Shown here one piece after another: positions 1 to 30,612 of a stretch of 30,612 bases of DNA (the stretch's first letter is position 1; every line of letters begins with the position of its first letter). The notes beneath the pieces are model-generated. The model saw nothing but the letters and a program-made list of their open reading frames with translations. It made no database searches and was not told the DNA's origin. The stretch is taken from positions 1-30,612 of IMG/VR virus record IMGVR_UViG_3300026187_000007; one strand, written 5' to 3'. The DNA comes from a virus (taxonomy: Duplodnaviria; Caudoviricetes). The position numbers and the translations under genes are program-made.

Positions 1-127
1 CTTATAAGCGTTCAAAATCTCCTTGTTTGAAATCTTCATAATCTTCGCTAATTTTATTTTTAATATCTAATTTAAGGTTTTTTAAAGTATTAAAGATACT
101 TACCCAGCTTATTTTAGTTTCGCTAGC
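1..127. repeat. Terminal direct repeat, copy 1 (assembly circularisation overlap)
   Basis: 1-127 is identical to 30486-30612. 127 nt is a common assembler k-mer length, and the repeat falls inside coding sequence. Confidence 0.95.
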
Positions 128-580
128 AAGCTTTCTTATACTCATATCTGTCTGGCTATAAAGCTTCCATATCTTTTTATCGTACCAATGCCAGTCTTTC
201 GCTACTTCGTCTACCATTAAGCAGATTTTATGGAAGGCTTCGTTTTCTTCTATATCGTCCTCATGCGGAAGCTCTAAGAAGTTTTCGTCTTTATCTATAC
301 TTATTATAGTTACTTTTTTCTTTTTATTATAAAACTGGTAGGCTAAAGATCTTAAAGTAAAAAACATATAGCCCTCGCTTACTTTGCCGTCCTTTATAAT
401 CTTATCGGGATTACTATATTTAGCTAGCGCGATATAGGCCTCTTGTACAATATCTTCGCAGAAGAAGTCCCCTACTAGGCTACGAACTATCCCTACCCAG
501 TATTTATGCCTTTTAGCTACTATACTTAACCAGTCTAACTCTCGATCCAAATTACAGTTATACTTAAAAATATTATACAT
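2..580 (-). CDS. Phage ECF/sigma70-family RNA polymerase sigma factor
   Basis: Region-2-like CEDIVQEAYIAL...YMFFTLRS and region-4 HTH DKKIWKLY..DMSIRKLASETKISWVSIFNTLK. The true start may be TTG at 550. Confidence 0.8.
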   Translation of the reverse strand: MYNIFKYNCNLDRELDWLSIVAKRHKYWVGIVRSLVGDFFCEDIVQEAYIALAKYSNPDKIIKDGKVSEGYMFFTLRSLAYQFYNKKKKVTIISIDKDENFLELPHEDDIEENEAFHKICLMVDEVAKDWHWYDKKIWKLYSQTDMSIRKLASETKISWVSIFNTLKNLKLDIKNKISEDYEDFKQGDFERL

Positions 581-744
581 ACTTGCAGGGTATGCTCTCT
601 ACCTTCTTCGTAATCAGTATAAGCGTAAAGACTACCTACCATAAAACCAAATATAGGAGCAAAAGAAATCTCTGCTCCGTTTATATATCCTAAGTAAATA
701 ATAGTTATACCTAATAACACCAATAAAAAGAAAAACGTTATCAA
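535..744 (-). CDS. Small membrane protein, 69 aa
   Basis: Hydrophobic segments; ATGA overlap with the helicase stop. Confidence 0.65.
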   Translation of the reverse strand: MITFFFLLVLLGITIIYLGYINGAEISFAPIFGFMVGSLYAYTDYEEGREHTLQVCIIFLSITVIWIES

Positions 745-1655
745 AATAAAACTTCTTTTAATTCGGATTTTTTACTATGTAATATATCCTGCCCCATAAA
801 TTCAAAGCCTACGTTATTCTTAACCATACGCATACGAATTGGCTCCATATACGGGGTGCATCTTCCGCCAGTTTCTGTCTCCTTTATTTTAAGAACATGA
901 AGCTCCGAGTACATCCAGTCGGTAGGGTGGTTAGTCATTCTATGGCAGCAAATTACGTCGTCTGCTCTATTACCCCACTTACCCCCTCCTTCTACAGAAG
1001 CTAATCCTAATGGCTGAGGTAATCCAGCATACTCATGCTCTTTTGGGTAAACGCGCCTTAGGGCTTCCGTTACTCCATGCGCGGTAAGGAATACAGTTAT
1101 ATTTTCTTTCTTAGCGAAAAGTCTAAACTCAGAAGCTACTTGGTAATCGTATAAATGCGAACCAATACCTCTCATTACTTGGGTATCTATACTTAGAGAG
1201 TTATAAGGATCTATAAGTAATCCGTCGTACTTCCAAACGTCCTTTATTGCTTTAGCTTCTTTTAAAAGGTCTTTATAGGTATAGAGATCTTCTACGTCTA
1301 TTACTTTAAAAAAGCTATTACACCACTTTATAGTTTTATTTATCTCTGCTTCGCTTGCGGTATGTATAGGCTTACCCATTTTAAACTCTATAATCTTTCT
1401 TACTATAGAGTCTGGAGTATTTTCACTAGACCAAATTAGAAATTTAAGTTTATGTATACTAGCCCACAATACTAAGAAGTATATCATTACGGAGCTTTTC
1501 CCTACGTTTGCATGCCCAATCCAAAGCGAGAAGTTACCTTGCTTATAGCGTAGGTATTCGTCAATATTTGGTACTCCTATTTTTAAACCTTCGACTACTT
1601 TTCCGTTTTTTATATCGAAGATACGGTTTTTAATTCTATCGGTTTCTGCTATCAT
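741..1655 (-). CDS. DnaB-like (SF4) replicative helicase, no primase domain
   Basis: Walker A GHANVGKS, SSE motif, Walker B LLIDPYN, H3-like VFLTAH, RADDVICCHR. Confidence 0.85.
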   Translation of the reverse strand: MIAETDRIKNRIFDIKNGKVVEGLKIGVPNIDEYLRYKQGNFSLWIGHANVGKSSVMIYFLVLWASIHKLKFLIWSSENTPDSIVRKIIEFKMGKPIHTASEAEINKTIKWCNSFFKVIDVEDLYTYKDLLKEAKAIKDVWKYDGLLIDPYNSLSIDTQVMRGIGSHLYDYQVASEFRLFAKKENITVFLTAHGVTEALRRVYPKEHEYAGLPQPLGLASVEGGGKWGNRADDVICCHRMTNHPTDWMYSELHVLKIKETETGGRCTPYMEPIRMRMVKNNVGFEFMGQDILHSKKSELKEVLF

Positions 1656-1659
1656 TTGT

Positions 1660-1803
1660 TTATAATGCTTTTGTTATTATTCCATATTTTTTAACTATTT
1701 TCTCTGAATGTTCGTCTATTCTTTCTATATAATATCCTACTATAGGGTTTACCTTATAATTCCAGAAATCGTCTGGCATTTCTCCCTTAAGAATCTTTTT
1801 CAT
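1660..1803 (-). CDS. Hypothetical 47 aa protein (not in ORF track)
   Basis: Read manually: MKKILKGEMPDDFWNYKVNPIVGYYIERIDEHSEKIVKKYGIITKAL. Fills the gap between terminator and helicase. Confidence 0.65.
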   Translation of the reverse strand: MKKILKGEMPDDFWNYKVNPIVGYYIERIDEHSEKIVKKYGIITKAL

Positions 1804-1811
1804 AAATATAT

Positions 1812-1834
1812 AAAAAAAGGGGCTAAAAAGCCCC
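1812..1834 (-). terminator. Intrinsic terminator
   Basis: Minus strand GGGGCT-TTT-TAGCCCC followed by T7. Confidence 0.75.
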
Positions 1835-1840
1835 ATTTAA

Positions 1841-2161
1841 TTAATAAGGTACGTCGCTAGAAGCTCTCGCTTCGTTTTGCTCTTGGTTCGTAACCTCGTT
1901 TCTCTCTGCTAAGGATATACCTCCTTCTCCTATCCATTTAACGGCTGCGTTACCTAGAGTAATAGCTTTTACCTTATTCTTTCTTTCTTCTTCTGAGATA
2001 GTTTGAGTAACCCAAACGTTATTACCGTAAGAAGAAGCGTCTTGGACCATAGCAGTAAAGTTAAGATAGGTCTTTCCGTTCTTAGCATTTATAAGCCTAT
2101 TCTTATCGATTGCAGTAAGTTCAATGCTTCCCGAGATAATTGCGGTAGTCTTTTTTTCCAT
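1841..2161 (-). CDS. Putative ssDNA-binding protein
   Basis: Beta-rich core (IELTAIDK..KNGKTYLNF) and acidic C-terminal tail SSDVPY resembling the SSB DxPF tail; lies next to the helicase. Confidence 0.55.
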   Translation of the reverse strand: MEKKTTAIISGSIELTAIDKNRLINAKNGKTYLNFTAMVQDASSYGNNVWVTQTISEEERKNKVKAITLGNAAVKWIGEGGISLAERNEVTNQEQNEARASSDVPY

Positions 2162-2209
2162 GTTATTTCTATTTTATAATTTAAGTAATTAAAATACGTT
2201 TTTCCGATC

Positions 2210-2530
2210 TTAGAGTTTGGCGAGTTCATTAGCTACTTTAGTTCCAATTTTATACTTGTTTCTAAGATCTTGTACAGTATAACCCTTTTTAATTAAGTCT
2301 AAAGCTTCATTATAATCGGGAGTATTAAAGTTTAACCAGTTTTTTTCTTCTTCACTTAGTTTCGGAAGTTTAGGTAAGGAGCTTTTAACTTCTCCTCCTA
2401 GAACCCAGTCTGCGAATTGCTGAGCAGTAGCTAAGACTTTTTCTTCTGTTTTAGAATCGTCTTTGGCCCAGAATACGTTAGCGTTAGTTAAAGCATTTTG
2501 CTTAATAATAAATACTTGAGTTTTATCCAT
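2210..2530 (-). CDS. Hypothetical protein, possibly recombination-associated
   Basis: Two small helical domains joined by a Pro/Lys linker; lies between SSB-like and NinG-like genes. Confidence 0.6.
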   Translation of the reverse strand: MDKTQVFIIKQNALTNANVFWAKDDSKTEEKVLATAQQFADWVLGGEVKSSLPKLPKLSEEEKNWLNFNTPDYNEALDLIKKGYTVQDLRNKYKIGTKVANELAKL

Positions 2531-2556
2531 AATTATTTATTTTAAAATTAATAACG

Positions 2557-2588
2557 CTAAGTTAGTAAAAAAAATTTAATAAAAAAAA
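2557..2588 (-). promoter_or_regulatory. Host-type (Bacteroidota sigmaA) promoter variant
   Basis: TAACTTAG resembles the -7 box TAnnTTTG; lies right after a terminator and ~26 nt before ATG 2530. Confidence 0.5.
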
Positions 2589-2613
2589 AGGGTAAAGATT
2601 AAACCTTACCCCT
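2581..2613 (-). terminator. Intrinsic terminator
   Basis: GGGTAAGG-TTTAA-TCTTTACCC-type hairpin followed by T9. Confidence 0.75.
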
Positions 2614-2638
2614 TTCGCATTAAAACAAATAATTAAGT
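2581..2638 (-). ncRNA. Candidate 3'-UTR antisense RNA element
   Basis: UAAUUAUUUGUUUUA (2635-2621) is exactly complementary to the start region of gene 27737 and near-complementary to those of 2530, 28670 and 24902. Confidence 0.35.
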
Positions 2639-3055
2639 TTAGAGAAAACTCTTTAACTTACTAGAATACTCTGTTATCATTTCTTCTAGTTCGTCAGTAG
2701 TAAATTTAGTTACTTCTCTGCTTTTTTCTAGTAATTCCTGCGATAAGTTATCGCCAAGATATAAAGAGTACTCGTATTGACGGCCTGCTTTAAATCTATT
2801 GCAGTATCTACATTGAGGCTTAACGTTTCTAGGATCCCACCGCGTAGCCATAGCAGTCCTTGAGATAAAGTGGCCCGCGTCAATAATGTCCTTCTCCCAG
2901 TAACCCTTTTTACCGCATGTTATACAAGTACAAAAACCTCTACTATCTGCGTTACTTAATCTTATATACTTAGAAAATACTACGTCTAGTTTTTTAACTA
3001 GTTTACTTCTAGTAGGTTTTTTAGAAGTCTTAGGCATCGTTTTACGTTTAAGCAA
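2639..3055 (-). CDS. ninG: NinG/Rap-like recombination endonuclease
   Basis: LDVVFSKYIRL, CITCG, DAGHFISR, RWDPRNVKPQCRYCN. Start may be the ATG of MPKTS. Confidence 0.85.
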   Translation of the reverse strand: MLKRKTMPKTSKKPTRSKLVKKLDVVFSKYIRLSNADSRGFCTCITCGKKGYWEKDIIDAGHFISRTAMATRWDPRNVKPQCRYCNRFKAGRQYEYSLYLGDNLSQELLEKSREVTKFTTDELEEMITEYSSKLKSFL

Positions 3056-3298
3056 TTACTTATCTAAGTGGTTTAGTAGTAAGTTTCCGTCTACTTCGTT
3101 AAATCCTTTTAAAAGCTTATAAAGATATTTACTATCACTTTTTACTTTATTCTTTTCGGTTTTAGTAGAATCTATACCTAAGTTAGTATAACTTATAGCG
3201 TCTAGTTCTAGTATAGCGTCTGTACGTTCTTTTACCGATAGTTGAAAGTCTTTAGCTATTTTCTCAGCTAATTTTCTAATAGTCATATCTTCACTCAT
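3056..3298 (-). CDS. Hypothetical 80 aa protein, first gene after the early promoter
   Basis: ORF with AT-rich initiation region. Confidence 0.7.
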   Translation of the reverse strand: MSEDMTIRKLAEKIAKDFQLSVKERTDAILELDAISYTNLGIDSTKTEKNKVKSDSKYLYKLLKGFNEVDGNLLLNHLDK

Positions 3299-3345
3299 TA
3301 GTTAAATTTATTAAAGGTTAATATATATAATTAGCCTCCACCCGC

Positions 3346-3378
3346 CAAAGGTAGAGGATTTTTTAAACAGTTACTAAA
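3346..3378 (-). promoter_or_regulatory. Bacteroidota housekeeping promoter (early)
   Basis: TACCTTTG is a canonical TAnnTTTG -7 box, with TTAG 20 nt upstream at the -33 position. Confidence 0.7.
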
Positions 3379-3392
3379 TTAAGTTTTTAACA

Positions 3393-3521
3393 TTACCTAC
3401 CCTGCCCTCTATATTTTTTCTTATAATTTTTAGAGGATTTTAAAGCTGAGGTTTTAGATTTACTATGGGTTCCCTTTCTACGGACCTTATTCTTTTCGTA
3501 GTTAATAACTATTTTCTTCAT
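3393..3521 (-). CDS. Very basic 42 aa peptide ending KKYRGQGR (not in ORF track)
   Basis: Read manually: MKKIVINYEKNKVRRKGTHSKSKTSALKSSKNYKKKYRGQGR. Confidence 0.7.
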   Translation of the reverse strand: MKKIVINYEKNKVRRKGTHSKSKTSALKSSKNYKKKYRGQGR

Positions 3522-3523
3522 TA

Positions 3524-3898
3524 CTAACTAGACTTACCTTTTAGTTTCTCGTAAGTTCTTAGACCTCCTAGTCCTAGCATACCCATTAGTACGGTAAATA
3601 AGCTATTAGTATCAAATTCTACTGGTTTTATATCGGTATAGGCTATAAGTAAAGGCATTACTATATAATGAAATGCGAAAGCTATACCGCATACCCAGCC
3701 TATAAAAGGTCTCCACCCCGCTACAAATACCGTGCGGTGATTGGCTTCTATTTCGTTAATTCTAGTTTGGATTTCTAGTAGCTCGTTAGGATCTAGTTCT
3801 TTTCCTTTTATAGCTTCTCTTATCTCCCAAGCTAGATTACCAGCTACTGATTTTCTACCGTCTCCACCTTTTAAAAGTCCTAAAAGTAGTTTTAACAT
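3524..3898 (-). CDS. Holin (GTA/3TM-holin-like)
   Basis: FVAGWRPFIGWVCG and LMGMLGLGGLRTYEK motifs, TM helices, lysis context. Confidence 0.8.
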   Translation of the reverse strand: MLKLLLGLLKGGDGRKSVAGNLAWEIREAIKGKELDPNELLEIQTRINEIEANHRTVFVAGWRPFIGWVCGIAFAFHYIVMPLLIAYTDIKPVEFDTNSLFTVLMGMLGLGGLRTYEKLKGKSS

Positions 3899-4062
3899 TA
3901 TTCCCGAAGCATCTTATTATAAAGTATCTGTGCTAACTTAACCTCGTGCTGGTTATCTATACAGATATCTTTAGTTATTTTTTTATACTCAGCTAGTTTC
4001 TGGTTTCTTGCACTTGCACACCCCGCTAGAGTCGTTACAAGTAGTATTAGTAGTATTCGCAT
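3898..4062 (-). CDS. 54 aa lipoprotein, candidate o-spanin (not in ORF track)
   Basis: MRILLILLVTTLAG|CASARNQ... has a perfect LAGC lipobox; stop overlaps the holin start (TAATG). Confidence 0.7.
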   Translation of the reverse strand: MRILLILLVTTLAGCASARNQKLAEYKKITKDICIDNQHEVKLAQILYNKMLRE

Positions 4063-4168
4063 GTTTGTTAGTTTGTAGAAGTAAAACTTCTGTTAGTTTG
4101 TCGATACTCTTTCGTATCTCTTTTAATTCGTTTCTAAGCCCGTTAGACTTAACTTTTACTTCAGCCAT
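3989..4168 (-). CDS. 59 aa coiled-coil protein overlapping the lipoprotein gene (not in ORF track)
   Basis: MAEVKVKSNGLRNELKEIRKSIDKLTEVLLLQTNKHANTTNTTCNDSSGVCKCKKPETS. Confidence 0.6.
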   Translation of the reverse strand: MAEVKVKSNGLRNELKEIRKSIDKLTEVLLLQTNKHANTTNTTCNDSSGVCKCKKPETS

Positions 4169-4569
4169 AGCGTACTACCAGTAGTATTAGTAAGTCCAGA
4201 CGGAATTAGGTTTAGTTCCTCCTTGATCGATAGAGTCGGTATCGCAGTGTATGAAATTTTTACTAATTCCGAGCCTCTTAAATCCTGCTTTAATAAGAGC
4301 ATTAAGTATAATGTATCTTTCTGCTCCGCTTCCGACTGCGATATCTGCGGCCTTTCCGATAAGGTGCGAGCTATTAGCTGAGGCTTTATATCCTTTTTTT
4401 CTAAGCTCCTCGTTATGTTCTTTAGTTCTATATCCGCTTGTAATCTTAAAGGGTATACCTGCGTACTCTCTAGCGAGATCGAGCTTGATAAGAAAGTCCC
4501 TATCCATATTAACAGACGAACCGCCCAAAGAAGGGCAGTCAAACTCCGAGAGAGAAAAATAATTAAGCT
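4156..4569 (-). CDS. Overprinted +1-frame ORF inside the endolysin (TTG start at 4542, or UGA read-through)
   Basis: Stop-free across the whole endolysin; endolysin codon choice avoids every NTA|R junction; hydrophobic N-terminus. Confidence 0.4.
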   Translation of the reverse strand, partial: SLIIFLSRSLTALLWAVRLLIWIGTFLSSSISLESTQVYPLRLQADIELKNITRSLEKKDIKPQLIARTLSERPQISQSEAEQKDTLYLMLLLKQDLRGSELVKISYTAIPTLSIKEELNLIPSGLTNTTGSTLWLK

Positions 4570-4573
4570 TCAT
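4187..4573 (-). CDS. Endolysin, peptidase M15 family
   Basis: EFDCP, ITSGYRT, SSHLIGKAADI and FIHCD Zn-peptidase motifs. Confidence 0.9.
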   Translation of the reverse strand: MKLNYFSLSEFDCPSLGGSSVNMDRDFLIKLDLAREYAGIPFKITSGYRTKEHNEELRKKGYKASANSSHLIGKAADIAVGSGAERYIILNALIKAGFKRLGISKNFIHCDTDSIDQGGTKPNSVWTY

Positions 4574-4719
4574 GCTATAATAGCAATTAGGACCATTAAT
4601 AAAAAGAAAGTAATAAATATAGTTTTACCTCTATTAAATATACCTCCGTTCCAATTAGTAATATACCAATTTTTAACCCAAGTTAAAGCTCTGTTTCCGT
4701 ATAGTTTTATCTTATCCAT
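4570..4719 (-). CDS. 49 aa membrane protein (not in ORF track)
   Basis: MDKIKLYGNRALTWVKNWYITNWNGGIFNRGKTIFITFFLLMVLIAIIA; TAATG and ATGA overlaps with its neighbours. Confidence 0.7.
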   Translation of the reverse strand: MDKIKLYGNRALTWVKNWYITNWNGGIFNRGKTIFITFFLLMVLIAIIA

Positions 4720-5000
4720 TATTTTCTTTTATCTCTTTGTAAGTATTCTAAGTCTTTCATAAAGCCCCTAACTTCTAGCTCCATAGTTCTAAACTCTGCC
4801 TCTAGTTTTCTCTGAGCTGGCCATGTATAACTCTGCTCGTTTTCTTTAAGCTTTTTTACTGCCGTTTCGTTAGCTTCTATCTTAGCACTTAAAGAATAAT
4901 AAGATCCTACTATAGAAGCAAACATAGCTAACAAAGTAACTATCTGGGGTATACTTATAGAAAGATCTGCTTTTTTGTCTCCGTTTATATCTATATCCAT
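4719..5000 (-). CDS. TM plus coiled-coil protein in lysis block (i-spanin/antiholin-like topology)
   Basis: One TM (IPQIVTLLAMFASIVGSYY) followed by heptad-like helices. Confidence 0.55.
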   Translation of the reverse strand: MDIDINGDKKADLSISIPQIVTLLAMFASIVGSYYSLSAKIEANETAVKKLKENEQSYTWPAQRKLEAEFRTMELEVRGFMKDLEYLQRDKRK

Positions 5001-5140
5001 TACTTTATTTTTTTAATTATTTGTATTATTGTATATCCTATTGCCAAGACAAGGGAAATCGTCTGAAGATAGGGATTAATCTCCGTTATTGATATTGCTA
5101 ATGCTATTGCGTTGAATCCGTATATCTTCAATTGTTCCAT
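5000..5140 (-). CDS. 46 aa holin-like membrane peptide (not in ORF track)
   Basis: MEQLKIYGFNAIALAISITEINPYLQTISLVLAIGYTIIQIIKKIK; two hydrophobic segments and a basic tail. Confidence 0.7.
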   Translation of the reverse strand: MEQLKIYGFNAIALAISITEINPYLQTISLVLAIGYTIIQIIKKIK

Positions 5141-5143
5141 TGT

Positions 5144-7414
5144 TTATGCTATTGCTAAATAGATGTATATTCCTCCTGATGTATTTATAGTGCTATTTGT
5201 TGATTGTAAAGTAAACCCATCTGAATCAAAATCTACACCGCCTGTTAATGTAGATTCTGCTAAATCTTGATGAGCTCCTAAAAACTCTGTTCTTGGGTCT
5301 GTTGTATCTCTTACAGAATCAAAAATTAACCATCCACCTGTGGAGTCAGTTCTTTTTAACATAAGAAATCTTGGTTCAAAACCAAGACCTGTAATTGCAT
5401 TACCACTTGAACCCCCATTATAACTCCCCACCTTCTGATAAGAATCCACACTGTGGAAGCAGTAATTAATATATGTATATGAAGAGGAACTTATATTATT
5501 TGTAAAAGTACTTGATGAAACACTTGAAAATACACCCGAATCTGTAGCTGTTCCTCCTGTTGTGTTCAAATTTAAGTATTTACCCGTTCCTACGTCTTTG
5601 TGATATACCCACCAATTAGCAGCCACATCTGTAGTTTTTGCTATAATTAATTCAGGAGCAGAAGATAGTCCGTGCCCTACGTTTGCTGCACCTCCTGCTG
5701 TATACTTCACAATACTAAACCCTGCATCTTGATTTGCCCTAACAGTTGAGGTTATCGTTCCATCAGTATTCGTAGAATCTGATGAAGCTGCTTTCCAACA
5801 CCAAGCAACAAAATCAGTACCTGTACCATTATAAGAATTACCTGAACCAACAGTAAACCCATTAGTATCATAAGATTGTATACCTGTGGTAACTGCTTGT
5901 TCCCCTGCAGTTGAACTCGTGCTTAAATAAAAGTCTCCTCTTACAGAATCTTGTAACCTATGAGGATTTGAACCATAAGTACCACTCCTTGCCTTTATCC
6001 AAATTAAATCAGGGGTAAAGGACATTCCGAGAAAGTTTATCGCAGTCGGTGTTCCGTTGTAGCCGTAAGATACATTTGTAGCAGTACCATCGTAGTTTGT
6101 AGTTTCGTCTGTTGCATTTCCATCTAATTTGTAATATGCTACATAATCTGTTGGAATAGATGCGGTAGTATTATTATATAAATATCCTACTTCTTGCGAT
6201 GTTAGTATGTCTGAATAGATACGAGCATCGTCTATTCTACCTGTAAAATGACCTGCTGTATTATAAGCACCTATTCTGTTTTGTTGTCCTGCATTTCCTA
6301 TACTTGCAATAGAAGTAATTCCTTTAACAGTTCCATCTAAATAAGCCGTTAAATTACCTGAACTTTCGGCAGTTAAACAAACGTGATGCCAAGAATTATA
6401 TGTTATCTCTGATTCATCAACAAGAATAACTTTATTTGAGCCATCATTGACTTTAAATTCTAATTTTCTTGGCGAATATCCTGAATTAAATCCAAGTTCT
6501 ATAAATGAATTTTCTCTAAAACTCATTATATATCTATCTCCACTTGTACCATCAAAATTAAACCAAGCTGAAAAAGAAAAATCACTTCCTGAACCTGTAA
6601 TATTTGGTATAGTGGGAATATCTATATAACTACTACTCCCATTAAAAAAAGCAGCATCTCCAAACTTCCCATTATTACCTGCTCCTGCGGTATCATTAGC
6701 ATCCTCATCTAACTCATATAAAGCAACACCTGAACCATCTGAAAATATATCCGTAGTTGATTTAGTACTACTTGCGTAGGTTTCATTAGATAGAGTAGTT
6801 ACTTCTCCGCTGCTTAATGCTTTGTCAAAGATTCTTACTTGGTCTATTTTTCCTTCCCAATATTTTACAGTATAATTACCTGCCCTACCTAAAGTAAACC
6901 CTGCAGCGTGAGTTATTGTAGAATTAGATGCAGAAGCAGGTGTGCCATTATCTACATATATATAATTTGTACCACCATCTCTTACAAAAACTATATGATG
7001 CCAAGAATTAAGAGTAATTGTGTCTGTAGAGTTTAATTCGGTAACTGTACCTGCAACTGAATTATCCCTTTCATACCACCTAATAGTAGAGTCAGAATTA
7101 ACTGCAAAATAAATACCATTTTTAGCTCCACTATCAATCGTTCCTCCAAAAAAATCATTCACCGCTTCAGGAGTATTTATCCACATTGAAACAGAATAAT
7201 CAGTTAACGTATCAAAATCTAAAGACGTTGTAATTATACTACTACTCCCATTAAAAGCAGCACCTTTTCTTATATACCCTGTTATCTTTTGTGTACCACC
7301 ATTTCCTGTATAGGTTACAGTTTCAAAGTTTTGTAAAGGGTCAAATGCTGCTGCTGCTGCAGGTTGAGAGGCTACAATACCTCCCGTTGTAAAGAATTTT
7401 TTATTAAATCCCAT
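5144..7414 (-). CDS. Receptor-binding/tail fibre protein with two LamG (ConA-like) domains
   Basis: Two FNGSSS..SWHH..YVDN/YLDG..G.ID..RI LamG units flanked by YTGNG / GF.PD.IWIK / YC.H repeats. Confidence 0.8.
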   Translation of the reverse strand: MGFNKKFFTTGGIVASQPAAAAAFDPLQNFETVTYTGNGGTQKITGYIRKGAAFNGSSSIITTSLDFDTLTDYSVSMWINTPEAVNDFFGGTIDSGAKNGIYFAVNSDSTIRWYERDNSVAGTVTELNSTDTITLNSWHHIVFVRDGGTNYIYVDNGTPASASNSTITHAAGFTLGRAGNYTVKYWEGKIDQVRIFDKALSSGEVTTLSNETYASSTKSTTDIFSDGSGVALYELDEDANDTAGAGNNGKFGDAAFFNGSSSYIDIPTIPNITGSGSDFSFSAWFNFDGTSGDRYIMSFRENSFIELGFNSGYSPRKLEFKVNDGSNKVILVDESEITYNSWHHVCLTAESSGNLTAYLDGTVKGITSIASIGNAGQQNRIGAYNTAGHFTGRIDDARIYSDILTSQEVGYLYNNTTASIPTDYVAYYKLDGNATDETTNYDGTATNVSYGYNGTPTAINFLGMSFTPDLIWIKARSGTYGSNPHRLQDSVRGDFYLSTSSTAGEQAVTTGIQSYDTNGFTVGSGNSYNGTGTDFVAWCWKAASSDSTNTDGTITSTVRANQDAGFSIVKYTAGGAANVGHGLSSAPELIIAKTTDVAANWWVYHKDVGTGKYLNLNTTGGTATDSGVFSSVSSSTFTNNISSSSYTYINYCFHSVDSYQKVGSYNGGSSGNAITGLGFEPRFLMLKRTDSTGGWLIFDSVRDTTDPRTEFLGAHQDLAESTLTGGVDFDSDGFTLQSTNSTINTSGGIYIYLAIA
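6384..7256. repeat. Two pairs of exact direct repeats in the LamG units (15 bp and 19 bp)
   Basis: tgatgccaagaatta at 6384-6398 and 6996-7010; actactactcccattaaaa at 6629-6647 and 7238-7256. Confidence 0.85.
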
Positions 7415-7884
7415 TAGTCAAGATTTGGTAAAGAATAAGAAACTACCGCTGCTTTAGTTGTTTTAGCGTTAATCTCCCCTTCTTTAGTTGCACATTCAGT
7501 TCTTAATGCTGCTCTATCGTCTAATATAGATTGAGGTGTCGCAGTTCCACCTTCTGCTTCTCTTATAATATACCAATCCGTCTCGGATAGTTTTCTATTA
7601 TAGATAGCCTTTAGGTTCGCAATCTTTGCCTCTTTAAGTTCAGCTACTGTTTGTGTCCAAGTTCTATTTATTACGGGATAAGTAAAAGTACTACTATCCG
7701 CATCCCACTCTAGGTCTCCTAAGTATTGAGTTACTGAATCGTAACTTGGTGTTACTACGTCGTAGAATCCTGCAGCCTCCCAATCGGAAGAAGATAATAA
7801 ATTAAATCCTGCTATTACGCTACCCCATGCCTTAGGAATAGTAGTGTATCTTTTTATCGCTCCGTCTATTTGTATTGCCTTCAT
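7414..7884 (-). CDS. Tail fibre assembly/chaperone-like protein (start revised to 7884, 156 aa)
   Basis: LSETDWYIIR...RAALR motif typical of fibre-associated chaperones; MKAIQIDG start follows the upstream stop at 7887. Confidence 0.65.
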   Translation of the reverse strand: MKAIQIDGAIKRYTTIPKAWGSVIAGFNLLSSSDWEAAGFYDVVTPSYDSVTQYLGDLEWDADSSTFTYPVINRTWTQTVAELKEAKIANLKAIYNRKLSETDWYIIREAEGGTATPQSILDDRAALRTECATKEGEINAKTTKAAVVSYSLPNLD

Positions 7885-7886
7885 AA

Positions 7887-8639
7887 TTATGCGGTTGTAT
7901 CGGTTGTATAAGTTGCTACTGCCCAAGTTAAAATAGCGTCTGAATCTGTATCGTCTACGCAGAGTACTTGGATTAAATTAGTTCCTGTAGTGTCTAAATC
8001 GTTACTTCCTACTTTATTAATAGCTGAAGTAGTAAAATCGTCTGCTAAAGTAATAACCGCACTAGATAAAGTACCAGAAAGTAAAATATCTATTACTTGG
8101 CCCGTTTTCATGTTTTGGATATTTAACGTAGCCGTAGTTAAGTTACCAGTTAAATTAAACGCTGCGTAAGAAGAAGCGTCTAGGTTAATAGTTCCACTTG
8201 TAGTAGATATATCTTGTACGGCAGTATATCTCGCTTCTAGTTTAGCATGAGTTACTCCGTCGTCTTTTAATCTTACTGTATCTGTATCAATCTCTATAGT
8301 AGAATCATCTACGTTTACGTTTAAAGTAGCGTCTCCATCTGTAGCTCCTCCAGTTAATCCATCTCCAGCTACTACCGAAGTAATATCTCCGTCGTATTGT
8401 TGAACCCATGTAAAACCACTAGTAGCACTATCGTAACTTAAAACGTAGTTATCGGTAGGGGCATTAGTAGCATCTAAATGGGCTTCTGTAATAGCATCGT
8501 CTGCTATCCTTGCGGTAGTTACAAAATCGTCTGCGTAAACTTCGTCAAAGTTATCGTTAACTTTATCAAAGGCTACTCTTAGAGCGTCCCCCGTCCCATC
8601 GTTTGCGCTACTACCAATTCCTATAGGTTGTTTAGCCAT
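7887..8639 (-). CDS. Fibre protein with T4 gp9/gp10-like N-terminal trimerisation domain
   Basis: MAKQPIGIGSSANDGTGDALRVAFDKVNDNFDEVY resembles the T4 gp10 N-terminus; fibre-type GDITSVVAGDGLTGG repeat. Confidence 0.7.
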   Translation of the reverse strand: MAKQPIGIGSSANDGTGDALRVAFDKVNDNFDEVYADDFVTTARIADDAITEAHLDATNAPTDNYVLSYDSATSGFTWVQQYDGDITSVVAGDGLTGGATDGDATLNVNVDDSTIEIDTDTVRLKDDGVTHAKLEARYTAVQDISTTSGTINLDASSYAAFNLTGNLTTATLNIQNMKTGQVIDILLSGTLSSAVITLADDFTTSAINKVGSNDLDTTGTNLIQVLCVDDTDSDAILTWAVATYTTDTTA

Positions 8640-8650
8640 TTTTTCTTATT

Positions 8651-8854
8651 TTAAAATTGTGTTTGATCTGCCGTATATAAATTATTATCTGCCGTTACTG
8701 CCGAAGTAGATACATCAAAAGTACTACCGTCGAAATTAAAAGGGTATATAATACCCCAATTATTAGCTTCGTTTACGTTACCCGCGTTCGCGACTTCGTA
8801 GGTCTTACCCCATCCTATCTCGTTTCTACCGTACCAATCTATTACTGCTGCCAT
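8651..8854 (-). CDS. Small virion adaptor-like protein
   Basis: WGxxY motifs and C-terminal TFD..TAD..TAD repeat. Confidence 0.65.
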   Translation of the reverse strand: MAAVIDWYGRNEIGWGKTYEVANAGNVNEANNWGIIYPFNFDGSTFDVSTSAVTADNNLYTADQTQF

Positions 8855-8857
8855 ATT

Positions 8858-8965
8858 TTAAACGAAACAAGTAGGTTGGCTATCAATATGGAGGGTACTC
8901 TCGTTCGATACATCTCCGAACCAAGAACTACAATAAATCTCCCCCCAATTAATAGCGTTAGCCAT
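8858..8965 (-). CDS. 35 aa peptide (not in ORF track)
   Basis: MANAINWGEIYCSSWFGDVSNESTLHIDSQPTCFV; directly follows a late-promoter motif and shares NWGxIY with the next gene. Confidence 0.7.
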   Translation of the reverse strand: MANAINWGEIYCSSWFGDVSNESTLHIDSQPTCFV

Positions 8966-8997
8966 ATTATACTAATAATTTTTTTACCAATTTGTTA
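8966..8997 (-). promoter_or_regulatory. Putative phage-sigma late promoter
   Basis: TAACA-N14-TTATTA-N7-ATG. Confidence 0.75.
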
Positions 8998-9083
8998 TCT
9001 AGGTTTTTTATATAGTTTTCTAACTTAACTATATTTTTTGCCTTTGGTTTATATTTTACTTTTTTCTCCGCTAAATAATCCAT
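8967..9083 (-). CDS. 38 aa basic peptide (not in ORF track)
   Basis: MDYLAEKKVKYKPKAKNIVKLENYIKNLDNKLVKKLLV fills the gap; start uncertain. Confidence 0.45.
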   Translation of the reverse strand: MDYLAEKKVKYKPKAKNIVKLENYIKNLDNKLVKKLLV

Positions 9084-9571
9084 CCACCGAATAAATCTTT
9101 ATCTGGGAATACATCCTCGTTAGTATTACTATAGTATTCTGGGAACTTAGAAGAAGCGTTAAAATTTAGATAATCTATTAGCCTATCAGTATAATACTGG
9201 GCCGTATTTCTTTCCTTTTCTATTAGATAATCTATCTCTTCTTTAGTTACGCTATCTGAGTTCTCGCTAGTATGTTTAAATACTCCTTTATTAGCAATAG
9301 TATAGTTGCTAAAAGGTAAAAATTCTACCATAGTCCAATGAAGAAGTGCGGGCTTAACTTGATTATTAACTAAGTTTAAATAGTCTCCCGCTAAACTACT
9401 AGCTACTATATCTTCTTTTATTTTATTTATTAAGTCGCTTCCTAGATAATTTTCTATATGCTTATCCTGCGCTATCTTAACGTACTGGATAAAATGGTCC
9501 GTATCTATATTACCGTTCATGGAGGTAAACTTAACTACGTCTTTTCTCGATATTAATAATGCCTCTGCCAT
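9071..9571 (-). CDS. Putative head-tail adaptor/connector
   Basis: Helical 166 aa protein directly after the portal gene. Confidence 0.55.
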   Translation of the reverse strand: MAEALLISRKDVVKFTSMNGNIDTDHFIQYVKIAQDKHIENYLGSDLINKIKEDIVASSLAGDYLNLVNNQVKPALLHWTMVEFLPFSNYTIANKGVFKHTSENSDSVTKEEIDYLIEKERNTAQYYTDRLIDYLNFNASSKFPEYYSNTNEDVFPDKDLFGGWII

Positions 9572-9573
9572 AA

Positions 9574-11322
9574 TTATCTAGGGTTTTTATATCCTTTGTT
9601 TGGGGTATCTATTGGTCGCGTAGAAACTAAGTTAGGTTCTTCCGCAGAGGTAGGATCTTTAATCCCTTCTTTTTCTCTTTTGCTTTTATAAGCTCTTTCT
9701 GCTTTAGGACTATTAGGATCTGGTTTTACTCCGTCCTTAAATATATAGGTTTTACGGAGCCAGTAATGCTTACAATTAGCTCCTCCTTTGTGTAAAAATA
9801 GATTATAAGAGTTCTCTCCTTTGGCCGCTAATTCGCTATTAGCAGTACTATTTTTATTTAAGTCCTCTTTTCTATAAATTCTTTTAGCTCTTACCATTTT
9901 ACGGCAAAATTCTCTAGAATTACCGCTAACGATTAAAGGAGCGTACTGATATCTTACTAAATATCTTTTACCAGTCTCAGTCTCTCCGTCTAGTTCACTT
10001 TTAGCCGTTGCTCTACTTGGTGCTACGGAAGCTAAGCTTAGCATCTTATCTAAGGCCTCTTCCTGCTCGTAATCTACCGCTCTTTCGTCGAAAAGCTCCC
10101 AGCCCTGCTCTAATAGCTCCTCCTCACTTTCGCCTAATCCTTCTAGGCTCTCTAATAGCTCTTCGTCCGTTGGCTCTTCTTTACTAAGCTTTACTCCCGT
10201 TTCTTCTTCTCTAGCTTCGTCCGTAATAGCGTTATCTGTTTCGATAAACTCTAAAGGCTGAAGCGTTTTAAAATATAATTTAAGACTAATTCCGTTTACT
10301 GCTAATATTTGGTCTATAGCGTCTATAATTAAGTCTTGGTAAGGTCTTATAGTTACATTCTGGAATAATAAAGAGGCCGTTCTAATTTCGTCTGCGTTAT
10401 TACCTAAGCCGTTATTACCGTCTCTAATTCCTAAAAGCAAAGGAGAGGTTACTCTATGGCCTACCATTAATTTAGTAGAACATTCGTTAGCTAAGTACTC
10501 GTAATGAGCTGGAGCGTTATCTAAAGGGATATCGTCTATAGTAGTTTTTTGCTCTGCGTTATTATTAAAAGCTATAATTACTTTTTCTCCTCTCGCGCCC
10601 GTAAGCTTGTGCATTACGTCGTTTTTAATCTGTAGCTGCTTCTCTCTATCTGGTATTCCTGCGTTAAAGTTTACTACTTTGGTCCCCGAAAAACCATTCT
10701 GAACATCGTTAATTAGATAATCTGCCACCTCGCTCTCAAGCTCAGCATACGCTAGGCTCCCCGCGTAATCTACGGGGCAATAGTAATCGTAACCAGAAAC
10801 ATATTTTTTAATAATCTTAATTTCTGGCTCTATACCGTTACCTTTTCCAAAGGCTGCTATTCTCTCGGCCTTATCGCTATTTTTCATTTTAGCCCAATTA
10901 GGGGAATAGTAATAAGCTTCTATATCTCCGTCTTTGTTATATTTTTCAGCTCTTAGAGTTTGTCTGGGAAAATGCTCCGCTCTATAAACCTTTCCGTCTT
11001 TATATAAGACTTGAAAAGAAGCCTCTCCTAAGAGTTTTAAGTCTAAGGCTATCTTCTTTAAGCAATCGTTCTTAAAAATCGATCTAAGGGCAGCGTATTC
11101 GTCTGTCTTAGTAGAACTATCTAGAGCATCTAATCCTTTACCGTAAATTAAATTACTTATACCGTTTATAATAGCGTTATTTGTAGTACTATTAGTATAG
11201 AGGTCTATAAGGTACTGGTAGTAATTATTGTCGGACCCGTAAGCGACCCAGTCCTTTTTTTTATCTTCTTGGACCTTAGGCCTATTATAAGAAGAAAGGT
11301 TTACTATATGTAAGTTATCCAT
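9574..11322 (-). CDS. Portal protein with C-terminal MuF-like Cys/His domain
   Basis: Portal-like core (YG.DNNY, HRVTSPLLLG, IRPYQ), acidic linker, then SREFC..KGGANCKHYW. Confidence 0.75.
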   Translation of the reverse strand: MDNLHIVNLSSYNRPKVQEDKKKDWVAYGSDNNYYQYLIDLYTNSTTNNAIINGISNLIYGKGLDALDSSTKTDEYAALRSIFKNDCLKKIALDLKLLGEASFQVLYKDGKVYRAEHFPRQTLRAEKYNKDGDIEAYYYSPNWAKMKNSDKAERIAAFGKGNGIEPEIKIIKKYVSGYDYYCPVDYAGSLAYAELESEVADYLINDVQNGFSGTKVVNFNAGIPDREKQLQIKNDVMHKLTGARGEKVIIAFNNNAEQKTTIDDIPLDNAPAHYEYLANECSTKLMVGHRVTSPLLLGIRDGNNGLGNNADEIRTASLLFQNVTIRPYQDLIIDAIDQILAVNGISLKLYFKTLQPLEFIETDNAITDEAREEETGVKLSKEEPTDEELLESLEGLGESEEELLEQGWELFDERAVDYEQEEALDKMLSLASVAPSRATAKSELDGETETGKRYLVRYQYAPLIVSGNSREFCRKMVRAKRIYRKEDLNKNSTANSELAAKGENSYNLFLHKGGANCKHYWLRKTYIFKDGVKPDPNSPKAERAYKSKREKEGIKDPTSAEEPNLVSTRPIDTPNKGYKNPR

Positions 11323-11663
11323 TATATTAATATAAATTCGTTATCGTCGCTATTTACTGTATAAGCGTTATTGTTTACAGAATAAGTACTTACTGTTTGA
11401 TTAGTACAGAATATTTTGTCTCTAAATATTACTTCGCTACTAGCCGTAATCTCTATAGTATAGTAAGTATCTTCTTTTAAGCTGAATGTATCGCTATGCT
11501 GGTAATAATAGTCTACTTCTGTAAAAGAAGTTGCCGTAGAAGCATATACCTCTTTATTGGTAGTTTCGTTAGTTATCCTAATAGTATAAGTTACTCCGTC
11601 CGTATAGGATCTAGGAATAAAGCTAAAAGTTTGACTACTTGCTGACTCTTGTAATATTATCAT
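11322..11663 (-). CDS. Virion structural protein (head completion-like)
   Basis: Beta-rich 113 aa protein co-transcribed with the portal. Confidence 0.5.
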   Translation of the reverse strand: MIILQESASSQTFSFIPRSYTDGVTYTIRITNETTNKEVYASTATSFTEVDYYYQHSDTFSLKEDTYYTIEITASSEVIFRDKIFCTNQTVSTYSVNNNAYTVNSDDNEFILI

Positions 11664-11695
11664 ACTTATATAATAAAAAAAAGTCTAATTTGTTA
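11664..11695 (-). promoter_or_regulatory. Putative phage-sigma late promoter
   Basis: TAACA-N14-TTATTA-N7-ATG. Confidence 0.75.
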
Positions 11696-11700
11696 TAATA

Positions 11701-11727
11701 AAAAAAGGGTAGCATTTCTACTACCCC
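11701..11727 (-). terminator. Intrinsic terminator
   Basis: GGGTAGTA-GAAA-TGCTACCC followed by a T run. Confidence 0.8.
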
Positions 11728-11750
11728 TCTTTATTTAGGAAAGTTACTCG

Positions 11751-12299
11751 CTAGCTATTAGTCCCTTCCGTAACTGTTACCGTAGCTGAAGCCATTCCAG
11801 CGTAAGGATCCGAAGCCGTTGGACTATCGATAAAGTTAGCTGGCTCTTTTTCTTGAGCAGTTAAGGTTAAGGTATACCCGCTAAGGTCCCCCATACTAGC
11901 CCCGCTTACTATGGTTCCTCCAGAAACGTCCGCTCCATGTTCTAAGCCCATTAAAAAGACGTTACCGTTATAATCTTCTACCGCTACATGAGGTCTCCCA
12001 TACGCTAGAAGTTTTAGCTCTTTATTATCTTCCTTAGAAAGTTTTTTAAGAGTAAGGTTTAAAGTTTGCTCGTAGAATACAGTACCATTCTCTCTTGAAG
12101 CGTTTACTGTTTGCTCAAAGCTACTATTCCCTTTTAGTTCATATTTAAAAGCCGTAAAGGTTCCGCTTAAATCTGTAATTTCGTCGTCTGTTTTAGTTAC
12201 GGTTCCTAAATCTCCAAAATCCGTAAAATAAATAGCTTTCAGACCTCCGACTACATCTTTGCAGGGTTCCTTACGTCCTCTTGTTAAATCGCATGCCAT
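11751..12299 (-). CDS. Major tail tube protein (putative)
   Basis: 182 aa beta-rich protein (ENGTVFYEQTLNL, GYTLTLTAQE) after the capsid gene. Confidence 0.65.
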   Translation of the reverse strand: MACDLTRGRKEPCKDVVGGLKAIYFTDFGDLGTVTKTDDEITDLSGTFTAFKYELKGNSSFEQTVNASRENGTVFYEQTLNLTLKKLSKEDNKELKLLAYGRPHVAVEDYNGNVFLMGLEHGADVSGGTIVSGASMGDLSGYTLTLTAQEKEPANFIDSPTASDPYAGMASATVTVTEGTNS

Positions 12300-12313
12300 A
12301 TCTTTTTAGTATT

Positions 12314-12350
12314 AAAAAAGGGTAGGCAGGCTCTCTGGCTTACCTACCCC
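12314..12350 (-). terminator. Intrinsic terminator/attenuator after capsid gene
   Basis: GGGTAGGTA...TGCCTACCC followed by T6. Confidence 0.75.
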
Positions 12351-12373
12351 TTTAAGTTAAATTATTCTAATTC

Positions 12374-13327
12374 TTAGTTAGCAGAGTTAGTAATACCGTA
12401 AGTTACGATATCTTCTACTACTCCGTACTGAACTCCTGCAGTAAATCGCATTACGACTCTTACGTTATCTGAACCGTCTAAGTCGCTCATATCTAATACT
12501 TTAACTTCGTTATGATCTGCTAAGAGACCAGTTCCAAAGAATAAGTTAGATTTCTCAGCCGCAATAGCAGTATTGTCTCCTAATCCGTTAGCTACGAAGA
12601 TTTTTACTCCGTCGAAAGTAAGAGATCCGTTATTCCACCATTGAGTACCCATCGCGTTAGTACCCGCAGCACCTAGTCCAGAAGAACCAAATCCTCCTAA
12701 AGCACGAACGTAAGCTCTAGCGATATTCTGAGAAACGTATACATTAAGATCTTCAGCACCGTAAAGAGCAGAAGGAATAGCGTCTACGATTTTTCCTAGC
12801 TCAGTAATTACGTTAGAAGCAGTTACTGTAGTAGAAGCTACTTCTTGAGCCGCTGGTAAGTCCGCGTCTAAAGCTAAAGTAGTAGAGAATCCGTCGAACT
12901 GTCCATTAGTAGAAGTATCTCCTGCCCAGATAGAGTTTTCAGTTCTCTGCGCTACTTTTGCAGCTACATGAGAAATTAAGAAATCGCTAAAAGAAGGAGG
13001 TAAATCGTGGTGCGCTGAATAGCCCATTTGAATTGCTTCCCAGTCTGAGATAAAGTCTTTCTTACAAAGTTGTAAGTTTACTTGCTGAAATTCTGGTTGA
13101 AGAACTCTCTCAGTAAGGGTAATTGTAGAAGTTGCGTCAAAGTCGCATGAAGCATCTTTTACGATATCGTTAGTAGATACTTTCTTAATTACCTCTTTAA
13201 ATTTTACGTTAGGTTTAACTGTAATCCCTCCGTTTTCGATTGTAGATCCACTTAGAAGGGCCGCACTAATATATTGACCAGCCGATTCCCCTGCGTAAGT
13301 AGAAGTAATTGAAGTTGTTGTTGCCAT
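12374..13327 (-). CDS. Major capsid protein
   Basis: 317 aa, follows the acidic scaffold gene, HK97-like size and motifs, terminator downstream. Confidence 0.8.
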   Translation of the reverse strand: MATTTSITSTYAGESAGQYISAALLSGSTIENGGITVKPNVKFKEVIKKVSTNDIVKDASCDFDATSTITLTERVLQPEFQQVNLQLCKKDFISDWEAIQMGYSAHHDLPPSFSDFLISHVAAKVAQRTENSIWAGDTSTNGQFDGFSTTLALDADLPAAQEVASTTVTASNVITELGKIVDAIPSALYGAEDLNVYVSQNIARAYVRALGGFGSSGLGAAGTNAMGTQWWNNGSLTFDGVKIFVANGLGDNTAIAAEKSNLFFGTGLLADHNEVKVLDMSDLDGSDNVRVVMRFTAGVQYGVVEDIVTYGITNSAN

Positions 13328-13332
13328 TTTAT

Positions 13333-13953
13333 TTAATTATTAATTTTTGAAATTTTACTTAATACTCTGTCGTAAGTAGTCGTAGCTCTTTTCTGAGCAA
13401 ATAGGTTTAAATTACGATCTACTTCTTTTTCTGGGTTATGTTTAACCTTAGGAATCTCCGAAAGCTCTTCTTTAATTTCTTCTTTCGCTTCTTCCTCTTT
13501 AATCTCTTCGCTAAGTTCTTCCTTAGGCTCTTCAGAAACTTCCTCGCTCATTTCTTCCTTGCTTTCAATCATAGCCTTAATCTCTTCGATCATAGACTTA
13601 ACCTCTGCAAGTTCTTCTTTTGTAGCGTATGCCATTTCTTCTTTATCTTCTTCGAGTTCTGTTTCCTCGTTAAGACTTTCCTCGCTAGGTTCCTCTTCCT
13701 CTTGAGCTGCGCCAATAGAATCGATAATTCCCTCCTCTTTGACCATTAAGACGTTCCCGTCCTCTAAAGTATAGTCTCCTACGGGTAAAGCTACTTTTTC
13801 ATCTTCAGTAACGATAAAGACCTCTTGGCCCGCAGCGAAAGACTCTGCTTCGATAACCGTTCCATTTTCTAAAGTAGCCGTCGCTAATTGTACTTCTTCC
13901 GTTTCGATAGAAAGAAGTTCTTTTGCTTTTTTAAGTACTTCGGTTGCTTTCAT
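13333..13953 (-). CDS. Capsid scaffolding protein
   Basis: Glu-rich coiled coil with LPVGDYTLEDG repeat, upstream of the capsid gene. Confidence 0.7.
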   Translation of the reverse strand: MKATEVLKKAKELLSIETEEVQLATATLENGTVIEAESFAAGQEVFIVTEDEKVALPVGDYTLEDGNVLMVKEEGIIDSIGAAQEEEEPSEESLNEETELEEDKEEMAYATKEELAEVKSMIEEIKAMIESKEEMSEEVSEEPKEELSEEIKEEEAKEEIKEELSEIPKVKHNPEKEVDRNLNLFAQKRATTTYDRVLSKISKINN

Positions 13954-13985
13954 ATAGTTATAATAAATTAATAAACATTCTGTTA
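13954..13985 (-). promoter_or_regulatory. Putative phage-sigma late promoter
   Basis: TAACA-N14-TTATTA-N7-ATG. Confidence 0.75.
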
Positions 13986-13990
13986 GATTT

Positions 13991-14446
13991 TTAAGCCTTT
14001 TTCTGTATAATAAACCACTCGCTTCCGTCAGACCATACCGCTATACCTTCGTAAGCTTTGTTAATTTCGTAAGCTGAGGTACTGCCGTCTAGGTTTTGGC
14101 CGCTAGCTGGAGTTAAGTCTACTCTAGTTGCTGAAGAAAAAGTACTATCGGTAATAAATCTTAAAACCCTATTTGTCGAATTAGAAGAAGTAGCATCTGG
14201 TAAGGTATAAGTAGCCGTTCCCGTTGCTCCGCTCCAAGTAAGCTTAATCATTAAAGCATTTTCGTAAGTAGAACTATCTAAGTCTACGCTTTCTCCCGCT
14301 AGAACTGTTTTAGATACTGTAATAATATGGTTATTAATATCTTTTATAGTAGTTCTTTTAGTCGTACTACTTTGTACTAAAGGTACTATCTCCGTACCCG
14401 TTAAGGTAGAGGCTGCCGTTAGTTCGCTTATTTTTTTATCTGCCAT
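13991..14446 (-). CDS. Head fibre/decoration-like protein
   Basis: MADKKISELT N-terminal fibre-type motif; C-terminal TLP..SDGSEWFI beta domain. Confidence 0.55.
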   Translation of the reverse strand: MADKKISELTAASTLTGTEIVPLVQSSTTKRTTIKDINNHIITVSKTVLAGESVDLDSSTYENALMIKLTWSGATGTATYTLPDATSSNSTNRVLRFITDSTFSSATRVDLTPASGQNLDGSTSAYEINKAYEGIAVWSDGSEWFIIQKKA

Positions 14447-14649
14447 TATTGATATAGTTTACTTTCGTTTTCTTGTATAAATTTTTCTCCTTCTTCTGTA
14501 TATAGGAAAAATAGATATCTAGTTATATTACCTATTCCTTGAGCTTGAAAGCTACCGTCGCAGCACTTTCTAGAATAAGTACCGTCTTTACAGAGACATC
14601 CTCTTCTATCGTTTTTAGGACTCGGAGCTTTTTCGTTATAATCTCTCAT
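14446..14649 (-). CDS. Small Cys-rich structural protein
   Basis: RGCLCKDGTYSRKCCDG..QGIG and C-terminal LYTEEG..IQENE. Confidence 0.65.
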   Translation of the reverse strand: MRDYNEKAPSPKNDRRGCLCKDGTYSRKCCDGSFQAQGIGNITRYLFFLYTEEGEKFIQENESKLYQ

Positions 14650-15590
14650 TACTCTATTAAACCTAAACCTTTTAATTTAGACTCAGCGTATCTTTTTGCT
14701 GAGAGGCCTCCCCATAATAAAAAACTTATCGTACCGCATGCTTCGTTATCTGAAGGATCGTAAAACTCCTCCGCTCTAGATAAGTAGCTATACATTCTTT
14801 TAATAGTCTCTATGCTTATAGGTTTACCTTGAGCTAATTGCTGCGCTCTAATCTTTCCTACTGGAGTAGCGCATTTATTATTTATTTTTTCGTTTAGCTC
14901 TATACCTCTTTTAGCATTATTCTTAACTGAGTCTGGATAATCACTATAGGACTCCATTTCTACCGTCTTACCGTTTTTATATCTTTTGTCGCTTTTTATA
15001 ATAGCGGTAATCTCGCTTAATAGGTATTCTGCTTCTTCTTCTTCTAGGGCTGCTAGAGAGTTAGGTTCATTAGGTCTTTCTAAACGATCTGCAAAATACC
15101 CCTCTATACTAAATCCTTTTACCTTACCAGTCTTAACGTAATTTTCCCAAACGTCGTCGTTTTGTACTTTCATTGAAAGCATCCAAGTACCTACTGGCAT
15201 ACTCATGCCGTAAGCTGCGCTTTTATCTTTTTCAGAATCTTCTACTAACCAAGACTCTACGGCTACTAGTCCGCTTAATGCTTTACCATGTTCTAAAGTA
15301 GACTTATTATAGTTTCCTTTTATAAAGAATAATTCGCTAGCTTTTCTTACCGTATCTCTAGAGAAGTAAATGTAATATTCGTTCTCTTCGTTTCTTCGAT
15401 ATATCGGTTTATTAGGAATAAGAGCAGCACCCATTAGAATACGCTTCTCTTTGTTCACTTCTGCAAATTTAACCTCATGGTTTTTAAGTGCTATAAAGTC
15501 CTCTTCAATCGCAGGGTTTTCTACTATAGATACTGCCTCGATTCCCGAAATTTCATCTTCTTCGTCTATAAAAAGTTCTACTATATCCAT
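14649..15590 (-). CDS. Prohead serine protease (XkdF-like) with C-terminal extra domain
   Basis: VSIVENPAIE, STLEH, PVGTWM, VKGFSIEG. Confidence 0.8.
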   Translation of the reverse strand: MDIVELFIDEEDEISGIEAVSIVENPAIEEDFIALKNHEVKFAEVNKEKRILMGAALIPNKPIYRRNEENEYYIYFSRDTVRKASELFFIKGNYNKSTLEHGKALSGLVAVESWLVEDSEKDKSAAYGMSMPVGTWMLSMKVQNDDVWENYVKTGKVKGFSIEGYFADRLERPNEPNSLAALEEEEAEYLLSEITAIIKSDKRYKNGKTVEMESYSDYPDSVKNNAKRGIELNEKINNKCATPVGKIRAQQLAQGKPISIETIKRMYSYLSRAEEFYDPSDNEACGTISFLLWGGLSAKRYAESKLKGLGLIE

Positions 15591-15622
15591 ACTATTATAA
15601 TAAATTTTAAGAGGTTTTGTTA
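15591..15622 (-). promoter_or_regulatory. Putative phage-sigma late promoter
   Basis: TAACA-N14-TTATTA-N7-ATG. Confidence 0.75.
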
Positions 15623-17209
15623 TCCTATCGACGCTTCGTTAGTAATATTTCTATCTAACTCTTGCTGGTTACTAATTTCGTTACTTACTACAAAGGCCTT
15701 AATAGGCTTCTTTTCGTTTTGGCCTAAGGCTTCTGCTAATTGGTTTTCTGGAGCAGCTCCCACTATATTAAAAGCTGGGGCTTGAGACTCTCCTCTACCT
15801 CCGCTCATTCCTCCGCCTACTCCTCCCGTAGAAGTTTTAGCAGCACCTACCGCGTTTTTAATACTCATGAAGATACCCGCAGCTTGAGCAGCATACCCTA
15901 TAAGTAAAGGTATATTCTGAGGAAAACCTACTTTAGCAGTCTGGGCCGTACCTTCTGCTAACGATACTGTACTTCTTGCACTAGCTTGAGTAGCAAAGCT
16001 TATAGTTTTAGTAGCCTCTAATACTAATTCTCTAGCCTGCAGTACTGATTTAGCAATAAGAGCAGCTTTACCTACTTTACTTTCTGCTCCCGCTATAGCT
16101 ATTACATTATCTAGAGAGCTTCTTCGGGCCGCATCTAATTTAAGCTGGTTTTCTATTTGCGCTTGTAATAGAGCAGCGTTTTGATCTGCAGCATCCTTAT
16201 TGAAGATGCTTATTTGCTGAGCTTTTATTCCTTCAGCCTCTACTTCTTTAATTCCTTGCTCTGTAATTACGTTTACCGTTTCTACCTTTTCTCTTTTTAC
16301 TACGTCTATTTTACCGTCTCTTATTCTTTTCTGCTCTGCAGCTTCTAAGGCTAGTAATTCAGTTTCCTTTTTAAATATCTCTTCTTTCTCTGCGTTACTA
16401 TCTCTTAATTGTTGTAACTCTGCTTCTAAAAGGCTTTTTCTTAATTGGAAAATCTTTTTAGCAGACTCTCCTGCAGCTTCGGCTACTGCTATTTCTCTTT
16501 CTAGTTCTTGTATAGAATTGCTTACCGCTTTCTTAGTTGCTATGGCCGCTCTTTCCGCTTCGTCTGGTAAAATACCTAAGAACTCTAATACTGGTCTAGC
16601 AGCATCGAATAAATTATTAAAGGTAGTTTTTACCGCGTCTATAGCTTTACCTACAAAGGGTACGTTACTAGCAAATCTTTTTACTGCCTTAGTTATACTA
16701 TCCCAGTTATTTATTATAGCAGCTAATAATATAGCAAAGGCTCCTACCCCAGTAGCTAATATTGCTTTTTTAGTAGTAGATCCAAATAACTTAGCAGCTA
16801 CTCCAGATTTTTTAGCAGCTTGGGCTACTTGGCCAAATCCTTCCGATACGTCTTTAATTCCTAAACCTACCGCAATAGCTGAAGCAGCTTTTTGTTCGAA
16901 CTCTCCGAAAGCTTCCGATTCGATTCCTAAAGTTCCTAGAGTACCTACTACCGCAGAGAGAGAACCTCCGAAAACTTTAGCCGCACCGTCTGCAGCTTGT
17001 AGTTTGTCGTCTAGATTAAATCCCTCTATCTGGTTATTAACCTTTTCTATCTCTTTAGTAAGTAACTGCGACTTCTTAGCAGCTTCCTTAAAAGCGTCTG
17101 AATTTCTATCTAGGTCTTTTAGTTCTTGGTTTACGTCCTCTAGCATACCCTCTAGTTGACCTAGAGATTTAGAGTTTACGTCTATTTCTATTGTCTTTTT
17201 AACTGCCAT
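15620..17209 (-). CDS. Tape measure protein (short)
   Basis: Ala/Gly-rich helical protein with coiled coils and hydrophobic segments. Confidence 0.75.
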   Translation of the reverse strand: MAVKKTIEIDVNSKSLGQLEGMLEDVNQELKDLDRNSDAFKEAAKKSQLLTKEIEKVNNQIEGFNLDDKLQAADGAAKVFGGSLSAVVGTLGTLGIESEAFGEFEQKAASAIAVGLGIKDVSEGFGQVAQAAKKSGVAAKLFGSTTKKAILATGVGAFAILLAAIINNWDSITKAVKRFASNVPFVGKAIDAVKTTFNNLFDAARPVLEFLGILPDEAERAAIATKKAVSNSIQELEREIAVAEAAGESAKKIFQLRKSLLEAELQQLRDSNAEKEEIFKKETELLALEAAEQKRIRDGKIDVVKREKVETVNVITEQGIKEVEAEGIKAQQISIFNKDAADQNAALLQAQIENQLKLDAARRSSLDNVIAIAGAESKVGKAALIAKSVLQARELVLEATKTISFATQASARSTVSLAEGTAQTAKVGFPQNIPLLIGYAAQAAGIFMSIKNAVGAAKTSTGGVGGGMSGGRGESQAPAFNIVGAAPENQLAEALGQNEKKPIKAFVVSNEISNQQELDRNITNEASIG

Positions 17210-17346
17210 ACCTCTCTCTTATGTTGTTTGTAAGCTTCCTTAATACTCTCTGGAGCTTTATTTTTACCTAAGGCTATAAAAGTATAGTACCCTATGTTAT
17301 CTTCTTGCTTCGCTATCTCTAGCATTTCTAATATATTACTTATCAT
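17188..17346 (-). CDS. 52 aa protein (not in ORF track)
   Basis: MISNILEMLEIAKQEDNIGYYTFIALGKNKAPESIKEAYKQHKREVWQLKRQ; ATGA overlap. Confidence 0.7.
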   Translation of the reverse strand: MISNILEMLEIAKQEDNIGYYTFIALGKNKAPESIKEAYKQHKREVWQLKRQ

Positions 17347-20168
17347 GTCGTAGTAATTTCTTCTATTTCACTTAAAGCGTCTGCTTCTGCGTAAGCTAAA
17401 TCTGTATTCGTTCTACCATAGAATCTAAAGTAGTAAGTAGTCGCAGAGGTCGCATTATTTTTCTGGTAACTAGAACTAAAGGGTACTGTAGGCCTTTTAT
17501 TATTACTAGCCGTAACGTAATCTATTTTAGTTACCCCAGCTACCGCAGCTATATCGTCTACGTCCGTTCCTAATAAATCGTCTGAGGTAGTACTATATAA
17601 GAATCCGTATTCGTCTATATTATCCGAAGTTCCTATCTTACCTAAAGTCTTAATTTGATAACCTATCTTAAAGGAAGAAGAAGTAACCTCTCTTAAATTA
17701 GCATCTGCTTTATAATCCTCCGTATCTGCTTTTACTATAATAGAATCTACGGTAATATGCGGATCGAATAACGTAGGAGGAGTAACCTCTACTGGGTTCC
17801 CGTTTATACTCGTATCTGGAGTATTACTATCTGCAGTAGTACCGTCTCCAGAATCATTTACGATTACATATCCGTCCGAGACTTGTACTCCGTCGGTATC
17901 TGCTAATATAACCGTATTATCTACAGTAATTACAGTAGAATCTATAGTAGGAGCGTTATCCGCAGTTACTAATTGGTCTCTTCTAAAGATAGTATCTCTT
18001 ACTATATTTTGACCTTGTACTGCAGTAGTGTTAATTAATTCTAGATTAGTTAATAGCTTCTGAAAATCAGTAGTTAGCTTATTTATTTTATAAAGCCTAT
18101 CTGCTATTAATATTTTATCGTTTAACTTTATGCTAGATAATATTCTTTGAGGTAGATAAGCTGAAGTACTAGTTAATCTTCTTTGCTTATCGAAGATATC
18201 TAAGATATAATTCTTATAGTACTGATCAAACAAAGTACTCTTAAAAGGAACCTCAGCGTATTCGTTAATCTCTGAAGCGAAATTTATATTAACTGAGTCC
18301 GTTAAATTCTCTCCTAACTCTATAGAATTAGAAGGCATATAGACCTTAGTATTTGCCGTTAAAGTACTCGTACTACTATCGAAGTTTATAAGTTTTATAG
18401 GCTCGTTTATTTCTTTGCTTACTGCGTAAAATAAAAGAGGTTTACCTATAGTCGCTTCTTGTTTTTCGTCTGCACTCCAGCCTATTTGTATACCAGTATC
18501 GGAACTATCGTTAGCATCCGTTAGCTTCTCGAAAAGCATATGTTCGAAAGGAGCTACTATTTTATATTCAGTTCCTAAATTATTATCGTTTTCCTTATAA
18601 TGTAATCCTCCCCAGTCTTTATTATTTAAATCCTCGTAAGTAGCTGCTAAAAAACTCTCTCTTCCTTCGTAAGAAAAGGAGACTTGTCTATAAGGTACTA
18701 CCGAGTCTACTGTAATAGTATCTTTATCTAAATAAGGAGTTATATCGTAAACTTTATCGCTACCTCCATAGAATTGATCTAGAGTTTGTACTACTATTTT
18801 TCCTTCTTCGTTTTGATAGGCCGTAAGGTTAAACATCTTAAAGAGTCCAGTAAGGAATCCTAAAATAGTTATATCTGGCATCTGGTTAGCTGCATATACC
18901 TCGCTATCCGAACCTACTACCGCAGTTCCCGTAAAATTTATCTCTCTATATCCTCCAAAATTTTTCTTTCTTCTAACTTTAGCTTTAAGAGTAAATGTAG
19001 AAGGGGTATTAGATTTTACTGCAAAAGTATAAGAGCCTTTATCTATTTCTATTTCGTCCGCTAATGCTATAGGGGTAAATATCCCGTTAGTTTGCGTCCC
19101 AGTATAGGTATTAAATTCGTTTCCTTGTTCGTCGTAAATAATAACAGTAAAAGGTCCGCTTACTGTAGTCTCTACGCTCAAGCTCAAAAACCTTTGCTTC
19201 TCTGCTCTTTCAGGATTGCTAATTACTTGGTCGGGATCTGGGGTAGTAAAAGTATTACCGTTTTGTATAATTCCCACTCCTACAGCCCCTACGTCTGAAC
19301 CCGCAGAAACAGTTAAGTCTTGAAAATAAGTACCGCCCTCTTGGTCTACAAATAATCCGCCCGTTTTAGTATGTAACCATAAATATAAATTATAATAAGG
19401 TAGATTAGTCTCAGTAAAAAAGTCTGTACTAAACTCTATACCACTTTCTTTATATTGGGCCTCTATAGCTTTTATAATAGCATGAACTCTAATAGCTGGC
19501 TTTAATTCCGTAAGCTTTAATCCTCCATTAGTTACATTCGCTAAGTTAGCCTCTCCAGCTACTCCAGTATAAGAAGTATTACTATCGAATATCATTCTAT
19601 CGGTGTGCGATATAAGAGGAAAAACTATAGCGTCTTGAATTTCTATAGGACTTACGGTTCCACTTAGTCCCTTTATAGGGGTATACATTATCTCATTCTT
19701 ACCGTCTTGTAGATATTGCTTTACGTTGGACGAAGTATAGTCAAATTGAAAGTTACTAATTAAATAAGATAGAGAGGATAATTTCTTTTCTCTAAATACA
19801 TCTTTTAAAATAACTCCACTTCCAAAGAAAGTAAGTCTATAGGTAAATGGCCTATTATCTTTAGTAGTAGACCCCTCTAGCTTTATGTAACCTTCTTTAT
19901 AAAGTTCGTAGTTAAGATATATTTTAGCTTTATGCCTTTTCTTAGGATCGAAGCCGTCTATAAAGTAATTATAAAAATGCTTAAAAATAATATTATTAGT
20001 ACGAGAAGCGGGTACGTTAAAAGTCCTAGTAAAGTCTGAAAAAACCTTAGATATATCCCGTACATCTTGTAGCGATTGCGTATAACTTACGGTCTCATTA
20101 TCGTAAAGTTCTACTTCGTCGTAGGACTGCCCGTTTTCGTTTAATATATATAACTGTAAATTAATCAT
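17343..20168 (-). CDS. Tail tip/hub protein with C-terminal FnIII-like domain
   Basis: 941 aa; FTRTFNVPAS..NN N-terminus; EYGFLYS..TTYYFRFY FnIII-like end. Confidence 0.7.
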   Translation of the reverse strand: MINLQLYILNENGQSYDEVELYDNETVSYTQSLQDVRDISKVFSDFTRTFNVPASRTNNIIFKHFYNYFIDGFDPKKRHKAKIYLNYELYKEGYIKLEGSTTKDNRPFTYRLTFFGSGVILKDVFREKKLSSLSYLISNFQFDYTSSNVKQYLQDGKNEIMYTPIKGLSGTVSPIEIQDAIVFPLISHTDRMIFDSNTSYTGVAGEANLANVTNGGLKLTELKPAIRVHAIIKAIEAQYKESGIEFSTDFFTETNLPYYNLYLWLHTKTGGLFVDQEGGTYFQDLTVSAGSDVGAVGVGIIQNGNTFTTPDPDQVISNPERAEKQRFLSLSVETTVSGPFTVIIYDEQGNEFNTYTGTQTNGIFTPIALADEIEIDKGSYTFAVKSNTPSTFTLKAKVRRKKNFGGYREINFTGTAVVGSDSEVYAANQMPDITILGFLTGLFKMFNLTAYQNEEGKIVVQTLDQFYGGSDKVYDITPYLDKDTITVDSVVPYRQVSFSYEGRESFLAATYEDLNNKDWGGLHYKENDNNLGTEYKIVAPFEHMLFEKLTDANDSSDTGIQIGWSADEKQEATIGKPLLFYAVSKEINEPIKLINFDSSTSTLTANTKVYMPSNSIELGENLTDSVNINFASEINEYAEVPFKSTLFDQYYKNYILDIFDKQRRLTSTSAYLPQRILSSIKLNDKILIADRLYKINKLTTDFQKLLTNLELINTTAVQGQNIVRDTIFRRDQLVTADNAPTIDSTVITVDNTVILADTDGVQVSDGYVIVNDSGDGTTADSNTPDTSINGNPVEVTPPTLFDPHITVDSIIVKADTEDYKADANLREVTSSSFKIGYQIKTLGKIGTSDNIDEYGFLYSTTSDDLLGTDVDDIAAVAGVTKIDYVTASNNKRPTVPFSSSYQKNNATSATTYYFRFYGRTNTDLAYAEADALSEIEEITTT

Positions 20169-21154
20169 TACCTTACGTTATTAATCTTATTAAATGCGAA
20201 CTCGAAGTCTATAGTATAGTTAGATAATTTATTATTTAGGCTTGTTTTTAACTCTAGGTTTTTACTTGTAGGTATAATAGGGAGCGTTTTATTATTCCAG
20301 CGAATCCAAACTTTCTCAGATAAAAATAGCTCCTCTATCGCACTATTAAAATCGTCGTTTACGAATCCAGTATTAAGGCTTATACTAGTTTTAGCGTTAG
20401 TATTATATCTTTCCCTTTGGCCTCTATAAGTATCGTAGGTAACATTATTATTCTCGAAGATATTTCTCTTAAAAGTTTCGTCCGTTACGTTAAAACTCTC
20501 TGTAGTCTTTTTAAAGAAGTATAAGTCTTGGAAGGCTCCGAACTTATTTACGAATGTAACTTTATAAGGAGTATACTTAGGCTCGCAGACGTTATTTATA
20601 TTTATAGTTTTTAAAAGAGTAGTATCGTCCGTATCGTATACTCTAATAATAGAACTATTTGCGGGTATATTTAAGTATTGTATCTTTTGATTAGTATTAC
20701 CGTTATCGCTTATCTCTGTTTCGGAACTATCTACTACTACCTTACCTACTCCTTCAGCGAATAAAGGAAGCTTTCCTATAGTACCTTCTGGAATATATAG
20801 AGTTGAGGTAGAAATTAAAGCATGCCTATTTAATTCGGGATTTATGCCCTCCTCAAAATATCCAAAGCCGTCTAAAGCTAGATAGGTATTTGAGATAGGA
20901 CTTCCGTAAGTAAATTCTGTATCGTTTTCGTCTCTTACCGTAGCGTCTGTATATACCCAAACGCAGTAACTAAGGTAATCGTCGTTAAACTCTATATTTA
21001 TATAATCCCTTACTAATTCTGCTATTTCGAAATTAATTTTAGTCTCTCCCGTTATTAAAGACTTATTTAGAGTATATCTTTTATCGCTACCAGTATACCC
21101 AGAAGATAATCCCGTATATATATAAATATCTAAAACTATGTTATCAAATGCCAT
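20168..21154 (-). CDS. Distal tail-like protein
   Basis: FVNKFGAFQDLYF, LNTGFV, LFLSEKVW; precedes the tail tip gene. Confidence 0.55.
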   Translation of the reverse strand: MAFDNIVLDIYIYTGLSSGYTGSDKRYTLNKSLITGETKINFEIAELVRDYINIEFNDDYLSYCVWVYTDATVRDENDTEFTYGSPISNTYLALDGFGYFEEGINPELNRHALISTSTLYIPEGTIGKLPLFAEGVGKVVVDSSETEISDNGNTNQKIQYLNIPANSSIIRVYDTDDTTLLKTININNVCEPKYTPYKVTFVNKFGAFQDLYFFKKTTESFNVTDETFKRNIFENNNVTYDTYRGQRERYNTNAKTSISLNTGFVNDDFNSAIEELFLSEKVWIRWNNKTLPIIPTSKNLELKTSLNNKLSNYTIDFEFAFNKINNVR

Positions 21155-22674
21155 TACAATCTTCTTAATTCTTTAGTATTCCAATCTTTTAAATAAACCG
21201 CAGCGATAGTATAATTACTACCGAAAGTTAAAACGTATTCAAACTGAGTAACTGATGCGAGATAAGTACTACCCTTAGTCTTTCTTATATAAGTATGATG
21301 CCCATTAGGAAACTCCGCTACTTTACCTAAATAACAGAGCTGCTTTCCTTCCCATGCTCCACTAGGAGCTAATACGTCCTCCGCCTTTATTTCGTATCTA
21401 CAATAGCTTATATTCTTTTCTATGAAATTCGTATAAACGTCTCCAGTCTTTACTCCAAAATACCAAAGTTCTGTTTTATCTGCACAAGGATCTACGATTT
21501 CTACTGGCTCTGCAGGCTGCCAAATTCTAGCCTCGCAATCTATTGTACTACCGCTATTAGAAAAACCAGAAGCAGGAGTCTGTATAGTATAGGTAACCGT
21601 TCTACGAGTAGCCTCTTGTACTCTAGTAAATTTACTAGGAGTAAAGCTATCGATAGTTAAATAGTATTCTGGATCGTCTTTTCCTAGAGGTGCAGCATGC
21701 CATTTAGCTACTCCTGCAGTTACGTTGCCGTCTACTAATATAGCTTGATCGTCTAAATCTACGTCTGAGCATTCAAAGGCGAAAAGAGTAATATTAGATT
21801 TTTGCGTATACGTTACGTTACATTCTATTGTCGAACCAGAATTAGAATACCCATTAGGTACTAATACGTCGTAATATAAAGTAACGCTTATTTCTGAGCC
21901 AGTATTATTAGCAGCTATACTCGCAACCGAAGCACCTCCGCTAGTTTCTTTAGTTGCGGTAACTGTGCCTATAGAAGAAGGGGTAGTAAGAGTTCCGTCT
22001 TTTGCTACTGCTCCCCCAATTAGATTAGCCGTACTACAGTCGAAAGCTACTGGAGCAGAAAGAGTAGTACTTACAGTTTGTTTAGCACTACAGCCCGTTA
22101 CATTATCTATTCTTTCTAATTGTATTGTAAATACTCCTGCAGTATCTCTAGAGGTAATAGTTATTTCTTCGTCTATCGTATTTATGCTAGTATCTAAGTA
22201 AGCTCCGTTAGAATTTAAAACTATATCGTTAAAATCTGAAGTAGTACCCGTAAAATAACTAGAATAGTCTATAGTTACCGAACTTCCTCCAGTATTTAAA
22301 GATTGACTAGGAATAGATCCGCTAGGACTTACTACGGCAGGGCAGCTTACTGGTTTAGCTTCTTGAGTAGCCGTAACTTCGCAAATAATTGCTGATCCCT
22401 CATTACTAAAACCCGCAGGGGCTATAATAGTAAGTTTTAGAGTTCTAATAGTATCGCTACTTACCTCCGCAAAAGTATCATTAGAAAAATCTGCAGCATC
22501 TGAAGTATAAGACTGTATAGCTCCATATTCTAAGACGGGCAAAGATATAGTTCCGCTTTGGTCTACAGAAAAGTTAGCTGCATTAGCATACCCGCAAGTA
22601 AATTCGGGAGTAGGATCTATAGGCTCCGTATAACTTAGATAATAAGGGCTTCTTATATTTATTTTAGTACTCAT
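21154..22674 (-). CDS. Tail-associated protein with three Cys-bracketed Ig-like repeats
   Basis: Three FxC...P.G(F/Y)SN.GS.I.C...Q repeats; Ser/Thr-rich. Confidence 0.65.
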   Translation of the reverse strand: MSTKINIRSPYYLSYTEPIDPTPEFTCGYANAANFSVDQSGTISLPVLEYGAIQSYTSDAADFSNDTFAEVSSDTIRTLKLTIIAPAGFSNEGSAIICEVTATQEAKPVSCPAVVSPSGSIPSQSLNTGGSSVTIDYSSYFTGTTSDFNDIVLNSNGAYLDTSINTIDEEITITSRDTAGVFTIQLERIDNVTGCSAKQTVSTTLSAPVAFDCSTANLIGGAVAKDGTLTTPSSIGTVTATKETSGGASVASIAANNTGSEISVTLYYDVLVPNGYSNSGSTIECNVTYTQKSNITLFAFECSDVDLDDQAILVDGNVTAGVAKWHAAPLGKDDPEYYLTIDSFTPSKFTRVQEATRRTVTYTIQTPASGFSNSGSTIDCEARIWQPAEPVEIVDPCADKTELWYFGVKTGDVYTNFIEKNISYCRYEIKAEDVLAPSGAWEGKQLCYLGKVAEFPNGHHTYIRKTKGSTYLASVTQFEYVLTFGSNYTIAAVYLKDWNTKELRRL

Positions 22675-23192
22675 GGTCTTAATCTTTTTTCGTTAAGCGA
22701 AAAGGCTAATAAATCTTCTACGTCTAATCCAAATCTTTCTATTAGTTCGTCTGGTAATTTCTTAAAGTATTTCTCGAAGGGCTTAGTAAAAAATAAGCTA
22801 GGCTTTATTCCTTTCTTATATACGCTTCTAGCTATTATATAACCCATGCTTTTATAGGTTCCAAATTTTCCGTTCTTTAATCTAGGCTGAAGGCCTCTAA
22901 ATCTAGCCCAGTCTATAAAATGTTTACCAGAAGGTATCTTATTAGTATAAGAGTAAGGAGTATTAAATTTTCTTTCCGTACCGCTTACCCCTTTGTCTTG
23001 GTATAAACCATATTCCTCCATAGAAAAACTAAGCTCGAAGCTATTCTCGTATACTTCGAAGTCTCCGCTTATACTTTCGTATAACTTTTTACTTACCCTC
23101 TTTCTTTTCTTGGATAGATTATGCTTAGCCTCTCTTACGATCTTATCTCTAAACTCTTCTAAGTACTTTCTACCTTCTCCCGTCGTTAGCAT
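22671..23192 (-). CDS. Tail completion/neck protein (HK97 gp10-like)
   Basis: Basic; YGLYQDKGV, IARSVYKKGIKPSLFF. Confidence 0.6.
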   Translation of the reverse strand: MLTTGEGRKYLEEFRDKIVREAKHNLSKKRKRVSKKLYESISGDFEVYENSFELSFSMEEYGLYQDKGVSGTERKFNTPYSYTNKIPSGKHFIDWARFRGLQPRLKNGKFGTYKSMGYIIARSVYKKGIKPSLFFTKPFEKYFKKLPDELIERFGLDVEDLLAFSLNEKRLRP

Positions 23193-23641
23193 ACTGTCAT
23201 ATCGTTTTGAACTAAAATATCTAAGGTAGATACCCAGCCTGCAAGTTTATTCTCAAATCTATCTACAAAAGGTTCGCAAGTAACCGCTCCTTCTACTTGG
23301 TATTTATCTTGGTATAAAGTACCTCTTTGTAATAAAGCTATTAATCTATTCTGGATTGCTAGCTGCGTATTTAGAATATCCTGCTCGTTATCGTTTCCTA
23401 TAAAGTTATCTGTAGTTTCCGATTTACTTTCGTCTACTACGTCCATAGAAAGCACGCTAATATTAAACGTAATAAAGTTAGAATTTACTGTAGCGTTATT
23501 TACTATAATATGCGATAGAGGAAAGATAGTAGTCTTATTCAAATCTATATCGTCTAGGCTACCGTAAGAGACAGTATTAACGAAAGGCTCCGCTATTAAG
23601 GTATCTTTTATTTTATCGGTTAATTCGTAGAAGGCTTTCAT
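23186..23641 (-). CDS. Tail terminator-like protein
   Basis: Acidic 151 aa; FPLSHI, EPFVDRFENKLAGW. Confidence 0.55.
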   Translation of the reverse strand: MKAFYELTDKIKDTLIAEPFVNTVSYGSLDDIDLNKTTIFPLSHIIVNNATVNSNFITFNISVLSMDVVDESKSETTDNFIGNDNEQDILNTQLAIQNRLIALLQRGTLYQDKYQVEGAVTCEPFVDRFENKLAGWVSTLDILVQNDMTVC

Positions 23642-23898
23642 TTCTTAAATTTTTCTAACTGTTTCTTTTCTAATTCTATCTTTTCTTTTTCGAAGGCTAA
23701 AAATAATAGAGCTTGGTGCATGTTTAATCGGGTAGCAATATCGAAGCGGGTAGCATCTCCCTTAGCAAGTCCGTAAATTGATTGGAACCAGCCCCACTTC
23801 TTTCCAAAGCCGCTAATACTTCCGTATTCATTTGGTTCGGAGCTTCCCTCTTCAAATAATTCAGGATAGTTTCTAGTAACTCGTTGTTTAAACGGTAA
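23638..23898 (-). CDS. -1 frameshift extension of tail assembly chaperone (GT-like, 249 aa fusion)
   Basis: G-T9 slippery run at 23897-23906; -1 frame open for 86 codons to a TGA overlapping the next ATG. Confidence 0.75.
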   Translation of the reverse strand, partial: LPFKQRVTRNYPELFEEGSSEPNEYGSISGFGKKWGWFQSIYGLAKGDATRFDIATRLNMHQALLFLAFEKEKIELEKKQLEKFKK

Positions 23899-24386
23899 AA
23901 AAAAACCATAGCTCCCATCGCTATACCTAGAGGCATCTTCTTAAATACCTCAGCATTATCTAGGCCCTTATATTCTTCTATAAGATATTTACCTTCTTTC
24001 TTATAGTTAATAGGTCTATATAGGACCGCCATAGCTTTATGGATTGTTTCCCACTCCGTAAGGTTTTCGTCTAGATCTATAAACTCCCCTATAGTCATAT
24101 CGTCGAGCTTAGGGATAAATCCGTATTCTATACCTTCTAAACTAAACGTAGGAACTAGATCTGTTTTTTCAGTAAATAGCCTATCTATATCTCCTAAGAT
24201 TTCTTTTATACTAGTAACTCTTATAGTAGCTATATCTTTAAGCTCTAGGCCGCAGAATATCTCTACCGTCTTATGGAATAAGAAATTAGAGTTTTGGTTT
24301 TCTTCCGTATTTATCTTATCGAATCGCTGATATTGTTCTAGCGTAATCTCGTTAAGGTTTTCGGGTACGTTTATTTCTAGCTTCAT
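23724..24386 (-). CDS. Tail assembly chaperone (G-like)
   Basis: Contains the slippery site; heads the tail operon. Confidence 0.65.
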   Translation of the reverse strand: MKLEINVPENLNEITLEQYQRFDKINTEENQNSNFLFHKTVEIFCGLELKDIATIRVTSIKEILGDIDRLFTEKTDLVPTFSLEGIEYGFIPKLDDMTIGEFIDLDENLTEWETIHKAMAVLYRPINYKKEGKYLIEEYKGLDNAEVFKKMPLGIAMGAMVFFYRLNNELLETILNYLKREAPNQMNTEVLAALERSGAGSNQFTDLLREMLPASILLPD

Positions 24387-24418
24387 ATATTAATAATAAT
24401 TTATTCTTAAATATGTAT
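24387..24418 (-). promoter_or_regulatory. Putative phage-sigma late promoter
   Basis: ATACA-N14-TTATTA-N7-ATG. Confidence 0.7.
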
Positions 24419-24447
24419 AAAAGAAAAGAGCCGTATTTCTACGACTC
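24419..24447 (-). terminator. Intrinsic terminator
   Basis: GAGTCGTA-GAAA-TACGGCTC followed by TTTTCTTTT. Confidence 0.8.
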
Positions 24448-24478
24448 CTAACTAATTAATCAAAACAAAATGAAAAGG
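24419..24478 (-). ncRNA. Candidate anti-start-codon 3'-UTR sRNA
   Basis: CCUUUUCAUUUUGUUUUGAUUAAUUAG before the terminator is the complement of a typical A-rich start region plus AUG AAA. Confidence 0.35.
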
Positions 24479-24709
24479 TTATTTATCTCTATTATAATAA
24501 TACTTATAAAGTTCTGCTATTCTTTCGTACATGGCCAAATTTTCTTTTTTGTTTCTTTGGCTCCAGATCATATCTCCAGTTCTTTTAAAACCTTGATAGT
24601 TTACTTGAATAGCTAAGCGAGGAGGATTTTCTGGACTAGCCTCCCTCCAGATAATAGGGTATATAGTTATACCGTTATCTATACACCAGCTTATACTAGG
24701 ATCACGCAT
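24479..24709 (-). CDS. Hypothetical 76 aa protein (moron-like cassette)
   Basis: ORF between its own promoter and terminator. Confidence 0.7.
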   Translation of the reverse strand: MRDPSISWCIDNGITIYPIIWREASPENPPRLAIQVNYQGFKRTGDMIWSQRNKKENLAMYERIAELYKYYYNRDK

Positions 24710-24902
24710 ACCAAATCCAAAGTAAAAAGTCTAAAGTAGCGTACATAAAGAAGAAACTTAACGCTACAAATAGCGCAGCTTGGCCTATAATCTTTAAGGC
24801 ATTTTTTCTACGAGCTTTAGAAGTAGCCTTTCTAATTAAATAGTATTCCATACTGAAATCGTTTCTCCAGTTATCGGTATTAATTTCTCTGTAATCTTTC
24901 AT
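24702..24902 (-). CDS. 66 aa C-terminally anchored membrane protein (moron-like cassette)
   Basis: Basic stretch followed by a C-terminal TM. Confidence 0.7.
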   Translation of the reverse strand: MKDYREINTDNWRNDFSMEYYLIRKATSKARRKNALKIIGQAALFVALSFFFMYATLDFLLWIWYA

Positions 24903-24921
24903 AATTATAAGTTTTAAAGTT

Positions 24922-24953
24922 TAAATATATAAACATTTTATTAATAAAACAAA
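24922..24953 (-). promoter_or_regulatory. Host-type promoter
   Basis: TTTG-N20-TATATTTA, matching the -33/-7 spacing. Confidence 0.55.
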
Positions 24954-24954
24954 T

Positions 24955-26124
24955 TTAGTAAATAAAATATTCCCCCTTATTCGGGTTCTCTAGAGTATCG
25001 GTAAGAATATATCTAGCCGCATCTATACAGTCTGGGTGCGCTCCGCTTGGCTTTTGTAACGTATTACCGTCTTTATCTTTAGCCCAAACGTAACCCTCCA
25101 GCTCTCGCTTTAAGTTCTTACTTCTTGAAGTTATATATATCTCGTTTTGGTTTATTAGATTTATACCATATACTACGGAATCTCTTCCTTTGGATACTGG
25201 GAAAACATTATGGCCGTAGCTTACTAGTTCCGCTATACTCTTAGGCTCTGCGGAATCGGCTATTATATTTTCTTTTATATTATTCTCTTGCAAGAAGTAG
25301 GAGATATCTCTATTTAGCATTCCTTTCTTATAAAGTACTTCGTCAAAGATATAGGCCTCGTTCCATTTGTATAATCCTATTAGCGTACTAGGATCCACAG
25401 AATAACCGAAGTCCATACCATACCCTATAAGTCTAGCTTCTTCTGGTATATTATCTATTTCTCTCCAATCTGGTATACATGCCCCAGAAAGAGATCCCTG
25501 CTCTCCAAGACCGTAGACTCTCCACCAGTTGGCCCAAAAAGTTGAGGTCTTAGCTTTCTCTCTAGCCTTTTCTATTTCTTTTACTATAGAAGGCGCTAAA
25601 GCATCGTTATCTTTATAGGTAAGAGTTATATAATCTACGTCTGGCTCTCCTATTATTTCTTTATCTACCCAGAAGGCATGCGAAGGGTTATAATCTAACC
25701 AGATATTCCCAGAGGTTCTTATTTGGAGTTCCGAGAAAGCAGAAAAAGAGATATTATTACACTCATTAATAAAGAGATCTGTACGGCGACTACCGCGTAA
25801 TTTGTCTGGCTGGTCCGTACTAAAGAACTCTATATAGCTTCCGTTAGTAAAAGTATATTTTAAAGTACTGCGATTAAATTGGTTTTCTTTATATCTATTA
25901 AGGCCTTTTAGGATATTTAAAAAATCTTTTAATGCTCCCCGTCTTACTGCAGGAATAGACTCAGCTACTACGCTTATTTCTTTTCCTTCTTGAGTAATTG
26001 CCTCGTTAATTAGTATAGCTAGTATACAGATAGTTTTACCCGCAGAGGTTCCACCCTTCACTACTTTAGTTCTTTGGGTTAATTCTCTTAGTTTATAAAA
26101 TGCTGGGGTTTTCTTTATCCGCAT
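24955..26124 (-). CDS. terL: Terminase large subunit (PBSX/SPP1-like)
   Basis: GGTSAGKT Walker A, LFINE Walker B, DYNP, GMDFG and DCIDAARY nuclease motifs. Confidence 0.95.
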   Translation of the reverse strand: MRIKKTPAFYKLRELTQRTKVVKGGTSAGKTICILAILINEAITQEGKEISVVAESIPAVRRGALKDFLNILKGLNRYKENQFNRSTLKYTFTNGSYIEFFSTDQPDKLRGSRRTDLFINECNNISFSAFSELQIRTSGNIWLDYNPSHAFWVDKEIIGEPDVDYITLTYKDNDALAPSIVKEIEKAREKAKTSTFWANWWRVYGLGEQGSLSGACIPDWREIDNIPEEARLIGYGMDFGYSVDPSTLIGLYKWNEAYIFDEVLYKKGMLNRDISYFLQENNIKENIIADSAEPKSIAELVSYGHNVFPVSKGRDSVVYGINLINQNEIYITSRSKNLKRELEGYVWAKDKDGNTLQKPSGAHPDCIDAARYILTDTLENPNKGEYFIY

Positions 26125-26154
26125 ATAAGTACAGATAAGAGCTTAGGTTATCTC

Positions 26155-26385
26155 TTAATCCATAAATAGAGGGACATCTTCGGAGATATTAATATCCTTA
26201 GTCTCTCTAGGTTTTCCTGCGTAGTAGTTATAAAATAACTGTACGAATTTAAAGTCTCCTTTTTCTACTCCCTTCTTTAGAGCTTCGAATGCAGTATCTT
26301 CTAAAGGAGATAACTTCTCTATTAAAGAGATTTCTTCTGCTTTAGGTTTACGTCCTGCTCCTTCTCTTTTTCCTCCGTGAGCCAT
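26155..26385 (-). CDS. terS: Terminase small subunit (putative)
   Basis: HGGKREGAGRKP N-terminus; directly upstream of terL. Confidence 0.7.
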   Translation of the reverse strand: MAHGGKREGAGRKPKAEEISLIEKLSPLEDTAFEALKKGVEKGDFKFVQLFYNYYAGKPRETKDINISEDVPLFMD

Positions 26386-26405
26386 TTGATATAAGTTGAT
26401 TATTC

Positions 26406-26437
26406 AAGTATATAATAAAAAAAAGGGTTAACTGTTA
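26406..26437 (-). promoter_or_regulatory. Putative phage-sigma late promoter
   Basis: TAACA-N14-TTATTA; ATG lies 20 nt further downstream than in the other five copies. Confidence 0.7.
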
Positions 26438-26841
26438 ATTACTAGTTGATCTATTAGGATTCTTTTCTCTTTTCTTTCTTGTCTTAGGGCTAATAAAGCA
26501 GAAGCGTATTTCTTACGATAGTAAGCTGCAGGATTTATTTCTTTGTCCCTTACTCCGTTCTCTTTCTTTATGTATATAACTAATTTGTTATATATCTCTA
26601 AGTACTCTCTAGCATCTTCGTAAACGCTTATCTGCTGGTCGAATACTTTTAAACCATGTAGGGCAGTGGCATGATCTCTTTCTACTAGGCTAGCTATTCT
26701 AGCTAAAGAGTTTCTAGTATTTAGTCTGGCTAGTTTATAATATATAGCCCTAGCGTATACTGTTTCTCTTTTTCGGTTTTTACTTGCTAGTTTAGTCTCG
26801 GTTTCCTTTTCGACTATTTCGAGTATTGTTTCTAATTTCAT
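26428..26841 (-). CDS. DnaA domain-IV-like HTH DNA-binding protein
   Basis: RKRETVYARAI..SLARIASLVERDHATALHG matches the DnaA C-terminal RDHTTVLH pattern. Confidence 0.8.
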   Translation of the reverse strand: MKLETILEIVEKETETKLASKNRKRETVYARAIYYKLARLNTRNSLARIASLVERDHATALHGLKVFDQQISVYEDAREYLEIYNKLVIYIKKENGVRDKEINPAAYYRKKYASALLALRQERKEKRILIDQLVINS

Positions 26842-27034
26842 CTATCTTTAATTTTATTGAGTTAATGGTATTTTCTTTTACTTCTTTGACTGCTCTAAGA
26901 ATACCCTCGCAGGCTTCGTAATCTTCTAGGGCCTCGTAGTAGGCGATCGCTTTTTCTAAATCGTCTATAGAAGCCCCTTCAGATAAATCTTGCAAGGCCA
27001 TATAATAAAAATCATTTACTATATTCCTATTCAC
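26792..27034 (-). CDS. Hypothetical helical protein
   Basis: YEALEDYEAC helix-pair motif. Confidence 0.65.
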   Translation of the reverse strand: MNRNIVNDFYYMALQDLSEGASIDDLEKAIAYYEALEDYEACEGILRAVKEVKENTINSIKLKIDEIRNNTRNSRKGNRD

Positions 27035-27737
27035 TAATTAAGTCCTTTTTCTTGCAGTAATTATAAACCTCTACAATTTCTTTTACTATATCTCCTTCTC
27101 TATTATAGATATTTAGTTTTCTCTTATAGCAGTTCTTAATTAAATGGTCCAAATCAAAGTTATCGTTTTTTATCATTACTTTCTTCATGGCCCGCACAAA
27201 TTTAGACTGTTTAGCGTTATCTAGTACTTCTGAGAGTTCTACGCAATTATTTAAAACAGAATCTCCTAATTCTAAATTTATTTTATAGGACCTATTCTTT
27301 ATGGCAGTATTACTTCCTTTTCCCGTAGCGTTATAAGCATCTACTACAGTCATAAAATTAAAGTCATCCTCCCAGTCCTCAGTAAGCTCTAAAATTCTAG
27401 CGCAGTCTAGGTTACCTTGTTTAGCTTGGTTATGTAATCTATCCTTTGCCTTCCAGTCTTTCCTGTCGTTATTCATTACTTCTATATCGTTATTGGTGGA
27501 GTAATTATTTACGACGTACCAAACTGGTAGATTATTTTTTCTTAGAATTATAAACCTATGCTGGCCATCTGTTATATAGCCATCGCTATTAACCATTAAA
27601 GGAGTCTTTAAACCGTGTGCTAATATAGACTTTTCTATAGTTTTAAGATTCTTATTATCTATATCTCTATTGTGGTCTAAGAAGTTAAATAAATTGTAAT
27701 CGGTAGTCGAATGTAAATTAAATAAGGGTTTTTTCAT
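27027..27737 (-). CDS. ParB/Srx-like N-terminal domain protein
   Basis: HNRDID, PLMVN, ITDGQHRF. Confidence 0.75.
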   Translation of the reverse strand: MKKPLFNLHSTTDYNLFNFLDHNRDIDNKNLKTIEKSILAHGLKTPLMVNSDGYITDGQHRFIILRKNNLPVWYVVNNYSTNNDIEVMNNDRKDWKAKDRLHNQAKQGNLDCARILELTEDWEDDFNFMTVVDAYNATGKGSNTAIKNRSYKINLELGDSVLNNCVELSEVLDNAKQSKFVRAMKKVMIKNDNFDLDHLIKNCYKRKLNIYNREGDIVKEIVEVYNYCKKKDLISE

Positions 27738-27762
27738 GTTTTCTAATTATTTGTTTTATTTG

Positions 27763-28524
27763 TTATAATATTCCTCTCAAAACGTATTGGTCTATATCGT
27801 TCTCTTCTCTAAAGAAGTATTTATATATTCCTACGGCTTGGATAAATTTAGCGCGTCCTGCTTCTATAAATTCTTCGCTTGTTTCGAATATACCTATATC
27901 TGTAGAAGCTTTATCTACTACGATAAAAGTACATTTCTTACGGTTAAACATCTTTAAATATAAGTAAGCTTGTAGGTCATATCCGTATTTAGAAGCTGAA
28001 AAACGGAAGGTAGAAAGGTCGGCTGAGCTTTTTATATCGCAGATCATATCGTCCCTAAGGATATCTGCTTTAGCTCTAAAAGGTAATCCTTCTAACATAG
28101 CTATCTCTGGCACTTCGAACTCAGACTTGCCTAATAATTTTAATACCTCTTCATTCCTTAATAGAGCATCTGCTAATCTTTCGCTTTCGCTTATTTCTTT
28201 TCTTAGGTATACTTCCCCATGCTCTGCTAGAGCCTCTTTATATATCTTAGTATTTTTAGTCGTAGCGTCTACCACTTTCAAAGCGTCTATTTTGTGGGGT
28301 TCTAAAACCGTCCAATGCAAAAGCTTTCCTAGTCTAAGGGCTGGACTATCTCCAGATCCGTACTTAATTACGTTCCTATAAGTCTTAGGAGATTTAAGTA
28401 AAGTTTTTAAAGAGCTACTACTTAAAGCGTGCTTACCTAAGTGGCCGTAATAAAATTCGTCGCTATACATCATACTAAGGATCTCTTCCTTTAAATACGA
28501 TTCGTTATTAAGTAAGGTTATCAT
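27763..28524 (-). CDS. RecE/exonuclease VIII-like PD-(D/E)XK exonuclease
   Basis: LSSSSLK, G.L.H..LEP, RAKADI, DIKS, YDLQAYLY. Confidence 0.85.
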   Translation of the reverse strand: MITLLNNESYLKEEILSMMYSDEFYYGHLGKHALSSSSLKTLLKSPKTYRNVIKYGSGDSPALRLGKLLHWTVLEPHKIDALKVVDATTKNTKIYKEALAEHGEVYLRKEISESERLADALLRNEEVLKLLGKSEFEVPEIAMLEGLPFRAKADILRDDMICDIKSSADLSTFRFSASKYGYDLQAYLYLKMFNRKKCTFIVVDKASTDIGIFETSEEFIEAGRAKFIQAVGIYKYFFREENDIDQYVLRGIL

Positions 28525-28670
28525 AGCTCTATAATTTCTTGTTGGGCCTCTAGCCTTGATAATAATACTTGCTTACATTTTTTTCTATAAGCATCTAAAA
28601 GACTCTCGTTAGTAGCATCCTCTAGGAGCTGCTCGTTAGTCATCTCTTGGTAATAAATCTCAAATTCCAT
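28521..28670 (-). CDS. 49 aa protein (not in ORF track)
   Basis: MEFEIYYQEMTNEQLLEDATNESLLDAYRKKCKQVLLSRLEAQQEIIEL; ATGA overlap. Confidence 0.7.
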   Translation of the reverse strand: MEFEIYYQEMTNEQLLEDATNESLLDAYRKKCKQVLLSRLEAQQEIIEL

Positions 28671-28694
28671 AATTATTAGTTTTAAAGTTATACG

Positions 28695-28726
28695 CTAATA
28701 TAGTAAACATTTTATTAACTATCGCT
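28695..28726 (-). promoter_or_regulatory. Host-type promoter variant
   Basis: TATATTAG -7-like box; shares a 15-bp spacer sequence with the 24922 promoter. Confidence 0.5.
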
Positions 28727-28840
28727 ATTTTCTTTTAAAATTTTTTCCTCTAGCTTTTCTATTCTACTTAAAGCCACTACTAACGCTTGCTGGACTAGCT
28801 TTAAATCGTATTGCATTTTAATAAGTTTAGCCTCTTTCAT
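28715..28840 (-). CDS. 41 aa coiled-coil peptide (not in ORF track)
   Basis: MKEAKLIKMQYDLKLVQQALVVALSRIEKLEEKILKENSDS. Confidence 0.6.
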   Translation of the reverse strand: MKEAKLIKMQYDLKLVQQALVVALSRIEKLEEKILKENSDS

Positions 28841-28970
28841 TATAAGCTTGCTTACAGACTGCGTAACGCTGGTCTTTGTTTTTATATTCGTTTACCATTA
28901 CGCGATCTATCATGCACCGCTGGATAAATTCTTTTTCTGTTTCTGTAGTTTTAGGTTTAGGTATTGGCAT
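28827..28970 (-). CDS. 47 aa two-Cys peptide (not in ORF track)
   Basis: MPIPKPKTTETEKEFIQRCMIDRVMVNEYKNKDQRYAVCKQAYNERG; TAATG overlap. Confidence 0.7.
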   Translation of the reverse strand: MPIPKPKTTETEKEFIQRCMIDRVMVNEYKNKDQRYAVCKQAYNERG

Positions 28971-29221
28971 TATCTTAAATTTTTAATTTTTTCTAAATAT
29001 AAGGCAGCGTCTAAAAGTTCCTGCTGAAGTTCGTTTACCCATCTATAAAATCCATCTGGATTATCTTCTAGGGTAGTACCGTATTCTTTTATTCCCTTCT
29101 GGGATCTAGAATCTAGTAAGTTCTTAACTTTCTCTACTATTCCGTCTTTCTTTGCTTCGTATACTAAACCCGTAGTAGAATCAGTAACGAACCCTTTTAA
29201 GTTATCCATGTAGCTATTCAT
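28970..29221 (-). CDS. Small all-alpha protein, possible MazG-like NTP pyrophosphatase fold
   Basis: RSQKGIKEYGTTL...LQQELLDAALY (ExxD). Confidence 0.5.
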   Translation of the reverse strand: MNSYMDNLKGFVTDSTTGLVYEAKKDGIVEKVKNLLDSRSQKGIKEYGTTLEDNPDGFYRWVNELQQELLDAALYLEKIKNLR

Positions 29222-29300
29222 TTATTATAAAGTAATATATTTTTACTATAAAGTATTCTAATATCCTAAAGGCTATATAGCCAGCTAAAAAACTATCCAT
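29214..29300 (-). CDS. 28 aa membrane peptide (not in ORF track)
   Basis: MDSFLAGYIAFRILEYFIVKIYYFIINE; overlaps both neighbours. Confidence 0.5.
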   Translation of the reverse strand: MDSFLAGYIAFRILEYFIVKIYYFIINE

Positions 29301-29592
29301 AGGCTATTCTATATTTTTGTAATTCTTTTTCTACCTCAGCTAGTTTCTCTTCTGCTTTCCTTGCTCGTTCTATTGCTCTTAGCTTATCGGATCGAAACTC
29401 TTCTATAATCTTTTCTCTATACCATTCGTTAGTTTCTAGTTCATGCGTATAAAAATACCAGCTATTAATAGCGTCTATAAGTTGGTCTAATTCTGGAATA
29501 GGTTTTCTTCTTTTCCATTCTAATACTTTACTAGCTATTATCTCGAAGTCGTTACTAAACTGGAGGCTTTTAAGGTTCTGGATTTTTCTCAT
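29293..29592 (-). CDS. Hypothetical coiled-coil protein
   Basis: Heptad-rich C-terminus (DKLRAIERARKAEEK). Confidence 0.7.
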   Translation of the reverse strand: MRKIQNLKSLQFSNDFEIIASKVLEWKRRKPIPELDQLIDAINSWYFYTHELETNEWYREKIIEEFRSDKLRAIERARKAEEKLAEVEKELQKYRIAYG

Positions 29593-30046
29593 ATTCTATT
29601 ATTTGTTTTTGTAAGTGTCTAATATCGTTATAAGTTACTTTAATTAAAACATCTTTCCTATCTTTTCTAGTATATCTTTTTTTATAGTCTTTCTTATCTT
29701 TTGCTATTTCTGTAAACTGACTAGCGTACTCGTATAGATCTATTCTCTTAAAAAAGCAGAACGAATTAAGCTCTATAATATCAAATACTATATATTCTGC
29801 GCAGCACTCTAACCAGCCCTTATCTCCTTTTACATTCTTTAATTCTAGCCAGATAGTCTCTAGATGCCTATTACCTTTTACGTCTATACCTATGTCGTTA
29901 ACGTAAAAATCTATATGCTTATTAATATCGTCTTGGGTACTAGACTTTACGCAGGAATTATCTCTCTCTAGCATTAGCTTTAGAAATTTATCCTCTGCTT
30001 TATTACCCTCGTTAAAAGAATATCTATATCTAGCTCCCGATACCAT
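29570..30046 (-). CDS. PD-(D/E)XK endonuclease-like protein
   Basis: G..AE, HIDFYV, IDVKG, IWLELKNVKGDKGWL. Confidence 0.7.
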   Translation of the reverse strand: MVSGARYRYSFNEGNKAEDKFLKLMLERDNSCVKSSTQDDINKHIDFYVNDIGIDVKGNRHLETIWLELKNVKGDKGWLECCAEYIVFDIIELNSFCFFKRIDLYEYASQFTEIAKDKKDYKKRYTRKDRKDVLIKVTYNDIRHLQKQIIEYEKNPEP

Positions 30047-30047
30047 A

Positions 30048-30524
30048 TTAAGAATATTCGTTATAAACTTTTACTAAAGCATTCCAGACTGTGTTTCTAA
30101 AAGAGCATTGAGTACATTCTACTTTAGTTCTAAATATCCGCTCGTATATAGCAGCGTAAGTTTTTACCTCTTCTGCGCTAAACTTATTCTTTCTAGTATC
30201 TATGGCCATTTTCATTAAATCAAATTCAGACTCCGTAAAACATTCTGGCTTTCTAGAAGGAAAGAGTTGATTGAGCCGTTTTTTTCTAGAATTGCATCCG
30301 CAATCGAGGCCGAGAGCGTCAAAGGTAGTATCTACTATTTTCTTTATACCAGTAGCTTTAGTTACCTTTTCTATTTTATCTCCTAGACCCGTAGAAAGGG
30401 CAGCATGGTTTTCTTTAAAGTTTTCGTACTCTTCTTTTTTTACCGCTTCTTTTAAAGCTCGATATTCTTTAGATCGTTTATCACCCTTATAAGCGTTCAA
30501 AATCTCCTTGTTTGAAATCTTCAT
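30048..30524 (-). CDS. Cys-containing hypothetical protein
   Basis: GLGDKIEKVTKATGIK..DCGC..RK..LN and C-terminal CTQC; overlaps the sigma gene end across the circular junction. Confidence 0.7.
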   Translation of the reverse strand: MKISNKEILNAYKGDKRSKEYRALKEAVKKEEYENFKENHAALSTGLGDKIEKVTKATGIKKIVDTTFDALGLDCGCNSRKKRLNQLFPSRKPECFTESEFDLMKMAIDTRKNKFSAEEVKTYAAIYERIFRTKVECTQCSFRNTVWNALVKVYNEYS

Positions 30525-30612
30525 AATCTTCGCTAATTTTATTTTTAATATCTAATTTAAGGTTTTTTAAAGTATTAAAGATACTTACCCAGCTTATTTT
30601 AGTTTCGCTAGC
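30486..30612. repeat. Terminal direct repeat, copy 2
   Basis: Identical to 1-127. Confidence 0.95.

Follow-up and report, generated by a model that had tools for sequence, protein, structure and literature searches.

In phage lambda the Rz1 gene is nested in the +1 frame of Rz (PMC6116005), and i-spanins are described as N-in, C-out helical class II membrane proteins that bind via their C-termini (Kongari 2018, PMC6139136). The cited section of the latter paper also considers that a spanin subunit might be replaced by an inner-membrane lipoprotein or by an outer-membrane protein, and how phages without spanins break the outer membrane is treated there as an open question. In Staphylococcus phage 187 a holin-like gene has been placed out of frame within the endolysin gene (Loessner 1999, as cited in PMC4113783). 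Unimolecular spanins, u-spanins, have been annotated in two flavobacterial phages, and the cited portion of that survey of North Sea flavobacterial phages reports u-spanins and membrane proteins and mentions no nested gene (PMC8776804).

Here we describe a gene overprinted in the +1 frame of an endolysin gene, in a stretch of viral DNA of 30,612 nucleotides (IMG/VR record IMGVR_UViG_3300026187_000007, positions 1 to 30,612) that we call the window. The lambda Rz/Rz1 arrangement, a lysis-cassette gene wholly nested in the +1 frame of another, is similar, and the predicted +1 product would resemble Rz as an N-in, C-out helical membrane protein that binds via its C-terminus (PMC6139136, PMC6116005). 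Unlike in lambda, the host gene is an endolysin gene and not a spanin gene, and the +1 gene has no partner lipoprotein in 79/85 loci, no constant lipobox and no spanin-family match. In phage 187, too, a membrane protein is encoded out of frame within an endolysin gene, but the host of that phage is Gram-positive and the nested product is a proposed holin. The window has a separate holin, and its +1 product consists of a single N-terminal helix, followed by a long polar part and by a conserved tail that extends past the endolysin stop. The unimolecular spanin gp11 of phage T1 is also a single envelope protein of similar size, but proteins of its type require a lipobox at the N-terminus and a membrane helix at the C-terminus, which are seen in 1/73 and 0/73 of our representatives.

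We found no description of the +1 gene in the literature searched, a search with most subscription journals and all supplements outside its scope. We regard it as a genuine family of overprinted genes that lacks annotation; its general kind is known, the host gene and the protein are new, and the function is predicted. Annotation pipelines overlook the +1 gene or call it in place of the endolysin.

The lysis cassette and its +1 frame

The window is an AT-rich segment of about 30 kb from a tailed-phage genome, and all recognisable genes are on the minus strand. Judged from the sequence, the host of the phage is likely a flavobacterium. The sole cultured-phage match of the ORF at 12374-13327 is to the Nonlabens phages P12024S/L (31% identity), the best matches of the terminase are to Flavobacterium phages (49%), and a Shine-Dalgarno-like motif is found at 0/38 window starts; the same has been reported for Bacteroidetes (PMC6847099). 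The features of the lysis cassette are collected in Table 1.

Table 1. Features of the lysis cassette and of the overprinted gene, with positions in the window
Feature	Positions	Strand	Remarks
46 aa hydrophobic ORF	5000..5140	-	in 82/85 fully flanked open loci; without Pfam or PHROG match
93 aa ORF, one membrane helix and helical C-terminal part, i-spanin candidate	4719..5000	-	weak phrog_7686 Rz-like match, E 0.002
49 aa membrane ORF, one of two interchangeable upstream families; TGA overlaps endolysin ATG	4570..4719	-
Endolysin of the M15 peptidase family, 128 aa; host gene of the +1 frame	4187..4573	-	Pfam Peptidase_M15_3 E 9e-11; phrog_894 endolysin E 9e-26
Overprinted +1 gene, 128 aa from the probable start TTG 4542	4156..4542	-	stop-to-stop 4569-4156
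Hydrophobic helix at the N-terminus of the +1 protein (residues 1-19), a predicted membrane anchor/export signal	4486..4542	-
K-D-T-L of the +1 protein, in which D-T-L matches the motif for O-glycosylation in Bacteroidota	4309..4320	-
C-terminal motif T-N-T-T-G-S-T-L (family consensus T-N-T-V-G-S-T-L)	4168..4191	-	spans endolysin stop and 18-base spacer 4186-4169
59 aa ORF; ATG under the end of the conserved motif	3989..4168	-
54 aa predicted lipoprotein (lipobox L-A-G-C), o-spanin candidate	3898..4062	-	in 6/85 fully flanked open loci
Holin, 124 aa	3524..3898	-	GTA_holin_3TM E 1e-9; phrog_3427 holin E 1.5e-22

Several genes of the cassette vary among relatives. Either of two interchangeable families can occupy each of the two slots upstream of the endolysin: first a coiled-coil protein with one helix or with two, then a membrane protein of 49-52 aa or 55-59 aa. 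The 93 aa ORF of the window is swapped for the two-helix family in many relatives. Downstream, the 59 aa ORF, which has a Cys-rich end and no membrane helix, overlaps the gene of the 54 aa lipoprotein by 74 bases, and the two apparently come and go together as a module (in 12 and 11 genes; also in L509-L513). A short, very basic ORF starting M-G-K-A/S-L-N-R follows the endolysin tail in 10/149 open genes (L010 and L018 among them) and in the closed gene L076. Behind the holin, some relatives (L018:3594-3959, L047:3750-4115 and L086:2625-2990, among others) have another M15 peptidase gene, which is divergent with about 45% identity; its +1 frame is closed by 8-13 stops in 9 copies, and the window has no such paralogue.

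The earlier note on this DNA, made from the sequence alone, claimed that a +1 frame is kept open through the entire endolysin, and its counts could be reproduced. The endolysin has 11 Leu codons (CTT 6, CTC 4, TTG 1), 3 Val codons (GTT 1, GTC 2) and 11 Ile codons (ATC 4, ATT 4, ATA 3), with a C after each of the 3 ATA. An NTA codon would have created a +1 stop at 20 positions (10 Leu, 2 Val, 8 Ile), and there is no such stop after the TGA at 4572-4570. The frame is open from 4569 to the TAA at 4158-4156 and would give a protein of 187 aa by read-through or of 128 aa from TTG 4542. With resampling according to the codon usage of the window, 13.6 +1 stops are expected and none is seen; 0/100,000 draws were stop-free, and the analytical P is about 4e-11. 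The synonymous-codon shuffle that the note had proposed gave P = 0.008 when done within the gene, and all 36 other window ORFs that were tested contain +1 stops, at least 5 each. That the frame is in phase with the UGA of the upstream ORF follows automatically from any ATGA overlap and is no evidence by itself.

Other window ORFs also stood out in the ORF-wide scan of codons and frames (1841-2161, 13333-13953, 2639-3055 and 23724-24386). Two other ORFs have a low use of NTA (0.33 and 0.32) and a +1 frame that is not open, a NinG-like gene has a +1 run of 63 codons, and a 220 aa ORF a +2 run of 72 codons. Over the endolysin there are antisense ORFs of 103 and 115 aa, at 4251-4562 (+) and 4415-4762 (+).

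Conservation, loss and selection

A stop-free +1 frame in homologous endolysins, which the earlier note had named as a check, was found in 75 of the first 80 viral loci (61-100% identity), where no stop occurs after codon 8. Our main, unbiased set consists of 108 distinct complete genes that were found by endolysin (frame-0) peptides only; 83 of these are open and have the C-terminal tail, 13 are closed without the tail, 9 are closed paralogues, and 3 combine the tail with 5' stops. A wider set of 193 genes adds loci found by the +1 protein or by the tail pattern and is therefore enriched for open genes. It comprises 149 open genes, all of which have the tail, 41 closed genes without it (of which one is a record with an indel) and 3 mixed cases. 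In a midpoint-rooted FastTree protein tree of 100 representatives, the topology of which may be distorted by recombination, the open genes group in a single clade (support 0.80), within which the frame was lost about five times, and the tail is absent in each of these lineages. The frame reaches endolysins that are only 42-55% identical to that of the window, and a further divergent lineage has it open too. The 44 loci from bacterial genomes were excluded from the counts; all eight that were inspected have 3-14 +1 stops and no tail. The locus is a clean and widespread example of a gene born within an old enzyme gene, and its origin, the roughly five losses and the closed paralogue provide built-in controls.

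RNA sequencing runs contained relatives as contigs and in small shares only, and are no guide to translation or habitat. A few records are irregular. L112:231-626, L134:1504-1893 and L131:809-1168 keep the tail and have +1 stops within the first 31-57 codons; a later TTG would begin a different hydrophobic segment in L112 and L134, and the three genes may use later starts or be decaying. The database proteins P0007, P0015, P0043, P0047, P0052, P0069, P0070, P0071 and L269 switch between the endolysin frame and the +1 frame, each at another place, and are likely the result of assembly indels, which stay hidden since both frames are open.

In 61 open genes, NTA is used in 0/962 cases before a purine and in 157/403 before a pyrimidine; the corresponding numbers are 18/47 in three closed genes set aside and 3486/5990 in flanking ORFs. 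The zero is a consequence of selecting open genes, and the informative part is that NTA is kept where it is harmless. The earlier note had seen a recent import from a genome with a low-NTA codon bias as an explanation that would overturn its claim, and since NTA persists where no stop arises, such an import can be ruled out. An antisense gene is ruled out as the cause as well, as only 0, 8 and 0 of the 61 open genes are without stops in the three antisense frames, which are thus not kept open in relatives.

The clearest traces of selection are found at the tail. The spacer of 18 bases behind the endolysin stop reads N-T-V/T-G-S/N-T-L in the +1 frame, and T, G and T are fixed in 83/83 of the unbiased open genes, although each of them is written with all four synonymous codons. 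On the tree of the 149 open genes these three codons have zero changes in positions 1-2 and 35-36 changes in position 3. Serine in the spacer is written as both AGY and TCN, and the variation is confined to third positions. T-x-G-x-T is also found in the last 40 residues of 72/78 protein hits, obtained with search profiles that contained the motif. Within the overlap, the earlier note had proposed to look for reduced synonymous change, and this is what we see: differences at 327/1999 (0.16) fourfold sites in 62 disjoint pairs, against 67/186 (0.36) at free spacer positions and 83/356 (0.23) in 13 pairs of closed genes whose proteins have diverged to the same extent. In 73/73 open representatives the +1 residues beyond codon 30 exceed a stop-free synonymous null in polarity (mean z -3.3 in open genes, -2.8 in the window, +0.4 in closed genes), counts that are not independent trials since the representatives are related.

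The interior of the +1 protein is weakly conserved (33% mean column identity), which is what one would expect if no protein were made and the frame were due to chance, an imported codon bias, an antisense gene or a signal in the DNA or RNA. This is, however, very improbable, as NTA is avoided only where it would make a stop, the antisense frames are not kept open, the spacer varies in third positions only with Ser in both codon families, and no conserved fold was found. The overprinted gene that the earlier note envisaged, with a hydrophobic helix at the N-terminus of its product, agrees well with the conservation of the frame and the selection at the protein level, and from sequence comparison the +1 frame is almost certainly a protein-coding gene under purifying selection.

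Entry into the frame

An ATG one codon before the E-F-D motif of the endolysin, or a TTG within it, is found in 134/149 open genes and is common in closed genes too; the TTG at the place of 4542 is found in 32/41 of these. There is no ATG, GTG or TTG near the 5' end in 10/149 open genes. On the tree of 149 the base that forms the TTG has changed 2 times; the third positions of the five remaining Phe codons have 4, 5, 13, 22 and 25 changes. The TTG at 4542 has an A at -3, which is a positive determinant in F. johnsoniae (PMC6847099). Translation from an own start is likely, and TTG 4542 is the candidate start codon in the window.

The alternative in the earlier note, a read-through device at the UGA of the upstream ORF, does not hold as a general way into the frame, as 64/149 open genes have no route for it: the ATGA overlap is missing in 20, a +1 stop follows the UGA before the conserved frame is reached in 38, and in 6 there is no open frame upstream. 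In 80/149, including the window, nothing blocks the route, and five genes could not be judged. All 10 genes without a normal start codon have the route, so that read-through may be a side entry in these, and conceivably in the window. Six of the ten are close relatives (75-86% identity) in which the own helix is partly degraded, and together with the many open routes this would be in line with a frame that is mainly reached by read-through of the upstream UGA, or by frameshifting from the endolysin, to give a fusion protein. We consider such a fusion protein improbable, since besides the 64 genes without a route the upstream gene comes from at least two unrelated families and no shared slippery run was seen by eye in the 5' sequences. 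The ten cases also amount to only about five independent events, for which chance could suffice, most lineages being unblocked.

Anatomy and possible role of the +1 protein

The N-terminal helix has a Kyte-Doolittle mean over 19 residues of 1.66, the maximum of the protein in the window. The most hydrophobic segment is N-terminal in 72/73 representatives, the helix scores at least 1.6 in 62/73 open against 6/23 closed representatives, and a segment that reaches 1.6 after residue 30 is found in 0/73. The N-terminal segment is more hydrophobic than the null by about the same amount per residue in open and closed genes (0.39 vs 0.31; window z -0.19), and much of the helix is therefore a by-product of the endolysin sequence. 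The body of the protein is rich in Gln, Thr, Lys and Glu and has no second hydrophobic segment. K-D-T-L makes up residues 75-78 and T-x-G-x-T-L residues 120-125, and behind the latter relatives have another 3 to at least 17 residues, which vary.

D-S/T-hydrophobic is the O-glycosylation motif of non-cytoplasmic proteins in Bacteroidota (PMC12871550). D-T-L is present at the site of the window's K-D-T-L in 48/73 open representatives, and the general motif occurs anywhere after residue 25 in 57/73, where 13.6 are expected, a count that mostly reflects one inherited site; among distant members it is 19/31. A Cys near residue 20, after the helix, is found in 33/73 near and 33/35 distant members and is missing in the window copy. 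It mostly derives from a Met-Leu pair of the endolysin, and a strict lipobox, defined as [LVI][ASTVI][GAS]C, is formed in 1/73 near and 5/35 distant members.

AlphaFold2 gives the window helix at residues 1-20 with a pLDDT of 96, and both models have long helices at about 2-50 and 70-100 and a disordered C-terminus, with low confidence overall (pTM 0.21 and 0.25). A complex prediction of the endolysin with Zn and residues 66-128 had a score of 0.00 and is counted neither way on binding. The window copy matches only mTERF in Pfam, at E 0.06. Among 44 copies there were five weak single-member Pfam matches, and there is no family match in PHROGs (best E 0.04 among 49). The best hit of a PDB profile search had E 0.4, the best score in the ESM Atlas was 0.76, and two queries with the +1 protein in a cultured-phage collection matched nothing. 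Protein searches gave 12, 63 and 10 unnamed matches, all of which resemble the same overprint by sequence; the DNA context was checked for one distant lineage (3/6 loci), and for a second one (P0033) no locus was found. The LysM motif is G-D-T-L-W. A likeness of the tail to it was rejected, as the W stems from the ATG of the next gene and the frame ends.

The +1 protein is quite probably exported to the periplasmic side. Our best explanation, to which we give a probability of roughly 40%, is that it assists lysis in a spanin-like manner, anchored in the envelope and with a docking motif at its C-terminus. The gene would be translated from its own start, the product would be anchored in the host envelope by its predicted N-terminal helix, and the polar tether would present the C-terminal T-x-G-x-T-L to an envelope partner during lysis in the manner of a spanin. 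We infer the lysis role and the spanin-like job, as we do the start codon and the export, and the position of the gene within the lysis cassette is a supporting setting.

The earlier note had suggested an i-spanin, and the single N-terminal membrane helix fits this, as does the soluble helical C-terminal part in the low-confidence models; an o-spanin-like partner, on the other hand, is not found nearby in most loci. In a search of same-strand ATG ORFs of at least 30 codons, no lipoprotein gene was found within about 1 kb in 79 of the 85 fully flanked open loci. The window has its lipoprotein at 3898-4062, which is not adjacent to the +1 gene. As no phage lipoprotein travels with the gene, the candidates for a partner are a conserved host envelope protein or the membrane coiled-coil protein of the cassette, and the motif being fixed among changing phage neighbours suggests the host protein. 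Against the spanin-like explanation, the type of anchor is not constant in Cys or lipobox, and there are no matches to spanin families in PHROGs or Pfam. In the closed lineages we saw no replacement gene, so the +1 gene is dispensable.

Three more specific identities were rejected. An o-spanin is incompatible with the lack of a Cys in the signal region of the window copy and with the single strict lipobox among the 73 representatives, and a u-spanin with the lack of a C-terminal transmembrane helix in all of them. A Cys-bearing type paired with a neighbouring lipoprotein or i-spanin was also considered, but the Cys tracks the two-helix upstream family, in 29/30, which may be plain linkage.

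The same anatomy would suit a brake on the timing of lysis, either an antiholin like T4 RI or an inhibitor of the endolysin, with T-x-G-x-T as the binding tip. Either type of anchor would do for such a brake, in agreement with the variable Cys, loss without replacement is what one would expect of a modulator, and the overprint couples the gene to the endolysin, which is (by construction) the sole gene present in every locus. We nevertheless find a brake rather unlikely, because the motif stays constant beside two holin subfamilies (94 and 12 of 149) and beside endolysins down to about 42-50% identity, and the protein has no similarity to PHROG, Pfam or PDB families.

It is also conceivable that the protein does its work before it leaves the ribosome, as an arrest peptide of the SecM/MifM type that senses secretion. 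A stall at T-x-G-x-T-L would cover the next start, usually that of the holin, and would hinder termination of the endolysin 18 bases upstream until the chain is freed by the pull of membrane targeting. SecM, MifM and the ApdA/RQH peptides also combine an N-terminal localisation signal, a variable spacer and a C-terminal motif beside a downstream start, and three of four criteria in the cited part of an arrest-peptide survey (bioRxiv 10.1101/2023.09.02.556018) describe the +1 protein: an N-terminal membrane or export segment, a spacer of more than 30 residues and a conserved C-terminal motif. In 145/149 open genes the next ATG lies at a constant offset under the last residue of the motif, while the stop of the frame comes 3 to at least 17 codons later, and this ATG starts the holin in 106/149 and small ORFs otherwise. 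These systems differ from ours, which is a phage gene within an endolysin, with a holin downstream and no sec or yidC gene (secA, secDF), and a Thr/Gly motif without the Pro and Arg of the arrest motifs in that survey. There is moreover no conserved RNA structure or hairpin at the tail (RNAalifold empty; 2/40 with z below -2), four relatives have the motif without an ATG there, and the glycosylation motif, if selected, would indicate a finished periplasmic protein. We hold arrest to be quite unlikely. If true, it would tie the output of endolysin and holin to the state of the membrane-targeting machinery of the host, a kind of lysis timer that we did not find described in the literature searched.

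An envelope protein with a job outside lysis is quite unlikely, too. It could for instance block a receptor or superinfection late in infection and have arisen inside a late gene. The dispensability in several lineages would agree with this, the constancy of the motif next to phage genes that vary hints at a partner from the host here as well, and a tail-fibre-like gene lies directly upstream of the lysis cassette. There is however no positive evidence for it, and the position in the cassette and the link to the holin start speak for lysis.

A lipoprotein spanin was not seen in most of these cassettes, which are likely from flavobacterial phages, and the +1 gene, as a spanin-like accessory, is a concrete candidate for how phages without spanins may break the outer membrane. 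The six-residue motif is encoded in the spacer between endolysin and holin, and it can therefore be changed without touching either of them.
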